Part shown: in pieces, positions 1-64,000 of the stretch
Layout of the letters: every line of letters begins with the position of its first letter
Numbering within the stretch: position 1 is the first letter of the stretch
Source of the DNA: an uncultured Pseudomonadales bacterium
GTDB taxonomy: Bacteria > Pseudomonadota > Gammaproteobacteria > Pseudomonadales > Azotimanducaceae
Direction of reading: 5' to 3'
Assembly (NCBI GenBank): GCA_963976815.1
Contig: CAXBLU010000007.1
Coordinates: 41,645 to 105,644, forward strand
Length of the DNA stretch: 64,000 bases
Translations under genes and position numbers: made by a program
The notes under the pieces: generated by a model
What the model saw: the letters and a program-made list of their open reading frames with translations, nothing else
Told to the model about the DNA's origin: nothing
The model's database searches: none

Positions 1-265
1 ACGGATTGATGATCGAGGTAACCAGGTCCGCGTAGCTTTTTACTCTGGTGGTTTTTCCGCCCAGTGAAACTTTAATCTCGTGGTGGTCAGAACCCATATA
101 CGGAACGCCTTTTACAGTGTGACACTCGTTGCATTGCAGAAGCACAAAAGTCGTGCGACCTGCTTCTACATCGCCCGGCGGCAAATTAAACTCTCGATTG
201 TTGCAGGCTGTAACCATTGCTAGCGAGAGGAAAACAAAAAGACATCGAGGCAACTTTTTGATCAT
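1..265 (-). CDS. c-type cytochrome lipoprotein, N-terminal part only (gene runs off the left edge)
   Basis: This gene is absent from the ORF track because it has no stop codon in the window. Hand translation of the minus strand from the ATG at 265-263 gives MIKKLPRCLFVFLSLAMVTACNNREFNLPPGDVEAGRTTFVLLQCNECHTVKGVPYMGSDHHEIKVSLGGKTTRVKSYADLVTSIINP. It has a signal peptide with a lipobox-like VTAC and one CxxCH haem-binding motif (CNECH). Its ATG overlaps the TGA of the upstream USP gene (ATGA). Confidence 0.55.
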   Translation of the reverse strand, partial: MIKKLPRCLFVFLSLAMVTACNNREFNLPPGDVEAGRTTFVLLQCNECHTVKGVPYMGSDHHEIKVSLGGKTTRVKSYADLVTSIINP

Positions 266-1164
266 GACGGCTCTCCTTTGCGGGGATCGTCCACATCATC
301 GGGCTTCAGGACCAATACATCGCTGCTTAAATAGTCCACCACCTGTTCCGTCGTACTACCAATCAACAAATCCGCCACCATACTGCGGGAAATCCCACCC
401 ATCACCACTACATTGGCATCCGCCAACTCCTCCGCCTGACGTAGGGCGAAGACCGGCGCCTCCTCTACTAGCAGCCGTTGTTCTTCTGGCAACCCCACAT
501 CATCCATGAGCGCCTTAAACGCCGCTTGATGTTGCGCTCTTGCCTCTAAAGGGTAGGTGCCAGAAAAAATTTCGGATCGATACGCATGCACAGCCAACAC
601 ATTGCCATCCAGTAACTTCGCCAACCTTTGACTGACGTTTAGTATCTTGTGATCAAGACCCGAGGGTTTATGTCGTGCGTGGAACGGATCCACCGCAGCC
701 ACAATCGCCATTTGGTCCTTCCAGGGCTTGTCCTTAACAATCAGAAGAGGAGCCGGAGTAAAACGGAGCAATTGCCAATCGTCGTGGGTCAGCAACAACC
801 TCGATATGGCACCATGACGAATGACGTGATGGATAATGAGATCCACATCAAAGAATTTTGCGCGGGCGACTATCCCCTCGAAATTAGGGTAAGACCACTC
901 CGCTACTGTGGTGACCACCAGGCCATTTTCCCGCAGCGGTTCTGCAATTTTCTCTAATAAAGCTTTACGCTCTGCGAGATATTCCGAGCGCAGTTTCTTG
1001 ATTTCTGGGCCATCAAAATAGTAGCCCTCGAGCAGGTACTGTGTGTGGTCACAGGACAGCAGAATTAGCTCAAAATCATCTTGCTTGGCTAACTTTAGGG
1101 CTTTATCGAGGGAAACTTGATGATCGGCATCCGCATCAATTACCACCATAACTTTCTTGAACAT
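262..1164 (-). CDS. universal stress protein with tandem USP domains (UspE-like)
   Basis: The roughly 300-aa protein has two USP-like halves (MVVIDADADHQ... and MAIVAAVDPFH...VVMGGISRS). I moved the start to the ATG at 1164 (MFKKVMVV) because AGGTGA lies 5 nt upstream of it. The track's GTG start at 1173 sits inside that SD. Confidence 0.85.
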   Translation of the reverse strand: MFKKVMVVIDADADHQVSLDKALKLAKQDDFELILLSCDHTQYLLEGYYFDGPEIKKLRSEYLAERKALLEKIAEPLRENGLVVTTVAEWSYPNFEGIVARAKFFDVDLIIHHVIRHGAISRLLLTHDDWQLLRFTPAPLLIVKDKPWKDQMAIVAAVDPFHARHKPSGLDHKILNVSQRLAKLLDGNVLAVHAYRSEIFSGTYPLEARAQHQAAFKALMDDVGLPEEQRLLVEEAPVFALRQAEELADANVVVMGGISRSMVADLLIGSTTEQVVDYLSSDVLVLKPDDVDDPRKGEPS

Positions 1165-1290
1165 GGGTCTCACCTTTATTGGATGATCGTTCAGCTTTTA
1201 TTATGTGCAATGTCTCGAAGCAGGGACTTGATGTAGATCAACCTTTAGGTCGGAAACTGCTAGTACACAGGCGGCCATAATCTGGACGCA

Positions 1291-1327
1291 GAAACAAATA
1301 GGCCCGCTATCCTTTCGGCTAGCGGGC
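1291..1327 (-). terminator. putative intrinsic terminator downstream of the small Lys-rich ORF
   Basis: GCCCGCTA (1302-1309) pairs with TAGCGGGC (1320-1327). On the minus-strand transcript the stem is followed by UAUUUGUUU. Confidence 0.45.
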
Positions 1328-1347
1328 TTATTATTGCGACTTGCGTC

Positions 1348-1452
1348 TTACTTTCTTTTCTGCTTTTTAGCAGGTTTAGCAGCGGAAACCGTTGCGCCTG
1401 TTTTTGGCTTGGAAGATTTGGACACAGATTTTTGCTTTGTAGCCATCTGCAT
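1348..1452 (-). CDS. 34-aa lysine-rich small protein (hypothetical)
   Basis: The track ORF 1348..1551 is trimmed to the internal ATG at 1452 (MQMATKQKSVSKSSKPKTGATVSAAKPAKKQKRK). GGAG lies 6 nt upstream (tttGGAGtaatATG) and a hairpin terminator follows. No family was recognised. Confidence 0.35.
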   Translation of the reverse strand: MQMATKQKSVSKSSKPKTGATVSAAKPAKKQKRK

Positions 1453-1617
1453 ATTACTCCAAAAATGACCCCACCCGATGTGAGGCAAACGCATATTAAT
1501 CCCAGATTCTAAAAACGCAATAGGGTGATGAAAAATATTTTTATACTCCAACGGAACAACTCAAGCCCGTCAATTCTCCGCCAGCTTTCGAGGCTAATTC
1601 TGCTGCTTAAATAAGTT

Positions 1618-2265
1618 CTAGTCCCCATCAGATACAACTGTCCTGCTTCGTTGATAGGCCAAATAACCAATCCCTACCGCGCCACCGACACCGACAATCC
1701 AGTAGGCGTATTCATCCCACCAATTGACGAAGCTCTGGCCCAAAAAGATGATGGCAATGACACCGGGCAATATGCCAATCAGCGTACCCAGCAGAAAGGT
1801 TGCCAACGAAATAGGTGAGGCAGCGAGCACCCAATGCACAACGGGGTGCAGGAACGTCGTTAGCCGAATAGCCACGATTGCCCTAAGCGGTGAATTTTGC
1901 AGGCCTTTATTTAGTCCTTCGAACCCTTTTGGCAATTTTTCATGAAAGCGATCTCCGAGAACATGTCTGGCCACTAAAAAAGCAACCGTCGCAGCCAACA
2001 ATGCTGCGACGAGTGCTAGCGGCAGCGCTATCCACCACGGCCAGATCAGTCCAGCACAGAGCACCCAGAAAACCGAAGGGACCTGCAACAGCTCTCCAGC
2101 AACAAATGCCACCACAAATGCAATGGGGGCCCAGACCCCGAGTGTAGCTTTAATTTCACGCAATCGATCAACCGTCAGATACTCAAAAAAATCGAAGTAC
2201 CAGGCGCAAGCAAACGCAATGGCGAGGATTAATGCTATGGCAATTCGGGTTAAGTTTTGCATCAC
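1618..2265 (-). CDS. TVP38/TMEM64 (DedA-related, VTT domain) membrane protein
   Basis: The 215-aa polytopic membrane protein has a central motif region (RLTTFLHPVVHWVLAASPISLATFLLGTLIGILPG) typical of this family. Confidence 0.7.
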   Translation of the reverse strand: MMQNLTRIAIALILAIAFACAWYFDFFEYLTVDRLREIKATLGVWAPIAFVVAFVAGELLQVPSVFWVLCAGLIWPWWIALPLALVAALLAATVAFLVARHVLGDRFHEKLPKGFEGLNKGLQNSPLRAIVAIRLTTFLHPVVHWVLAASPISLATFLLGTLIGILPGVIAIIFLGQSFVNWWDEYAYWIVGVGGAVGIGYLAYQRSRTVVSDGD

Positions 2266-2375
2266 AGAACTGTAGCAGCCCTGCCCGCGGATTGGGTAGA
2301 GACAGCTCTGTGATGAAAAAAGTGTGGAGTTCTGTTACAACGGTTCAACATGCTGGGTGAAATAAGTAGTGAGTT

Positions 2376-3920
2376 ATGACCGACACCGCGACTGTACAAC
2401 CGAATGAGTTTCTAGGACATCCGAAGGGTCTGTTTGTTCTGTTCTTCACAGAAATGTGGGAGCGGTTTAGCTACTACGGTATGCGAGCATTACTTGTACT
2501 CTACCTGACCAAACACTTCCTGTTCGGAGACAAAGAAGCGAGCTTGATTTATGGCAGCTATGGATCTTTAGTCTACGCAATGCCTCTCATCGGCGGACTG
2601 ATTGCAGATCGGTACCTGGGATACCGGAAAGCCGTGACCTTTGGCGCTGTGTTACTGGTATTAGGGCATTTCGGTATGGCCTTTGAGGGCCCAGCAGCAG
2701 AACTCATTGGTGGAGAAGTTGTCCGGAGTGGAATCCATACCCAGGCATTCTACCTGTCTTTGTCCTTTATCATCGTCGGGGTCGGCTTCTTAAAAGCCAA
2801 TATTTCCACAATTGTCGGCCAACTCTATGGGGAAAAAGATCCACGGCGGGACGGCGGCTTTACCATTTTTTACATGGGCATCAATGTCGGCGCCTTCACC
2901 GCTACGTTAGCCTGCGCCTACCTGGGAGAAACTTACGGCTGGCGGTACGGTTTTGGTTTAGCAGGCATCGGCATGTTGTTTGGTCTTGGGGTGTTCCTAA
3001 TCTTTCGGCAGCACCTGCAAGGTTACGGCGAACCTCCTGCACCTGAGGTGCTAGCCAAACCCGTTGGTCCATTCCTAAACTTTTCATTTTTAAGTCAGGA
3101 GCGGCTGATTTACCTGGTGAGTGTTATCTCGGTGTTTGCGATTTGGCAGATCATTCAGCGCACGTCTGAACTGGGCTTTGCACTACTGGCCCTTGGCACC
3201 ATTGTTGTTGCATGGACAATCTGGTTTTCCCTCGCCAAATGCACCACGGTTGAACGCGATCGAATGCTCGTAATGTTAATCTTAATCATCGCATCGGTCT
3301 TTTTCTGGGCATTGTTCGAACAGGCTGGCTCATCCCTAACGCTATTCACAGACCGCAACATCGATAAAGGCAATCTGACCGCTGGTATGTTCCAGGCCTT
3401 CAACCCATTTTTTATTATCGTTTGTGCACCCCTATTCGCCTGGCTCTGGGTGCGGCTATCAGCCAACGGATTGGAACCCACCACCCCCGCAAAATTTGGA
3501 CTCGGCATTATTCAGGTCGGATTAGGGTTTGCGGTGCTGGTTTATGGTGCATCCCAGGCAGATGAAAATGGCAGCGTCGCACTGATCTGGTTAGCCCTGA
3601 TGTACTTGTTACATACCACTGGCGAGCTTTGCCTTTCTCCGGTTGGGTTATCAATGGTCACCAAACTTTCAGTTCAAAAAGTGGCGGCCATGATGATGGG
3701 AGTGTGGTTTTTGTCTAGCGCATTTGCTTCTTACGCCGGCGGTATTATCGCCGGCGCGATGGCAATAGATGCTTCTTCCGGTGACGCTATTGATGCAGCC
3801 ACCTCCTTGCTGACCTATAGCACTGTGTTTGAAAAGTTAGCCATGGTTGCCATCGGCTTCGGTGTATTTATGTTACTGATTTCTCCACTGCTCCATAAGC
3901 GTATGCATGGTGTTCATTAA
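2376..3920 (+). CDS. POT/PTR2 family proton-dependent di/tripeptide transporter
   Basis: The N-terminus carries the PTR2 signature FTEMWERFSYYGMRALLVLYL. The protein is 514 aa with many TM segments. Confidence 0.9.
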   Translation: MTDTATVQPNEFLGHPKGLFVLFFTEMWERFSYYGMRALLVLYLTKHFLFGDKEASLIYGSYGSLVYAMPLIGGLIADRYLGYRKAVTFGAVLLVLGHFGMAFEGPAAELIGGEVVRSGIHTQAFYLSLSFIIVGVGFLKANISTIVGQLYGEKDPRRDGGFTIFYMGINVGAFTATLACAYLGETYGWRYGFGLAGIGMLFGLGVFLIFRQHLQGYGEPPAPEVLAKPVGPFLNFSFLSQERLIYLVSVISVFAIWQIIQRTSELGFALLALGTIVVAWTIWFSLAKCTTVERDRMLVMLILIIASVFFWALFEQAGSSLTLFTDRNIDKGNLTAGMFQAFNPFFIIVCAPLFAWLWVRLSANGLEPTTPAKFGLGIIQVGLGFAVLVYGASQADENGSVALIWLALMYLLHTTGELCLSPVGLSMVTKLSVQKVAAMMMGVWFLSSAFASYAGGIIAGAMAIDASSGDAIDAATSLLTYSTVFEKLAMVAIGFGVFMLLISPLLHKRMHGVH

Positions 3921-5380
3921 TGAGCCCACAAAAATCAAGCCGACCTAATATTCTGATGGTTATGCCTGACCAACAGCGCGCCGATTGTATCGGTTGTTTT
4001 GGCAACCCGCATATTCAAACACCCAATATCGATGCTCTCGCGGCACGGGGCATGAAGTTCACCAATGCCTATGCAAACCATCCCGTCTGCGGACCATCTC
4101 GCGTGAACCTGATGACCGGTTGGTATCCCCACACCCGTGGCCATAGAACCCTGACCCATCTGGTCCAGCCCCAGGAACCCAATCTACTTAAGTACCTGAA
4201 GGACGGTGGTTATCAAGTCGCTTTTGCCGGGGCTCGCGGTGATGTTTTTGCACCTGGGGTAACCGAAGATTCCACTCACTTTTGCGGCTGGACAACAAAG
4301 CCGAACAAAATGGGCATGGGCCCCCAGTTTGAGGCTGGGAGCGCTTTGTATAACGCTTTCTACCATGGCAAACGGCCGGGAGACACCTGGCTAGACTTTG
4401 ACGAGGCAGCAACTCAAACGGCGCTGGACTGGCTCGCAGACCGGCCTGACGGCCCCTGGTGTCTTTGGCTACCGCTCATTTTTCCCCACTTGCCATTCGA
4501 AGTGGAAGACCCCTGGTATAGCATGTACTCCCCGAATGACGTTGCTCCTAGAATCAAACACCACGGGCAGGGCAAACCTAAATTTCACCAGGGTATCCGG
4601 GACAAGCTCGGAACGACACAGCTGGAGGAATCCGAATGGCAGGAGATCCAACGAGTCTACTACGGCATGATCAGTCGTGTTGACTGGCAACTTGGACGAA
4701 TCCTTGAGCAGGTAGAAAAAAATGGTGAGACAGACAACACCGTCACCTTATTTTTTACAGACCATGGTGAGTATGCCGGCGACTTTGATCTGGTCGAAAA
4801 ATGGCCCTCCGGGCTCGATAACTGTTTACTCCAAAACCCATTAATCGTCGCTGGCCCTGGGATCAAGTCTAACAGTACGGCTCAGACCTTTACTGAGATG
4901 GTTGATATTCTGCCAACCATTTTGGAACTCGCCGAAATAGAAATAGGTCACACTCAATTCGGCAAATCTTTAGTACCGGTATTCAAAGACCCCGGACACT
5001 CCATTCGCGATTCTGCGTTTTCTGAAGGCGGCTTCGCCATTTCGGAATTAGATTTACTGGAGGAGGCCAGTGGCGAGTACGCCAAAAAGTCCGAGTTACA
5101 ACATGAGGATCCGGAGCTGGTGGGCAAGGCCATTTCACTTCGCACCGAACAATATACCTATGTTTATCGACTCTACGAAAATGATGAACTCTACGATCGA
5201 GTCACTGATCCCAATGAAACCATAAACCTGGCCCAAAACCCTGAACGCCAGAAACAGTTAAGCGCTTTTAAAGCAGACGTTTTGGAATGGTTATTCACCA
5301 CTGCGGACATTATTCCCTGGGCTACCGATCCCAGGTTTCCTCGCATTCCACAGGGACAACACGAGGAATTCAAAGCCTAG
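3920..5380 (+). CDS. sulfatase (Cys-type, formylglycine-dependent), no signal peptide
   Basis: The N-terminus PNILMVMPDQQRAD followed by the CGPSR (CxPxR) motif is typical of the arylsulfatase family. The start ATG overlaps the TAA of the POT gene (TAATG). Confidence 0.85.
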   Translation: MSPQKSSRPNILMVMPDQQRADCIGCFGNPHIQTPNIDALAARGMKFTNAYANHPVCGPSRVNLMTGWYPHTRGHRTLTHLVQPQEPNLLKYLKDGGYQVAFAGARGDVFAPGVTEDSTHFCGWTTKPNKMGMGPQFEAGSALYNAFYHGKRPGDTWLDFDEAATQTALDWLADRPDGPWCLWLPLIFPHLPFEVEDPWYSMYSPNDVAPRIKHHGQGKPKFHQGIRDKLGTTQLEESEWQEIQRVYYGMISRVDWQLGRILEQVEKNGETDNTVTLFFTDHGEYAGDFDLVEKWPSGLDNCLLQNPLIVAGPGIKSNSTAQTFTEMVDILPTILELAEIEIGHTQFGKSLVPVFKDPGHSIRDSAFSEGGFAISELDLLEEASGEYAKKSELQHEDPELVGKAISLRTEQYTYVYRLYENDELYDRVTDPNETINLAQNPERQKQLSAFKADVLEWLFTTADIIPWATDPRFPRIPQGQHEEFKA

Positions 5381-5408
5381 GCTCTTTTCGGCTGAGATTT
5401 TGGCAGGG

Positions 5409-6338
5409 CTATTTCGACCCGTCGTCCTTTAAAGTCTTCCCAAGACCAAGGTTGTCCAACCAGCCACGGTATTCCGCAATATTGATGGGCAATACAATCC
5501 GGCTGTTCTCCAGGCTCCTGATAACATCAATATAACGTTCACTTAGTTTCAATTTAAAGGCTGCGGTACCGCCTTTTTCGTTAAGCGCTCCGGCAATTTT
5601 TTCGATTGAACCTGCGGTAGCAACTGCAATTGCACGAATCTCTTCCGCGTTACCTTCAGCTTCATTGATCCGCTTTTGCATCTCGCCTTCCGAGCGATTA
5701 ATCAATTCGGCCTTAAGTCCCTCTGATCGATTAATCCGGCTTTGCATGTCTCCTTCTGCGGTGGCAATTACCGCCCGACCTTCTCGCTCAGCATTGACCT
5801 GCATCTCCATGGCGTTTCGAACCGTATGGGGAGGCTCAATATTTTTGATTTCATATCGGTGAACACGAATTCCCCAGCTGGCGCCCGCAAGGTCTAACAC
5901 TTCCACCACCTTAGCACTGATCACGTCCCGCTCTTCAAACGTTCTGTCCAGATCTAACGTCCCAATGACCGATCGGGTTGTCGTTTGAGCCAACAACACT
6001 GCGGCGTCGCGATAATCTACAATGCCATAACTGGCTTTTACCGGATCCATAACTGACATGTAGATAACACCATCCACAATCACCTTCACCTCATCACCGG
6101 TAAAGCAGTCCTGAGGCGGGACATCTATCGCTTCTTCCCTTAGATCCTGGACAAAAGTGACCGTGTCGATAAAAGGGATTAAGGCATGAAACCCAGCCTC
6201 CAGGGTCTTATGATATTTACCCAGGCGCTCAACAATATGTGCTGTTTGGGTAGAAACTAACCGTATCGACTGAAAGAACTTGACCACCAGCACCAAAAAT
6301 AGGATGCCCCAGATCACCATTACAAAAATATCCATCAT
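5409..6338 (-). CDS. SPFH/band-7 (stomatin/slipin-like) protein, paralog 2
   Basis: It has an N-terminal TM segment, an SPFH core and a C-terminal coiled coil with the repeat INRSEGEMQKRINEAEGNAEE. It overlaps the upstream paralog by 4 nt. Confidence 0.85.
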   Translation of the reverse strand: MMDIFVMVIWGILFLVLVVKFFQSIRLVSTQTAHIVERLGKYHKTLEAGFHALIPFIDTVTFVQDLREEAIDVPPQDCFTGDEVKVIVDGVIYMSVMDPVKASYGIVDYRDAAVLLAQTTTRSVIGTLDLDRTFEERDVISAKVVEVLDLAGASWGIRVHRYEIKNIEPPHTVRNAMEMQVNAEREGRAVIATAEGDMQSRINRSEGLKAELINRSEGEMQKRINEAEGNAEEIRAIAVATAGSIEKIAGALNEKGGTAAFKLKLSERYIDVIRSLENSRIVLPINIAEYRGWLDNLGLGKTLKDDGSK

Positions 6339-7276
6339 GATCTGTCTCCGCCGTTACTGCCTTTGATGGATTGGGCTACCTGGTCAAAGCCGGTAAAGAA
6401 CCCATCGATTTTGGCGAGCTCTGCCGGCACAACGCTCACTTCAGAATTAGCCAGCAATTCTTTCAGCCGTTCGATATAGGACTCAACCAGCTGGAGATTC
6501 ATTGCATCCTCACCACTCGGTTGGTTGATCGCATTTGCAACAAGGGAAGTGCCTTCAGCTGTTGCCGTGGCGAGGATCGAAATCTCCTCGGCTCGACCGT
6601 GGGCCTCATTAATTCGTTTTTGCCGTTCTCCTTCAGAGATATTAATCGCTTCCTGCCTCTCCCCCTGGCTCAATTTAATTGTGCTATCCCGCTCAGCGTT
6701 AGCAAGGGTGATTTCCGCCCGCTTGCGTCGCTCTGCTTCCATTTGTTTTTCCAGGGTGTCGATCACCGTGGGCGACGGCGTAATGTTCATTACCTCGTAA
6801 CGCAGCACCTTAATACCCCAGGGCTCTGAGGCATGGTCAATTTCTCTCACAATCGTTTCGTTTAATGCTTCACGCTCCGAGAAGGTACCGCCGAGTGTCA
6901 GTTTACCCACTTCCGATCTGACGGTGGTTTGGGCCAGATTCACTGCCGCAATCAGATAGTCTTCAATGCCGTAGCTCGCCTTGTACGGATCCATGACTTT
7001 GATATAGAGCAAACCATCCACATCAATTTGAATATTGTCCCGTGAAATACAGCTCTGATGAGGAATGGTCAGACACTGTTCTCGAGTTTCCTGCCGGTAC
7101 GCAACCCGATCGACAAAGGGAATCAAAAAATGTAGGCCGGCGTTAAGCACAGCGCGAAATTTTCCGAGTCTCTCAATGACGCAGACCTCCCGCACATGCA
7201 CGATCAAAATCAAGTTATAGAGGAGGAACATGCCGACCAATAACGCTATCGTAAAATAGAACATAAGTAGACTCAC
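6335..7276 (-). CDS. SPFH/band-7 (stomatin/slipin-like) protein, paralog 1
   Basis: It has the same architecture as 5409..6338 (INISEGERQKRINEAHGRAEE). It overlaps the NfeD gene by 4 nt. Confidence 0.85.
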   Translation of the reverse strand: MSLLMFYFTIALLVGMFLLYNLILIVHVREVCVIERLGKFRAVLNAGLHFLIPFVDRVAYRQETREQCLTIPHQSCISRDNIQIDVDGLLYIKVMDPYKASYGIEDYLIAAVNLAQTTVRSEVGKLTLGGTFSEREALNETIVREIDHASEPWGIKVLRYEVMNITPSPTVIDTLEKQMEAERRKRAEITLANAERDSTIKLSQGERQEAINISEGERQKRINEAHGRAEEISILATATAEGTSLVANAINQPSGEDAMNLQLVESYIERLKELLANSEVSVVPAELAKIDGFFTGFDQVAQSIKGSNGGDRS

Positions 7277-7752
7277 TCGCCGTTCATTGTTGGTTTGCTT
7301 TCCGTAATCGGCTCAACGATGTAACTCACATTGTCTCTTCCAACAATCTGAACCAAATTACCCGCGTCAATTTCCTGTCCATCGCTCAAGGCTTTCCAGC
7401 GAGTCCCATGGTATTCAATCAAACCTCTTTTCTGGCCCGGCCCAATTGTTTTGACAACCGCAACCTGCTGGCCAATATCATCAAGGATTTCGATTGTGTT
7501 GCCACGACTAAAATCGCCCCCTGCAAAACGCATAAAAAACGATCGCAGTGTCATGACTAAAGCCACGGATGAGACAAAAAACAGTGTGAGGGCGGTCACC
7601 CAGGTGGATACCCATCCCAACACAACCGCTAGTGCCACCAGCAGACAAGCAAAACCCAAAAAGACAACCACCCCGCCGGGGATGATGAGTTCAGCCAGTA
7701 TCAGCACAATACCGGCGATGAGCCAAAGTGTAGGAAGTAGTAGATATGTCAT
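7273..7752 (-). CDS. NfeD family membrane protein
   Basis: The 159-aa protein has a hydrophobic N-terminal half and a C-terminal soluble OB-like domain (VKTIGPGQKRGLIEYHGTRWKAL). It sits in the classical position upstream of SPFH genes. Confidence 0.8.
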   Translation of the reverse strand: MTYLLLPTLWLIAGIVLILAELIIPGGVVVFLGFACLLVALAVVLGWVSTWVTALTLFFVSSVALVMTLRSFFMRFAGGDFSRGNTIEILDDIGQQVAVVKTIGPGQKRGLIEYHGTRWKALSDGQEIDAGNLVQIVGRDNVSYIVEPITESKPTMNGE

Positions 7753-7759
7753 AAGCAGA

Positions 7760-7788
7760 ATTTGAACCGCTTTGACATATTATGTCAA
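7760..7788 (-). promoter_or_regulatory. putative sigma70 promoter inside a perfect palindrome; possibly a leaderless transcript for the NfeD operon
   Basis: The minus strand reads TTGACA (7788-7783), a 17-nt spacer, TCAAAT (7765-7760), then 7 nt to the ATG at 7752. No SD is visible. TTGACATA-T-TATGTCAA (7772-7788) is a perfect inverted repeat. Confidence 0.35.
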
Positions 7789-7902
7789 CCGTTAAGTTGG
7801 ATGGATGAATTTTGTCTGATCGAATATGGGGCCGAACCCTATCGACCCCGGACTAACTGAGCTAAATATCTGATGTTGGGTTAGAAACCCGGGCTAGCAC
7901 GA

Positions 7903-8103
7903 TCAAAAAGCCGATTGAGGGGACGCTTGTGGTGCGCGGAGTCGCTCCATTGCTTCCTGATAGCTTGATCCACTAATCCAATTTCGTGGCTTCCTGCCCT
8001 CCTTCTTGACCAGAAATTCTGGCTTAAAGGGAACAAGCTGGACGTCCTGAACGTTAAGGTCCTTTAGGAGTTCGTCGGAGGCTGGAAGAAATACTGTTTT
8101 CAT
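7903..8103 (-). CDS. hypothetical small protein
   Basis: This is an ORF only, trimmed to the internal ATG (MKTVFLPASDELLKDL...). The SD is weak and no family was recognised. Confidence 0.25.
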   Translation of the reverse strand: MKTVFLPASDELLKDLNVQDVQLVPFKPEFLVKKEGRKPRNWISGSSYQEAMERLRAPQASPQSAF

Positions 8104-8240
8104 TTGTAGCACCAAAAATGTCTCAATCAACGTATCTAAGTAAACGCGAAAATACCCAAACCTATCGCCAGTTATAATGAAAGAGTTATGAAGGATGCTG
8201 GAGAACCGGTGGACTAGAAGAAATTACTTCTGGTTTTCGT

Positions 8241-8310
8241 TGTCTGAGACTAATTGTCTGAGACTAATTGTCTTACACTAGATGCCTTACACTAGACGAC
8301 TACACTAGTC
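8241..8310. repeat. 5 x 14 bp tandem direct repeat upstream of the response-regulator gene
   Basis: The copies are TGTCTGAGACTAAT, TGTCTGAGACTAAT, TGTCTTACACTAGA, TGCCTTACACTAGA and CGACTACACTAGTC, and they are contiguous. The array ends 55 nt before the ATG at 8366. Confidence 0.8.
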
Positions 8311-8365
8311 TCCAGTGCCAGAGCATAGTTAGGTAATAAACAGCTACACAATAAAAGGATGTTTC

Positions 8366-9067
8366 ATGGCCAAGCGCATTGCCATCGTCGAGGATGATCC
8401 CGACCAGCGCAACAATTATGTTGATGCCATTACCAAGAAAGGATACGAAGTTACTGCCTACAGTAATCGTCGAGACGCCATCGCTGGATTCGAACACGAT
8501 TTGCCGGAACTCGCAATTCTAGACATCATCTTAGGAGATGAAGTGGATGCGGGTTTCGAAATCTGCAGAGACCTGCTTTCTCGCTCACCCAGCTTACCGG
8601 TCATTTTTCTCACCGAGAGAATTGCTGAGATAGACAAAATCAGTGGCCTACGGCTAGGCGCCTGGGACTATTTGCCCAAACCCATTTCTCTGGACTATCT
8701 GGCTGAAAGAATTAGCTCTCTGCTCCGCATCAACGAGGCAAGAGGCCAGTCCGGAGCAGCAGGATCAAGCACTGCAAAAATGGTGGGCGATATGTCTATC
8801 GACCAGGAAGCCCTATTAGTTTCCTGGAAAGGTCAGCCCATTAATCTTTCTGGTACCGAATTTCGTATGTTAGCGAAGCTTGTTCGTGTACCTGGCCATG
8901 CCGTTTCCTACGACACTCTGATGAACGCCACTATGCAAAGTCTCGTGACCAATAATACGATCAACACCCACATGCGGAATATTCGTAAAAAGTTCGAGAG
9001 CATTGATTCTGATTTTGATGCAATCAAAAGTGAATACGGCTTCGGCTACCGGTGGTCAGTGAAATAA
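8366..9067 (+). CDS. OmpR/PhoB-family response regulator (receiver plus winged helix)
   Basis: The receiver domain shows IAIVEDDPDQ and LAILDIILGD. The C-terminal trans_reg_C-like domain ends in YGFGYRW. Confidence 0.9.
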   Translation: MAKRIAIVEDDPDQRNNYVDAITKKGYEVTAYSNRRDAIAGFEHDLPELAILDIILGDEVDAGFEICRDLLSRSPSLPVIFLTERIAEIDKISGLRLGAWDYLPKPISLDYLAERISSLLRINEARGQSGAAGSSTAKMVGDMSIDQEALLVSWKGQPINLSGTEFRMLAKLVRVPGHAVSYDTLMNATMQSLVTNNTINTHMRNIRKKFESIDSDFDAIKSEYGFGYRWSVK

Positions 9068-11241
9068 TGAAGTCCAACATCCGGGGGCCGCGACTCGCAA
9101 CCAAACTCTTTATCCTGATGAGTCTAGCGCTGGTTGTCATTCCCTGGTTCAGCTATTCCTATCTTAGTGAGATGGAAGATTTCCTTATTGATTCCCAGGC
9201 GAATGCTCAGCTGTTAACCGCCGAGGGAATTTCAACGCTGCTAAATGGTCACCCAGACTTCATTGAACAATTGCCACAGTCGCCCGAAGGTTATGAGCAA
9301 TTGTATGCCCACCCATTGACAACACCGATTCGAATCGATGGCAAAAGTAACGACTGGGAAGGCATTCTTTCCTACAACGTAAGCTTTGGCGCAGATACCG
9401 ACGAAGACGCTGCCGATAGCAGCAGTGTGCCCAACCAATTCTACCTGGTGCTCGGCGAACACAACGATCAGGTCTACGCACTGCTCCAGGTTAAGGACAA
9501 TGCACTGGTGTTCCGAGATCGAAACATTTTGCGCCTTGATCTGTCCGATCATATCCGTATTACGTTTACCGGGCAGAATAACGAGATTAAAAAGATGGTT
9601 GTGACCATGACCGAACCCGGTGTCACAACGGCTTATATGATGGACCCTGATTGGCGATACGCATTGCAGGGTGTCGCAGAAAACCGCGTCCAGGGTTTCA
9701 TGACCCAAACCGAAGAGGGTTATGCCATTGAGTTCAGAATTCCGCTGGAACTACTAGGTTCGACAAAACACTTTGGTCTGGCCGTGGTTGATGTCGACAA
9801 GCCGGACACCCGCGCAATTGAATCAATCACCGGAACCCTACCATCCGCAGGACGCGAGGCGTTTGGTCTGGTGCTGCTCAAGTCTCCTGAAGTTTTGCGA
9901 ATCGTGGAAGGACTCGGGTATTCCGGCGCAAATATTCAGGTCATTGATGCCCAGCGCAGAGTCAGGGCAGAAGTCGGTAGCTATCAAACCCGCGGGCTAG
10001 AACCTGTCACTGAAGATAAAAGCTGGCTCGATCGTTGGGTAAGCTTCTTTGACAAGATAGTCAGCACTTTTTATGCACAAATGGATGCCAGGTTACGCAA
10101 GACAACCAATTCTGAGTCCGAGGATCAGGTGATTTTGGATGCTCTTGCAGGTAAACCAAGTTATCAAAGGCGCTATTCTGCAACGGAGGGTGAGGTCATT
10201 ATTGCTGCCCATCCAATCATCAATGAAGACGAAGTGATCGGTACGGTTGTACTAAAACAAAACACCAATCGAATTCAACAGCTACGCCAGGATGCTCTGC
10301 AACGTATTGTTAATTTTTCTGTCCTCTCGCTTATTATATTTGTCGTACTCATTCTTGCGTTCTCGGTTCGCCTGGCCCGCCGTATACGAAAATTGGGGGC
10401 AGAAGCAACCAATGCCATCGACATCTATGGGCGATTACAGACGAACCAGTTAAAAAGTGAGACCCGGGCCGGAGACGAAATTGGTGACCTGGCACGCAGC
10501 ATTTCTGGCATGTTGGCAAAGCTCCATCAACACAACCAGTTCTTGGAAAACATGCCACGGACCCTTCGCCACGAGATCAATAACCCACTAAATACCTTGA
10601 GTACCTCCCTGCAAAACCTGGAGTCAGAAACTTCAGAACAAGCCCGGAGCAAATACCTTGAGAGTGCAAAGAGAGGTGTCATACGAATTGGCATGATTGT
10701 GCAAAACCTTGCCGATGCTGCCAATTTAGAGGATGCCCTTGAGTCGGAAGAACTTGAGATTATCGATTTACATAAATTGGTTGAGAGCTATTTGAACAAC
10801 AGTCGCGTGGTCCACGCCAATCGGCAATTTGAGTACCGCGGTACTCAACGGGAAGTTCTAAGTCGAGTATCTGATTATCGTATTGAACAACTACTCGATA
10901 AGCTTGTTGATAATGCTGTAGATTTTTCCCCGGAGGGCAGCACCATCACCGTGGGGTTAACAACCGACAATCAAAACTTAACGCTGTTTGTGACAAACGA
11001 AGGACCGCCGATCCCCAGGGACATGATTGAGAACGTATTCGACTCCATGGTATCAGTGCGAGAAAGTAATCCTGACAATCGGTTACACTTCGGTATGGGC
11101 CTTTACGTTGTCCGAGTGATTGCAGAACATCACCGGGGTAGTGTTGCGGCAACCAACCTGCTGAATGACAAGGGCGTCACAATTAGAGTCACGCTGCCTC
11201 GATATCATCCCCAGGCAGACCACGCTCACGCCGCCGGCTAA
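9067..11241 (+). CDS. sensor histidine kinase with a large periplasmic domain
   Basis: I moved the start to the ATG at 9067, which overlaps the regulator's TAA (TAATG). There are two TM segments (about 9100-9170 and 10304-10375). The H-box is LRHEINNPL (10564-10590) and the HATPase boxes are DKLVDNAVDFS and FGMGLYVVR. Confidence 0.88.
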   Translation: MKSNIRGPRLATKLFILMSLALVVIPWFSYSYLSEMEDFLIDSQANAQLLTAEGISTLLNGHPDFIEQLPQSPEGYEQLYAHPLTTPIRIDGKSNDWEGILSYNVSFGADTDEDAADSSSVPNQFYLVLGEHNDQVYALLQVKDNALVFRDRNILRLDLSDHIRITFTGQNNEIKKMVVTMTEPGVTTAYMMDPDWRYALQGVAENRVQGFMTQTEEGYAIEFRIPLELLGSTKHFGLAVVDVDKPDTRAIESITGTLPSAGREAFGLVLLKSPEVLRIVEGLGYSGANIQVIDAQRRVRAEVGSYQTRGLEPVTEDKSWLDRWVSFFDKIVSTFYAQMDARLRKTTNSESEDQVILDALAGKPSYQRRYSATEGEVIIAAHPIINEDEVIGTVVLKQNTNRIQQLRQDALQRIVNFSVLSLIIFVVLILAFSVRLARRIRKLGAEATNAIDIYGRLQTNQLKSETRAGDEIGDLARSISGMLAKLHQHNQFLENMPRTLRHEINNPLNTLSTSLQNLESETSEQARSKYLESAKRGVIRIGMIVQNLADAANLEDALESEELEIIDLHKLVESYLNNSRVVHANRQFEYRGTQREVLSRVSDYRIEQLLDKLVDNAVDFSPEGSTITVGLTTDNQNLTLFVTNEGPPIPRDMIENVFDSMVSVRESNPDNRLHFGMGLYVVRVIAEHHRGSVAATNLLNDKGVTIRVTLPRYHPQADHAHAAG

Positions 11242-11479
11242 AATGGTTGGCCTGTAAAAACAAATAGAGAATTAGACGAAAAAAGGACAAAAAAAAGCCC
11301 TAACAATTTTGGGGGAGAGGTTAGGACTTAATGGAGCACTAACTTGCAATGGAAGCCTCCAGTTCGCTAAAGGCTCTTTCTCGCTGTCAACCTAACCAGT
11401 GTAAGACTTCAGTATGAAAACACTATGGAGGCAATATGGATTGCTTCATGTGCCTGATTTACAAGAATAAAAGCTTGAT

Positions 11480-11992
11480 TTAGTTGACCACAATTGACGA
11501 ATTTCCAGGCTTTTCTGCAGAAACCCTAAGCTGCCACTCAGCTTTTTTAGCCGCTGCGGCAATAAGCGCAGTCATGGATGCGTTGATATCCCGGTTCATG
11601 GAAAGGTTGATACCCTGCCCAGCTTTGGGCTCAATTCCAAGGTGCAAGATGTCTCCCTCCTGGCGATAGTTCAATCGATAAGCAAGGGGTACCAGATCCC
11701 CCAACGGCATCTCCTCCACCTCTTCTTTGAACTTTTCCTGGAAATTCGCACCCTCCATCGCCTTTTCACGTTTGAAGCTTTGAACCGCCTGTTTCGCTTC
11801 GGGGGTCGCCTGAATGCTTACGTCCGGATCCCCATCGCTGTGGTTTTTTAAAATATTGAGCAGTAACAGGATATAGCGGCGGGTCAGCCACAGTCGAAAC
11901 TGCTTCCCTTCTGCACTATTTACCCGGAACAAGACCCTGTCTTCTTCTGGAATGTAGAGCATTTGCATCTGGCTAATGGCGTTGTCACTCAT
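11480..11992 (-). CDS. hypothetical protein (170 aa)
   Basis: This is a clean ORF with coding-like composition. No domain was recognised by eye. Confidence 0.55.
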   Translation of the reverse strand: MSDNAISQMQMLYIPEEDRVLFRVNSAEGKQFRLWLTRRYILLLLNILKNHSDGDPDVSIQATPEAKQAVQSFKREKAMEGANFQEKFKEEVEEMPLGDLVPLAYRLNYRQEGDILHLGIEPKAGQGINLSMNRDINASMTALIAAAAKKAEWQLRVSAEKPGNSSIVVN

Positions 11993-12067
11993 GGCTCAAC
12001 TCTAATTCAGTTCAGTTAGATCGAAGTATAACCAAAGTACAACCAACCCTGCCCAGCACCACTATCG

Positions 12068-12112
12068 AAAGGTCCAATTTCCAAAGGTTCAATATCCAGA
12101 GGTCCAATATCT
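12068..12112. repeat. 3 x 15 bp tandem direct repeat upstream of the sahR-like gene
   Basis: The three contiguous copies are AAAGGTCCAATTTCC, AAAGGTTCAATATCC and AGAGGTCCAATATCT. Confidence 0.75.
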
Positions 12113-12145
12113 AAATAAGTTGATATAGATTGCGCTTCGCGTACA

Positions 12146-12165
12146 ATATCGAAAATTTTTGATAT
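12146..12165. promoter_or_regulatory. candidate ArsR/SahR-type operator (imperfect 20-bp palindrome)
   Basis: ATATCGAAAA/TTTTTGATAT has 10-bp arms with one mismatch and ends 8 nt before the ATG at 12174. A further TTGATAT half-site lies at 12119-12125. Confidence 0.45.
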
Positions 12166-12173
12166 ACCGATAA

Positions 12174-13139
12174 ATGAATCAGGTCATCCAGGAGAACCAG
12201 ACCGACCAACTGCTGATGTTTTTTAAAGCATCTGCGGATGCCCTGCGCCTCGATATCTTAAGGGTGCTAAGGGTAGAGTCCTTTGGCGTACTTGAGCTAA
12301 GCCACGTATTTAGCATCCCTCAGCCGGCGATGAGCCACCATCTCAAGATCCTATCAACGGCAAACCTTGTGTCTACACGACGTGAGGGCAATTCAATCTT
12401 CTACCGTCGCTCGCTTATTCCAAGTACCGAACCTGAAGCCGGGCTGCTGCGTGCGCTATTTATCGCAATCGATACTGTGCCCGTCGCAACGCATATCCAG
12501 CAGCGGGCCATCGAGGTACACCGGGAACGGGAACTCAGTTCAAAAGCCTTTTTTGATAAGAATGCCGATCGTCTTAAGGAAAACCAGGATCTCATTGCCG
12601 AATTCTCCCATTACGCCGGTTGCCTGCAGGATCTGCTCAATAGCGAGTCCATACCAGGCGATGCCACCGTAATCGAAGTGGGTCCCGGTGAATCACCACT
12701 GTTAGGTGCCCTGCTAAAGGCATTCACCCATGTGACCGCGATCGACAGCTCAGAAGAAATGCTCGAAAAAGCGAAACAGAATCTAGGCAAGAAAGCAGCA
12801 CAAGCAAGCTTCAAGCAGGGCGAGATTTCAGACCTGGAGGCTGATAGAGCTGATTTAATTGTCGTGAATATGGTCCTGCATCACATTGCATCACCGGCAG
12901 TTTTTTTCCTAACAGCCTTCGACAAACTTAAACCCGGTGGCTGCTTATTTATCATGGACCTTTGCCCCCATGGGCAGGATTGGACCCGGGATGTCTGCGG
13001 CGACTTATGGCTAGGCTTTGAATCCGCTGATCTCGAGACCTGGGCGAACGAAGCTAAATTTAACGTTGGTCAAAGCGCCTACCTGGGACTAAAAAACGGT
13101 TTTCAGGTTCAGCTCAAGATGTTTCATAAACCCTCATGA
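12174..13139 (+). CDS. sahR: ArsR-family HTH fused to a SAM-methyltransferase-like domain (SahR-like regulator)
   Basis: The N-terminus is an ArsR-type wHTH (LRLDILRVL...ELSHVFSIPQPAMSHHLKIL). The C-terminal methyltransferase fold carries VIEVGPGESPL. The gene lies directly upstream of ahcY. Confidence 0.6.
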   Translation: MNQVIQENQTDQLLMFFKASADALRLDILRVLRVESFGVLELSHVFSIPQPAMSHHLKILSTANLVSTRREGNSIFYRRSLIPSTEPEAGLLRALFIAIDTVPVATHIQQRAIEVHRERELSSKAFFDKNADRLKENQDLIAEFSHYAGCLQDLLNSESIPGDATVIEVGPGESPLLGALLKAFTHVTAIDSSEEMLEKAKQNLGKKAAQASFKQGEISDLEADRADLIVVNMVLHHIASPAVFFLTAFDKLKPGGCLFIMDLCPHGQDWTRDVCGDLWLGFESADLETWANEAKFNVGQSAYLGLKNGFQVQLKMFHKPS

Positions 13140-13215
13140 ATAAAAAGCACAGATAAAGCACAGCAAAAATACACATAAACCTCATCTAACCCCTCATAAC
13201 CAAAGGATAACCACC

Positions 13216-14580
13216 ATGAGTGAAGACTATAAAGTAGCTGATATCAGCCTGGCCAAATTCGGCCATGCAGAAATCGAATTAGCAGAAGCTGAAATGCCTG
13301 CGTTGATGACTCTGCGCGAAAAGTACAATGCCGAGCAACCACTGGCCGGCGCTAAGATCATCGGCTGCATCCACATGACCATTCAAACCGCTGTCTTGAT
13401 GGACACGCTCGTTGCACTGGGTGCTGAAATTCGCTGGTCCTCCTGCAACATCTTTTCAACGCAGGATCACGCTGCAGCGGCAATGGCAGACAAGGGTATT
13501 CCAACCTATGCCTGGAAAGGCGAAACAGATGAAGAATTCCTCTGGTGCATCGAACAGACAATTCTAGAAAACGGCAAGCCCTGGGACGCCAACATGATTT
13601 TGGATGACGGCGGTGACCTGACGGAAATGATCCACAGCAAATACCCAGAAATGTTAGACAAGATTCACGGCATTACCGAAGAAACCACAACCGGTGTGCA
13701 CCGTCTCTACGAGATGATGGAAGCTGGTGAGTTAAAGGTACCTGCCATTAACGTTAACGATTCTGTGACCAAATCCAAAAATGATAACAAGTACGGCTGT
13801 CGCCATAGTTTGAACGATGCGATCAAGCGCGGCACCGACATGCTTATGGCCGGCAAAAATGCCCTTGTGATTGGCTACGGCGATGTCGGCAAAGGTTCTG
13901 CTGCGAGCTTGCGTCAGGAAGGCATGATTGTTCGTGTTACTGAAATTGATCCAATCTGCGCAATGCAAGCCTGTATGGACGGCTATGAAGTTGTTTCTCC
14001 CTACAAGAATGGAGCTAATACCGGCAAGCTTAGCGACATTGACACAGACCTCATGGGTCGTATTGATATCATTGTGACCTGTACCGGCAACGTCAATGTT
14101 TGTGATGAGAACCTTCTGCGCACCGTTAGCAGAAACGCTGTGGTGTGTAATATTGGCCACTTTGATACAGAGATCGATACCAAATTTATGCGCGACAACT
14201 GGAAGTGGGAAGAAGTTAAACCCCAGGTTGATAAAATCTATCGAAGCGATGATCGAAAAGACTACATCATTCTTCTGTCTGAAGGACGCCTGGTTAACCT
14301 CGGCAATGCGACGGGTCACCCTTCTCGAATCATGGACGGCTCTTTCGCCAACCAGGTCCTTGCACAAATGTATTTGTTTGAACGCAAATGGGCAGATCAT
14401 GATGCTAGCCAACGACAACCCATCACCGTTGAGGTCTTACCCAAAGCCCTTGATGAAGAAGTCGCCAGCTACATGGTAAAAGGTTTCGGTGGTGTTTTAA
14501 CAAAACTGACCTCCGATCAGGCTAAATACATCAATGTACCCGCAGAAGGCCCATTTAAGCCGGAAGCATACAAGTACTAA
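13216..14580 (+). CDS. ahcY: adenosylhomocysteinase (S-adenosyl-L-homocysteine hydrolase)
   Basis: The N-terminus is [27 protein letters not shown], and the NAD-binding motif is [12 protein letters not shown]. The overall length and pattern are typical of AhcY. Confidence 0.93.
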
Positions 14581-14587
14581 AATGAAT

Positions 14588-14616
14588 CATCCCGCGATCA
14601 TATCGATCGCGGGATG
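14588..14616 (+). terminator. hairpin downstream of ahcY
   Basis: CATCCCGCGATC and GATCGCGGGATG form a perfect 12-bp stem with a 5-nt loop. The downstream U-tract is weak. Confidence 0.4.
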
Positions 14617-14684
14617 AACCGTTTACTTGTAATGAAGGCACAATCCTTGGAGAATCGCGCCTCTCCTAACACTCGATTGATGCA

Positions 14685-15554
14685 ATGAAACCCGAACTCC
14701 AAGACCTCCTTAATCTGCTGGATCTCGAACCGATTGAGGTCAATATCTTCCGTGGTGTGAGCCCTAAAGAAGGTTGGCAGCGTGTCTATGGTGGCCAGGT
14801 TTTAGGTCAGGCTCTGGTCGCAGCCTCTAGAACCGTGGAGGATGAGAATCGGTCCGCCCATTCCCTGCACGGATATTTCTTACGCCCTGGGGACACCACA
14901 ATTCCCATACTCTACGAGGTTGACCGAATTCGAGATGGCAAGAGTTTTACAACCCGTCGAGTCATCGCCACACAACGGGGTAAAGCAATTTTTAGTATGG
15001 CCGTATCTTTTCAGGTCCACGAAGAGGGTTTAGAACATCAATTCCCCATGCCTGAGATCAAACCGCCGGAGCAATGTCCGAGCCAGGCAGAACTCGCAGA
15101 GCGTTTTAAGGATGATATTCCCGAGCAATTCCTCGATCGCGCCAAGAGACCACAACCCATCGAGATGAGATTTGTCGAACCGGTTAACGAATTTAATCCC
15201 GAGAAGATGCCCCCTTATCAACATACCTGGATTCGCGTGGTTGATACCATGCCCGATGATATTCGTCTGAATCAGTGCCTCCTGGCCTACGCATCGGACA
15301 TGACGTTGATTGATACCGCCGCTCGACCCCACGGCATCAGCTGGGGCAACGAAAACTTCCAGGTTGCCAGTCTCGATCACGCCATGTGGTTCCATAAGCC
15401 CTTCAAAACCGATGATTGGCTGCTCTACGCCCAGGATAGCCCCTTTTCCGGCGGTGCTCGCGGTCTAAGCCGAGGTGCCTTCTATGATACTAAAGGCAAT
15501 CTGGTCGCGTCCGTCGCCCAGGAAGGGCTGATGAGACTCCACGAAAAAACATAA
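14685..15554 (+). CDS. tesB: acyl-CoA thioesterase II
   Basis: The N-terminus LLNLLDLEPIEVNIFRG is present, and the double hot-dog size (289 aa) is typical of TesB. Confidence 0.85.
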   Translation: MKPELQDLLNLLDLEPIEVNIFRGVSPKEGWQRVYGGQVLGQALVAASRTVEDENRSAHSLHGYFLRPGDTTIPILYEVDRIRDGKSFTTRRVIATQRGKAIFSMAVSFQVHEEGLEHQFPMPEIKPPEQCPSQAELAERFKDDIPEQFLDRAKRPQPIEMRFVEPVNEFNPEKMPPYQHTWIRVVDTMPDDIRLNQCLLAYASDMTLIDTAARPHGISWGNENFQVASLDHAMWFHKPFKTDDWLLYAQDSPFSGGARGLSRGAFYDTKGNLVASVAQEGLMRLHEKT

Positions 15555-15756
15555 AACAAAGCCGGACAACCTGAAGAAAAGGTCCACAGGCTGGATTAAT
15601 CAATATTTGACTGAATAAGCGGGCCTTATCCGCCCCAATACGTCGCCCTAATCACAATTACCCTGCTGTACAAACGCCCAGTGGCTTTGGATAATGCTTG
15701 GCCGGTCTGTTAACGGCTTAGGATCGATCCCAATTTTTTTGCCATAAGGAATACTC

Positions 15757-16707
15757 GTGCCCGTAAACATTGATGAGAAGCTGGCTAACGTAGGCGTTAT
15801 CGAAGAAAACTTCGAAGCTCTGAATTACATCTGTAACCAGCAGATCGCGACGGCGGTTTTTCTTGCCCACCATTTAGAAAAACCTATCCTGATTGAAGGC
15901 CCTCCCGGGGTCGGTAAGACCGAACTCGCAAAAACTGCGGCTAAAATGTTGGACCTCGAATGCATCAGACTTCAATGCTATGAAGGTCTCGACGAGTCAA
16001 AGGCAATTTATGAATGGAAGTATGGCAAGCAACTACTCTATACCCAGGTACTAAAAGAAACCCTCGGTGAAATTCTCGACGGCGCCTCCGGATTGTCTCA
16101 ATCCGTTGCCAAACTTCATGAGTTTGGCGATATCTTTTTCTCCGATGAATTTCTGGAACCCAGACCACTACTCAAAGCCTTGAGAGCCGAAGAGGGCTGC
16201 GTGCTGCTGATTGATGAAATCGACAAATCTGACCACGAATTTGAATCTCTATTGCTCGAAATGCTATCCGACTTCCAACTCTCGATACCCGAGATTGGCA
16301 CTATTAAGGCCTCTGGAAAACGTAAACCATTGGTTTTCTTAACCAGTAATAATACCCGGGAAATTTCTGACGCACTCAAGCGCCGCTGCCTGCATCTTTA
16401 TATCCCATTCCCCGATGCCAGCCTTGAGAATCAAATTGTCCAGGCACGAGTTCCGGAAATCGCAGAAAAACTCCGGGTTCAGCTGGTTAACTTTATCCAG
16501 GAATTGCGTGACATGGACCTTAAGAAAGTACCTGCCATCAGTGAGACCATCGACTGGGCCAGAACGCTTATCCTGCTTAATTCCGAAGGGCTTGATGCAG
16601 ACCTTGTGAAACAAACCTTGAACGTTATCTTGAAGTTCCAGGAAGACATTGAAACGGTAGAAGCTGAACTACAAAGCGTCACTAACAAGGTACTTAAGGA
16701 AAGCTAG
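15757..16707 (+). CDS. MoxR-type AAA+ ATPase (CoxD-like)
   Basis: The start codon is GTG. Walker A is GPPGVGKTE and Walker B is VLLIDEIDK. The gene is followed 1 nt later by a CoxE-like VWA gene. Confidence 0.8.
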   Translation: MPVNIDEKLANVGVIEENFEALNYICNQQIATAVFLAHHLEKPILIEGPPGVGKTELAKTAAKMLDLECIRLQCYEGLDESKAIYEWKYGKQLLYTQVLKETLGEILDGASGLSQSVAKLHEFGDIFFSDEFLEPRPLLKALRAEEGCVLLIDEIDKSDHEFESLLLEMLSDFQLSIPEIGTIKASGKRKPLVFLTSNNTREISDALKRRCLHLYIPFPDASLENQIVQARVPEIAEKLRVQLVNFIQELRDMDLKKVPAISETIDWARTLILLNSEGLDADLVKQTLNVILKFQEDIETVEAELQSVTNKVLKES

Positions 16708-16708
16708 C

Positions 16709-18157
16709 ATGCTAGACGATACCCTGGTCGACTTTGTTAAGGTCCTGCGTAACGCAGAGCTCAAGGTATCGCCTTCCGAAACACTAGATGCAATGGCATG
16801 CCTGAACGTTGTGGGTATGCAGGACCGAGCATTTCTCAAAAACTCGCTAGCACTGGTGCTTGCTAAAACGCCGGAAGAAAAAGAGGCTTTCGACGACTGT
16901 TTCGAGCGCTTTTTCACCATTGATGCAACGTCGGCGCCATCCGACGATGATGAGAAACACGATGACTACGGCGAGGGTGACGAAGATGCGGAATTCTCCG
17001 GTGACCCCAAAAACTCACAGCCAGGTAAAGGTGGCGGTCAAGGTGGAGGAAGCGGCGAAGCTCAAGACTCGGAAGATCAAGACGGGCTTAAAGCGCAATC
17101 AAAGTTAGGCAAACTCTTAACTGAAGGGAGTCGCACGGACCAAACAATTGCGATTGTTGAAGCCGGCAGAGCGGTCGACGTTAATCAAATTGTTGTCTTT
17201 ACCCAGAAAGGGCTCTATACCCGAAAGATCATGGATGAAATGGGTCTTAAGGGCCTAAATGAAGAGATTACAGATTTACAGGGGCAGTTCGGTCAAGGCC
17301 AGAAGGATCTCGGTCGAAAGCTCACACGGGCACGGGAAGGTCTTAGAGAACGGGTTCGAGATTACGTTGAAAAACAATTCTTTCTCCATGCTGACGAATC
17401 CGGCAAACAACTGCGGGAAGAGTTATTAAGAAAAGTTAAACTATCAAACTTGGAGAAACGCAATTTCAAAGACGTCCAGGAAATTGTTTTTAAGATGGCC
17501 AAAAAGCTCATCTCAATTCACTCTAAGCGTAGAAAGACGACCAAGCGTGGCCAGTTAGATATCAGAAAAACCCTCCGTCACAATATGCAATACGACGGTA
17601 TGTTTTTTGACCTTAAGTGGAAAGCCTCCAAGGTTGATCGACCTAAAGTCATGTGTATATGTGACGTTAGCGGATCAGTGAGCAATTACTCCCGTTTCCT
17701 TCTTATGTTTTTATATAGCCTTGCGGAAGTCTTACCAAAGGTTCGCTCTTTTGCTTTCTCTTCAGATCTAGGAGAAGTTACCCAATTATTCCAAAATACG
17801 GGACTAGAAGAAGCCATGGCTCGAACCATGCGGGACTACGGCAACGGGTCGACTGACTATGGACAAATGCTGCAGGACTTCCGTAGCCACATTATGCAAG
17901 ACGTCGACAACAAGACTACCATCATCATTCTGGGCGATGCTCGAAACAACTACGGAGACGGCAAGTCGGAAATTCTTCGTGAAATGTACGACAAAGCCAA
18001 GCGAGTCATTTGGCTAAACCCTGAACCAAAATCTAGCTGGACTGTTGGTGACGCAGAAATGAAAAAGTATGCACCCTGCTGTCATCAAACCGAGGTTTGT
18101 AATTCCCTCACCCATCTCGAGCGCGTGGTGGGTAACCTACTTCGATCCGCGACCTAG
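16709..18157 (+). CDS. VWA-domain protein, CoxE-like
   Basis: The C-terminal VWA domain has the MIDAS-like motif CDVSGSVS. An acidic, Gly-rich low-complexity linker is present (DDDEKHDDYGEGDEDAEF...GGGQGGGSGE). Confidence 0.75.
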   Translation: MLDDTLVDFVKVLRNAELKVSPSETLDAMACLNVVGMQDRAFLKNSLALVLAKTPEEKEAFDDCFERFFTIDATSAPSDDDEKHDDYGEGDEDAEFSGDPKNSQPGKGGGQGGGSGEAQDSEDQDGLKAQSKLGKLLTEGSRTDQTIAIVEAGRAVDVNQIVVFTQKGLYTRKIMDEMGLKGLNEEITDLQGQFGQGQKDLGRKLTRAREGLRERVRDYVEKQFFLHADESGKQLREELLRKVKLSNLEKRNFKDVQEIVFKMAKKLISIHSKRRKTTKRGQLDIRKTLRHNMQYDGMFFDLKWKASKVDRPKVMCICDVSGSVSNYSRFLLMFLYSLAEVLPKVRSFAFSSDLGEVTQLFQNTGLEEAMARTMRDYGNGSTDYGQMLQDFRSHIMQDVDNKTTIIILGDARNNYGDGKSEILREMYDKAKRVIWLNPEPKSSWTVGDAEMKKYAPCCHQTEVCNSLTHLERVVGNLLRSAT

Positions 18158-18210
18158 TCTCTGTAGTCCTGCCGAGAAAAAGGACTAGCAAAAATAGAGC
18201 AGCAAAAAAA

Positions 18211-18230
18211 AGCCGCGCAATTGCGCGGCT
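18211..18230. terminator. bidirectional intrinsic terminator between convergent genes
   Basis: The hairpin AGCCGCGCAATTGCGCGGCT is flanked by an A-run (18204-18210) and a T-run (18231-18235). Confidence 0.8.
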
Positions 18231-18253
18231 TTTTCGTTTAGTGCTGACTTAAC

Positions 18254-21133
18254 TTACAGTTCTACACTCACACCGGCGTAATAGCGACGACCAATTACGT
18301 CATACGCTTCACCAGCAGTGTTGATACCAGTACCACCATAGTTTGAACCCTGAGCCAGAGTTTCTGGATCTTCGTCAAACAGGTTATTGATACCAAAGTA
18401 CACATTGATGGTATCCGTTACATCATAACCAGCGGAGAGGTCATGGTAGAAGATTGCATCTTTTGTATTGATATCTTTGCCGAAGCCATTTGTATCAATA
18501 CCAAAAGTGTCGAGAGTCGGTGTATTGGAATCCACAACTTCATCCCAATAGCGAGTTCTCCAGGTAACAGACAAATCATCCAGCTGATAGATTGCGGTTA
18601 GATTCCAACGATGTTCTGGCTGCAGGATCTCGCCGAGACGGTCATCAACAATACCGGACTCAATTCCTATCAACTCCCACTCATCGATGTAGTTGTACAG
18701 CAAACTTAAGTTCAAGTTACCACGCAGTGAACTATTCATATCTGACAGTTCAGTATTGTAGCTAACATCCAGGTCTAGACCCGCTGTATTGATATTGTTC
18801 TCATTACTTGAACCAGAGTCGACAGATACTAGCGCACCTACCGAATCCCGAACCACAAGACCACCACAGGTTGGATCAAATGCACTGGCCGCGACTTCAA
18901 AGCAACGACGGACAATGTTGCCACGAGTTGTGATGGCAATCGCATCCTCTATCTCGATGTCATACCAGTCAATTGCAACCACCAGACCTTCGACCATGGG
19001 CACATCAATCACTGCACCGATGGTAAATGATTCCGCCGTTTCCTCTTGCACATTGGGGTTACCACCAACACGACCACCAGTTGATTGGGTTTCCACCTGG
19101 GTCAGCGTAAATGCTCCAGTAGCTGCAATTCTAGCGGCAATAGGTGCGATGGACCGGCAGTTTGCATCGGCTGTCGGAGAGTTTGTAGAGGTTGCTGTAA
19201 CACCTGCGCAAATATCAGGAACAGACGCGAAGGTCTCACCTGCACCAGCGAACAAATCAGTAATGTTCGGTGCGCGAACCGATTCAGATATCGTACCTCG
19301 GAATCGCAACCAATCCAGTACCGGCGCATCAAATCCAACCTTCCAGGTCGAAAGATCACCAACGGTGGAATAGTCACCTACACGTACAGCAGCTTCGATA
19401 ATAAACTGATCAATTATCGGGAATCGCGCCTCTACGTAATAGTCAGTTACATCGTACTCACCGCCAGTCGCGGCAATAGCATTACCGGATATTATACCGG
19501 ACTGCACCAGACCACTTGGCGATTCATTGCCTTCTTCACGTCGGTACTCAATACCACCGGCAACACCAACTCGGCCACCAGGTAGTTCTAACGGTGTTTC
19601 ACCTGACGCGTTAACGCCAAACACTGTCTGCTCTACTTCAGCATCAAATGTTGTCGCCGCAGAAAGATACGCAACCTGAGCAGCATCAATGGTACCCAAA
19701 CCAAATGGGTTAAAAGGTACACAGCCCGCTTGCCGTGCAGAAGCATCGACACATTGAACCACTCCATTCACCAATTCAACGTCGAGAGCTTGACGCGCAC
19801 GTTCTACGTTGAAGTTACCATTGCTCACTAAAGTGGTTTTGTTAGAACCCCAGGAAGCATATGCATTTACCGCCCAGTCATCGTTGATTTGATAGTCAAG
19901 ATCCAAATTACCGTAAATGGTAGTTCTGTCTGCACGACCTCCGCGATCACCAAATTCGACCAGTCGACGGGCCGTGACGTTGTTACCAAGATCCGTTAGA
20001 TCCACCGCGCCGGATGCTAATAGATTCTGTTTCAACAACTCAGGCATCACGAGTGACGTCGCAATATCGTAGTTGCCTGTTTGGCCAACATCCGTATTAA
20101 AGATATTGGTATTCAAATCCAGAGGCACAGGTTCAATATCAGAAGACGTTGCCGTCTCGTTATAACCCAGCATCATTTTGATAGACAGATCATCGTTTAT
20201 CTCATAGGAGATACCACCCGCTGCATAACGGCGTTCAATTGGGATGAGTAATTGACGACTGCTGGCGCGATTAAATCGGTCAGAGTTCGCTTGATCTCCG
20301 ATACCTGAACGGAATGGTTGACCATTTCCCAGGAACCCGCCGAATCGTCCGACAGGAGGAAATGATGAGCCCAGGTAAACATAATCGTCAGAAAATCCAT
20401 CACCCGTTGTATCAGCTTCGATAATGTCGGTGTCGGAGAAACTACGATCCCGTGCATGAATGCCTTCTTCGTCGGAGTAGCCGAATGTCATCCAGGCGTT
20501 ACCTCGATCGAAGTTACCACCTATCGCGATATCAATGTCAGTTTGCTCACGGTCGCTTTCAGCTGATACGCCGGTCCGAACATTCATGCTGACGCCTTCA
20601 TAATCATCTTTAAGAATGATGTTTACGACCCCAGCAATTGCATCAGAACCATAAACAGCGGAAGCACCACCGGTAATGATTTCAATTCGATCAACCATAG
20701 CAGTTGGAATTGTGCTCATATCAACGGCATAACCCGAACCCGGGTTGAAGCCGGACACAAATCGTTTGCCATTGATCAAAGTCAACGTACGTTCCTGGTT
20801 TAGATTGCGTAACGCGTTGGTCACCAGTCCCGAAGAGGTTGTGCTAAAAGTAGAGTTACTCTGGTTACTCGCAGCAATAGAAGATGGCAGTTTCTCAAGC
20901 AGTTCACCGATATTGGTTGTACCAATACCTTTGATCTCATTGCTACCAATGACAGTCATAGGTGTAGGAGAGTCGGCGTTAGAACGACGAATCCTAGAAC
21001 CAGTGACGACAACCTCTTCAAGCATGCTGTCATCATCGTCAGCGAGCACCGGTATGGTATAACCAGTTGCGCCAACACCGGCTGCAAGCGCAAACGCTAG
21101 CGACCAGTTAGAAGCTTTCTTGCTTAATCTCAT
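18254..21133 (-). CDS. TonB-dependent outer-membrane receptor (about 960 aa), paralog 1
   Basis: The signal peptide is followed by the plug start EEVVVTGSRI and then IEIITGGASAVYGSDAIAGVVNI. A long beta-barrel follows, with the C-terminal motif RRYYAGVSVEL. Confidence 0.92.
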   Translation of the reverse strand: MRLSKKASNWSLAFALAAGVGATGYTIPVLADDDDSMLEEVVVTGSRIRRSNADSPTPMTVIGSNEIKGIGTTNIGELLEKLPSSIAASNQSNSTFSTTSSGLVTNALRNLNQERTLTLINGKRFVSGFNPGSGYAVDMSTIPTAMVDRIEIITGGASAVYGSDAIAGVVNIILKDDYEGVSMNVRTGVSAESDREQTDIDIAIGGNFDRGNAWMTFGYSDEEGIHARDRSFSDTDIIEADTTGDGFSDDYVYLGSSFPPVGRFGGFLGNGQPFRSGIGDQANSDRFNRASSRQLLIPIERRYAAGGISYEINDDLSIKMMLGYNETATSSDIEPVPLDLNTNIFNTDVGQTGNYDIATSLVMPELLKQNLLASGAVDLTDLGNNVTARRLVEFGDRGGRADRTTIYGNLDLDYQINDDWAVNAYASWGSNKTTLVSNGNFNVERARQALDVELVNGVVQCVDASARQAGCVPFNPFGLGTIDAAQVAYLSAATTFDAEVEQTVFGVNASGETPLELPGGRVGVAGGIEYRREEGNESPSGLVQSGIISGNAIAATGGEYDVTDYYVEARFPIIDQFIIEAAVRVGDYSTVGDLSTWKVGFDAPVLDWLRFRGTISESVRAPNITDLFAGAGETFASVPDICAGVTATSTNSPTADANCRSIAPIAARIAATGAFTLTQVETQSTGGRVGGNPNVQEETAESFTIGAVIDVPMVEGLVVAIDWYDIEIEDAIAITTRGNIVRRCFEVAASAFDPTCGGLVVRDSVGALVSVDSGSSNENNINTAGLDLDVSYNTELSDMNSSLRGNLNLSLLYNYIDEWELIGIESGIVDDRLGEILQPEHRWNLTAIYQLDDLSVTWRTRYWDEVVDSNTPTLDTFGIDTNGFGKDINTKDAIFYHDLSAGYDVTDTINVYFGINNLFDEDPETLAQGSNYGGTGINTAGEAYDVIGRRYYAGVSVEL

Positions 21134-21497
21134 TTGAAATTCCCCAAGTTAGTGGAAGTAATTTATGGTGAGAACGAAGGGTGACCCGTATTGACGCTCG
21201 ACTATCTTTCACGCCAACAAGATCACTTCGGCACTGTCCGGTTTTGCTTAAATTCTTTAGCAGAGCTTTTACTCGCAGCTTCTTTTGAAAGCCTTTAGGC
21301 AAAAATGGAGTTCCCCCCCGAAGCACACCTGGGTTTTCGTTTCTCGTACGCTTAGTTGCCGGTTTTTCGGGATAGGTTTCATTGCGCGGGGCTTTTTTTA
21401 AGAAAAAATGAAGAAAACTGCGATATTTCTCAATTACCTGGGGAAGGTATGGGGAGGAGCCACAGGGTGCAGCTCCTTTTCCTACTTATGCTATTGA

Positions 21498-22064
21498 TTA
21501 TCTTAGTCTTTCTGCACGCACACTCTTCTTCCGTGCATCTGATTTCATGAGATAGGAACCCAGGTACGCTTTACTGATAATTGCGGTCTCACCGACTTTG
21601 ATACGCCACTTACCCGGCTTATCTTTCTGACGCCAGACCTGACCATTTTCTAGATACACCACATACTCGTTGGTGGGACTAATCGAGATGCGAGTCACCT
21701 TGCTTGAGATTTGGTCAATGGACTCAATCTCTAGCTCCCGGCTTACGACTTCTTGAACCTCGGATTCCGATTTACCGAACATTTCCTCAGGTGCAACTTT
21801 TGCGGGCGCCGGCCGAGCAACTACAGCTTCGGTGGTTTTGTTATCGGTGATTGGTGTCTTAGATCCCAAAGCCGCCGAGGCGGTTTTTGCGCTAGTTGAC
21901 GAGATGGGTAGGGCTGGGAGCCCATCGGCTAAACGGTCGTAGCACTGCAACCGCAACGCGAGGCTCTGAATTCCCCGACACTGAGCAAGCCCTGTCTGCA
22001 GGTCTGCAGCACTAGCGTGGGTGAACCAAGCGAAGAATAAAACGGCGACTAAGAATCGAGACAT
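21498..22064 (-). CDS. hypothetical secreted protein (188 aa)
   Basis: I trimmed the track ORF to the ATG at 22064 (MSRFLVAVLFFAWFTHASA, a signal peptide) because GGAGG lies 4 nt upstream. A Cys pair occurs in CRGIQSLALRLQCYDRL. No family name was recognised. Confidence 0.6.
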   Translation of the reverse strand: MSRFLVAVLFFAWFTHASAADLQTGLAQCRGIQSLALRLQCYDRLADGLPALPISSTSAKTASAALGSKTPITDNKTTEAVVARPAPAKVAPEEMFGKSESEVQEVVSRELEIESIDQISSKVTRISISPTNEYVVYLENGQVWRQKDKPGKWRIKVGETAIISKAYLGSYLMKSDARKKSVRAERLR

Positions 22065-22192
22065 AAAGCCTCCAATATGAAAGAAGAGCGCATTATAAAC
22101 GTAACCGGGCAGAGAGAAGAAACTCATCCTGCAGATTCTAAGCACCATCAAACGGTATGCTGCTAGAAATACCAAATTTTAGACAAAAAAAA

Positions 22193-22209
22193 GCCGCGCA
22201 AAGCGCGGC
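22193..22209 (-). terminator. intrinsic terminator downstream of TBDR paralog 2
   Basis: The hairpin GCCGCGCAAAGCGCGGC is flanked by an A-run and a T-run. Its stem is the same as that of the terminator at 18211-18230. Confidence 0.8.
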
Positions 22210-22236
22210 TTTTTCAAGGGTATTTAAACCGTCAAC

Positions 22237-25164
22237 CTATAGGTCAACAGTTACACCAGCATAGTAGCGACGACCAATTACGTCATACGCTTCAGGAGCA
22301 GTGTTAATACCTGTAGAGCCGTAGTTAGAGAACTGAGTTAATGCACGAGGTGGTTCCTCGTCAAATACGTTGTTGATACCGAAGTAAACATTAACGTTAT
22401 CTGTTACGTCATAAGCTGCACGTAAGTCATGGTAGAAAACGCTTTCAACGTCGTTTTCAGACTCAGAGAAACCAACGATGTTAAAACCGCCAGCGCCATC
22501 AGGAGTTACAGCATAAGCAGCATTATCGCTCAGCAGTTCAGGTTCAGTGGAGTCAACCACGTCATCCCAGTAACGCATACGCCATACAACAGATAGGTCG
22601 TCAAGCGAGTAGGTTACAGTAGATGTGTATCGAATTTCTGGATACAGAACTTCACCTAGACGATCATCAACCGAACCAGTTGCCTGGCTAACAAGTTCCC
22701 ATTCGTCGAGGTAGTTCAGCAAGAAGCTCACATCAAGGTTACCGCGAAGTGAATCGTTAAAATCGCTCAAATCAGTGTTGTAAGCAATATCGATATCAAG
22801 ACCAGCAGTTGTAATGTCGTTTTCGTTTCCTGTACCAGAGCTTACTTGAACAAGCGCTCCGTTAGATCGAAGAACATTACCGCCACAGGTAGGATCAAAT
22901 GATCCAGGTGCAACATCAAAACAACGACGAACAACAAGTGAACGTGGAGTTGTTGCAATTGCGTCTTCGATTTCAATGTCGTACCAGTCAGCAGCTACAG
23001 TTAGACCTTCCAAGAAAGGAATATCTACCACACCACCAATAGTCCAAGACTCTGCAGTCTCTTCTTGAACATTTGGATTACCGCCAATGAAACCACCAGT
23101 TGCTTGAGCTTCAGTTTGAGTCAGAGTGAACTGACCATTTGGATCAGCAACAACACGTGCATTAATTTCTGCAATCGACAGACAGTTAGTAGCAGTGTTT
23201 CCTGTGTCAGTCAGTTGTACGCCTGAACATGGATCACCAACAGTGGCAAAAGTTTCACCAGCACCAGCAAACAGGTCAGAGATGTTAGGTGCACGGACTG
23301 AATCAGCCCAGGTACCACGGAACTTCAACCAATCCAGAACTGGTGCTTCGAAACCAATTTTGTAGGTAGAAAGATCACCAACAGTAGAGTAGTCGCCCAC
23401 TCGGATTGCAGCTTCAATAGTCAGCTGATCAATGACTGGGAAACGAGCTTCTACATAGTAGTCAGTAACATCGTACTCACCGTTTGTAGCCGCAATACCG
23501 TTACCAGAAATGATGCCGGATTGAACGAACCCAGAAGGTGCTTCAAATCCTTGTTCACGACGGTATTCAACACCACCAGCAACACCAACTCGGCCGCCTG
23601 GCAACTCAAAAGGAGTCTCACCAGAAACAACAAAACCGAAGATGGTTTGTTCTACGTCAGCGCTAAGAGTGGTTGATGCAGTTAAATAGGCAACCTGCGC
23701 CGCGTCAATTGAACCAGCTCCGAACGGATCGAAAGGTACACAACCAGCTTGACGAGCATCAGCATCTACACACTGAATCACGCCGCCAACAAGCTCAACA
23801 TCTAGAGCCAATCGAGCACGCTCAACGTTGAAGTTACCGTTTGAAACTAGAGTAGTACGAGTACGACCCCAGCTTGCATAACCTTCAACTGACCAATCGT
23901 CATTGATTTCATAAGTGACTTCACCATTAGCATACATGGTGGTGCGGTCGCCGCGGCTACCACGGTCACCAAACTCAACTAGACGACGACCTGTTTGGCT
24001 ATTGCCCAACTGGTTGAAGTTTGTAGCGCCGGTGGCCAACAATGCTTGCTTGGTGGCTTCTGGCAAAACTAGTGAAGTTGCGATATCTAGACCGCCAGTA
24101 CCACCAGGTACGGTGTCAGTGTTGAAGATATCAGTGTTCAAATCGAGAGGCACTGGCTCAATATCAGAGGCAGTAAACGTCTCGTTGTATCCAACAGTAA
24201 TGTCGAAGGTCAAATCGTCGTTGATTTCATAGCTGATGCCACCACGAGCGTACTTTCGTTCGATAGGGATAAGCAATGAACGACTGCTACCACGGTTAAA
24301 GCGGTCACTAGCAGCAATATTGCCAAAACCGTTTCGGAAAGCCGAACCATCCGCACAGTTTACTGGACCACACTTGCCTCCGGGTGGGAAAGATGAACCC
24401 AGGAAGATCTGGCTATCACCAAAACCATCACCATTTGTGTCTGCTTCTACAAGGTCAAGCGTAGAGAAGCTACGATCACGGGCGAAAAGGCCGTTTTCAT
24501 CAGAATAACCGAAAGCAACATAGGCGTTACCGCGGTCGAAGTTCGCACCTAATGCAAGGTCAACATCGGTCTGTTCGCGGTCGCTTTCAGCGGATACGCC
24601 GGTACGAACGTCAAGGCTCATGCCTTCGAAGTCGTCTTTCATGATGATGTTAACAACACCAGCAACTGCGTCAGAACCGTAGACGGCTGAAGCACCACCG
24701 GTGATGATTTCAACACGGTCAACCATAGCAACAGGGATTGTGCTGAGGTCTACAGCATAGCCAGAGCCAGGGTTAAAACCGGATACAAACCGCTTGCCGT
24801 CGATCAAGGTTAAAGTACGAGACTGACCCAGATTTCTGAGGGAAGTGGTTACAAGACCAGCAGAAGTTGTGCTGAACGTTGCGTTAGATTGGTTAAGACC
24901 AGCTACGGACATTGGTAGCTTTTCTAACAACTCACCAAGGTTAGTAGTACCAACACCGTCGATCTGGGCTGAACCCAAAACAGTCATTGGTGTTGGCGAA
25001 TCGGCGTTAGAACGACGAATACGTGATCCAGTGACCACGACTTCTTCTAACATACCCTCGTCATCGTCCGCTAGAACTGGCAATGCATTGCCAGTAGCGC
25101 CGATACCAGCAGCAAGCGCGAACGCCAGCGACCAGTTAGAGGCCTTTTTGCTTAGATTAAACAT
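22237..25164 (-). CDS. TonB-dependent outer-membrane receptor (975 aa), paralog 2
   Basis: It has the same architecture as 18254..21133 and aligns with it along the whole length by eye (for example SKKASNWSLAFALAAG, EEVVVTGSRIRRSNADSPTPMTV and RRYYAGVTVDL). Confidence 0.92.
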   Translation of the reverse strand: MFNLSKKASNWSLAFALAAGIGATGNALPVLADDDEGMLEEVVVTGSRIRRSNADSPTPMTVLGSAQIDGVGTTNLGELLEKLPMSVAGLNQSNATFSTTSAGLVTTSLRNLGQSRTLTLIDGKRFVSGFNPGSGYAVDLSTIPVAMVDRVEIITGGASAVYGSDAVAGVVNIIMKDDFEGMSLDVRTGVSAESDREQTDVDLALGANFDRGNAYVAFGYSDENGLFARDRSFSTLDLVEADTNGDGFGDSQIFLGSSFPPGGKCGPVNCADGSAFRNGFGNIAASDRFNRGSSRSLLIPIERKYARGGISYEINDDLTFDITVGYNETFTASDIEPVPLDLNTDIFNTDTVPGGTGGLDIATSLVLPEATKQALLATGATNFNQLGNSQTGRRLVEFGDRGSRGDRTTMYANGEVTYEINDDWSVEGYASWGRTRTTLVSNGNFNVERARLALDVELVGGVIQCVDADARQAGCVPFDPFGAGSIDAAQVAYLTASTTLSADVEQTIFGFVVSGETPFELPGGRVGVAGGVEYRREQGFEAPSGFVQSGIISGNGIAATNGEYDVTDYYVEARFPVIDQLTIEAAIRVGDYSTVGDLSTYKIGFEAPVLDWLKFRGTWADSVRAPNISDLFAGAGETFATVGDPCSGVQLTDTGNTATNCLSIAEINARVVADPNGQFTLTQTEAQATGGFIGGNPNVQEETAESWTIGGVVDIPFLEGLTVAADWYDIEIEDAIATTPRSLVVRRCFDVAPGSFDPTCGGNVLRSNGALVQVSSGTGNENDITTAGLDIDIAYNTDLSDFNDSLRGNLDVSFLLNYLDEWELVSQATGSVDDRLGEVLYPEIRYTSTVTYSLDDLSVVWRMRYWDDVVDSTEPELLSDNAAYAVTPDGAGGFNIVGFSESENDVESVFYHDLRAAYDVTDNVNVYFGINNVFDEEPPRALTQFSNYGSTGINTAPEAYDVIGRRYYAGVTVDL

Positions 25165-25645
25165 TAAAATTTCCCCAAGTTAATGGATGTTAATAAAAAA
25201 TGAGACCAGAACTATGAGTGCTTAGACACTGTGCCGGCTTAGAGCAACAGTGATCTCACGTACGAATAAGAATTACTCAGGCTCTCCACTCTTCGGTGGA
25301 TTCCCCCCTAAGCAGACACCTATTCTTGTTCCGCTTGCAGGACACTTATTATTAATACTAAGTGTGCCGAACAGGCGGCTCCGGTTACATTGTATTTTTT
25401 TTACACGCCGCAGTTTACCTGATTATTCTAGGTTGCGAAGTGCAAAAGTGAAGAAAAGTGAAAAAAAACAAGGTAACTAGGAGCATTTCCTAAAGAACTG
25501 CATTCATACCGACTTTCACTACTAAAAGAATTTCTGGTTATTCCTCGCAGGAATATAAGACGCTGGGCTTACGATTACATCAATCCAACACGTCCGCTGC
25601 GGTCGGCGCCTACCGTCATGTTACACTTCTTGCCCATTATTTCTT

Positions 25646-27259
25646 GTGGATATGTCATTGATGCCCGTTTTAGTCCTCCTCCTTTCATTTGCGCTTGTGC
25701 CAATCAATGCATTAGCTGCCAGCTCCGTTAATTTCGACGATCAAATCATCACTATTGCCCTAACCCAGGAACCTCCCCAACTCAACAGCATGAAGGCAAC
25801 CGACCAGGTCAGCGGCATGATTCTGCCCCATGTCATGGAAGGGCTGCTGCGCTATGACAGGCGCGGGAAAGTTGTACCGGGAGTTGCTGAAAAATGGGAA
25901 GTCACCAGGGACGGCGCGACGTTCTGGCTACGCAAGAATGCACTTTGGAGTGACGGCAAACCCGTCACCGCCCATGATTTTGTATTCGCCTGGCGGCAAG
26001 CTCTGGCACCAAATACCGCTTCAGAATATGCATTTATTCTCTACCCGCTCAAAAATGGCGAGAAAATTAATAAGGGGGAGATGGACCTGACCAAACTGGG
26101 TGTCGTGGCCGAGGATGATTTCACTTTGCATCTAGAGTTCGAAAGGCCCACGAGTTATTTCCTAAACCTCACCGCCTTCACTACTTACTTTCCTATTCGG
26201 GAAGATTTTTTCAACCAGAAAAAAGACCAGTACGCCGCTGATGCAACGGATCTGCTCTACAACGGTCCATTTAAGCTTGTAGATTGGGTTCATTCTGCCA
26301 GCCTGCGAATGGTCAAAAACGATATGTACTGGGACAAAGACAGCATTACGCTCAATGAGATTCGAGCAGACTATATAACCGAAGATACCCGGGCTCGCCT
26401 AAACCTCTTTATCGACGGCAAAATTGTTCACACTCGTCTGGACGGTGAAACCTATAAAGACGCTTTGACCCAGAGGTTCCGGATTCGAAGCTTTAGCACT
26501 GGCTCTGTATTTTTCTGGGAGTATAACCACCGGGAGGGCCGACCAACTGAAAACGTGAATCTGCGGCGAGCCATTCAACACATTTTTGACGCGGATGAAT
26601 TTGTTAACAAGGTATTGGGCACACCTGGAAACCTTGCAGGCAAGAGTGTCTTCCCAGTCTGGTTGCAAGGTGTCGAAGGTAAATTTCGTCAAGAATATCC
26701 CGCGCCACTACCGGAACTAGATATTGAGAAAGCCAAACAATATTTGGCTAAAGCCAAACAAGAACTCGGCGTGGACAAAATTCCGCCCCTCGTGCTGCTT
26801 GTTGGAAACAGTCCAACTGCTGCAAAACAGGCTGAATACATGCAGGGCCTACTCAAACAAAAACTCGACATCGATCTAAAAATTGATATCCAAACCTTCA
26901 AACAACGGCTGGCAAAGATGACTTCCGGAGACTTTGACATCGTAGGCGCCGGCTGGGGTCCAGACTTCGATGACGTCATGACGTTTGGCGATTTGTTCGC
27001 ATCATGGAATCTTAACAACCGCGGCAGATACAATAATCCCGAGTATGACCGACTCGTCAGATTGGCAATGGACAGCCTTGATCCTAAAGAACGCATGGAT
27101 GCTATGGGCAAGTTACAGGACATCATATTCGAAGAAGCGGTTGTGCTCCCCCAATATGAGCAGGGTGTTATTTATTTGATGCACGATAAGGTTCGCGGTG
27201 TTGTTAGGCGAGTTGTTGGTGCAGATCCGGATTTTACCTACGCGCGGGTTGTAAAGTAG
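25646..27259 (+). CDS. peptide ABC transporter substrate-binding protein (family 5, OppA/DppA-like)
   Basis: The 537-aa protein has a signal peptide and family-5 SBP-like sequence (GLLRYD, WSDGKPVTAHDFVFAW). The start may instead be the ATG at 25652. Confidence 0.85.
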   Translation: MDMSLMPVLVLLLSFALVPINALAASSVNFDDQIITIALTQEPPQLNSMKATDQVSGMILPHVMEGLLRYDRRGKVVPGVAEKWEVTRDGATFWLRKNALWSDGKPVTAHDFVFAWRQALAPNTASEYAFILYPLKNGEKINKGEMDLTKLGVVAEDDFTLHLEFERPTSYFLNLTAFTTYFPIREDFFNQKKDQYAADATDLLYNGPFKLVDWVHSASLRMVKNDMYWDKDSITLNEIRADYITEDTRARLNLFIDGKIVHTRLDGETYKDALTQRFRIRSFSTGSVFFWEYNHREGRPTENVNLRRAIQHIFDADEFVNKVLGTPGNLAGKSVFPVWLQGVEGKFRQEYPAPLPELDIEKAKQYLAKAKQELGVDKIPPLVLLVGNSPTAAKQAEYMQGLLKQKLDIDLKIDIQTFKQRLAKMTSGDFDIVGAGWGPDFDDVMTFGDLFASWNLNNRGRYNNPEYDRLVRLAMDSLDPKERMDAMGKLQDIIFEEAVVLPQYEQGVIYLMHDKVRGVVRRVVGADPDFTYARVVK

Positions 27260-27342
27260 GAGTTAATAAATCACAGTAGCCATTGCAGTCTACTGGCCGG
27301 AGAAATACACACAGATGTTAATGCACCGATGTTAATGTACCC

Positions 27343-28275
27343 ATGTTAGCGTATACCGCAAAGCGCCTGCTGGCTGGCCTTGTTACCGTCTGGTTTATCG
27401 CGACTGCCACATTCATTGCCATGCATCAAGTGCCCGGCGACCCATTAATGAACGACAAAGCAGTTTCGGCTGAGATCCGCGCGAACCTTGAAAAGAAGTA
27501 CGGCCTCGACAAACCGGTTGTTGAGCAGTATTTCATCTTTATGGGTAACATGCTTCAAGGTGATTTCGGCATTTCATTTACGCAACAAAATCGTAAGGTC
27601 AACGACATCATCCGCGACCATTTCCCCGTGTCAGCTACCCTCGGTATTCTTGCTATTGTCTTTGCTACTCTCGGCGGGGTGTTATGGGGAGCCTTAACCG
27701 CACTTTATCGTAACCGACTACCTGATATTGTGATCATGTTTCTGGTCATTCTCGGCATATCGGTTCCCAGTTTTGTATTTGCCGCCCTCGGCCAATTGTT
27801 TCTCGTTAACCTAAACAGTTTTGTTGGTTCTAGCATTGTACCGGTTGCCGGTTGGGGCACGATTATGCACATGATCATGCCATCATTAGTTCTAGGGCTT
27901 GGCACCATGGCATTGCTCACGCGCTTAATGCGCTCCTCCATGCTTGAGGTAGTCAACGAGGACTACATCAAAACCGCAAGAGCCAAAGGTTTATCTCCGA
28001 CACGGATTTTCTTTCGTCATCAATTACGCAACGCAATTCTGCCGGTCATCACAGTACTAGGTCCGCAAATCGCCGCCATTACGACCGGCGGCTTTGTTGT
28101 TGAATTGGTTTTTGCCATCCCAGGTCTTGGGCGCTATTTTGTTCAGGCTGTTCAGCAACTGGATTACACCGTAATCATGGGTACCACAGTTTTCTACGGT
28201 GCATTTTTAGTTTTTATGGTGATCATCGTGGATATTCTGTATGGCTTTATTGATCCCAGGGTGAGGTTGAAGTGA
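27343..28275 (+). CDS. peptide ABC transporter permease (OppB/DppB-like)
   Basis: The N-terminus has the typical pattern (AKRLLAGLVTVWFIATATF) and the EAA-loop region reads YIKTARAKGLS. Confidence 0.88.
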   Translation: MLAYTAKRLLAGLVTVWFIATATFIAMHQVPGDPLMNDKAVSAEIRANLEKKYGLDKPVVEQYFIFMGNMLQGDFGISFTQQNRKVNDIIRDHFPVSATLGILAIVFATLGGVLWGALTALYRNRLPDIVIMFLVILGISVPSFVFAALGQLFLVNLNSFVGSSIVPVAGWGTIMHMIMPSLVLGLGTMALLTRLMRSSMLEVVNEDYIKTARAKGLSPTRIFFRHQLRNAILPVITVLGPQIAAITTGGFVVELVFAIPGLGRYFVQAVQQLDYTVIMGTTVFYGAFLVFMVIIVDILYGFIDPRVRLK

Positions 28276-29687
28276 TGGAATCAACCTACAAACCTAAAGC
28301 GTCAGACTTCGCACCGGTAAAATCTAACGTCCATGGCGAGCAAATTTCCCGACCCTCCTTATCCTACTGGCAAGATGCCTGGATCAGGCTGAAGAAAAAT
28401 ACCCGGGCATTAATCTCTTTGTATATTGTGATTGGCCTGGCGTTGTTTACGCTGGTCGGGCCCTACCTATGGCAGGTCGACCCGGCACTGCAGGACCTCA
28501 ATCAGATATCCCAGTCACCGGCATGGCCAAAAACATCTATCCTGGTCGGACCGTACCAGCGTTTCACGCCCGTCGTCCTCGATGATTTTCCAGCCGAGCC
28601 TGAAGAATATCTTGAGAACATTCCACCGCCAGAAAACATTCGTACCAGCGAGCCACCCACTACCCAACACGTCCGTCTCGTCTGGGACCCTGTTGGAGGT
28701 GCCGGCGGCTACAACATCTACAGAAACCAACGGGTACCGGAAGGAATTAATGACCTTGGCCTACCTCTCGGCTCAACCCTCGGCGGGAATGAAGTGAGCT
28801 ACGAAGACCGACTAAACCTCGAGTCTCGCAACTACTACTACTCAATTGTTCCGACCGATGGCTTTGATGAGTCCTATGAATACCAGACCCTAGAGGTCAC
28901 GCCTAAACTTGCAATTACTTTTAATGAAGCCATAGACCGAGGCCTGATCGGACCCGGTGAAGATCGTGAATTGAACAGCGAAATCGAGCTTGAGTTTCAC
29001 CCCTTTGGCACGGACTATCTTGGCCGGGATATGCTTGCACGACTGATGCAGGGCGCAAGAGTTTCACTTTTTATCGGCATTTGCGCACCATTTCTATTTG
29101 TTTTTTTTGGCATCGTCTACGGTGGATTTGCTGGATATATTGGCGGCAAGCTTGATCAATTTCTTATGCGCTTCGCTGACTTTGTGGTCGCCCTACCCTT
29201 CCTCCTATTTATGATCCTGTTCAAAATTGCCTTTGGTATCGGACCGGGAGAAAGTGGCGTGATTCCCATGCTTATTGCACTGGTGATCTTAGGTTGGCCT
29301 GGAACCGCGCGACTGGTCCGAGGTCAGGTGCTACAAATCCGAGAGCAAGGTTTTATTGAGGCCGCACGATTACTCGGTGGTAAAAACCACTACTTAATCA
29401 TTCGCCACATCATCCCCAATACCATGGGTGTGATTTTAGTCACTTTGACCTTTGCTGTACCCGCAGCAATTTTCACGGAGGCATTTTTGTCTTTTATTGG
29501 CATGGGTGTTGCGCCTCCCACTCCATCCTGGGGCTCCATGTGCAACGAAGGTGTTAAGACAATGCTGAGCCATCCCCATGAGCTGATATTTCCAGCGGTG
29601 TTTATTAGCATCACCGTACTTGCTTTCAATCTACTCGGTGACGGGTTAACTGAGGCGCTTGATTCACGCATGAGGTCACGAGAATAA
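28272..29687 (+). CDS. peptide ABC transporter permease (OppC/DppC-like) with an extended periplasmic insert
   Basis: The C-terminal 220 aa form a standard OppC-type TMD (FIEAARLLGGKN). About 190 extra residues sit between TM1 and TM2. The gene overlaps the upstream permease gene by 4 nt. Confidence 0.85.
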   Translation: MMESTYKPKASDFAPVKSNVHGEQISRPSLSYWQDAWIRLKKNTRALISLYIVIGLALFTLVGPYLWQVDPALQDLNQISQSPAWPKTSILVGPYQRFTPVVLDDFPAEPEEYLENIPPPENIRTSEPPTTQHVRLVWDPVGGAGGYNIYRNQRVPEGINDLGLPLGSTLGGNEVSYEDRLNLESRNYYYSIVPTDGFDESYEYQTLEVTPKLAITFNEAIDRGLIGPGEDRELNSEIELEFHPFGTDYLGRDMLARLMQGARVSLFIGICAPFLFVFFGIVYGGFAGYIGGKLDQFLMRFADFVVALPFLLFMILFKIAFGIGPGESGVIPMLIALVILGWPGTARLVRGQVLQIREQGFIEAARLLGGKNHYLIIRHIIPNTMGVILVTLTFAVPAAIFTEAFLSFIGMGVAPPTPSWGSMCNEGVKTMLSHPHELIFPAVFISITVLAFNLLGDGLTEALDSRMRSRE

Positions 29688-29689
29688 TC

Positions 29690-30721
29690 ATGTCTGAAAC
29701 AATCTTAGAAGTACAAAACCTGACGGTCGAATTTGCAACCTACGGCGGCAACGTTAAAGCAGTAAGAGGCGTGGATTTTCACGTTCAACAGGGCGAGACT
29801 CTTGCCATTGTAGGAGAATCGGGCTGCGGCAAGTCCGTTACGGTTCAATCAATTATGGGCATTATCCCTATGCCTCCCGGTAAGATCACTGCCGGCAGTG
29901 CAAAATTGAAAGGCAAAGAAATTCTTGGCTTGAGTGCCCGTGAAGCTAATAAGTTTCGCGGCGTAGAAATCGGCATGATTTTCCAGGACCCCATGACCTC
30001 ACTCAATCCTACCATGACCATTGGCGATCAGATTGCCGAAACGCTTATGGTGCACAGGAATGTCTCCAAGGCGGAGGGCCGCAGAAAAGCAATCTCGTTA
30101 CTCGAAAAAACCCACATTCCGGAAGCCGAAAAACGCGCGGCACAATATCCCTTCGAGTTCTCCGGCGGGATGTTACAGCGGGCAATGATTGCCCAGAGTT
30201 TAGCTTGCAATCCAACCATCCTAATTGCCGACGAACCCACCACGGCGCTGGACGTCACCATCCAAGCACAAATTCTCGAACTCATGCAGGAACTGCAACG
30301 AACGGAAAATATGTCCATTATCCTCATCACCCACGATCTCGCCGTTGTTGCCAAGATGGCAGATAGAGTTGCTGTGATGTATGCGGGTCAGGTCATCGAA
30401 ACAGGCACGGTGAACGATATTTTTTATCGATCAGCTCATCCCTACACACTGGGACTAAAAGTTGCGATGCCGTCTAATCAGTCTGACCGCAACAAAAGAT
30501 TAACGCCTATCGAAGGCAGCCCACCTGACCTGTTTTCTCCGCCAAAAGGCTGCGGATATTTTGCTCGGTGTCCCAATGCGATGAAACTCTGTGAAGACCA
30601 TCAACCGCCTGAACAAATAATTGCAAAAGAATCGAACCACACATCCCGGTGTTGGTTACAACACCCTGACGCTCCCAGTGTTGACGGACTGCATCAACCG
30701 GAGGCCGCCCATGCTGGTTAG
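29690..30721 (+). CDS. peptide ABC transporter ATP-binding protein (OppD/DppD-like)
   Basis: Walker A is GESGCGKS, the signature is FSGGMLQRA and Walker B is ILIADEPTTALD. A C-terminal oligopeptide-type extension is present. Confidence 0.9.
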   Translation: MSETILEVQNLTVEFATYGGNVKAVRGVDFHVQQGETLAIVGESGCGKSVTVQSIMGIIPMPPGKITAGSAKLKGKEILGLSAREANKFRGVEIGMIFQDPMTSLNPTMTIGDQIAETLMVHRNVSKAEGRRKAISLLEKTHIPEAEKRAAQYPFEFSGGMLQRAMIAQSLACNPTILIADEPTTALDVTIQAQILELMQELQRTENMSIILITHDLAVVAKMADRVAVMYAGQVIETGTVNDIFYRSAHPYTLGLKVAMPSNQSDRNKRLTPIEGSPPDLFSPPKGCGYFARCPNAMKLCEDHQPPEQIIAKESNHTSRCWLQHPDAPSVDGLHQPEAAHAG

Positions 30722-31661
30722 AACCGAGAACCTTAAGAAGCATTTCCAGATTGGTCGCAATCAAACGTTGCACGCCCTCGATGGCATCACACTCGAGATT
30801 GCGGAAAATGAAATTGTTGGCCTTGTTGGCGAGAGCGGTTCCGGCAAATCAACCTTCGGCAAAACCCTGGTTGGCTTGCACAATCGCACCAGCGGCGCGG
30901 CCTATTTCAGAGATGAATTGCTGCCGGCAAAGTTCTCTGCTGCGGATCATTTGCACTATTCAAAACAACTACAAATGATCTTTCAGGACCCCTACTCTTC
31001 ATTGAACCCGCGAATGACAATACTTGATGTGGTGGGTGAGGGGCTTCAAATTCAGGGGCAACATTCTCGCTCACAAATCAAAGAAGAAGTTGCTGATTGG
31101 CTGAATAAAGTGGGCCTCAACTCAGATCATATGTCCCGCTATCCCCACGAATTTTCAGGAGGACAGCGGCAACGCATCGGCATCGCAAGGGCCATGATTA
31201 TTCAACCGAAATTTGTTGTCTGTGACGAGCCAATTTCAGCTCTGGATGTGTCTGTTCAAGCCCAGGTAGTTAACCTGCTTGAGGAACTACAACAATCATT
31301 GGGCCTGACGATGCTATTCATTGCACACGACTTGTCTATGGTGCGATATGTATCCGATCGTATGGCTGTGATGTATCTAGGTTGTCTTGTTGAAAGCGGT
31401 CCATCGGATGAGGTGTTTTTTGACCCCCAGCATCCCTATACACAGCTATTGATTGAATCAAATCCCGAACCTGATCCCGAACACGAGCGATCTCGTCAAC
31501 ATATTCCAATTCGCGGAGAAATTTCCTCGCCGGTAAATGTTTCCGCGGGCTGTCGCTTTGCAGATCGCTGCCCAAAAGCGCTAGATCATTGCAAGACCGT
31601 CACACCGAAGGTGACAAAAATATCACCCGACCGCCTCGTTGCCTGCCATCTATTTGAATAA
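30711..31661 (+). CDS. peptide ABC transporter ATP-binding protein (OppF/DppF-like)
   Basis: I trimmed the track ORF to the ATG at 30711 (MLVRTENLKKHF), which overlaps the upstream stop by 11 nt. Walker A is GESGSGKST, the signature is FSGGQRQRIGIARAM and Walker B is FVVCDEPISALD. Confidence 0.88.
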   Translation: MLVRTENLKKHFQIGRNQTLHALDGITLEIAENEIVGLVGESGSGKSTFGKTLVGLHNRTSGAAYFRDELLPAKFSAADHLHYSKQLQMIFQDPYSSLNPRMTILDVVGEGLQIQGQHSRSQIKEEVADWLNKVGLNSDHMSRYPHEFSGGQRQRIGIARAMIIQPKFVVCDEPISALDVSVQAQVVNLLEELQQSLGLTMLFIAHDLSMVRYVSDRMAVMYLGCLVESGPSDEVFFDPQHPYTQLLIESNPEPDPEHERSRQHIPIRGEISSPVNVSAGCRFADRCPKALDHCKTVTPKVTKISPDRLVACHLFE

Positions 31662-31716
31662 GCTGGTATTTAAAAAGCCGGGGATTTAAATAGCCCAGCG
31701 CAATACCAGTAGGGCG

Positions 31717-32259
31717 CTAGTTCAAAAATTGAGTGGTTTTCCGCACCATGCGCAATACGGATTCTTCCTGAGTGTAGTCCGACATATCATTGAGGCTAAT
31801 CCAACTCAAGTCATGGGACTCATCACTGACAATGTAGGTTTCATCCTGAGCCTGGAGCAGGAATCGGCAATCATAATGAAAATGCTCCGGCACACCTTTT
31901 CTTTCGGGGATCGAATGGATATCAATATCAAAAATTTGTGGCGTGATCGTTTCCAAACGGACAATTCCTGACTCTTCTTCTGCTTCACGCTCAGCCACCC
32001 GCTGGACATTGGCATCACCATCAGCATGACCACCTAATTGCACCCAGATATTGAGTTTCTTATGGTGGGTGAGCAATGCCTTTTTTCCCGTGCTATCCAG
32101 GATCCAAGCGGAACCTGTGATATGACCTTCCAGGAGTTCCCGCGAAAAACAGTTCTGATTGTTTTCAACAAACGCGGTTATGCGGGCAACTGTTGCGCTC
32201 TCATCGGGGTGTTTTCTCCCATAGGCAGCAAACAATTCAAGGATAGGCTGACGATGCAT
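31717..32259 (-). CDS. NUDIX hydrolase
   Basis: The Nudix box is GGHADGDANVQRVAEREAEEESG. The start lies 2 nt after the cobT-like stop. Confidence 0.8.
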   Translation of the reverse strand: MHRQPILELFAAYGRKHPDESATVARITAFVENNQNCFSRELLEGHITGSAWILDSTGKKALLTHHKKLNIWVQLGGHADGDANVQRVAEREAEEESGIVRLETITPQIFDIDIHSIPERKGVPEHFHYDCRFLLQAQDETYIVSDESHDLSWISLNDMSDYTQEESVLRMVRKTTQFLN

Positions 32260-32261
32260 TG

Positions 32262-34103
32262 CTACTGTATTTGCTCAGCGCGAACCGGACCTAGTTTCTT
32301 GTTGGACTCTTCATCAAACAGATCCACAAGCTGCTCCGTCATCGCATCACCTAATTGCTCCGCATCGGTAATAGTGACCGCTCGGCGATAATGGTGAGTC
32401 ACATCATGGCCAATACCAATTGCAACTAGTTCAACGGGTGACCAGTTCTCAATTCGATCAATGGCGTATTTCAAATGTTGCTCAAGATAGTTACTCGGAT
32501 TTACCAGCAACGTGCTGTTATCAACGGGCAAACCATCTGAGATGACCATTAAAATTTTACGATCCTCGGGTCGCCCAACAATTCTGTTATGGGCCCAAAG
32601 CAACGCTTCACCATCAATATTTTCTTTCAGCAGTTCTTCTCTCATCATCAAACCGAGGTTACGTCTTGCTCGACGCCAGGGCATATCAGCCGATTTATAG
32701 ATCAGATGCCTGAGGTCATTTAGCCGTCCGGGCTGCGCCGGCTTGCCCTGTTGCAACCAAAGCTCTCGGGATTGCCCCCCTCGCCAGGCACGGGTGGTAA
32801 AACCCAATATCTCAACCTTGACGGCACAACGCTCCAGCGTTCGACCTAAAATATCTGCACACATGGCCGCAATTGTAATCGACCGACCACGCATTGATCC
32901 TGAGCTATCAATTAACAACGAGACCACCGTGTCGCGAAATCGAGTGTCTTTTTCTTGCTTAAATGCGAGCGGAGAAAAGGGATCCATAATAATGCTGGGT
33001 AATCGAGATGTGTCCAGCTGGCCCTCTTCCAGATCAAACTCCCAGGTCCGATTCTGTTGCGCCATTAATTTACGTTGTAGCCGATTGGCGAGTTTGCTAA
33101 TCACAATCTGAGAATTCTGCAGGTGTTTATCCAGCACCCCGCGAAGTCGCTCAAGTTCTGCGGGTTCACACAACTCATCCGCAAAAATTGTTTCATCAAA
33201 CTGCTGGGTAAATGCCTTGTATTCGCTATCTTTTGGTCGATGCCAATTTTGATCAATCACCGTATCAGGTGGACCGCCAGCTTCATCCTGGTCGCCTTCA
33301 GCCTCGGCCATATCCATGGCTTCCATATCAGCAGGTACTTCGCCTTCAATGGCATCGGACATATCACCGTCAGCACCCGCATCCTGGTCCGAAGCATCAT
33401 CACCTGCGTCTGCTTCTACTTCCTGCTCATCTTGCTCCTGATCCTCAGAGTCCCCGTCGGCATTTTCTTCACCCCAATCTTGAGCAAGCCCAAGATCATC
33501 AATCAGTTGCCGGGTGATATCACGGAATGCAGCCTGGTCATGCATTGCATCCTGCAACTCATCAAGCCGATCGCCAATGCTCTGGTCTATATGTTCTCGC
33601 CACAGCCCAAGGATATGCTCGGCGGTCTCAGGCAGTGGAATCCCTAGTCGTTCTCGAATCATAAACCCAACAGCTTCGCCAAGGGGCGCCTCGGTTTGAT
33701 GTTGTATTTTCTGAAACCCCTGACTGATACATCGCGCCTCAAGCTGAGCATTCAGATTGTCCTGTACGCCTCGCATCAAATAGGAGCCAATGGACGCAAC
33801 TCTGGCGTCTTCAACACAGTCATACAATTCCTGGGCGATGCCCACTTCCGGACGATGCTTACGATGTTCAATCTCATCGTGAAACCGAACTTTTAAGGCA
33901 AACTGATCTGAAGTACCTCGCAAAATGGCGAGCTGCTCTTCAGACAAACTGCTATCGGGTAAGGGAACGCGCGCGCGGTTACCCTGAATATAAGCCTTAC
34001 CTCTACCAAAGCTTACATTCAGTTCTTCGTTGCCGGAGATAGCCCTCATAGTTGAGGTAACGGCTTGTTTAAAAACCTCCGTACTGTCGTCGAGATCTGC
34101 CAC
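32262..34103 (-). CDS. cobT: CobT-like protein (cobaltochelatase subunit family; VWA domain)
   Basis: The 613-aa protein has a central highly acidic stretch ([28 protein letters not shown]...). The C-terminal VWA domain has the MIDAS motif [11 protein letters not shown]. It lies downstream of a CobS-like ATPase gene. Confidence 0.7.
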
Positions 34104-34123
34104 TTGTTTTTGTCTCTATGATT

Positions 34124-35104
34124 TTAAGCAAGTACAACTTTTGAACTAGATTCCGGTAGCTCTTCACCCATGCAACGCTGGTAGTACTCAGCAACAATGG
34201 GGCGCTCGGTTTCATCGCACTTGTTCAGGAAGGTCAACCTAAAGGCAAATCCGTAGTCATTAAAAATGCGGGCGTTTTCTGCCCACATAATGACGGTCCT
34301 TGGCGACATCACAATTGAGATATCACCATTGATAAAGCCCTGTCTTGTCAGTTCAGCGACCGACACCATGTTGGACAGGGTTTTACGATCAACGTCCTGG
34401 ATCTTGGAGGCAATAATATCTGTCTCGCTTTCATGGGGAAGATAGTTAAGCGTTGTCACAATGTTCCAACGGTCCATCTGGCCCTGATTGATCTGTTGTG
34501 TACCATGGTACAGGCCAGACGGATCTCCTAGCCCAATAGTATTGGTCGTCGCAAACATTCTAAACGACTGATGTGGGCTGATGACCTTACTCTGGTCAAG
34601 CAATGTGAGCTTGCCTTCGACTTCAAGAACACGCTGAATCACAAACATAACGTCCGGCCGACCCGCATCATATTCATCAAAGACCAGGGCACAGGGTCTT
34701 TGCAAAGCCCAGGGCAACAGACCCTCCTTAAATTCGGTGATCTGCTTGCCATCCTGAAGCACAATCGCATCCTTGCCGATCAGGTCCATACGACTGACAT
34801 GGCTATCTAAGTTGATACGGATACAAGGCCAGTTAAGTCGCGCGGCCACCTGCTCAACGTGAGTAGACTTACCCGTGCCGTGATAACCCTGAATCATGAC
34901 CCGACGGTTGTGTGCAAAGCCCGCCAGGATCGCCATAGTGGTTTCGTGGTCAAACAAATAGCTAGGATCAATTGTAGGTACATGTTCTGTGACGTCGGAA
35001 AACGCAGGGACCGTAAGATCGACATCCAGGCCAAATACATCTCTAACATTTACTTCCGTATCTGGAGAATCCATAGTATCCAGGGTTTTAATCGGCTGAT
35101 TCAT
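34124..35104 (-). CDS. cobS: CobS-like AAA+ ATPase (cobaltochelatase subunit family)
   Basis: The 326-aa protein has Walker [10 protein letters not shown] and Walker B ALVFDEYD. Its N-terminus ([16 protein letters not shown]) is typical of CobS. Confidence 0.72.
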
Positions 35105-35346
35105 AGCACTGCCTTATCCGGTAAATATTTTGCGTAGTGTGGTTTACAAGCAATCAAAAAATAAAAACCCACTGCCAACATAGCGAATCGCGAAGAAAAC
35201 GATCAGTCTGCCGGGCCGCGGGAGGCCCAAAGAATAGCGGTAATGAATATAAATTACCAACCGGTCGGTTTTCTTTGCCTGGATGGCGCACACAGATTTC
35301 CAGCAAATGAATTGGACCCCGATAGCAGGTAACAAGGACCTTTAAT

Positions 35347-35895
35347 ATGGCACTTATTTATATCGTCCGGCATGGCAAAGCAGCCGCTGGATTTACCGAC
35401 AACGCAGACCCTGGGCTAGATGAACTCGGCAGATCCCAGGCAGAAGCAGCAGCCAATGCTTTAACACAGTTTCTACCACTCAATATCGTCTCAAGCCCCT
35501 TGCTACGGGCTCAGGAGACTGCACAACCGTTCGCGGCTCAAACTGGACAATCTGTGACAATCGAATCTCGCATTGCCGAAATTCCTTCGCCTGGTCTGAG
35601 CCTCACTGATCGAGGTCCCTGGCTACAAGCAGTTATGGCCGGCCATTGGTCCGAGCAATCCGCTGACCTTCAAAGCTGGAGAAGATCGCTCCAACAATGT
35701 CTTCTAGAAGTAAGCGAGGATACTGTAATGTTTTCTCACTTTGTTGCAATTAACACTGCACTGGGGCTGGCAACAAATTCCGACCAGGTCATGCTGACTA
35801 GACCGGATAATGGATCAATTACTGTCTTGAACAATGGGCAGGGTGTTTTAAGTCTCGTCACCAAAGGGGTAGAGGCTAGTACGAAGGTGAACTAA
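35347..35895 (+). CDS. histidine phosphatase (phosphoglycerate mutase) family protein
   Basis: The N-terminus carries the RHG motif (IYIVRHGKAA), and a second conserved region reads SSPLLRAQETA. Its 3' end overlaps the convergent holA gene by 20 nt. Confidence 0.75.
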   Translation: MALIYIVRHGKAAAGFTDNADPGLDELGRSQAEAAANALTQFLPLNIVSSPLLRAQETAQPFAAQTGQSVTIESRIAEIPSPGLSLTDRGPWLQAVMAGHWSEQSADLQSWRRSLQQCLLEVSEDTVMFSHFVAINTALGLATNSDQVMLTRPDNGSITVLNNGQGVLSLVTKGVEASTKVN

Positions 35896-36895
35896 CACCG
35901 GCGAGGGCAAGAAAGCCAGATTCAAGGGGGATCCAGGGGTCCCCTTTACTGATGCCTTTAACCCTCGCATCAACTTCCGCAGCACTGCCCAGACAACCGA
36001 ACAGATCTCGACGGCTACGCTGTTGTAGACATTTCCCGACGATTGCCTTGCGCTTATCCCAGACACGAAATTTTTGATAGACCGACGCCGTTGCTTGTCC
36101 CGAATCCAGCGCTTCGGTCATTTTTAGGAGATTGCGGACCTCCCGGGCAAACATCAAATTCACATACAATATTTCGACACCCTCACCCTTCAGCCCCTGA
36201 AGCATTCGAAGTGTTTGCCGGCGATCCTGACCAACCGCTGTATCAATCAAGCCAAACACATCAAATCGGGTATTGTCCGCAACACTGCTCATGACCAGTT
36301 TTGCGTCAACGTTGCCATCCGGTGACAACAACTTTAGCCGTTCAATTTCCTGCGCAGCGGCAAGCAAATTGCCTTCAAGCCTGTCGATCATCACTTGTAT
36401 AGCGCCGCGATCAGCTTTTAGCCCGTTTGCCTGCATTCGTTGACCAATCCAGCGGGGCAGCTCCTTTTTGTCTACAGGCCAGACCTGGACAAAAACCCCT
36501 TTAGCATCTAGCGCTTTAAACCATTTGCTACGCTGGGCTGCCTGATCCAGCTTCGGCAAAACCAGTAGCATTGTTGTCCCCTCGGCGGGTTGATCTATAT
36601 AGCTAATGAGCGCCTTGGCACCCTTATCACCGGGTTTGCCATTAGGCATCCGAAGCTCAAGAATCTTTTCTTCCGCGAATAGACTCATGCTGTTCGCAGA
36701 GAACAACACCTCTTCCCAGTCGAAGGAAGCATCAACATGGAATAACTCTCGCTCCAGATAACCTTTCTTTTTGAGTTGCTTGCGGATGCCCTCTAGAAGC
36801 TCCTGAATCAGCAATGGCTCATCGCCACTCACCATATAAACCGGGCTGACCGATTTATTCAGATGGGCGCTGAGCTTATCGGGATATACCTTCAT
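35876..36895 (-). CDS. holA: DNA polymerase III subunit delta
   Basis: The 339-aa protein sits in the conserved leuS-lptE-holA position. Its N-terminus is YMVSGDEPLLIQE. Confidence 0.8.
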   Translation of the reverse strand: MKVYPDKLSAHLNKSVSPVYMVSGDEPLLIQELLEGIRKQLKKKGYLERELFHVDASFDWEEVLFSANSMSLFAEEKILELRMPNGKPGDKGAKALISYIDQPAEGTTMLLVLPKLDQAAQRSKWFKALDAKGVFVQVWPVDKKELPRWIGQRMQANGLKADRGAIQVMIDRLEGNLLAAAQEIERLKLLSPDGNVDAKLVMSSVADNTRFDVFGLIDTAVGQDRRQTLRMLQGLKGEGVEILYVNLMFAREVRNLLKMTEALDSGQATASVYQKFRVWDKRKAIVGKCLQQRSRRDLFGCLGSAAEVDARVKGISKGDPWIPLESGFLALAGVSSPSY

Positions 36896-37494
36896 GTCTC
36901 ACTAGGCGTTTCGCTAGGCTTGTCGTTGGGTTTGTCACTAAGTGCGTCTTCGGCAGTAGTGCTAGAAGTAGTGCCAGAGTTATTGTCGGGCACAATGTTC
37001 GCATTTTGATTACGCAATGTTGCACTGAACCGCCGTACCAATTGACCGGCAATATCCTGTCGCATCTCTTCCACCAGAACTGACTCTTCTTCCGCGTTGC
37101 CGACAAAGTTACTAGTATCAAAGGAATAGATCCTTTCCGCCGTCAAAGCAGTATCTGGAATCAGTTCTTTTCCCTGGGCTGACACCACAGAAAAAACCGC
37201 CTGAACCCTGACCTCATACTCTGAAACAGTAATATTCCCCGAACTTGCGACCGGCCTTCGGCTTGTGGTTTCCGAAGACAAGCGAATCATATACTCGGCG
37301 TCATTGGTTGGATTAACTTCGACACCAATGCTTTTTAAAGTATCTTCCAACTCGTCCGCGAGTTCACTGCGACTATTGGACGCCAGAATTGATACGCTTT
37401 CTACCGAGAGGTCATAACCACCTGATCCACGTAATTGAAACCCACAGCTTGATAGCAGCAGGGCGATGAAGCCAACAATAAGTAAACGCATCAA
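36892..37494 (-). CDS. lptE: LPS-assembly lipoprotein LptE
   Basis: The lipobox [11 protein letters not shown] is present and the gene lies directly downstream of leuS. The C-terminal tail is low-complexity and Ser/Thr/Pro-rich. Confidence 0.85.
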
Positions 37495-40001
37495 GAGACC
37501 ACAAAGTTAACAAGTTTGTTTGGTACCACAATCACCTTCCGGACTGTTTTACCTTCCATGAATTTCTCCACATTATCTATGCCCCTGGCCTCGGCCTCTA
37601 TTTCAGCGCGATCACCATCCGGCGCGGTCTCAAATTTGGCACGCACCTTTCCATTAATTTGCACAACCATTTCGATAACCGTCTTTTCAAGTGCAGAGGG
37701 ATCAACCTTCGGCCAGGGCGCTTCGTTGATATCACCGCCGGTTAAATCACTCCACAGAGATTGACAAATATGTGGCGTAATTGGCGCCAATATCAAGACT
37801 GCCGCTTCTAATGCTTCCTGCACAACGCATCGTCCCACAGAACTCTTGTCGTCAAATTTTGCGACCTGATTCATCAGTGACATAACACTGGATACAACGG
37901 TGTTAAAATGAATACGCGTACCATAATCATCACTCGCACTCGAAATGGTTTCGTGGACAACGCGTCGCAACTCTTTTTGGTCGTTAGTCAAGTTCTTTGG
38001 ATCCAGTTTTCCAACCGGACCAGCCAAAAGGTGATCCTGCGCCTGGTTCCAGAGCTTCGTTCGGAGCCAACGATTGGCTGACTCAACACCATTTTCCGAC
38101 CACTCAAAAGAATGTTCCGGAGGTGCGGCAAACATCATTGCCATTCGTACAGCGTCGGCACCGTATGCATCAAGGAGTTTTTGCGGATCCCCGGCATCAC
38201 CGGCGGACTTGGACATCTTAACGCCGTCCTTCAGCACCATGCCGAGAGCCAGCAAATTCTTAAAGGGCTCGTCTGATTCGACCATGCCTTCATCGCGCAT
38301 CATCTTGTGGAAAAAACGGGCGTACAACAAATGTAAAATTGCGTGCTCTTCACCACCGACATAATGATCCACGGAACCCCAATACTTAGCGCGCTCATCA
38401 AGCATGCCTTCACTGTGACCGCTGGAAGCAAATCGCGCGTAATACCAGGAAGACTCCATAAAAGTATCAAAGGTATCGGTTTCTCGTTCTGCAGCGCCAC
38501 CACAGTCAGGGCAAGTCGTGTTGTACCACCCGGGCATCTTCTTAATGGGGGAACCAACACCATCAAATTCCACGTCGGTAGGCAGCAACACAGGCAAATC
38601 TTTCTCGGGTACGGCAACAGCACCACAGGCAGCACAATTGATAATAGGAATCGGACAGCCCCAATATCGTTGCCGGGAAACACCCCAGTCACGGAGGCGG
38701 TAGTTCACTTGCTTTTCACCGAGGTTTTTGGCGCCCAGGGCATCCGCAATCCGACTAAAACTGGTTTCGAAATCCAAACCGTCAAACTCTCCGGAATTGA
38801 TCAAAACCCCGTCCTTGCTAACATAAGCCCCTGCTTCAATGTCGCAGACTTCCTCACTGCCTGTCGCTGGCCGCACCACCTGAGTAATCTCTAACCCATA
38901 TTTTTTAGCGAACTCCCAATCCCGATGATCATGGGCAGGAACCGACATAACAGCACCAGAGCCATATTCCATCAGCACAAAATTAGCGACCCAAATTGGT
39001 ACCGACTTACCCGTCAGTGGATGTTCAGCGTTGAACCCCGTTGCCATCCCGAGCTTTTCCATCTTCGCCATATCAGCTTCAGCAACTTTAACCCGGCTAC
39101 ACTGGGCTAAAAACTCTGCCAACTCTGGGTTGTTTGCTGCGGCCGCCTTGGCAAGGGGATGCTGGGGCGCAACGGCCAAATAGGTTGCTCCCATCAGCGT
39201 GTCGGGACGGGTTGTATAGACTGTTAATCCTGGACCGACCTGCGCCGCTGATTGAACCTCGGTTGACAATGGGAAGGTCAGTTCAACACCCTCGGATCGG
39301 CCAATCCAATTACGTTGCATGGTTTTGATTTTTTCCGGCCAACCCGTCAAATCATCCAACCCGGTGAGAAGCTCCTCGGCATAGTCGGTAATCTTGATGA
39401 ACCACTGGGCAAGCTCGCGCCTTTCGACAAGCGCATCTGAACGCCAACCACGACCATCAATCACCTGTTCGTTGGCCAGTACCGTTTGATCCACTGGATC
39501 CCAGTTCACCATGGCAGCTTTTTTATAGACCAGACCTTTTTTAAACATCTTGGTGAAGAACCACTGCTCCCAGCGATAGTAATCGGGATCACAGGTGGCG
39601 AGCTCTCGACTCCAATCAAAGGAGAATCCCAATCGCTGCAGCTGTTGCTTCATGTGCTCAATATTGGAACGGGTCCAGCCAGCAGGGGCAATATTGCGTT
39701 TTATGGCGGCATTTTCCGCAGGCAACCCAAACGCATCCCAGCCCATCGGGTGTAATACGTTTTTACCCTGTAATCGCTGATAGCGGGCAATCACGTCCCC
39801 CAGGGTATAAGTGCGAACATGGCCCATATGCAGCTGACCACTAGGGTACGGGAACATTGCAAGGCAATAGTATTTGGGTTTCGATGAATTCTCGGAAACT
39901 TCAAATGTCCTGTTGGTGACCCAATCACTTTGGACCAATCGCTCGGCCTGTTCAGGGTTGTACCTATCAGTATCGTGTTCGTTTTGTTGGGGGTCGTTCA
40001 T
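37491..40001 (-). CDS. leuS: leucine--tRNA ligase
   Basis: The HIGH-type motif is HMGHV and the KMSKS motif is VKMSKSAG. The N-terminus aligns with enterobacterial LeuS when the ATG at 40001 (MNDPQQ...) is used as the start. The track's TTG start at 40031 is less likely. Confidence 0.95.
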
Positions 40002-40076
40002 TATCGATGGAGTCAAAAAATTAGGCGGCAATTCTAACCGATCATAGGCGACCGCGATACTTTTGGGCTTTTGACT

Positions 40077-40166
40077 CGCTGAGGGCTTTTTATTCGCTGA
40101 GGGCTCTCTATCCGCTGAGGGCTCTCTTTTCGCTGAGGGCTCTCTACCCGCTGAGGGCTCTTGCCA
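40077..40166. repeat. 5 x 18 bp tandem direct repeat in the leuS upstream intergenic region
   Basis: CGCTGAGGGC starts at 40077, 40095, 40113, 40131 and 40149. The units are CGCTGAGGGCTTTTTATT, ...CTCTCTATC, ...CTCTCTTTT, ...CTCTCTACC and ...CTCTTGCCA. Confidence 0.85.
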
Positions 40167-40278
40167 AACAGAGACCGCAATTAGCGGTTAGAAGCTGTTT
40201 GGCTAAGCGGTCGTGCAAAAACTCGAATAAGAGCTAAGTTTAATAGAACTTCTCTGCTTATTTTAGCCTTCTACTACT

Positions 40279-40527
40279 ATGGCGACGCGACACCACATCA
40301 ACCAGTTGATTCGATACCACCGGGAAACTCTGTTGGATCAGATTGCAGTGCTGCACAGTCAGATAGAAGAAAACCTGGAAAATCGTCAATCAATTCGCCA
40401 CATTAAGGATCTTATTGCCGAGCGGCAACAGTACCTGAGTCAGTTCGACGAAGGATCCGCACACCCATCAGCAGCAACCCGAGACCCAGCAATAAAGGCC
40501 AATCGCCAACCCGCGTATAAGGCGTAG
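40279..40527 (+). CDS. hypothetical small protein (uncertain)
   Basis: The N-terminal 55 aa of this 82-aa ORF look like a coiled coil (LLDQIAVLHSQIEENLENRQSIRHIKDLIAERQQYL). The 3' 116 nt overlap the convergent lnt gene, so the ORF may be spurious. Confidence 0.25.
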   Translation: MATRHHINQLIRYHRETLLDQIAVLHSQIEENLENRQSIRHIKDLIAERQQYLSQFDEGSAHPSAATRDPAIKANRQPAYKA

Positions 40528-41929
40528 CACCCTGGTAGGGTACAACCAGGCCCCGTAAAACACCTTGTTCGAACTGCGGTAATCGCCCCGTGATCTGCCC
40601 TTCAGGATTCACAATCGCTGTAATACCGTTATTGGTAGCCCGTACTAAATACCGACCATTTTCCATGGCTCGCATTTGCGCCATCTGCATATGTTGATGG
40701 GGTCCAACGGATTTACCAAACCAGGTGTCGTTACTGATCGTGACCAGCAGACCGGCTGTATCTGCTTGATCCCGCACCAAATTAGGGAAGGCAATTTCGT
40801 AACAGATCGATAGGCCTAGCGCGACATCACCGAGCATCAGCTGCGGTTGGTTGCTAGCCCCCGCCCGATTGTGTGACATGGGCAAATCAAAAAATTGAAT
40901 AATGCCCCGCAGCCAGGACTCCATCGGCATATACTCGCCAAAGGGCACCAGGTGTCGTTTTGTGTAGTCGCCGCTGCCTTCACCCAGACCAATTGCCGAA
41001 TTGAAATACTGCCCCGCTTCCCTGCTCGGCAACCCCAACAAAAGTCCTGTACCTGCCGCCTTACCCCTTTGATCAAGGGCGCTGAGCAACTGGGTTGCAC
41101 TGTCCTTAAAGAGGGTAATTGAGGCTTCCGGCCAGACAATTAAATCCCGACTCCACTCGGACTCAGACAGTTGCAAATAGCGCTCAATAATGGGATTTAT
41201 CTGGGCCCGTTGCCATTTGGTTTGCTGGGCAATATTACCCTGGATCAGGCTCACTGATATGGGGTCCGCTGCCGGCTCCGTAAAGCGAACTTTCTGCACA
41301 CCCAGCCCCACCACGATGGGCAAGGCTGCAGCAATAAGGAAAATGAAGCGTTTCTCAGTTGCCCGCCTGAAGGACGCAAACAATGCTGCCGCCATAAATA
41401 CGGTCAAATACCCAATACCAAACACCCCAATAAATGGAGCTAGATCACCAAGGGGCGTCTGAACATGCCCATAACCGACTAGTGCCCAGGGGAACCCTGT
41501 GAACAGCCAACTGGTACTCCATTCCTTAAAAAACCATAGGGCAGGAAACGCTGCAATCAAACCCAGGATTGAACCCGCAAAAAAGCGTTGGTAAATAAAC
41601 CCTTGAATCAGGACCACTAAAGAAATGGCGGCAACAAAAAGAAATACCAAAAAGCCCGCCAGCAACGGACTCGCACCCCCATGGGTGTTGACTGAAACAT
41701 AGAGCCAGGAAGCACCCAGGGAGTATTGGCCGAGACCTAAGAGATACCAGCGCCACAACGCTCTTTTAAGGGGTGCAGCTTCAAGCACCGCTAACAGCAG
41801 GAGCAGACCTACAATCGAAGACCACCAGAAGTGAAAAGGCGCTAGGGCTAGCGGCAACATTAAACCCGCTACAAACGCTAGCAGATCCGTTAGCCAGGGG
41901 CGGCCAGGGAAAAGCTCACGACCGGACAA
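40412..41929 (-). CDS. lnt: apolipoprotein N-acyltransferase
   Basis: The 505-aa protein has a polytopic N-terminus and a CN-hydrolase domain (LIVWPE, LSICYE). It sits in the conserved position after corC. Confidence 0.9.
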   Translation of the reverse strand: MSGRELFPGRPWLTDLLAFVAGLMLPLALAPFHFWWSSIVGLLLLLAVLEAAPLKRALWRWYLLGLGQYSLGASWLYVSVNTHGGASPLLAGFLVFLFVAAISLVVLIQGFIYQRFFAGSILGLIAAFPALWFFKEWSTSWLFTGFPWALVGYGHVQTPLGDLAPFIGVFGIGYLTVFMAAALFASFRRATEKRFIFLIAAALPIVVGLGVQKVRFTEPAADPISVSLIQGNIAQQTKWQRAQINPIIERYLQLSESEWSRDLIVWPEASITLFKDSATQLLSALDQRGKAAGTGLLLGLPSREAGQYFNSAIGLGEGSGDYTKRHLVPFGEYMPMESWLRGIIQFFDLPMSHNRAGASNQPQLMLGDVALGLSICYEIAFPNLVRDQADTAGLLVTISNDTWFGKSVGPHQHMQMAQMRAMENGRYLVRATNNGITAIVNPEGQITGRLPQFEQGVLRGLVVPYQGATPYTRVGDWPLLLGLGLLLMGVRILRRTDSGTVAARQ

Positions 41930-41935
41930 AACGGC

Positions 41936-42784
41936 CTACTTGACCTTCTTATTCTTAGGGAGCTGCATTCTTAAAAGTTTGATCCGGCGATTGTCAGCAT
42001 TCAACACTTCAAATCGATAACCATTAATGTCGACTTTTTCTTCTCGTTCAGGCAAATGCCCAAAGTGATGGGTGACAACACCACCCACCGTATCGAACTC
42101 GTCTTCTGGGAATTTGGCATTAAACACCTGATTAAAATCGCTAATCGAAGTCCGCGCTTTTACTGTGTAATGACCGTCTGCATGCTTGTTAATGAAGTCT
42201 TCTTCACTAAAGTCATATTCATCTTCAATATCACCCACAATCTGCTCTAACACATCTTCAATGGTGATCATTCCGGACACACCACCGTACTCGTCAAACA
42301 CTACCGCGAGGTGATTTCGAGTAGCACGGAATTCCTGCAGCAGCACATTTAGTCGTTTGCTCTCGGGAATTGCCGTACAGGGCCGCAGAAGATCACGAAG
42401 CTTAAATTTACCCCGTTGATCCTGAAGCGCCATTGGCAGGAGATCTTTTGCGAGCAGAATACCAACCACCTCATCGGGGTTGTCAGCAAAAACCGGAAAA
42501 CGTGAGTGCCCGGATTCAATCACCATGGGCAAAATATCCTCGGGTGTCATATCAAGACGCACAACAACCATTTGCGAGCGAGGAATCATGATCTCCCGCG
42601 CCTGCATATCCGAGACCGTCAACGCACCTTCAATAATGCTTAAGGCTTCCGCATCCAATAGGTCGCGCTGCTCTGATGATCTCAGAACTTCCAGCAGCTC
42701 GCTTCTTGAACTGGGCTCACCCGTTAATGCAAGAGAGAGTCGTTCTAACCAACCCTTGTCACTCCCGCTATCTTGTTCACTCAT
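41936..42784 (-). CDS. corC: CBS-pair plus CorC/HlyC-domain magnesium/cobalt efflux-associated protein
   Basis: The protein has tandem CBS domains and a C-terminal transporter-associated domain. The gene order ybeZ-ybeY-ybeX(corC)-lnt is conserved. Confidence 0.88.
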   Translation of the reverse strand: MSEQDSGSDKGWLERLSLALTGEPSSRSELLEVLRSSEQRDLLDAEALSIIEGALTVSDMQAREIMIPRSQMVVVRLDMTPEDILPMVIESGHSRFPVFADNPDEVVGILLAKDLLPMALQDQRGKFKLRDLLRPCTAIPESKRLNVLLQEFRATRNHLAVVFDEYGGVSGMITIEDVLEQIVGDIEDEYDFSEEDFINKHADGHYTVKARTSISDFNQVFNAKFPEDEFDTVGGVVTHHFGHLPEREEKVDINGYRFEVLNADNRRIKLLRMQLPKNKKVK

Positions 42785-42814
42785 TACGGCTTCCTGTTGT
42801 CACCCTAGTACCAA

Positions 42815-43300
42815 CTATTCATAGGGATTAGGGAACCCCATTGTACGTAAAATGTCTATTTCGATCTGCTCCATCTCCTCGGCTTCCGAGGACTCAACAT
42901 GATCAAAACCCAGTAAATGCATCACACCATGAACCACCATGTGAGCAAAGTGTGCTTGCACAGTTTTATCCTGTGTCCTGGCTTCCCGCCGGACCACCTC
43001 GGCACAAATTGCCAGGTCCCCGAGCAACAATCTCTGATCTGGCAATCCGCCATCCAGTGGGAATGATAGTACGTTAGTGGGCGCATACTTATTGCGATAG
43101 AGCTCATTTAATGCCTGACTCTCGTCTTCATCCACAATTTTGACCGCGAGTTCACAGGGCGCAACACCTCGATCCAAAAGCGTCTGAATGGCCCATTGAG
43201 AAAATTCTTCATCGGTTGGGTCGTCGGCTAATCGCGATTCCGGCACACCCCAGATCACGGCAACATCATGGGGCAGATCACGTTGGGCTGCGTCATTCAT
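42815..43300 (-). CDS. ybeY: rRNA maturation endoribonuclease YbeY
   Basis: The zinc motif HGVMHLLGFDH is present. The protein is 161 aa. Confidence 0.93.
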   Translation of the reverse strand: MNDAAQRDLPHDVAVIWGVPESRLADDPTDEEFSQWAIQTLLDRGVAPCELAVKIVDEDESQALNELYRNKYAPTNVLSFPLDGGLPDQRLLLGDLAICAEVVRREARTQDKTVQAHFAHMVVHGVMHLLGFDHVESSEAEEMEQIEIDILRTMGFPNPYE

Positions 43301-44294
43301 GTTCGTTGTCTACTTCGTGACGTTCATAGGCTTCAACAATCCTTTGCACCAATGGATGGCGGACAACGTCCCGGGGCGAGAATCGGGTAAATGAAATGCC
43401 ATTCACACCATCCAACACCTCTAGTACGTGGCGTAAGCCTGACTTGGTCCGATGGGGTAAATCCACCTGGGTAACATCCCCTGTGACCACAACCGTTGAA
43501 CCAAATCCCACTCGAGTAAGAAACATCTTCATTTGTTCGACCGTGGTGTTCTGACTTTCGTCCAGAATGATATAGGAATCATTCAGGGTGCGGCCGCGCA
43601 TATAAGCCAGGGGCGCAACCTCAATCACACTGCGTTCGATCAACTTTTCTACTTTCTCAAAACCGAGCATTTCATAAAGAGCATCGTAAAGCGGACGCAG
43701 ATATGGGTCGATCTTCTGGCTCAAATCCCCTGGTAGGAAGCCTAATTTTTCTCCAGCCTCGACCGCCGGACGAACCAATAATATGCGCCGGATACGCTCC
43801 TGCTCCAGGGCCTCCACCGCACACGCTACCGCAAGGTAGGTCTTGCCTGTGCCCGCGGGACCAACACCAAAGTTAATATCGTGACTACGAATTGCATCAA
43901 CGTAGGTAACCTGATTCGCGCCTCGGGGTTTGATGCTCTTCTTCTTGGTTTGGATTAACCCATCCGACGACGGTCCAGCCCCGTTTTCTGTGAGGGCTTC
44001 CACCCCGGACTCCTGTAGAAATAGATGTACAACCTCAGCGGTCAGCCGGGTACCGCTGGTGACTTCTCGATACATCTGATTGAGCAGCTCACTAGCAGCA
44101 TAGGTCACACTCCTTTCACCAAACAATTCGAAGTTGTTGCCGCGATTTTTAATGGTTATCCCGAGTCGGGATTCTATTTGGCGCAGGTGTGCGTCAAACG
44201 GTCCACATAATATGGCGAGCTGATGACTATCGTTGGGTTCCAGCTGAAGCTGGTGGGGTTCGCTGTTGGCGTTCAATGGCGTGGTATAGCTCAA
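43293..44294 (-). CDS. ybeZ: PhoH-family ATPase
   Basis: Walker A is GPAGTGKTYLAV and the Walker B-like motif is YIILDESQN. Confidence 0.9.
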   Translation of the reverse strand: MSYTTPLNANSEPHQLQLEPNDSHQLAILCGPFDAHLRQIESRLGITIKNRGNNFELFGERSVTYAASELLNQMYREVTSGTRLTAEVVHLFLQESGVEALTENGAGPSSDGLIQTKKKSIKPRGANQVTYVDAIRSHDINFGVGPAGTGKTYLAVACAVEALEQERIRRILLVRPAVEAGEKLGFLPGDLSQKIDPYLRPLYDALYEMLGFEKVEKLIERSVIEVAPLAYMRGRTLNDSYIILDESQNTTVEQMKMFLTRVGFGSTVVVTGDVTQVDLPHRTKSGLRHVLEVLDGVNGISFTRFSPRDVVRHPLVQRIVEAYERHEVDNEHE

Positions 44295-44342
44295 TGGATG
44301 ATCAGGATACCCGCTGAATCAGGGGCATGAAAGGAAAAAGAT

Positions 44343-45755
44343 TTAGTTCCGAGCAACATCTCGACGATCATCGTCTGAAACGAGCACTCCTCGTAGTGAG
44401 TTAGGCAGGGCTTCATAAATCTCAACCATCGCAAACTGGCCGACAAGCCCCTCGTCCAGGGATGAGAAGTTCACAACTCGATTGTTTTCAGTTCTACCCT
44501 GAAGTTGCCCCGGATCTTTCTTGGATTGACCGGTGACTAGAATGGACTGGGTAGTACCAACCATATCCCTGCTGATTTTCATGGCGTGATTTAGAATCCG
44601 ACTTTGCAAGCGGCTAAGTCGCGCCTTTTTCTCTTCCATTGGGGTTTCATCGGGTAGATCCGCGGCGGGTGTACCGGGTCGGGCGCTGTAGATAAAGCTA
44701 AAGGAAAGATCAAAGCCGATTTCTGAGATCAAATCCATGGTCTGTTCGAAATCTGCATCCGTTTCACCGGGAAAGCCAATAATAAAGTCCGAGGACAGAC
44801 TAATATCGGGTCTGATTTTTCTCAGGCGCCGAATCTTGGACTTGTACTCCAAAGCCGTATGGCCCCGCTTCATGCGGGCTAAAATGCGATCGGAACCGCT
44901 TTGCACCGGCAAGTGCAGATGACTCACCAATTCTGGCACATCCGCGTACACATCAATCAAACTGTCGGAAAACTCAACGGGATGGGAGGTGGTATAGCGA
45001 ATTCGGTCGATGCCCTCGATATCTGCCACAATCCGAATCAAATAGGCCAGATCTGCGACACCGCCATTGCCCCCATCATCATTAGCGATGGGACCACGAT
45101 AGGCATTCACATTCTGGCCGAGCAAATTAACTTCCCTGACGCCCTGTTTGGCCAATCCGATAATTTCAATTAATACATCCTCGAGGGGGCGACTGACTTC
45201 TTCACCACGGGTGTAGGGCACCACGCAGAAAGTGCAGTACTTGCTACAGCCCTCCATAATGGAGACAAATGCCGTGGGGCCGTCCGCAGAGGGTGCTGGA
45301 AGCTGATCGAACTTCTCTATTTCCGGAAACGTAATGTCAACAACGGCAGACTTTGCCGCTTCAGAATTTTTAATCAATTCGGGTAGTCGGTGTAGGGTTT
45401 GCGGCCCAAAAATGACATCCACATAGGGCGCGCGCTTACTGATCGCTTCACCCTCCTGACTTGCCACACAGCCACCAACACCAATTTTCAATTCCGGGCG
45501 TTTGGCTTTTAGGTTGCGCCAGCGGCCTAGCTGGTGAAACACCTTTTCCTGGGCCTTTTCCCGGATAGAACAGGTATTGAGCAACAACAAGTCAGCTTCG
45601 AGTTCATTATCAGTCAACTCATAGGCACCAGCGTCCTGCAGTAGGTCCAGCATTCGCGCTGAATCATACTCATTCATCTGACAACCATGGGTTTTTATGA
45701 AGACTTTGTTCACTTTTCCGCTACTGGTGGAAAAAAGGGGCGCCATTATAGTCAT
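44343..45755 (-). CDS. miaB: tRNA-2-methylthio-N6-dimethylallyladenosine synthase
   Basis: The UPF0004 N-terminus is [13 protein letters not shown], the radical-SAM motif is CSKYCTFC, and a TRAM-like C-terminus is present. Confidence 0.93.
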
Positions 45756-45854
45756 CGCGATTGACTAAAGGTAGTGAAAGGGCTTGAAATAGCGTTACAT
45801 AGCATCCATATACGCCAATCAGCGTTTTATTCTGACTAATACTGGACGCCATAC

Positions 45855-46187
45855 ATGTCTGAAACACCGATTTATAAGGTTATATTTGTCAATCAAGGGC
45901 AAGTTTTTGAAGTATTTGCCCGGCAAATTTACCAGAGCGACCTCTATGGCTTTATTGAGCTAGAAGAACTCGTGTTCGGTGAGCGCTCGCAAATGCTGGT
46001 AGATCCCTCCGAGGAACGCCTGAAAGCGGAATTCGACGGCGTTAACCGCAGCTATATCCCCATGCACTCAATTGTCCGAATTGACGAGGTTGCAAAAGAG
46101 GGTGTTGGCAAAATTTCTGAGGCAAAGGGCAGCAACAATGTTTCTTTGTTCCCCAGCCCCGCATTTACGCCGAAGACCGTCGATTAA
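45855..46187 (+). CDS. conserved small protein (recalled as DUF1820-like)
   Basis: The IYKVIFVNQGQVFEVFARQIYQS...VDPSEE...IPMHSIVRIDEV pattern matches my memory of that family. This was not verified. Confidence 0.6.
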   Translation: MSETPIYKVIFVNQGQVFEVFARQIYQSDLYGFIELEELVFGERSQMLVDPSEERLKAEFDGVNRSYIPMHSIVRIDEVAKEGVGKISEAKGSNNVSLFPSPAFTPKTVD

Positions 46188-46195
46188 GTAGAGCA

Positions 46196-47719
46196 TTGCG
46201 CATTAATGACCACCCAACGGACAAGATTGCCTACCAAATGTTGGGCAGCGGCGTTGAGGTTACCTATGGCGAACTAAACGCCGGCTCAAATCAGGCAGCC
46301 CACCTTTTTCGCGACCGCGGCATCCTCGCTGGAGACGGCATTGCCATTTGGCTGCCAAACCACGAAGAATTTCTCAAAATCACCTGGGCCGCCCAACGGG
46401 GAGGACTCTACTACACGCCAATTAGCACTTTTTTCCAGACTGACGAGGTCACCTATATCCTCGATAACTCTGACGCCCGGTTGCTGGTGACAAACCCAGA
46501 ACTGCTTGCCCGCTTGCCAGAGTCCTTTCTCGCCAGCACAGAACTCGACATCTTGCTTGTTGATGGCTCAAACGCCGGTGGGGAAGCTCCGGGCTATCCA
46601 AACTGGATTGACGAACGAGCTAGATACCCATCCACGGCAATTGCCGATGAATACGAAGGCGCCGAGATGATTTATTCATCGGGTACAACAGGGCGCCCCA
46701 AGGGTGTCCGTTTTCCTTTGCAGTTCAATGAGATTGGGACGGTTTCCGACCTATTCAAAACCAGAATCCAGATGCATAACCTGAACTCAGAGGTTCGCTA
46801 CCTGTCTACGGCTCCGATGTATCACTCGGCACCACTGCGCTACAACATGATGGTGACCCGGCTGGGAGGCACCGCCTATATTCTCGAAAAGTTCGATGCA
46901 GAAGCCGCCCTTAGCGCCATCCATCAACATCAAATTACCCACAGCCAATGGGTCCCAACGATGTTTGTGCGACTCCTAAAACTACCCCGGGAGATTCGTG
47001 ACCAATATGACTTGAGCTCCCTTCGGTACGCCATTCACGCTGCTGCCCCCTGCCCTGTTGATATCAAACAACAGATGATTGACTGGTTTGGACCGGTCAT
47101 TTATGAGTACTACTCAGGAACCGAGGCAAACGGTTCGACGGCGATTACAACCGAAGAATGGCTATCCCATCGCGGTAGTGTTGGCCGGGCGATTCACGGT
47201 GAGCTTCATATCCTAAACGATAACGGCGTCGAGGTGCCGCCACTCGAATCCGGCAGCGTGTATTTTGCTCGGGGTTCAGATTTCAGCTACTACAAGGATG
47301 ACAAAAAGACAGCCGCGGCAAAAAATGCCGCAGGTTGGTCAACCCTGGGGGACATAGGCTATGTTGATGCTGAGGGGTATCTCTACCTACAGGATCGAAA
47401 ATCTTTCATGATTATTTCCGGAGGCGTGAATATTTACCCTCAGGAGGTTGAGAATCTATTAGTTAATCATCCGAAGGTAGCAGACGTGGCTGTATTTGGT
47501 GTGCCAAATGAAGAGTTTGGTGAAGAAGTCAAAGCCGTTGTCGAACTACTCCCCGGGGAACTCAGTTCCGAGCAACTGGCTCTTGAACTAATTGATTATT
47601 GTCGAGAAAAACTTTCCCACGTCAAATGCCCCCGCAGCATCGACTTCAGCCTCGCACTACCGCGTCATCCAACGGGCAAGCTCTACAAAAAGCCCCTTAG
47701 AGATCAATACTGGGCATAA
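46196..47719 (+). CDS. acyl-CoA synthetase (AMP-forming ligase family)
   Basis: The AMP-binding motif is IYSSGTTGRPKGV. Later motifs are YYSGTE and GDIGYVDAEGYLYLQDRK. The start codon is TTG. Confidence 0.88.
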   Translation: MRINDHPTDKIAYQMLGSGVEVTYGELNAGSNQAAHLFRDRGILAGDGIAIWLPNHEEFLKITWAAQRGGLYYTPISTFFQTDEVTYILDNSDARLLVTNPELLARLPESFLASTELDILLVDGSNAGGEAPGYPNWIDERARYPSTAIADEYEGAEMIYSSGTTGRPKGVRFPLQFNEIGTVSDLFKTRIQMHNLNSEVRYLSTAPMYHSAPLRYNMMVTRLGGTAYILEKFDAEAALSAIHQHQITHSQWVPTMFVRLLKLPREIRDQYDLSSLRYAIHAAAPCPVDIKQQMIDWFGPVIYEYYSGTEANGSTAITTEEWLSHRGSVGRAIHGELHILNDNGVEVPPLESGSVYFARGSDFSYYKDDKKTAAAKNAAGWSTLGDIGYVDAEGYLYLQDRKSFMIISGGVNIYPQEVENLLVNHPKVADVAVFGVPNEEFGEEVKAVVELLPGELSSEQLALELIDYCREKLSHVKCPRSIDFSLALPRHPTGKLYKKPLRDQYWA

Positions 47720-47775
47720 CTTGAGGAATTCCGGATCTGGTCTACACTTACGATAACCCGTCAAGGAATGACCCA

Positions 47776-48066
47776 ATGGCCAAGCGTAGAATCGTCCTCA
47801 CCAGTCAGGAAATGAATGAACTGAATGGCAAAATCAAACTGCTCGAGTCTCAACTCAGCCGCTCGAACCATCGTGTTGGCGAGTTAGAAACAGGCGTTCA
47901 AAAAATCCAGAAACTTGTCGCGAAGAAAACCAAGCGTAAAGACCCGGATGCTCTGTGCGAAGAAGTCATCAATCTTGCGGCTAAAGCCATCAACCCCCCG
48001 GTAACCGTCCGCGAAGAACGGCTTGCAGCTGAAGCCGAGGAAGCTGAACTGGCTACAGCCGGCTAA
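47776..48066 (+). CDS. hypothetical coiled-coil protein (96 aa)
   Basis: This is an ORF only, with heptad-like sequence. Its 3' 14 nt overlap the convergent folK gene. Confidence 0.35.
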   Translation: MAKRRIVLTSQEMNELNGKIKLLESQLSRSNHRVGELETGVQKIQKLVAKKTKRKDPDALCEEVINLAAKAINPPVTVREERLAAEAEEAELATAG

Positions 48067-48538
48067 TTTCCATCGCTGGCGCATTCTGGATCAACACATC
48101 AATTCTGATTTGCTGACCCGGCAAGATAAACCCTGGACAAATTTCTGCCAGGGGTAACAAAACGAATAACCGTTCTACTGTTCTGGGGTGCGGTACCTCA
48201 AGTTCCGGTCTGGCAATTTGCTCTTCACCGTAAGTGATCAAATCCAGATCTATGGCCCGGGCTACATTTTTCCCGTGATCGAAGGGCCGCCCCATCTCAA
48301 TTTCGAGCGCCTGGAGTTCCGCCAATAGGCTCCCGGCGGCAAGGGTAGTCTCGAATGCCACCACTGCGTTGACAAAGGCCCCCGATTGATCATTCATACC
48401 CACAGGTTCTGAGCGCCACAGCGAGGATCGCAACAAAGCCCCCTCCGCCAGAGCCTGCAAACGATCCATCGCTAGTTCAACCTGGGCTACCGGGTTGCCT
48501 GCATTTGCACCAATCGCAACAATCACCTCAGGCATCAT
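48053..48538 (-). CDS. folK: 2-amino-4-hydroxy-6-hydroxymethyldihydropteridine diphosphokinase
   Basis: The sequence shows the HPPK pattern: VAIGANAGNP, WRSEPVG, RAIDLDLI, VPHPR and R.FVLLPLAEI. Confidence 0.88.
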   Translation of the reverse strand: MMPEVIVAIGANAGNPVAQVELAMDRLQALAEGALLRSSLWRSEPVGMNDQSGAFVNAVVAFETTLAAGSLLAELQALEIEMGRPFDHGKNVARAIDLDLITYGEEQIARPELEVPHPRTVERLFVLLPLAEICPGFILPGQQIRIDVLIQNAPAMEISRL

Positions 48539-48714
48539 TATCTTCAGGGCTTTCCACAGCCCAGTTCACAGTAATGTTGATTAATAGCAATTCCATTTCC
48601 AATCGTGATAGTTTTACCGTCGAAACTTTTACTGAATTTAGGCTTCAAATTGTAGCTCTAATTCTTAGCTTTATTTATTAGCTCTAAATACATGAACTAT
48701 AAGGGGAAGTCACA

Positions 48715-49800
48715 ATGAAAGCAGCTGTCCTACGGGAAGCCAACAAACCACTCGAAATCGAAGAAGTTCAAATTTCCAAACCCGGCCCACGGGAAGTCAT
48801 GGTTAGACCTATTGCCGCGGGTGTTTGTCACAGTGACCTGCACTTTATGGATGGCTCCTACCCCTACATGTTGCCAACCATCCTCGGCCACGAAAGCGCC
48901 GGGATTGTTGAAGAAGTTGGTTCCGACGTGACCTACGTCAAGAAAGGCGACCATGTCATCACTTGCTTGTCTGCCTTCTGTGGCCATTGTGAAAAATGTA
49001 TCACAGGGCATCTATCACTTTGCGCATCTCCTGAGGTCTCCCGTAAGCAAGAAGAAGAATCTCGATTATCTATTGGCGGCGCACCGGTTCACCAGTTTTT
49101 GAATCTTTCTTCTTTTGCTGAACTCATGCTGATCCACGAACATGCCCTGGTAAAAGTCCGTGAAGATATGCCAATGGACAGAGCGGCTCTAATCGGTTGT
49201 TCAACCACAACGGGTGTGGGCGCAGTGTTCCACACCGCAAAGGTTGAACCTGGTTCAAAGGTTGCCGTAATTGGTTGTGGCGGTGTGGGCCTTGCGGCTA
49301 TTAATGGCGCGGCGATTGCCGGCGCATCTCAGATTATCGCCGTTGACATGGTTGACTCAAAACTAGAACTCGCCAAAGCAGTAGGCGCAACCCATACAAT
49401 CAATGCGAGCAAATGCGATGCGGTCGGTGAAGTCCTCGAGCTGACCCAGGGTGGTTGTCACTACACATTTGAGGCCATTGGCCTAAAGGCAACCGCGGAG
49501 CAGGCATTCAAGATGCTGCAATCCGGCGGCGTTGCCACCGTAATCGGCATGATTCCCATCGGCACCATGGTCGAAGTTCATGGTGTTGAATTGCTCGCTG
49601 AAAAGAAACTACAGGGGTCGAATATGGGATCAAACCGATTCCGAGTCGATATGCCTCGCTTCATCGATTTTTATCTCGATGGTAAGTTGCATTTGGACCA
49701 GATGATCTCGAAGCATATTAAGCTTGCGGAAGTGAACGATGCGTTAAACGCGCTGAAAACTGGCCAGGAAGCGCGTCACATCATTATGTTTGACCAATAG
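48715..49800 (+). CDS. zinc-dependent alcohol dehydrogenase
   Basis: The motifs GVCHSDLH and GHESAGIVEEVG are present, along with the structural-zinc Cys cluster CGHCEKC and the Rossmann motif IGCGGVG. Confidence 0.9.
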   Translation: MKAAVLREANKPLEIEEVQISKPGPREVMVRPIAAGVCHSDLHFMDGSYPYMLPTILGHESAGIVEEVGSDVTYVKKGDHVITCLSAFCGHCEKCITGHLSLCASPEVSRKQEEESRLSIGGAPVHQFLNLSSFAELMLIHEHALVKVREDMPMDRAALIGCSTTTGVGAVFHTAKVEPGSKVAVIGCGGVGLAAINGAAIAGASQIIAVDMVDSKLELAKAVGATHTINASKCDAVGEVLELTQGGCHYTFEAIGLKATAEQAFKMLQSGGVATVIGMIPIGTMVEVHGVELLAEKKLQGSNMGSNRFRVDMPRFIDFYLDGKLHLDQMISKHIKLAEVNDALNALKTGQEARHIIMFDQ

Positions 49801-49836
49801 GCTTAATTTAGAAATACCACTAACCGGACACACTCA

Positions 49837-51030
49837 ATGCGAACAACGCCAGAAGATGTCGGCCTGTCAGGTGCAAGGCTATATAAGATTGATCATCTGA
49901 CCCAACGTTACATTGATGAGGGAAAGTTAGCGGGCACTATTTCGTTGGTGGCTCGGCGCGGCGAGATTGTGCACCTTGAAAGTCAGGGCTTAATGGATAT
50001 CGAAGCCGAGAAGAAGATGCAGGACGACACCATCTTCCGCATTTACTCGATGTCCAAGCCCATCACCAGCGTTGCGTTGATGATGCTTTACGAGGACGGC
50101 TGTTTTCAGCTTGATGACCCAGTATCCCGGTTTATTCCGGGCTTTGCTGACCTACAGGTTTATGGCAAGTCTGGTCACCAAAAAGCAGAACGGCAAATGA
50201 CCATTCGCGATTTGCTCACCCACACTTCCGGTCTTACCTACGGATTTCTCCAAACTCACCCCGTCGATGACCTGTATCGGGATGCCGCGGTGGAAGAATC
50301 CGACACCCTTGATGACATGATCGAAAAGCTTTGCGAATTGCCTTTGGTTTTCTCACCGGGTACACGTTGGCGTTATAGCGTCGCAACGGATGTGTGTGGT
50401 TACCTTGTACAAAAGATTTCTGACATTCCCTTTGATGACTTTCTTAAGGAACAGATCTTTGAACCCCTCGACATGAAAGACACGGGCTTTTATGTCCCTG
50501 AAGCCGAGAGCCATCGATTTGCTGCCAACTATCAAAAAACGCCTGAAGACGGCATGCAACTCATCGACTCGCCTGAACGCAGCCCTTATTTGAAACCAAA
50601 GTCCATGCATTCAGGCGGCGGTGGTTTAGTATCGACGGTCCATGACTACTATCGATTTGCGCAACTCCTGTTGAATGGCGGAGAGTTTGACGGCGTCAGA
50701 CTACTTGGCATCAAAACAATGGAGTTAATGGCCAGCAACCATTTACCCAATAACGGCGATCTGACCAGTATGGGCCAGGCGACTTTTAGCGAGACACCTT
50801 TCGACGGAATAGGATTTGGGCTGGGATTTTCAGTCATGATTGATCCAACCGAGGCTCAGATTCTCGGCTCCCCCGGCGAGTTTGCCTGGGGCGGCGCTGC
50901 CAGCACCTACTTCTGGGTTGACCCTGAGGAGGACATGTTGGTGATTTTCTTAACTCAACTTATGCCATCAGGCAGCTATCCAATTCGGCGAGAATTGCGC
51001 GTGGCAGCATACCAATCTATCATAGACTAA
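49837..51030 (+). CDS. serine hydrolase (beta-lactamase/class C esterase family)
   Basis: The SxxK motif is YSMSKPIT. The protein is 397 aa. Confidence 0.8.
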
Positions 51031-51040
51031 CGAGATACTC

Positions 51041-51265
51041 ATGGCGCGAATCGAAATCGAATCGGATGTGACAGGCAATGTCTGGAAGATCGAAAAAAAA
51101 GTCGGTGATCGATTGGAAGCAGAAGACGTCATCATGATTTTAGAATCTATGAAAATGGAAATTCCAGTCGAAACCCCCAACGCCGGTACCTTGATCGAAA
51201 TCCTGGTCAAAGAAGAAGATCAGGTCGATGAAGATCAGATAGTCGCTATTGTCGAAAGTGACTAG
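51041..51265 (+). CDS. stand-alone biotinyl/lipoyl-carrier domain protein
   Basis: The 74-aa protein carries the biotinylation-type motif LESMKMEIPV. Confidence 0.75.
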   Translation: MARIEIESDVTGNVWKIEKKVGDRLEAEDVIMILESMKMEIPVETPNAGTLIEILVKEEDQVDEDQIVAIVESD

Positions 51266-51268
51266 GCT

Positions 51269-52054
51269 CTAACGCCCAGTGAAATTCGGCTCTCTCTTTC
51301 CAAAAAAGGCCTGGACGCCTTCAGCTCTATCATCTGTCAGAGTCGTCAAAATATTTTGATCCGTGTCCATATGCATAATGGCTTGATCCAGGGCATTGCT
51401 CACCGCGTTAATACTTTGCTTAATCATTTGCGTCGCAATTGGCGGTTGTCCGGCATATAACAACGCCATTTCCATCGCCTTGGCTTCCAACCGCGCTGTC
51501 GGCACAACCTCGTCAAGAAAGCCCCAGGAAAGCAGCGTTTGCGCATCTTCTTTAGCCCCGAGCATGATCATCCTTTTTGCCCGGGCTGGACCGATCAACC
51601 GAACGCACAGAGGCAAAGATTGCCACATCAAGTTGATGCCAAGATTCACTTCAGGATAACCGCAATAACAATCCTCAGAGCCAATTCGAAAGTCGCAAGC
51701 AGTTGGGATGCAAGCTCCGCCCCCAAGGGCGACGCCGTGTATCGCGGCAATAGTGACCTGATTAATTTCTGTAATTGCTTTGATCATCCTTGCACCCAGA
51801 CCTGATTTACGGCGACGGATAATCATCGAATCGTCTGTTGAGACCTTCTGTTTTAGATCCGCCCCTGCGCTAAAGTGTTTGCCCGCGCCAGAAAAAATGA
51901 CAACCCGGGTTTGTTCATCATCGAGAAAACTCCGGGCTACCGCTTCGATATCTTCCATTAGCCCAGTATTTAGCGCATTCAATTGTTCCGGACGATTTAA
52001 GATCACCCGGGTCACATGGCCCTCGGATCGAACGACAAGATTGTTATAGATCAT
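51269..52054 (-). CDS. enoyl-CoA hydratase/isomerase (crotonase) family protein
   Basis: The motifs FSGAGKHFSAGADL and AAIHGVALGGG are present. Confidence 0.88.
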   Translation of the reverse strand: MIYNNLVVRSEGHVTRVILNRPEQLNALNTGLMEDIEAVARSFLDDEQTRVVIFSGAGKHFSAGADLKQKVSTDDSMIIRRRKSGLGARMIKAITEINQVTIAAIHGVALGGGACIPTACDFRIGSEDCYCGYPEVNLGINLMWQSLPLCVRLIGPARAKRMIMLGAKEDAQTLLSWGFLDEVVPTARLEAKAMEMALLYAGQPPIATQMIKQSINAVSNALDQAIMHMDTDQNILTTLTDDRAEGVQAFFGKREPNFTGR

Positions 52055-52127
52055 CAGCTTCCCTTATTTTGACTTGATCACGATGCGGCTCGTAACTGAT
52101 AAGGATGCTGAACGGAGCATTAAGAAT

Positions 52128-52310
52128 TTACAAGCGGTCGGGTAAATACAGGGAGTAGGTGTCCCGCCGAATATAGGGTGATCGGCGAATTCTGCTTCTA
52201 CGATAGGTTGAAGGTTTCCAACAAACCTTTAGCCAACGGAAGAAACCACGTCGATATTGTTGCCGTCGATCCTTGCCGGATCGTCGCTCGGTGAAGGTGA
52301 CCTTGTGCAC
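52128..52310 (-). CDS. arginine-rich small ORF (uncertain)
   Basis: The 60-aa ORF has a GTG start and the sequence MHKVTFTERRSGKDRRQQYRRGFFRW...RRSRIRRSPYIRRD. GGGG lies 6 nt upstream of the GTG. No family was recognised. Confidence 0.25.
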   Translation of the reverse strand: MHKVTFTERRSGKDRRQQYRRGFFRWLKVCWKPSTYRRSRIRRSPYIRRDTYSLYLPDRL

Positions 52311-52495
52311 ACGTTTACCCCGCTATGTCGGGTAGGAACTGTTTCTTGAATTGGTATTTCTTGAATTAGGACTATTTAGTTTAAGTGAGCAAATCCGGTT
52401 GTAAACAAACGATATGGTCTTAAAACCCCAAAATATATACCAGGGATGAGCCCGTACCTTTTCCCAGCGGACACCACCGCGTATGATGCCCGCCA

Positions 52496-52708
52496 ATGAA
52501 ATCACGACTTTCCAAAGAAGAAGCCCTGTCATTTCTCCTGACTTATTTGATCGTTGAGCGGCAGCAATCCTTCACCCTGAACCAGATGACCCTATTTAGT
52601 CTGTCCAACCTCGCATTGGAGGTGGAACATCGCTTAAGCAGCGAAGAGGGGCTTATTCCCCATGAGGTTATCGAAGCTCTGGCTGATCAATTTATCGAGA
52701 CTCTATAA
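52496..52708 (+). CDS. hypothetical small protein (70 aa)
   Basis: Its stop TAA is immediately followed by the ATG of the HAD gene (TAAATG), which suggests co-translation. There is no clear SD. Confidence 0.35.
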   Translation: MKSRLSKEEALSFLLTYLIVERQQSFTLNQMTLFSLSNLALEVEHRLSSEEGLIPHEVIEALADQFIETL

Positions 52709-53368
52709 ATGCTGAACCCCAGACCCGCTGCGCTCATTTTTGATATGGATGGCACTCTGCTGGATACAGAACCGCTCTACTCCGAGGCGACTCAAAAAGT
52801 ACTCGACCCTTATAACGCCACCTACACCATGGAGCTAAAAAGACGCTGCATTGGTGGAGATTCCCACACCAGCGCTCAGATTGTCATTGATGCATTTGAT
52901 TTACCGATGACTACCCAGGAATTTCTCACCCAGCGGGAGGTTCACTTAATGTCGCTGTTTCCCTCGGCTGCAGAAATGCCAGGGGCAGAAAATTTCATCA
53001 ACGCCCTGGCTGAAAAGGGCGTGGCACTGGGCCTGGCAACCAGTAGCCACCGTCACCTGGTCGACGTTAAGTTCACCCACCGGAGCTGGTCGAAGCACTT
53101 TTCAGTGGTGGTTTGTGGTGACGATGCAGAGTTAAAGCAAGGTAAGCCCGCGCCGGATATATTTGAGCTTTGCGCCACACGGCTTGGGGTTAAGCCTTCA
53201 GATTGTATTGCCTTCGAAGACTCACCCAACGGTGTTACCTCGGCAACTGCGGCGGGGATGCAGGTGATTGCAATTAATAGTCCTTATGTCGAACCGGGTG
53301 CACTGTCGAGTGCTGCCCTTGCAATCGATCACTATGACGAACTATCAGCCCTCATAGAGTCGATCTAG
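52709..53368 (+). CDS. HAD-superfamily hydrolase (beta-phosphoglucomutase-like subfamily IA)
   Basis: Motif I is FDMDGTLLDTE and motif II is LATSS. The late motif is FEDSPNGV. Confidence 0.85.
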   Translation: MLNPRPAALIFDMDGTLLDTEPLYSEATQKVLDPYNATYTMELKRRCIGGDSHTSAQIVIDAFDLPMTTQEFLTQREVHLMSLFPSAAEMPGAENFINALAEKGVALGLATSSHRHLVDVKFTHRSWSKHFSVVVCGDDAELKQGKPAPDIFELCATRLGVKPSDCIAFEDSPNGVTSATAAGMQVIAINSPYVEPGALSSAALAIDHYDELSALIESI

Positions 53369-53369
53369 C

Positions 53370-53816
53370 CTAGCTCTCTTTTTTGGACTGGTTTTGTGTC
53401 GTATTTCCCAATCGATTCCAGAATTCCATGTTCTGCTCCAGGGCTTTTCTCATCAGCGCCATAGGCTCCGCTCCGGCGAGGTCTTGCATTCTCGAACGAT
53501 ACCGTTGCTCATGGTCGAGGAACGTCGTAATACTCTGTTCAATATAGCGACTCACAACATTCTGCATCGGTGCACCATAGAAACGGATAAGCTGTTGAAG
53601 TACTCGATTGGTTAAAATCGGCTCATGGCCCTCCCCTTCCTGTTCAGAAATAATTTGTAACAGGACGGAACGGGTCAGATCCTTATCGGTCTTTGAATCA
53701 ACAACCCTGATCATGTCTCCCCGAAGCACAATTTTTCGGATATCTTCCACCGTCACATAGCAGCTCTCTTGAATATCATAGAGGCGACGATTCGGGTACT
53801 TCTTGAATTCTCTCAT
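53370..53816 (-). CDS. phaR: polyhydroxyalkanoate synthesis repressor PhaR
   Basis: The N-terminus KKYPNRRLYDIQESCYVTVEDI is the hallmark PhaR DNA-binding region. Confidence 0.85.
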   Translation of the reverse strand: MREFKKYPNRRLYDIQESCYVTVEDIRKIVLRGDMIRVVDSKTDKDLTRSVLLQIISEQEGEGHEPILTNRVLQQLIRFYGAPMQNVVSRYIEQSITTFLDHEQRYRSRMQDLAGAEPMALMRKALEQNMEFWNRLGNTTQNQSKKES

Positions 53817-53831
53817 TGGGCTAATTCCTAC

Positions 53832-54614
53832 TTAAGCGTACAGCGCGGCGAGGGCCGCTGGTCGTTGATACTTTACCCACTCATTGTCTGCCTGGGCCAA
53901 CCTATCCGCCACGATGTGGTAAATCGATGGATTAAAGGCCATGCCGCAGTGGCTGCCACAGACTCTAACATTCTGGGTTGTGCCGTCTTCAAACTCCTCC
54001 ATGCACCCTTCCCAGTGCACAACACCATCACCTTTACTATAAATGGCGGTCATTGGTACCGGAGGCGAGCTCGATTCATCAAAAAACTCTAGTGCATCAC
54101 GCATCTCTTCTGGTGTCATGCCCGTCGACCGCTCAAAGAGTTGAGAGACAATACTTGCCACAGCGTCACTCTTATCCATGCGAATGGGACTGCCTAGAGA
54201 AATGACCTGTCGAACATGTTGTGGATACAGTCTCGCGAGCTCACGGGCAAAAACACCGCCCAGACTCTGACCAATCAACGACACTTTACCTTCCGTTTGC
54301 TCCACCAGTTGAAGAAACATTTCCGGCAATTGTGTTGCCATGATGTCAAAACGACCGGTATTTCGGCCAAGATTCCAGCCCACCGGCGAATACCCCATAC
54401 GGGACAAATATTTTCGCAGAACTGCTGTCGATTCGTCACCCGCCATAAAACCCGGTAATACCATGACGCTGTGGCCATCACCCCTGGGCAGGGTACGCAA
54501 CAAAGGCCAGGTCATCGACAGGGCGCTGAGCTCAAACAGTGTGCGGGGAATCTCGGAGGCGAAATTCATCATCGAGGGGCCCCGGGGCTTCTCTACGTCT
54601 AGCTGTTCGTACAT
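53832..54614 (-). CDS. alpha/beta-fold hydrolase (Ser nucleophile)
   Basis: The nucleophile elbow is GQSLGG. Candidate Asp (SKGDGVV) and His (GSHCGM) residues are present. The gene ends 15 nt upstream of phaR, so the two are probably co-transcribed. Confidence 0.75.
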   Translation of the reverse strand: MYEQLDVEKPRGPSMMNFASEIPRTLFELSALSMTWPLLRTLPRGDGHSVMVLPGFMAGDESTAVLRKYLSRMGYSPVGWNLGRNTGRFDIMATQLPEMFLQLVEQTEGKVSLIGQSLGGVFARELARLYPQHVRQVISLGSPIRMDKSDAVASIVSQLFERSTGMTPEEMRDALEFFDESSSPPVPMTAIYSKGDGVVHWEGCMEEFEDGTTQNVRVCGSHCGMAFNPSIYHIVADRLAQADNEWVKYQRPAALAALYA

Positions 54615-54814
54615 CTACACCCCCCAAATCGTTGTTTTTGTTGCTTTGTTGCATTGAACAACGGTCCGAGTGTGGCGGAGTTAAGTTTGGGAAGCAAGGC
54701 TCTTTACCGGGAAAATTAACCCTATTTTGGCTTGCAAATTTGACCCCTAATACGCTCTTAACAATCGTTTATTAGACTTCCCCTGGATTTATTTTGTGGC
54801 AGTGCACAAATCAG

Positions 54815-54842
54815 TTGACGGAGGAATTTCGATGCCTATAAT
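54815..54842 (+). promoter_or_regulatory. near-consensus sigma70 promoter facing the WS/DGAT gene
   Basis: TTGACG (54815-54820) is followed by a 16-nt spacer and TATAAT (54837-54842). This lies about 300 nt upstream of the ATG at 55140. Confidence 0.45.
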
Positions 54843-55139
54843 CCGCGCCAACGCACCACCTTGGGACATGCTGTTCTCGCAATACCCCAAGATGGTGACC
54901 GGTCTGTCGTTTGAATCCACAAGATTAAGACATCAATTCGCTATAAGCCTTACAAAAACAATAGCTTAGGTCCACGAACCCTATGGTGGCATAAGCGTTG
55001 CAAGCCCTTATAGACAGATGTAAACCGCTATAGAGCGTTATAGCGGATTGTCAAAACTAACGGACAAAACTAACGGTCAAAGCAAACGGTTAACCAGGCG
55101 TTACACAGACTACTCATTCAAACTATTATGGAGGCGATC

Positions 55140-56630
55140 ATGGAAAAGCTGAGCATGCAGGATGCCACTTTTCTCTATTCAGAAACGGACAAGGTACTCA
55201 ATCAAATTGCGTCACTTCAGCAATTTGAATTGCCGAAGGACGTAACACCCCAGAGTTTCGTCACGAACCTCCGAACTTATCTGATGGATCGCATCCACCT
55301 GCTACCCTATCTCACCCGCAAAGTAAGAATGATTCCAGGTGGGATAGACCACGCTGTTTGGGTTCGGGACGGGAATTTCGACATCCACAATCACGTGGTT
55401 GAAGTGCCCCTGGAAGCACCGGGCACCTTCGAACAGCTGCAAGCCAAAGTTGCTGAGCTGCACTCTATCCCCATGAATCGTATCCGCCCCCTCTGGTGCA
55501 TGCACGTCATCACCGGGTTACAGGATGGCACCGTCGCTTACTATGCTCAGGTGCATCATGCCTGTGTTGACGGTATGGCCGGTCAAGCAATGACAATGAC
55601 CTTAACCGACGATACGCCAGAGCCCCAGGCGAAACATTGCCCGGCTGACTTTATTCAGGACGAAAATCCCAGTATGGCGGAATTACTCTCAGCCTCCTTG
55701 CAAAACCTCATGAGTTATCAATCTGGGAGTATGGCCCGTACTAGCGGCATGATGAAAACTGCCACAAGACTTGGTCAACGCATGATTGATCCCGGGAAAT
55801 CTTTTGGCGCTCTCGGCCAGACCGCTCCGGATACAGCATTCAACCAATCGATTGGCAGAGATCGTACATTCGCCTGTACTAAGATTCCCCTTACTGACGT
55901 GAAAAAGATCGGTAAAACCATGGGTGCCAGCGTCAACGACGTATTCCTCACGGTCTGCGCCGGTGCTCTCCGTCGTTATCTAGCACGTAAAAATCAATTA
56001 CCAAGACGCAATTTGATTGCAGGATGTCCCGTCGCCATTCCACGCGCGGCGCATTCCAATCAGGGCAACAGTGTCAGCATGATGAGCGTGGACCTATTCA
56101 CATCCGTTGCCGATCCCCGAGTTCGCTTGCTCCGAGTGAAGAGTTCCGCTAATACCGCAAAAGAAGTGACCGCGGAACTTGCCGAGGGCATGGACAGCAA
56201 TGTTTCACTCCTGGGTCTGCCCCTATTGACCCAGGCCGCAAGTTGGGTCAACGAATTTAGCCGAGCCTCAGACACTATGACAATGCCATTTAACGTTGTC
56301 GTGTCGAATGTGCCAGGTCCTAGAACCCCGCTCTACGCCAACGGCGCAAGGATGCTGAGCCACTATCCGGTTTCTATTCCAACCCACGGTCTTGGATTAA
56401 ACATCACTGTACAAAGCTACTGTGACGGTCTATTTGTTGGCCTCACCGCCTGCAAGAAGGCGGTTCCAGACCTTGATGTTCTGCGGGACGACCTCTTTGC
56501 TTCTTTTGTTGAGCTAAAAGCGCTGACGTTACCCGCAAACATAACCGAGATAGGTGTTCAGACGACTCCAGAGGTGAAAAGCACCCCGGCAACCGGCGAA
56601 AAACCTGAAAATCTGACAAAAGTTGCTTAA
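55140..56630 (+). CDS. wax ester synthase/acyl-CoA:diacylglycerol acyltransferase (WS/DGAT)
   Basis: The active-site motif HHxxxDG is present as HHACVDG (55554-55574). I moved the start to the ATG at 55140, which is preceded by GGAGG 5 nt upstream. The track start is 55128. Confidence 0.88.
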   Translation: MEKLSMQDATFLYSETDKVLNQIASLQQFELPKDVTPQSFVTNLRTYLMDRIHLLPYLTRKVRMIPGGIDHAVWVRDGNFDIHNHVVEVPLEAPGTFEQLQAKVAELHSIPMNRIRPLWCMHVITGLQDGTVAYYAQVHHACVDGMAGQAMTMTLTDDTPEPQAKHCPADFIQDENPSMAELLSASLQNLMSYQSGSMARTSGMMKTATRLGQRMIDPGKSFGALGQTAPDTAFNQSIGRDRTFACTKIPLTDVKKIGKTMGASVNDVFLTVCAGALRRYLARKNQLPRRNLIAGCPVAIPRAAHSNQGNSVSMMSVDLFTSVADPRVRLLRVKSSANTAKEVTAELAEGMDSNVSLLGLPLLTQAASWVNEFSRASDTMTMPFNVVVSNVPGPRTPLYANGARMLSHYPVSIPTHGLGLNITVQSYCDGLFVGLTACKKAVPDLDVLRDDLFASFVELKALTLPANITEIGVQTTPEVKSTPATGEKPENLTKVA

Positions 56631-56665
56631 AAACTAAAAATATTTGTTCTCGGCCCTTGATTTTA

Positions 56666-56697
56666 TTGCAGCGCACCATATAATGATGCAATGCAAC
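56666..56697 (+). promoter_or_regulatory. phasin-1 promoter with flanking TGC-rich repeats (candidate PhaR operator)
   Basis: The sequence is TTGCAGCGCACCATATAATGATGCAATGCAAC. TATAAT lies at 56679-56684 and TTGATT lies 16 nt upstream. 24 of 32 positions are identical to 57310-57341. Confidence 0.5.
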
Positions 56698-56756
56698 ATA
56701 GAGACACGGCCAAAGCTACGTTACAGCTGAGTTCACATACACAACGGAGAAATTCC

Positions 56757-57146
56757 ATGAACATTATTGAGAAACAAACTGAGCTGGGTAAGTCTTTATA
56801 CGAGATCAATACCAGCACAATGAAAGAATACTTGAGCATGCAACGCGCCAACATCGAGAAGTATGTTGAAGTTAATCGCGAGTTCGGTTCACGCTTACCT
56901 GAAGTGAAGGACATCAGCAGTGCTGTTGAACTTCAGCGTGAATACAACGGTATGCTCTGGGCACAAACCAAAGAAGCTATGACTGCCCAGACAGAACTGC
57001 TGAAAGGCGCATTCAGTGAAACACGCACTGCGTTGAAAACTGCTTACACGTTCGAAACTGACGTTGAAGCTGTAAAACCTAAAGCAAAAGCCAAGGCTAA
57101 AGCACCAAGCAAAGCTAAAGCTAAAAAGACCGCCGCCGCTGCCTAA
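56757..57146 (+). CDS. phasin family protein with a Lys/Ala-rich C-terminal tail
   Basis: I trimmed the track ORF to the ATG at 56757 (MNIIEKQTELGKSLYEINTSTMKEY), which has GGAGA upstream. It is a paralog of 57380..57691. The tail is KPKAKAKAKAPSKAKAKKTAAAA. Confidence 0.75.
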   Translation: MNIIEKQTELGKSLYEINTSTMKEYLSMQRANIEKYVEVNREFGSRLPEVKDISSAVELQREYNGMLWAQTKEAMTAQTELLKGAFSETRTALKTAYTFETDVEAVKPKAKAKAKAPSKAKAKKTAAAA

Positions 57147-57201
57147 AAAGCCAGCCTGGCAACATCTTTCAGCAGGTAATTGGTAGCTACCTGTTGTGAG
57201 C

Positions 57202-57246
57202 GGACTCCGCCGATTCTGTTTTTCCCTCTTCAGGTCGGTGGAGTCC
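57202..57246 (+). terminator. possible terminator hairpin after phasin 1
   Basis: GGACTCCGCCGA (57202-57213) pairs with TCGGTGGAGTCC (57235-57246) with one G-U pair. The loop is large (21 nt) and the sequence downstream is T-rich. Confidence 0.3.
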
Positions 57247-57309
57247 ATTTACCTTACTTTAATTCTCTTGTTTGATCTTCATTTTTTTGCAAAAAACCAC
57301 TTGCACTTG

Positions 57310-57341
57310 TTGCACTGCAATATATAATGTTGCACTGCGGC
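57310..57341 (+). promoter_or_regulatory. phasin-2 promoter with flanking TTGCACTGC repeats (candidate PhaR operator)
   Basis: The sequence is TTGCACTGCAATATATAATGTTGCACTGCGGC. TATAAT lies at 57323-57328. TTGCACT occurs at 57301, 57310 and 57330. Confidence 0.5.
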
Positions 57342-57379
57342 AAAAGATTAGACAAAACCATCACATTTGGATGAAGAAT

Positions 57380-57691
57380 ATGAACATCATTGAAAAGCAA
57401 GTTGAAATGGGCCGGGCCCTTTTCGAAATAAACCAAAATACAATCCAGGAATTGGCTCGCACACAGCAAGACAACCTGAAGAAGTACTTCGAATTAAACA
57501 GCACTTTCTCAAAGCGAATCCCATCAGTCACTGACGTGACGAGCTTTGTAGAACTCTCACGTGAATACAACGAAACGTTGTGGACCGGTGTTAAAGACTC
57601 TACTCGCGGTCAAGTTGACGTGCTCAAGAGCGCTGTTGAAGAAACTGGCGTAGCCGTTCGTAAAGCTTTTACTGTTGAAACCGCCGACTAA
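57380..57691 (+). CDS. phasin family protein (short paralog, no basic tail)
   Basis: The start MNIIEKQVEMGRALFEINQNTIQE was chosen by analogy with the first phasin. An alternative ATG lies at 57371. Confidence 0.72.
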   Translation: MNIIEKQVEMGRALFEINQNTIQELARTQQDNLKKYFELNSTFSKRIPSVTDVTSFVELSREYNETLWTGVKDSTRGQVDVLKSAVEETGVAVRKAFTVETAD

Positions 57692-57717
57692 ACCCCCCTT
57701 AGTTAAGTTGGTATTTA

Positions 57718-57746
57718 AAGGGCGCTCTATGCGCCCTTCTTTTTTT
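57718..57746 (+). terminator. intrinsic terminator after phasin 2
   Basis: AAGGGCGC, a TCTAT loop and GCGCCCTT are followed by CTTTTTTT. Confidence 0.8.
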
Positions 57747-57784
57747 GCGCTCTAATAACCCCCCACCGGTCATGAGACAAAAAA

Positions 57785-58054
57785 ATGAAAATTACAGTTG
57801 ATGTTGATATCACCCCTGAAGAGCTACGACGATTTATTGGTCTGCCCAATGTCGAAAAGATTCAGAACGAGATGATCAAGAACGCTCAAAAATACCTCCA
57901 AGAATCCGGTCAATCTCAATACAAAGAACTTGTCTCCAGTGCTATGCAGCCGATGATGGCTTATCAGAGCTGGTTACAGCGAATGATGACCGGTGAAACA
58001 ACCAATTCGACTAAATCAAAACCCGACAAAGACGGAGCCAAAAATGATGACTAA
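57785..58054 (+). CDS. hypothetical small protein (89 aa)
   Basis: The ORF reads MKITVDVDITPEELRRFIGLPNVEKIQNEM.... Its last 11 nt overlap the start of the SDR gene, which suggests coupling. Confidence 0.5.
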   Translation: MKITVDVDITPEELRRFIGLPNVEKIQNEMIKNAQKYLQESGQSQYKELVSSAMQPMMAYQSWLQRMMTGETTNSTKSKPDKDGAKNDD

Positions 58055-58820
58055 AGGCACAGCGCTAATTACCGGCGCATCGTCAGGCATCGGAGCAGAG
58101 CTGGCCCGCTACTTTGCGAAACAACAATTTGACCTTGTGATCACCGCTCGACGCAAATCCAATCTAGACGCTTTGGCGACGGAGCTAGGCAGCTCAGTGA
58201 ATGTGACTGTTGTCAGCTGTGATCTGGCGGATTCCGCTGGTATAGAAGCCCTATTAACGGCCGTTTCAGAAATCGAAATTGATGTGCTGGTTAATAATGC
58301 GGGGATTGCCTATTCCGGGAACTTTCAAAGTCAGGATGAAGAAACCGTCTTAAACCTAATTCACTTGAATATCATTGCCCTGACGCGCCTAACACACAGA
58401 CTATTGCCCAATATGATCAATCGGGGCATGGGCAGAATTCTGAACGTTGCATCGGTTGCGTCATTTCAGCCAGTCCCCTCACTTGCGGCCTACGCAGCGT
58501 CTAAAGCCTATGTCCTGTCTTTAAGCGAGTCCCTGTCTGAAGAACTCAGAGGCACAGGTGTGTCGGTTACAGCCCTATGCCCAGGCTTAACTAAAACCGC
58601 TCTGTTAGACGAGGTCCAAGGCTTCGACGTCCCAATGGGCATTGCCTCCGCCCCTGCCGACGTGGCTCGAGAAGGGTATGATGCGCTAATGAAAAAGGAA
58701 GTCATCCGTGTCCCAGGCATTGCTAATCAGGCAGCACTCGCATGGGCAAAGCACCAACCCCGCTGGCTTGTTCGAGGTATCGGCGGGCTTGTTGCTCGAT
58801 TTAATCCAAACAATCACTAA
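58044..58820 (+). CDS. short-chain dehydrogenase/reductase (classical SDR)
   Basis: I trimmed the track ORF to the ATG at 58044 (MMTKGTALITGASSGIG). The motif NNAG and the catalytic YAASK are present. Confidence 0.88.
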   Translation: MMTKGTALITGASSGIGAELARYFAKQQFDLVITARRKSNLDALATELGSSVNVTVVSCDLADSAGIEALLTAVSEIEIDVLVNNAGIAYSGNFQSQDEETVLNLIHLNIIALTRLTHRLLPNMINRGMGRILNVASVASFQPVPSLAAYAASKAYVLSLSESLSEELRGTGVSVTALCPGLTKTALLDEVQGFDVPMGIASAPADVAREGYDALMKKEVIRVPGIANQAALAWAKHQPRWLVRGIGGLVARFNPNNH

Positions 58821-58840
58821 ATGCCATTTAGAAAAAGGAT

Positions 58841-59701
58841 TTGTTGATGACATGTTTTAAACACTGGACCCTGAGCATCTTCACCAGCTTAATCCTGGTC
58901 AGTGGAGCACAAGCCAGTTCCTGTGACATAGAACCCTCAAAACCAACAGCTGACGCCATCATCGCGTATCAAGCCTGCATCGACGCTGGTCATCAAATGG
59001 TGACTGACCTCAGAAATGAGCTCGGCACAAGATCATTCCAAACCGGCAGTTTCAAAACGGCGGTTGTTCACTTTTCGGAAATCATCGATCAACAGGACAG
59101 GCCCGGCAGAGCCCATTTCAACCGGGCACTGGCCTACCTGGAACTCGGTAAGGAAAGGCATGCCCTGAAGGACCTTGAAGCCGCCAATCAGATATTGCCT
59201 GGATATTCACCTGCACACTTCTATCGCGGCGTTACGCTGCATAAGTTGCGCCGTTATCAGCAGGCCATCGATGCATTTGGAGTTGCGCTCAACCTATCCG
59301 CCGGTGGAGCAGCACTTGCGCCAATCTATTTCGAAAAGGCCCAGGCTGAAATTAAGCGTAAGTACATTCAAGAAGCCCGCAAGAGCCTCGACAACGCACT
59401 TGAATCCGATCCCAGCTACTCAAAAGCCCTCTTTGCACGAGCGCTTTTACACAAAAAGTCCGGTGCGGATGAACTTGCCATCGCTGACTACAATCAGTAC
59501 ATCTTATCCAACCCCGAATCCGCCGAGGCCCACTACAATCGCGGCCTAATATTTCAGGATTTGCGACGGGACCACCTGGCTATTCAGGACTTCAATCGGG
59601 CGATCGAGTTGAACCCAAGGTATGTAAAAGCCAGGGCAAGCAAAGGGATTACCTACTTCTGGCCGGTGTTCCCTGTCTTGTTGGTGCTATTACTCGGCTA
59701 A
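58841..59701 (+). CDS. TPR-repeat protein with a signal peptide and a C-terminal hydrophobic segment
   Basis: The signal peptide ends in ...LVSGAQA. Several TPR-like units are present (AHFNRALAYLELGK, AHFYRGVTLHKLRRYQQAI, AHYNRGLIFQDL). The C-terminus is ITYFWPVFPVLLVLLLG. Confidence 0.75.
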   Translation: MLMTCFKHWTLSIFTSLILVSGAQASSCDIEPSKPTADAIIAYQACIDAGHQMVTDLRNELGTRSFQTGSFKTAVVHFSEIIDQQDRPGRAHFNRALAYLELGKERHALKDLEAANQILPGYSPAHFYRGVTLHKLRRYQQAIDAFGVALNLSAGGAALAPIYFEKAQAEIKRKYIQEARKSLDNALESDPSYSKALFARALLHKKSGADELAIADYNQYILSNPESAEAHYNRGLIFQDLRRDHLAIQDFNRAIELNPRYVKARASKGITYFWPVFPVLLVLLLG

Positions 59702-59757
59702 ACTTTTTTACACCGAATCCGTGTCACACTGAATCTGTTCTACCGGTCTAGATCTTT

Positions 59758-60681
59758 ATGTATCGGCTTATCCTTTTATTTTTGGTTATTTCTCAACCAC
59801 TTATCGCTGAACCACTTAAGGTTCCCGGCGGCGAGTTTGATATTGAGTGGAAAACCCCCTTCAGTCAGCAAGAAAAAGCAACGCTCATCAGTTGGCTCGA
59901 ACACGCCGCTACCTCCGCCAGTTTGATTAATGGAAGTTTCCCCCGCAAGCAGACCCATGTGCTTATCCAGCGGGCGAGCCGAGGTACTGGCCCCGTGCCC
60001 TGGGCGAACACCATTCGACATACGGATCCCCAGGGCGTTTCCTTCCACGTGAACCCCACAGCTGGGCTCGAGGCGCTAAAAGCCGACTGGACCGCAACCC
60101 ACGAGTTTAGTCATCTCTATTTGCCCTACCCTGGCCGGTCGGATATCTGGATATCAGAGGGATTCGCAAGCTACTACCAGAACATTTTTATGATGAGAAA
60201 AGGCACACTGAGCGAAGTTCAGGGATGGCAGAAAATTGCAGACGGATTTGCGAGAGGGCAAGCCGATCTCAATCAAGACATTTCGCTCCAGCAGGTCAGC
60301 CGGGAAATGCGCTCCAGACGTGCCTTTAAACGTGTATATTGGTCCGGCGCACACTATTTCCTCGAAGCTGATATTGCCCTACGCCAACAATCAAGTTCCC
60401 TGGATGAGGTGATATCCAAGTTTATGACCTGTTGCCGAGAGCACCCAGCGGAATGGGATGGGGCAAAAATCGTCGAGGCCCTTGATAAGGCGCTTGATCC
60501 AACCGGAACAACTCGTCTCTTTACGCCCCTATATCGCCAGTACCAACAGTCTATGGGACTTCCCGACTATCGCAGTACCCTGACCAAAGTGGGGGTTTTG
60601 ATTGCCGATAAGCAGATATCCCTGAGCCCCGAAAGTGATACTAGAACAGCCCTAAGGCAAGCCATTTCTTCGCGCCCCTAA
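59758..60681 (+). CDS. secreted MA-clan gluzincin-like metallopeptidase (HExxH-x18-E)
   Basis: The signal peptide is MYRLILLFLVISQPLIA. HEFSH lies at 60100-60114 and is followed by WISEGFASYY. The third-ligand Glu is 18 residues after the second His, which resembles Peptidase_MA_2/M1-type sites. Confidence 0.6.
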   Translation: MYRLILLFLVISQPLIAEPLKVPGGEFDIEWKTPFSQQEKATLISWLEHAATSASLINGSFPRKQTHVLIQRASRGTGPVPWANTIRHTDPQGVSFHVNPTAGLEALKADWTATHEFSHLYLPYPGRSDIWISEGFASYYQNIFMMRKGTLSEVQGWQKIADGFARGQADLNQDISLQQVSREMRSRRAFKRVYWSGAHYFLEADIALRQQSSSLDEVISKFMTCCREHPAEWDGAKIVEALDKALDPTGTTRLFTPLYRQYQQSMGLPDYRSTLTKVGVLIADKQISLSPESDTRTALRQAISSRP

Positions 60682-60742
60682 AAGGCGAATCTTGGACTCT
60701 GTGCTATATTTCTAGCTAGAACAAATACCAAAAGGATGGGGT

Positions 60743-62908
60743 ATGTTATCCGGGCTCCGCGGAACACTTCTAGCTAGCTGTGGACTGGTTTTCCTGTGTC
60801 CATACTTTTTATTCGCCGCGACTGACAACACAAACTCAGGGCCCGATCAATTTGAACAACTGATTCAACAGGCCTCCATCTATCAGAGCCGGGGCTATCG
60901 CAATCAGGCGGTTGCACTCCTGCAAAAAGCCGACAACCTCAAGGACGCAAATCAAACCCAGCGAATCCAATCGGGCTTACAACTTGCTCGCCTCTATTTT
61001 GAGCTTGGTGAGTATCCGCTGAGCTTGAATATGACCAGTCGGATATTGGCTCAAGGAGCACCCGAGGCCAGTCGAGCTGAAGCACTGAATATTCTGGCAA
61101 CTGTGCAGAGCACCCTCAATAAACCGAAAGTGGCGAGTGATACCTTCTCTGACGCAGTTACAGCAAGCGAGTTGTCCGTGGATAAACGGTTAACCAAAAT
61201 TATTCTCGCCAACCACTTAAGACATGAATTGGATTATGGAAAAAAGACCGCTGCCGTTGAACTAGCGACACGGCTCACACCTCTGGTCATGGCATTGGGG
61301 AATCAAAAAGAGTCAATCGAACTTCAAATCTCTACTGCTGAATTATTTATGCGTCTTTCGCTTTTGGCTCCTGAAACCAACAGCAGATCAAAGGCGCAAA
61401 CTCTGCTCGAGCGTGCCGCAGCAAACGCAGACGCGCTGTCAGACCCGAGGCTGCAAAGTTACGCTATTGGCCATCAAGGTCGAAACTTGATTGACCAGGG
61501 CAATTTAGCCGAGGGTTTACAGCGCCTCAGCACAGCGACATTTCTTGCAAACAGTAGCCGTTCCTTTGAGAGCGCTTACCTGTGGCAGTGGCAAACCGCC
61601 CGGGCTTACCGCTTGCAGGGGAAAACCAAAATGGCGGTGGCAGAATATCAAACCGCCATCTCGACTCTCGAGCAGGTAAGAAAAGAACTCATCAACGGCT
61701 CACCGTTCACTTTCCCCCAGAAGATCCAACCACTATTTTCTGAGTTATCTGATCTGCTACTCACCGCTGCACGATCATCCGCTATCCACTCCGACCAACA
61801 AACCTATTTGAAACAGGTACAGCATGTCCTAGAACAATCCAAATCTGCTGAGCTTCAGGATTACTTTCAAAACGATTGTGTCATTCCCGATGAGAGTATG
61901 GATCTCAACAATGTTGGCGTTGCAACCGCTGTTATCTATCCCGTGATTTTGCCCGATCGACTCGAAGTCCTGGTTAACATTGGTGACCAGGTCCATCAAT
62001 TTGTTGCTCCCACCACCGACAGCGATCTCAGGATGCTTGCTAACGACTTCAGGTACAACCTGCAACGGGATCAAGGTGATGATGAATACAAAGAACTGGG
62101 TAAAGAGCTTTACGATATGGTCTTCGCTGACGCTGAGGCTCTATTAAAAGCGCACAGTATCACCACCTTACTGATCATCCCGGACGGCATCCTACGGACT
62201 ATTCCTTTTTCAGCGTTCTATGATGGCAATGAATTTCTAATCCAAAAATTTGCCCTTGCGACGACGCCAGGTATTAGCCTTACCCTGCCAAAACACCTTG
62301 ATGTTGCTCAGGCTAGCTTGTTTGCTGGCGGCATCTCCGATGCGGTCCAGGGCTTCAGCGCCCTCCCGGGGGTACCGGTTGAACTCCTAAAATTACAGAA
62401 CGACTATGGTGCGGATGTCCTGCAGGACGAAAAATTCAGCCTCAACGCGGTTCAATTACAGCTGGGTTCCGCCGACTACTCCGTTGTTCATATCGCCACC
62501 CACGGTCACTTTGACAGCAATCCCCAGGCCTCCTACCTTCTCACCCATGATGACAAATTCACGATGGACTCCCTTGAACAGAGTATTGGGAGTCGACGTC
62601 AGACGGGAAACCCACTTGAACTGCTTGTGCTCAGCGCCTGTGAAACTGCCGTCGGTGACAATCGAGCGGCCCTGGGTCTCGCGGGTGTGGCACTCAAAGC
62701 CGGAGCGAGAAGCGCAATCGCCACACTTTGGCAGATTAGTGATGCCGCCACGGTTGAGGTGATTACCGATTTCTACGCAGGCAACACCACGGGCAAGATG
62801 AGTAAAGCCCAATCACTCCAATTTGCACAGACTCAACTGATAGCCTCGAAACGTTTTTATCACCCAAGTGACTGGGCACCCTTTTTATTGATTGGAAACT
62901 GGCTATGA
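60743..62908 (+). CDS. TPR-repeat plus CHAT-domain (caspase-like) protease with a signal peptide
   Basis: The N-terminus is hydrophobic and leader-like, and roughly 350 aa of TPR-like helices follow. The C-terminal CHAT core has His in VVHIATHGH (His codon 62501-62503) and Cys in LVLSACETA (Cys codon 62639-62641). Confidence 0.8.
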   Translation: MLSGLRGTLLASCGLVFLCPYFLFAATDNTNSGPDQFEQLIQQASIYQSRGYRNQAVALLQKADNLKDANQTQRIQSGLQLARLYFELGEYPLSLNMTSRILAQGAPEASRAEALNILATVQSTLNKPKVASDTFSDAVTASELSVDKRLTKIILANHLRHELDYGKKTAAVELATRLTPLVMALGNQKESIELQISTAELFMRLSLLAPETNSRSKAQTLLERAAANADALSDPRLQSYAIGHQGRNLIDQGNLAEGLQRLSTATFLANSSRSFESAYLWQWQTARAYRLQGKTKMAVAEYQTAISTLEQVRKELINGSPFTFPQKIQPLFSELSDLLLTAARSSAIHSDQQTYLKQVQHVLEQSKSAELQDYFQNDCVIPDESMDLNNVGVATAVIYPVILPDRLEVLVNIGDQVHQFVAPTTDSDLRMLANDFRYNLQRDQGDDEYKELGKELYDMVFADAEALLKAHSITTLLIIPDGILRTIPFSAFYDGNEFLIQKFALATTPGISLTLPKHLDVAQASLFAGGISDAVQGFSALPGVPVELLKLQNDYGADVLQDEKFSLNAVQLQLGSADYSVVHIATHGHFDSNPQASYLLTHDDKFTMDSLEQSIGSRRQTGNPLELLVLSACETAVGDNRAALGLAGVALKAGARSAIATLWQISDAATVEVITDFYAGNTTGKMSKAQSLQFAQTQLIASKRFYHPSDWAPFLLIGNWL

Positions 62909-64000
62909 GACCGATACTACTATTTACCATCGGTCTGCTTGTTGTCTTGCCGGTCCAGGCGGAAAACTACTACGTCGTCACCGGAAGCTTTGAGTCCAAA
63001 ACCAGCGCCGAAGATCAGGTCAATAAAGTCAGACAATGGTTTTCACCCACCACCATCACAGAAACGAAGGTCCGCGGGATAACTCGGTTTCGAGTTTTGG
63101 TTGGCCCGATCACGGATCCCTCAACAGCGGAGCAAACCCGAATCAAGGCCGCTGATCGAGGCTTTAGCCAAGCCTGGACCTTTGCAGAAAACTCAAAGAC
63201 TCAAACGAGTTCAAGCGTAAAAAAACCTGATACCGTGGCTCTTTCAAACCCTTCAAACGATTCAAGCACCTCAGGCCCATCTCCCGCTTCAGACCCTAGA
63301 ATCAGTCGTCAAAGTCATATTGAGGTTAGTCGTTTTATCTACACAGCGCCGGCGCTTGAATCTGGAGTGTCAGAACTACTGGCTACGGTCTCGAACAGAC
63401 AGATTCAAACATCAGAGTTGCTGGGTGTTAAAGACCGGATTAATCAACTCTACGTAACCAATGGCTACGTGAATACCGGCGTTATTATCCCAGACCAACA
63501 AATTCACAATAGCGAGCTTGAACTGCAATTCATTAGCGGGAAAATTTCAGAGCTACAGATCAATAGCCAATTGCGCAGACGATACATTCAGAGCCGATTA
63601 GACATTAGCGAACCCTTCAACCTGGTTCGCTTACAGAGCTCCCTCAAGCTATTAGAACAAGACCCGATGGTTACTCGCATAGATGCGAGGGTAGCGCCCG
63701 GCGTAAACCCCGGTGAGGCGACACTAGCACTGGAGGTCGAGACCTCGCCAAAATTTCAGATTGAGCTATATGCCGCAAATGATCGCTCGCCATCGATTGG
63801 CAGCGAAAATGGCAAGCTTACATTTGCCGCGACTAACCTAACGGGCTGGGGAGAAACCTATCGCGTGGGCACATCCGTTACCGAAGGACTCGACGCCTTT
63901 GATGCCACCATCGGTATACCTCTCACCTCCGGCGGCACCAGCCTGCAACTTCAATACGCACTCAGTGATTCATCCGTCATTGAAGAGCCTTTTGATGATA
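62905..64000 (+). CDS. ShlB/FhaC/HecB-type (TpsB-like) outer-membrane transporter with an N-terminal SPOR domain; 3' end beyond the window
   Basis: This gene is absent from the ORF track because it has no stop codon in the window. Hand translation from the ATG at 62905 shows a signal peptide (MRPILLFTIGLLVVLPVQA). A SPOR-like domain follows (YYVVTGSFESKTSAEDQV...FRVLVGPITDPSTAEQ), then a Ser-rich linker, then a POTRA_2-like region (LGVKDRINQLYVTNGYVNTGVIIPDQQIHNSELELQFISGKISEL) and the start of the barrel (LYAANDRSPSIGSENGKL...NLTGWGETY). The ATG overlaps the CHAT gene's TGA (ATGA). Confidence 0.75.
   Translation, partial: MRPILLFTIGLLVVLPVQAENYYVVTGSFESKTSAEDQVNKVRQWFSPTTITETKVRGITRFRVLVGPITDPSTAEQTRIKAADRGFSQAWTFAENSKTQTSSSVKKPDTVALSNPSNDSSTSGPSPASDPRISRQSHIEVSRFIYTAPALESGVSELLATVSNRQIQTSELLGVKDRINQLYVTNGYVNTGVIIPDQQIHNSELELQFISGKISELQINSQLRRRYIQSRLDISEPFNLVRLQSSLKLLEQDPMVTRIDARVAPGVNPGEATLALEVETSPKFQIELYAANDRSPSIGSENGKLTFAATNLTGWGETYRVGTSVTEGLDAFDATIGIPLTSGGTSLQLQYALSDSSVIEEPFDD

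Follow-up and report, generated by a model that had tools for sequence, protein, structure and literature searches.

A TPR-CHAT protease gene linked to tpsB and tpsA across bacterial lineages, and its possible role in two-partner secretion

The closest functional analogue of the role that we propose here for a CHAT protease is CdrA/CdrB with LapG in Pseudomonas aeruginosa, where a C-terminal 'cysteine hook' holds the adhesin CdrA in the TpsB pore, and periplasmic LapG cuts the tail, shedding CdrA. LapG is a transglutaminase-like cysteine protease, unrelated to the caspase/CHAT fold, and is encoded elsewhere under c-di-GMP control through LapD, whereas the chat gene described below lies in the operon and is apparently coupled to tpsB. 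In Haemophilus influenzae, HMW1 and HxuA have a small periplasmic C-terminal domain with a disulfide loop too big for the TpsB pore, which tethers the TpsA. HMW1/HMW1B/HMW1C is likewise a three-gene two-partner secretion (TPS) operon with a 'third partner', but that partner is a cytoplasmic glycosyltransferase, while the one in the chat operon is a predicted exported protease. Dedicated proteolysis around secretion also matures and releases the TpsA of the Bordetella FhaB/FhaC system, which employs SphB1, CtpA and DegP; SphB1 is a surface subtilisin autotransporter with its gene outside the fha locus, in contrast to a chat gene inside the TPS operon. According to a 2017 review of TPS, the genes for maturation proteases sit outside TPS operons. 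Csx29 (Craspase, type III-E CRISPR), which binds gRAMP/Cas7-11, and separase are also TPR-CHAT proteases; they have a His-Cys dyad, stay latent until triggered, and are cytoplasmic or nuclear. The only solved extracytoplasmic TPR-CHAT protein is DdvA of Myxococcus xanthus (PDB 8ROT/8RW5). DdvA is dimeric, spans the membrane once, carries a zinc-binding anti-sigma domain on the cytoplasmic side and pairs with an ECF sigma factor controlling CBASS/CRISPR; it lacks a three-helix active-site motif, and its proteolytic activity is putative.

The DNA analysed here, hereafter the window, is a stretch of 64,000 nucleotides from an uncultured Pseudomonadales bacterium (GenBank assembly GCA_963976815.1, contig CAXBLU010000007.1), and we focus on the genes at its 3' end (Table 1). 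The + strand holds all four open reading frames (ORFs) of a preliminary description, the fourth running past the window end. The ORFs, their assigned domains and the ATGA overlap proved real when the coordinates were read and searched with Pfam, and by inspection all four proteins carry the N-terminal export signals ascribed to them, with a charged n-region, a hydrophobic core and an AxA-type site.

Table 1. Features at the 3' end of the window, in window positions and residues of the encoded proteins
Feature	Nucleotides	Residues	Strand	Basis or remark
TPR protein gene, probable start ATG at 58847	58841..59701		+	Multiple Pfam TPR families, TPR_2 E 2e-24
M61-like gluzincin gene, 307 aa, predicted signal peptide	59758..60681		+	Borderline Pfam Peptidase_M61
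HEFSH motif	60100-60114	115-119	+	Invariant in 20 homologues
Glu134 codon of M61-like protein	60157-60159	134	+	x14 after HEFSH; invariant in 20 homologues
TPR-CHAT gene, 721 aa	60743..62908		+	Pfam CHAT E 1.6e-54; first gene of the triad
Signal peptide of CHAT protein, predicted		about 1-26	+	Judged by inspection
TPR superhelix of CHAT protein		about 33-374	+	Weak N-terminal Pfam TPR matches; AF2 model
Cys379 codon, invariant 'AELxxxFxxxC' motif	61877..61879	379	+	Conserved from gammaproteobacteria to cyanobacteria
CHAT caspase-like domain	62093-62899	451-719	+	Pfam
Catalytic His587 codon, motif 'HIATHGHF'	62501..62503	587	+	Invariant in alignments A1, A3 and A5; aligns with DdvA H862
Catalytic Cys633 codon, motif 'LSACET'	62639..62641	633	+	Invariant in alignments A1, A3 and A5; aligns with DdvA C907
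ATGA, overlap of CHAT stop and TpsB start	62905..62908		+	Read directly from the sequence
TpsB gene, truncated by window end after 365 of 619 codons	62905..64000		+	Pfam SPOR, POTRA_2
SPOR domain of TpsB	62962-63174	20-90	+	Pfam, 31.6 bits
POTRA_2 domain of TpsB	63367-63540	155-212	+	Pfam, 32 bits

SPOR is a peptidoglycan-binding family, and the part of TpsB encoded in the window also has a predicted signal peptide and an S/T/P-rich linker. The earlier remark that no canonical TpsA is in view is literally correct within the window, but it reflects a window-edge effect, because the window stops 764 nt short of the end of tpsB. Same-species contigs, which match the window with 99.77% nucleotide identity over 11.66 kb and whose CHAT protein is 100% identical to that of the window, continue with a complete 619-aa TpsB carrying SPOR, POTRA_2, ShlB and Omp85 domains (full-length gene at L017:10564-12423 on the 99.8%-identical contig, the ShlB/Omp85 barrel part lying beyond the window) and then, just beyond the window end, with a 1,431-aa TpsA that matches the TPS domain PF05860 and TIGR01901; the reading frames of tpsB and tpsA share 11-44 nt. 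The last two genes of the window are thus best read as the first two of a three-gene two-partner-secretion operon, chat-tpsB-tpsA. CHAT orthologues were gathered from 12 genome loci and 80 metagenome loci, and the triad is kept in all 12 genome loci and in three further contigs, in varied genomic contexts. In L026, the triad stands in a different context from that in the window, and yet the CHAT protein there is nearer to the window's than are those of the syntenic L027 and L028. For the TPS genes, metagenome neighbourhoods were counted at the 12 loci having at least 5 kb on each side of CHAT, and a TPS-domain gene with the C-terminal module discussed below occurred in 12/12 of them and TpsB in 10/12. 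L017, a contig of the window's species, and 11 of the 12 genome loci retain a 4-nt chat/tpsB overlap, ATGA or GTGA; in the remaining one, L001, tpsB appears frameshifted. This overlap supports translational coupling of the two genes, while the stoichiometric co-expression once read from it exceeds what 4 nt show. Linkage of CHAT, TpsB and TpsA is conserved across many bacterial lineages and genomic contexts.

The CHAT protein had been described as having intact catalytic His and Cys positions, and this is borne out by the invariance of H587-G588 and C633 in an alignment of 16 orthologues of two phyla and by their correspondence to the structurally defined H862/C907 of DdvA. By inspection, the three signal-peptide features named above for the window proteins recur in all 16 orthologues, and a cysteine count identified Cys379 as the only cysteine besides Cys633 in the mature protease. 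Neither Pfam nor NCBIfam found a TPS domain in the protein, in keeping with the preliminary description. Its AF2 model is confident in the TPR half, with pLDDT below 50 around H587 and C633, and the best full-length Foldseek matches of the model were the TPR-CHAT protein Csx29 and DdvA, with separase also counted among the best structural matches. The NCBIfam Csx29 model scores the protein at 22.7 bits, against a cut-off of 300, and a search with defence models gave nothing meaningful (top match BovA, E 0.0013, 15 bits). The TPR plus CHAT architecture and the dyad positions match those of DdvA, and the earlier view of an exported CHAT as something quite different has to be qualified, since DdvA is a solved periplasmic TPR-CHAT. 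DdvA is, however, membrane-bound, whereas the window protein is predicted to be soluble once its signal peptide is cleaved, and it is linked to TPS genes and has no sigma partner.

The TpsAs linked to CHAT share a conserved C-terminal module bracketed by a Cys pair. In the TpsA of the window's operon the module has ~120 aa, and the Cys pair encloses a loop of ~55 residues, the second Cys being the last residue of the protein. Mature TpsA contains exactly two Cys, both inside this module, at 13/13 marine loci; the same holds for 21 of 28 distant TpsAs and for 8 of 10 cyanobacterial ones, although the two bracketing Cys are found in all 10 of the latter. Conservation amounts to 54-74% in the C-terminal 120 aa, 46-71% in the TPS domain and 26-58% in the centre, and the stretch within the Cys loop is hypervariable. 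In a reciprocal search, the profile of the module matched 729 proteins, and a TPR-CHAT gene lay directly 3' of the module-bearing gene in 3/3 assessable sampled loci. A single metagenomic contig (L080) encodes a stop-free TpsA::TPR-CHAT fusion, from which the tail of TpsA and the signal peptide of CHAT are missing. The module is reminiscent of the disulfide anchors that HMW1, HxuA and CdrA have in the periplasm, although no sequence relationship was found with the tails of HMW1 and HxuA, from which it also differs in its terminal Cys. The TAAG motif at which LapG cuts was not found in the TpsA tail of the window lineage, and in alignments of the tails no candidate for a P1 residue stood out as conserved: Arg is common, but not invariant, close to 'RRDP' or 'GRGG'.

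Starting from what was observed, namely the gene content and order, the linkage, the intact dyad, the export-signal-like N-termini, the Cys module and the fusion, we propose with moderate confidence, as the best explanation of the whole, that a periplasmic TPR-CHAT protease acts on its cognate TpsA at the C-terminal anchor, processing or releasing it. CHAT, TpsB and TpsA would all be exported by Sec, and TpsB, an Omp85-type outer-membrane pore with an extra N-terminal SPOR domain, would recognise the N-terminal TPS domain of the ~1,400-aa beta-helical TpsA, which would then be translocated. Closure of the TpsA Cys loop by a disulfide in the periplasm would create a stopper that keeps TpsA tethered in or under the TpsB pore, as in HMW1, HxuA and CdrA. 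The TPR-CHAT protein, probably a soluble periplasmic caspase-fold cysteine protease, would dock through its TPR half on the C-terminal module, and the His587/Cys633 dyad would cut TpsA near this module, thereby maturing TpsA or freeing it from the cell surface. Such an action would be comparable to that of LapG on CdrA or SphB1 on FhaB, with an unrelated enzyme and a gene inside the operon. The earlier suggestion that CHAT processes or regulates a cargo encoded past the window is favoured by the conserved linkage, the Cys-bracketed module and the natural fusion. The preliminary idea as a whole had been set against a joint outcome, a canonical TpsA downstream and loss of the CHAT/TpsB adjacency in relatives; the TpsA was found, but the adjacency is conserved, and that idea is therefore not refuted.

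Since one TpsA subfamily is marked by both the module and the TPS domain, their co-occurrence alone cannot tell which end, if any, is cut, and the conserved linkage would fit equally well with a CHAT protease acting on TpsA away from the C-terminal anchor, either by removing the N-terminal TPS domain or pro-piece, or in a chaperone or quality-control role in which the TPR half holds unfolded TpsA and the protease clears stalled substrate from TpsB. The TPS domain is likewise conserved in the subfamily, TPR arrays are generic scaffolds for peptide binding, the TPS review lists several TpsAs whose proteases for N-terminal maturation await identification, HMW1 and CdrA are processed in this way by proteases yet to be named, and in CdrA the cut falls at residues 437-438. 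We nevertheless consider such action unlikely, as the cyanobacterial CHAT gene directly follows the 3' end of a module-bearing tpsA, the natural fusion attaches TPR-CHAT to the C-terminal module and not to the N-terminus, and this module is the most distinctive feature common to CHAT-linked TpsAs across phyla.

In cyanobacteria, the gene order is TpsA(s)-CHAT-DUF928-CHASE2 kinase, with the CHAT gene directly after one to five TPS-domain genes, and the clusters consistently carry DUF928 and a hybrid histidine kinase with CHASE2; the flanks retrieved for 9 cyanobacterial loci contained no TpsB gene. DUF928 is an extra exported partner in most lineages outside the marine clade of the window, and could be the real CHAT substrate or a regulator. 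Together with a hybrid kinase directly after tpsA at L005, these neighbours would suit a TPR-CHAT that is mainly a signalling or regulatory protease sensing an envelope or extracellular cue, and not one for mere adhesin shedding, where cleavage of DUF928, of the TpsA tail or of the protease itself would give rise to a signal or pass one on, the cyanobacterial CHASE2 kinases being one conceivable receiver. The role in signal transduction proposed for DdvA, the tendency of TPR-CHAT proteases to rest until triggered and the hypervariable interior of the TpsA loop would also agree with such a function. It is improbable all the same, given that no DUF928, CHASE2 or other conserved sensor adjoins the triad in the marine clade, that the gammaproteobacterial loci do not share a neighbouring kinase, and that neither an anti-sigma nor a transmembrane segment was found in the window's CHAT protein.

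The first two of the four genes had been grouped with CHAT and TpsB as one envelope system, in which they would be processing or scaffolding partners. For the TPR protein, the later start is more likely, and its gene was called at 284 aa on the near-identical contig; it has a predicted signal peptide and a hydrophobic C-terminal tail, 'WPVFPVLLVLLLG', kept in 4 orthologues. The second protein matches Peptidase_M61 with 22.5 bits against a cut-off of 22, and the HExxH-x18-E arrangement assigned to it was wrong in its spacing. All four genes are co-directional, with gaps of 56-61 nt, no convincing terminator between them and export signals throughout, and their order is retained in L011, L027 and L028 at 58-70% CHAT identity. 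In these three loci, however, WS/DGAT, phasins, SDR and the downstream DsbA and DUF1295 are conserved too, so that the four-gene order is ordinary synteny. Apart from L017 and L018, which belong to the species of the window, the TPR gene was seen with CHAT by tblastn and gene calling only in the same three loci; both genes stand beside CHAT only if conservation extends to the whole WS/DGAT-phasin-SDR block, are absent where the triad sits elsewhere (L001-L010, L016, L026), and are linked to CHAT in 0/80 metagenome loci, and the M61-like family is large (978 matches) and widespread on its own. As they track one chromosomal synteny block only, they are neighbours and not partners of the triad; a four-gene system is very improbable, and, judged from sequence, the two are unrelated envelope genes outside the conserved system. 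That TPR-CHAT is itself a non-canonical TpsB cargo, ending at the cell surface or outside, is hardly credible, for although it has a signal peptide by inspection and its translation is probably coupled to that of the transporter, several observations speak against it. The protein lacks a TPS domain, whereas the next gene after tpsB in the same species, as in every relative, encodes a canonical TPS-domain TpsA. The 9 cyanobacterial loci pair CHAT with TpsAs, with no TpsB gene in the flanks retrieved. With its size, its helical TPR make-up and its folding before export, CHAT differs from the substrates that thread through TpsB pores, which are beta-helical and free of cysteine, and the fusion puts it C-terminal to the anchor module, the part expected to remain periplasmic.

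The chat-tpsB-tpsA trio appears to be new to the literature, no paper in the library that we searched tying CHAT to two-partner secretion. With its protease gene within the operon, chat-tpsB-tpsA would be an exception to the statement of the 2017 TPS review on where such genes lie.

The four co-directional ORFs at the 3' end of the window lie where the preliminary description had placed them, with the fourth overrunning the window end, and Pfam matched their products, in order, to TPR families, to Peptidase_M61 (borderline), to CHAT with weak TPR, and to SPOR with POTRA_2; the overlap of the CHAT stop with the TpsB start (ATGA) can be read directly in the sequence. The same description had no canonical TpsA in view, which is true of the window itself, but in the organism a canonical TpsA gene lies directly downstream of tpsB. 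The window CHAT protein is 100% identical to the database protein P0001, which is encoded on three contigs, and on all three the upstream genes are as in the window and are followed by a complete tpsB and then by a TPS-domain gene. The same-species contig L017 matches window 52342-64000 at 99.77% nucleotide identity without gaps and, since these near-identical contigs run on into a canonical TpsA, the missing TpsA is a window-edge effect. On the P0001 contigs the full-length TpsB (619 aa) carries SPOR, POTRA_2, ShlB and Omp85; POTRA_2 falls inside the window, and ShlB (PF03865) and the Omp85 barrel are present on the 99.8%-identical L017 and in all orthologues. TpsA, of 1,431 aa, has the PF05860 TPS domain (Pfam), scores 47.9 bits with TIGR01901 (filamentous-hemagglutinin N-terminal domain; cut-off 29.1), and on L017 shows the motifs 'NLFHSF' and 'LVNPAGF', while tpsB and tpsA overlap by 11-44 nt. 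Judged by these gene features, namely a TpsB with POTRA and barrel adjoining a TPS-domain TpsA, the locus is a bona fide two-partner secretion (TPS, type Vb) system.

Features of the window and of related contigs (window coordinates unless a locus is named)
Feature	Position	Strand	Remark
Alpha/beta hydrolase	53832-54614	-	storage cluster
WS/DGAT wax-ester synthase	55128-56630		storage cluster
Two phasin-like genes	56691-57146 and 57272-57691		storage cluster
DUF6489	57785-54 (as printed)		storage cluster
Whole storage cluster	53832-58054		neutral lipid/PHA
SDR	57993-58820		after storage cluster
TPR gene	58841-59701	+	multiple TPR families (Pfam)
Hydrophobic tail of TPR protein	59650-59701		WPVFPVLLVLLLG
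M61-like gene	59758-60681	+	Peptidase_M61, 22.5 bits against cut-off 22, borderline (Pfam)
TPR-CHAT gene	60743-62908	+	CHAT, E 1.6e-54, residues 451-719, behind weak TPR matches (Pfam)
Cys379 codon	61877-61879		
Cys633 codon	62639-62641		
tpsB, cut by window end	62905->64000	+	SPOR, residues 20-90; ShlB-type POTRA_2, residues 155-212 (Pfam)
SPOR domain of TpsB	62962-63174		residues 20-90
tpsA	L017:12380-16675		
N-terminal extension of TpsA	L017:12380-12412		
DsbA/FrnE-like gene	L017:16698-17330	-	about 4.7 kb past the window 3' end, convergent to tpsA
DsbA/FrnE-like gene	L006:11649-12240		
Frameshifted tpsB	L001:12169-13261		apparent frameshift
Split CHAT	L016:9860-12103		two ORFs, 339 and 372 aa
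Fusion ORF	L080:5894-10822		1,643 aa

The SPOR domain of TpsB is N-terminal and is joined to the POTRA region by an S/T/P-rich linker. SPOR domains form a peptidoglycan-binding family, and through this one the transporter may be fastened to the cell wall; the SPOR-TpsB fusion is found in most marine orthologues, namely in the window and in the related loci L003, L005, L006, L008, L011, L016, L027 and L028, and is missing in L007, L009 and L026. Ahead of its signal peptide, TpsA has a conserved N-terminal extension, 'M..ASIFAW.I.M.SK', with equivalents in L001, L002, L003, L006, L011 and L026; this extension overlaps the 3' end of tpsB and is reminiscent of certain type V substrates whose signal peptide region is extended. 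Upstream of the TPR-CHAT operon lies a neutral-lipid/PHA storage cluster, a block that is syntenic in L011, L027 and L028. Promoter and terminator scans returned the same counts as in shuffled sequence, and are thus uninformative on operon boundaries.

The export signals attributed to all four proteins hold on inspection, since a charged n-region, a hydrophobic core and an AxA-type site are present in each of them and in every CHAT orthologue. A lipobox in the CHAT protein ('LASC', residue 13) and one in the TPR protein were rejected, as neither position nor orthologues fit. The TPR gene, whose product was read as 286 aa, probably starts at the ATG at 58847; the hydrophobic tail of the protein is kept in all four orthologues, which also share a conserved Cys just past the predicted signal-peptide cleavage site, and these two features together suggest a periplasmic protein anchored by its C-terminus. 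For the metallopeptidase-like protein the spacing of the zinc-binding motif needs correction from x18 to x14 (HEFSH-x14-E). Both HEFSH 115-119 and E134 are invariant among 20 homologues, so that the HExxH and downstream Glu ligand of gluzincins are in place; the family is large (978 matches), and many homologues carry PF05299.

The CHAT match (PF12770) reaches 185.8 bits against a cut-off of 24 and spans profile positions 2-289 of 289. The catalytic positions, described earlier as intact, are invariant from gammaproteobacteria to cyanobacteria in the CHAT-protein alignments A1, A3 and A5 (H587-G588 and C633), and in a CHAT-domain profile H587 and C633 align to H862 and C907 of DdvA, the catalytic dyad according to the DdvA paper. 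A PDB search with the single CHAT sequence found nothing and one with a full-length profile found mostly TPR proteins, a usable DdvA alignment coming from the CHAT-domain profile only. The AF2 model built on alignment A3 (mean pLDDT 75, pTM 0.68) has a confident TPR superhelix, and its best full-length Foldseek matches are Csx29 (Craspase), DdvA and separase; since pLDDT falls below 50 around the dyad (residues 587-598 and 630-667), we make no claim on active-site geometry. With a score above the family threshold and the dyad in place, the locus is, on sequence grounds, a TPS system with an added CHAT-family protease. The mature protease has two cysteines only, C633 and C379, both invariant across two phyla, and redox-controlled latency, or thiol-disulfide exchange with the cysteines of TpsA, is conceivable, the AF2 model being unreliable at both residues. 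Cys379 sits in an invariant 'AELxxxFxxxC' upstream of the Pfam CHAT domain.

Linkage of the protease to TPS genes extends well beyond the window. A genome scan gave 16 related loci, among which CHAT is followed by TpsB in all 12 from gammaproteobacteria (marine Pseudomonadales/Azotimanducaceae MAGs, with CHAT 48-70% identical), each of them also containing a TPS-domain ORF of 1,389-2,019 aa. CHAT and tpsB overlap by 4 nt (ATGA or GTGA) in 11 of these 12 and in L017, the exception being L001, where tpsB is apparently frameshifted (pseudogene or MAG assembly error); the CHAT gene of L016, split in two ORFs, is open to the same two explanations. The four-gene order that the preliminary description had put forward does not survive as a conserved unit. 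Among the related loci, the TPR and M61-like genes stand beside CHAT only in L011, L027 and L028, where the whole block is kept (HAD, PHB_acc, WS/DGAT, phasins, DUF6489, SDR, TPR, M61-like, CHAT-TpsB-TpsA triad, DsbA, DUF1295), and L026, whose CHAT is 65% identical to that of the window as against 58-59% for L027 and L028, has the triad alone in an unrelated context. Given this locus and the size of the M61-like family, the triad moves as a unit and the other two genes are synteny neighbours; a genuine four-gene envelope system, for which co-directional order and shared export signals would speak, is unlikely.

A metagenome scan with the CHAT-domain profile found more than 581 relatives, of which 80 loci were kept and scored with HMMs from our own alignments. 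Where at least 5 kb was available on both sides of CHAT, a TPS-domain gene with the C-terminal module described below was present in 12/12 loci, TpsB in 10/12 and DUF928 in 8/12; with at least 2.5 kb on both sides, 20 of 22 loci had some TPS component, and in the other 24 loci lacking one, the flank is shorter than 2.5 kb on one or both sides of CHAT. An M61-like gene was found in none of the 80. Loci beyond the marine clade usually read TpsA-TpsB-CHAT-DUF928; alternatively, tpsB and tpsA lie on the strand opposite to CHAT-DUF928. Cyanobacterial CHAT domains are 35-38% identical to that of the window, and their loci comprise, in this order, one to five tandem TPS-domain genes, CHAT, and then DUF928 and a CHASE2 hybrid kinase, with annotated cases on Nostoc punctiforme and Nostoc PCC 7120 plasmids. 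A DUF928 gene almost always accompanies the CHAT-TPS genes outside the marine clade (L012-L015, L021-L023, L025 and most of L039-L108); its product is exported, about 230-310 aa long, and has a Gly/Arg-rich 'GGxRG' near the N-terminus (four repeats in L106), with substrate, inhibitor and adaptor as candidate roles.

The CHAT-linked TpsAs share a C-terminal module bracketed by cysteines. In the window's species, mature TpsA has exactly two, one in 'LPEFISNNC' 56 residues from the end and one as the final residue ('GPGC'), and the two-Cys C-terminal pattern recurs in 13/13 marine TpsA orthologues. All cyanobacterial CHAT-linked TpsAs have a Cys pair around a C-terminal loop of about 95 residues, these being the sole mature-chain cysteines in 8/10, and marine and cyanobacterial tails align in register (MAFFT) with both Cys columns invariant. 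At the distant metagenome loci, 29 TPS-domain ORFs have their 3' end intact and 28 of them carry the module; in 21 of these 28 exactly two cysteines follow the TPS motif, as a rule about 60-100 and 1-6 residues before the C-terminus. Neither Pfam nor NCBIfam holds a model for the module. When its profile was searched reciprocally, 729 proteins were recovered, mostly cyanobacterial with 'S-layer family' or 'filamentous hemagglutinin' annotations, and a TPR-CHAT gene directly follows the module-bearing gene in all three assessable sampled loci (a fourth, L024, is a tandem TpsA array ending at the contig end and was not counted). The pairing of CHAT and module extends from marine gammaproteobacteria to cyanobacteria and to many lineages of soil and fresh water. 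On the metagenome contig L080, one stop-free ORF without Ns encodes a signal peptide, TPS domain, beta-helix and the module as far as its first Cys, continued by a TPR-CHAT that lacks its own signal peptide; this apparent joining of the protease to the TpsA tail, seen on a single contig, would reflect either a natural gene fusion of the Rosetta-stone kind or faulty assembly.

TpsAs pass unfolded through TpsB, and in HMW1 and HxuA a small C-terminal disulfide domain stays periplasmic and locks the protein to the pore, whereas CdrA is retained by a 'cysteine hook' and is shed after cleavage of its C-terminal tail by LapG, a cysteine protease of the periplasm. At the sequence level, the two C-terminal cysteines of the CHAT-linked TpsAs fit the pattern of such an anchor, in which they would close a disulfide loop. 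By analogy, the Cys-bracketed module would be a periplasmic anchor of TpsA, and TPR-CHAT a dedicated periplasmic enzyme that cuts the module and so matures or releases TpsA. The analysis itself establishes gene content and order, a linkage kept in several contexts and phyla, the intact dyad, export-like N-termini, the module and the fusion; we infer periplasmic localisation, disulfide formation, the substrate, the cleavage site and its consequence. We hold the scales level on anchor cleavage as the mechanism, and are considerably more confident that CHAT is functionally tied to TpsA in some way. A conserved P1 residue (Arg) in the tail was considered; it is frequent but not invariant, hence no cleavage site is proposed.

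Other ties between protease and TpsA deserve consideration. CHAT might process TpsA at its N-terminus, or act in quality control; identity to the L017 TpsA is 46-71% in the TPS domain, 54-74% in the last 120 aa and 26-58% in the repeat-rich centre, and it is the tail to which the L080 ORF joins the protease. A signalling role would draw on the DUF928 and CHASE2 neighbours, and DUF928 is missing from the window and all marine relatives. That CHAT is itself the cargo of TpsB, as the preliminary description had suggested, would suit the coupled genes; the transporter has a canonical TpsA beside it, and at the cyanobacterial loci no adjacent TpsB gene was found. A broader reading of anchor cleavage, which we put forward tentatively and rate somewhat below an even chance, is an ancient and widespread 'extracytoplasmic caspase switch', in which a periplasmic caspase homologue, latent until cued, would cut through the disulfide-locked anchor of TpsA or transfer it to another acceptor; where DUF928 and CHASE2 occur, they would serve to regulate or to sense. 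Anchor transfer would have its likeness in the clan-CD enzymes PorU and GPI8.

A DsbA/FrnE-like gene near tpsA has an in-frame TGA at the first Cys of its CxxC ('DFV-U-PWC'), with conserved coding upstream of the TGA. This TGA is kept in a genome where the DsbA-like protein shares no more than 59% identity, and a hairpin (-13.3 kcal/mol) starts 4 nt after it. The product is probably a selenocysteine oxidoreductase; having no signal peptide, it is probably cytoplasmic and unrelated to the TPS system, and it was set aside as support for the disulfide idea. TpsB contains no cysteines.

The system differs from those in which CHAT proteases or TpsA release have been described. For Csx29/Craspase, the NCBIfam equivalog model NF041237 gives the window CHAT 22.7 bits, far below its cut-off of 300, and Craspase goes with gRAMP/Cas7-11, whereas the neighbours here are TPS genes and not cas; defence-system models gave nothing meaningful (best PADLOC match BovA, E 0.0013, 15 bits). 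DdvA-type proteins combine an N-terminal, cytoplasmic zinc-binding anti-sigma domain with one transmembrane helix and have an ECF sigma gene as cognate partner, features not found here; unlike DdvA, the window protein passes from a cleavable-looking signal peptide directly into TPR, and no sigma gene stands beside CHAT at the marine loci. The Lap system is defined by a transglutaminase-like LapG-family protease, a TAAG-type substrate motif and the c-di-GMP receptor LapD, and we found no LapG-family match in the four proteins (Pfam, NCBIfam), no TAAG motif in the last 175 aa of TpsA and no LapD-like gene in the L017 locus. Lacking the defining features of each, the system is not Craspase, a DdvA-type anti-sigma factor or a Lap system, and it may work like LapG/LapD without being a member of it. 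The suggestion that an exported CHAT would be a different kind of system stands in part, since a periplasmic TPR-CHAT has a precedent in DdvA, but here the protease is linked to TPS genes. Full-text literature, a body with few subscription journals, yielded nothing relevant on CHAT with two-partner secretion, hemagglutinin, DUF928 or adhesin, and a survey of Omp85/TpsB architectures mentions neither CHAT nor SPOR, although the co-occurrence of CHAT and TPS genes is also visible in public annotations. What is new here, allowing for a possible prior mention, is a TPS system of three partners, in which the operon itself encodes a caspase-like protease.

Two-partner secretion is the textbook minimal system, with one transporter and one cargo. 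To our knowledge, the maturation, retention and shedding of TpsA are understood in few pathogens only, where the proteases are encoded elsewhere, and the bacterial CHAT proteases known so far belong to intracellular defence (Craspase, SAVED-CHAT), apart from one anti-sigma factor. A conserved caspase-fold protease, encoded in the operon and translationally coupled, would add a third partner and make the release step directly testable, with the defined prediction of a cut near the Cys-bracketed C-terminal anchor; if true, this would assign bacterial CHAT proteases a role in the envelope and a substrate that can be identified. The caspase switch, if true, would add to type Vb secretion a new class with three or four components, and provide the first physiological substrate for an exported bacterial CHAT protease. 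The CHAT-TPS module is common (more than 581 metagenome relatives and 729 module proteins) in filamentous cyanobacteria and abundant marine Pseudomonadales, and in those bacteria adhesion, aggregation or the turnover of the surface layer may be under its control.
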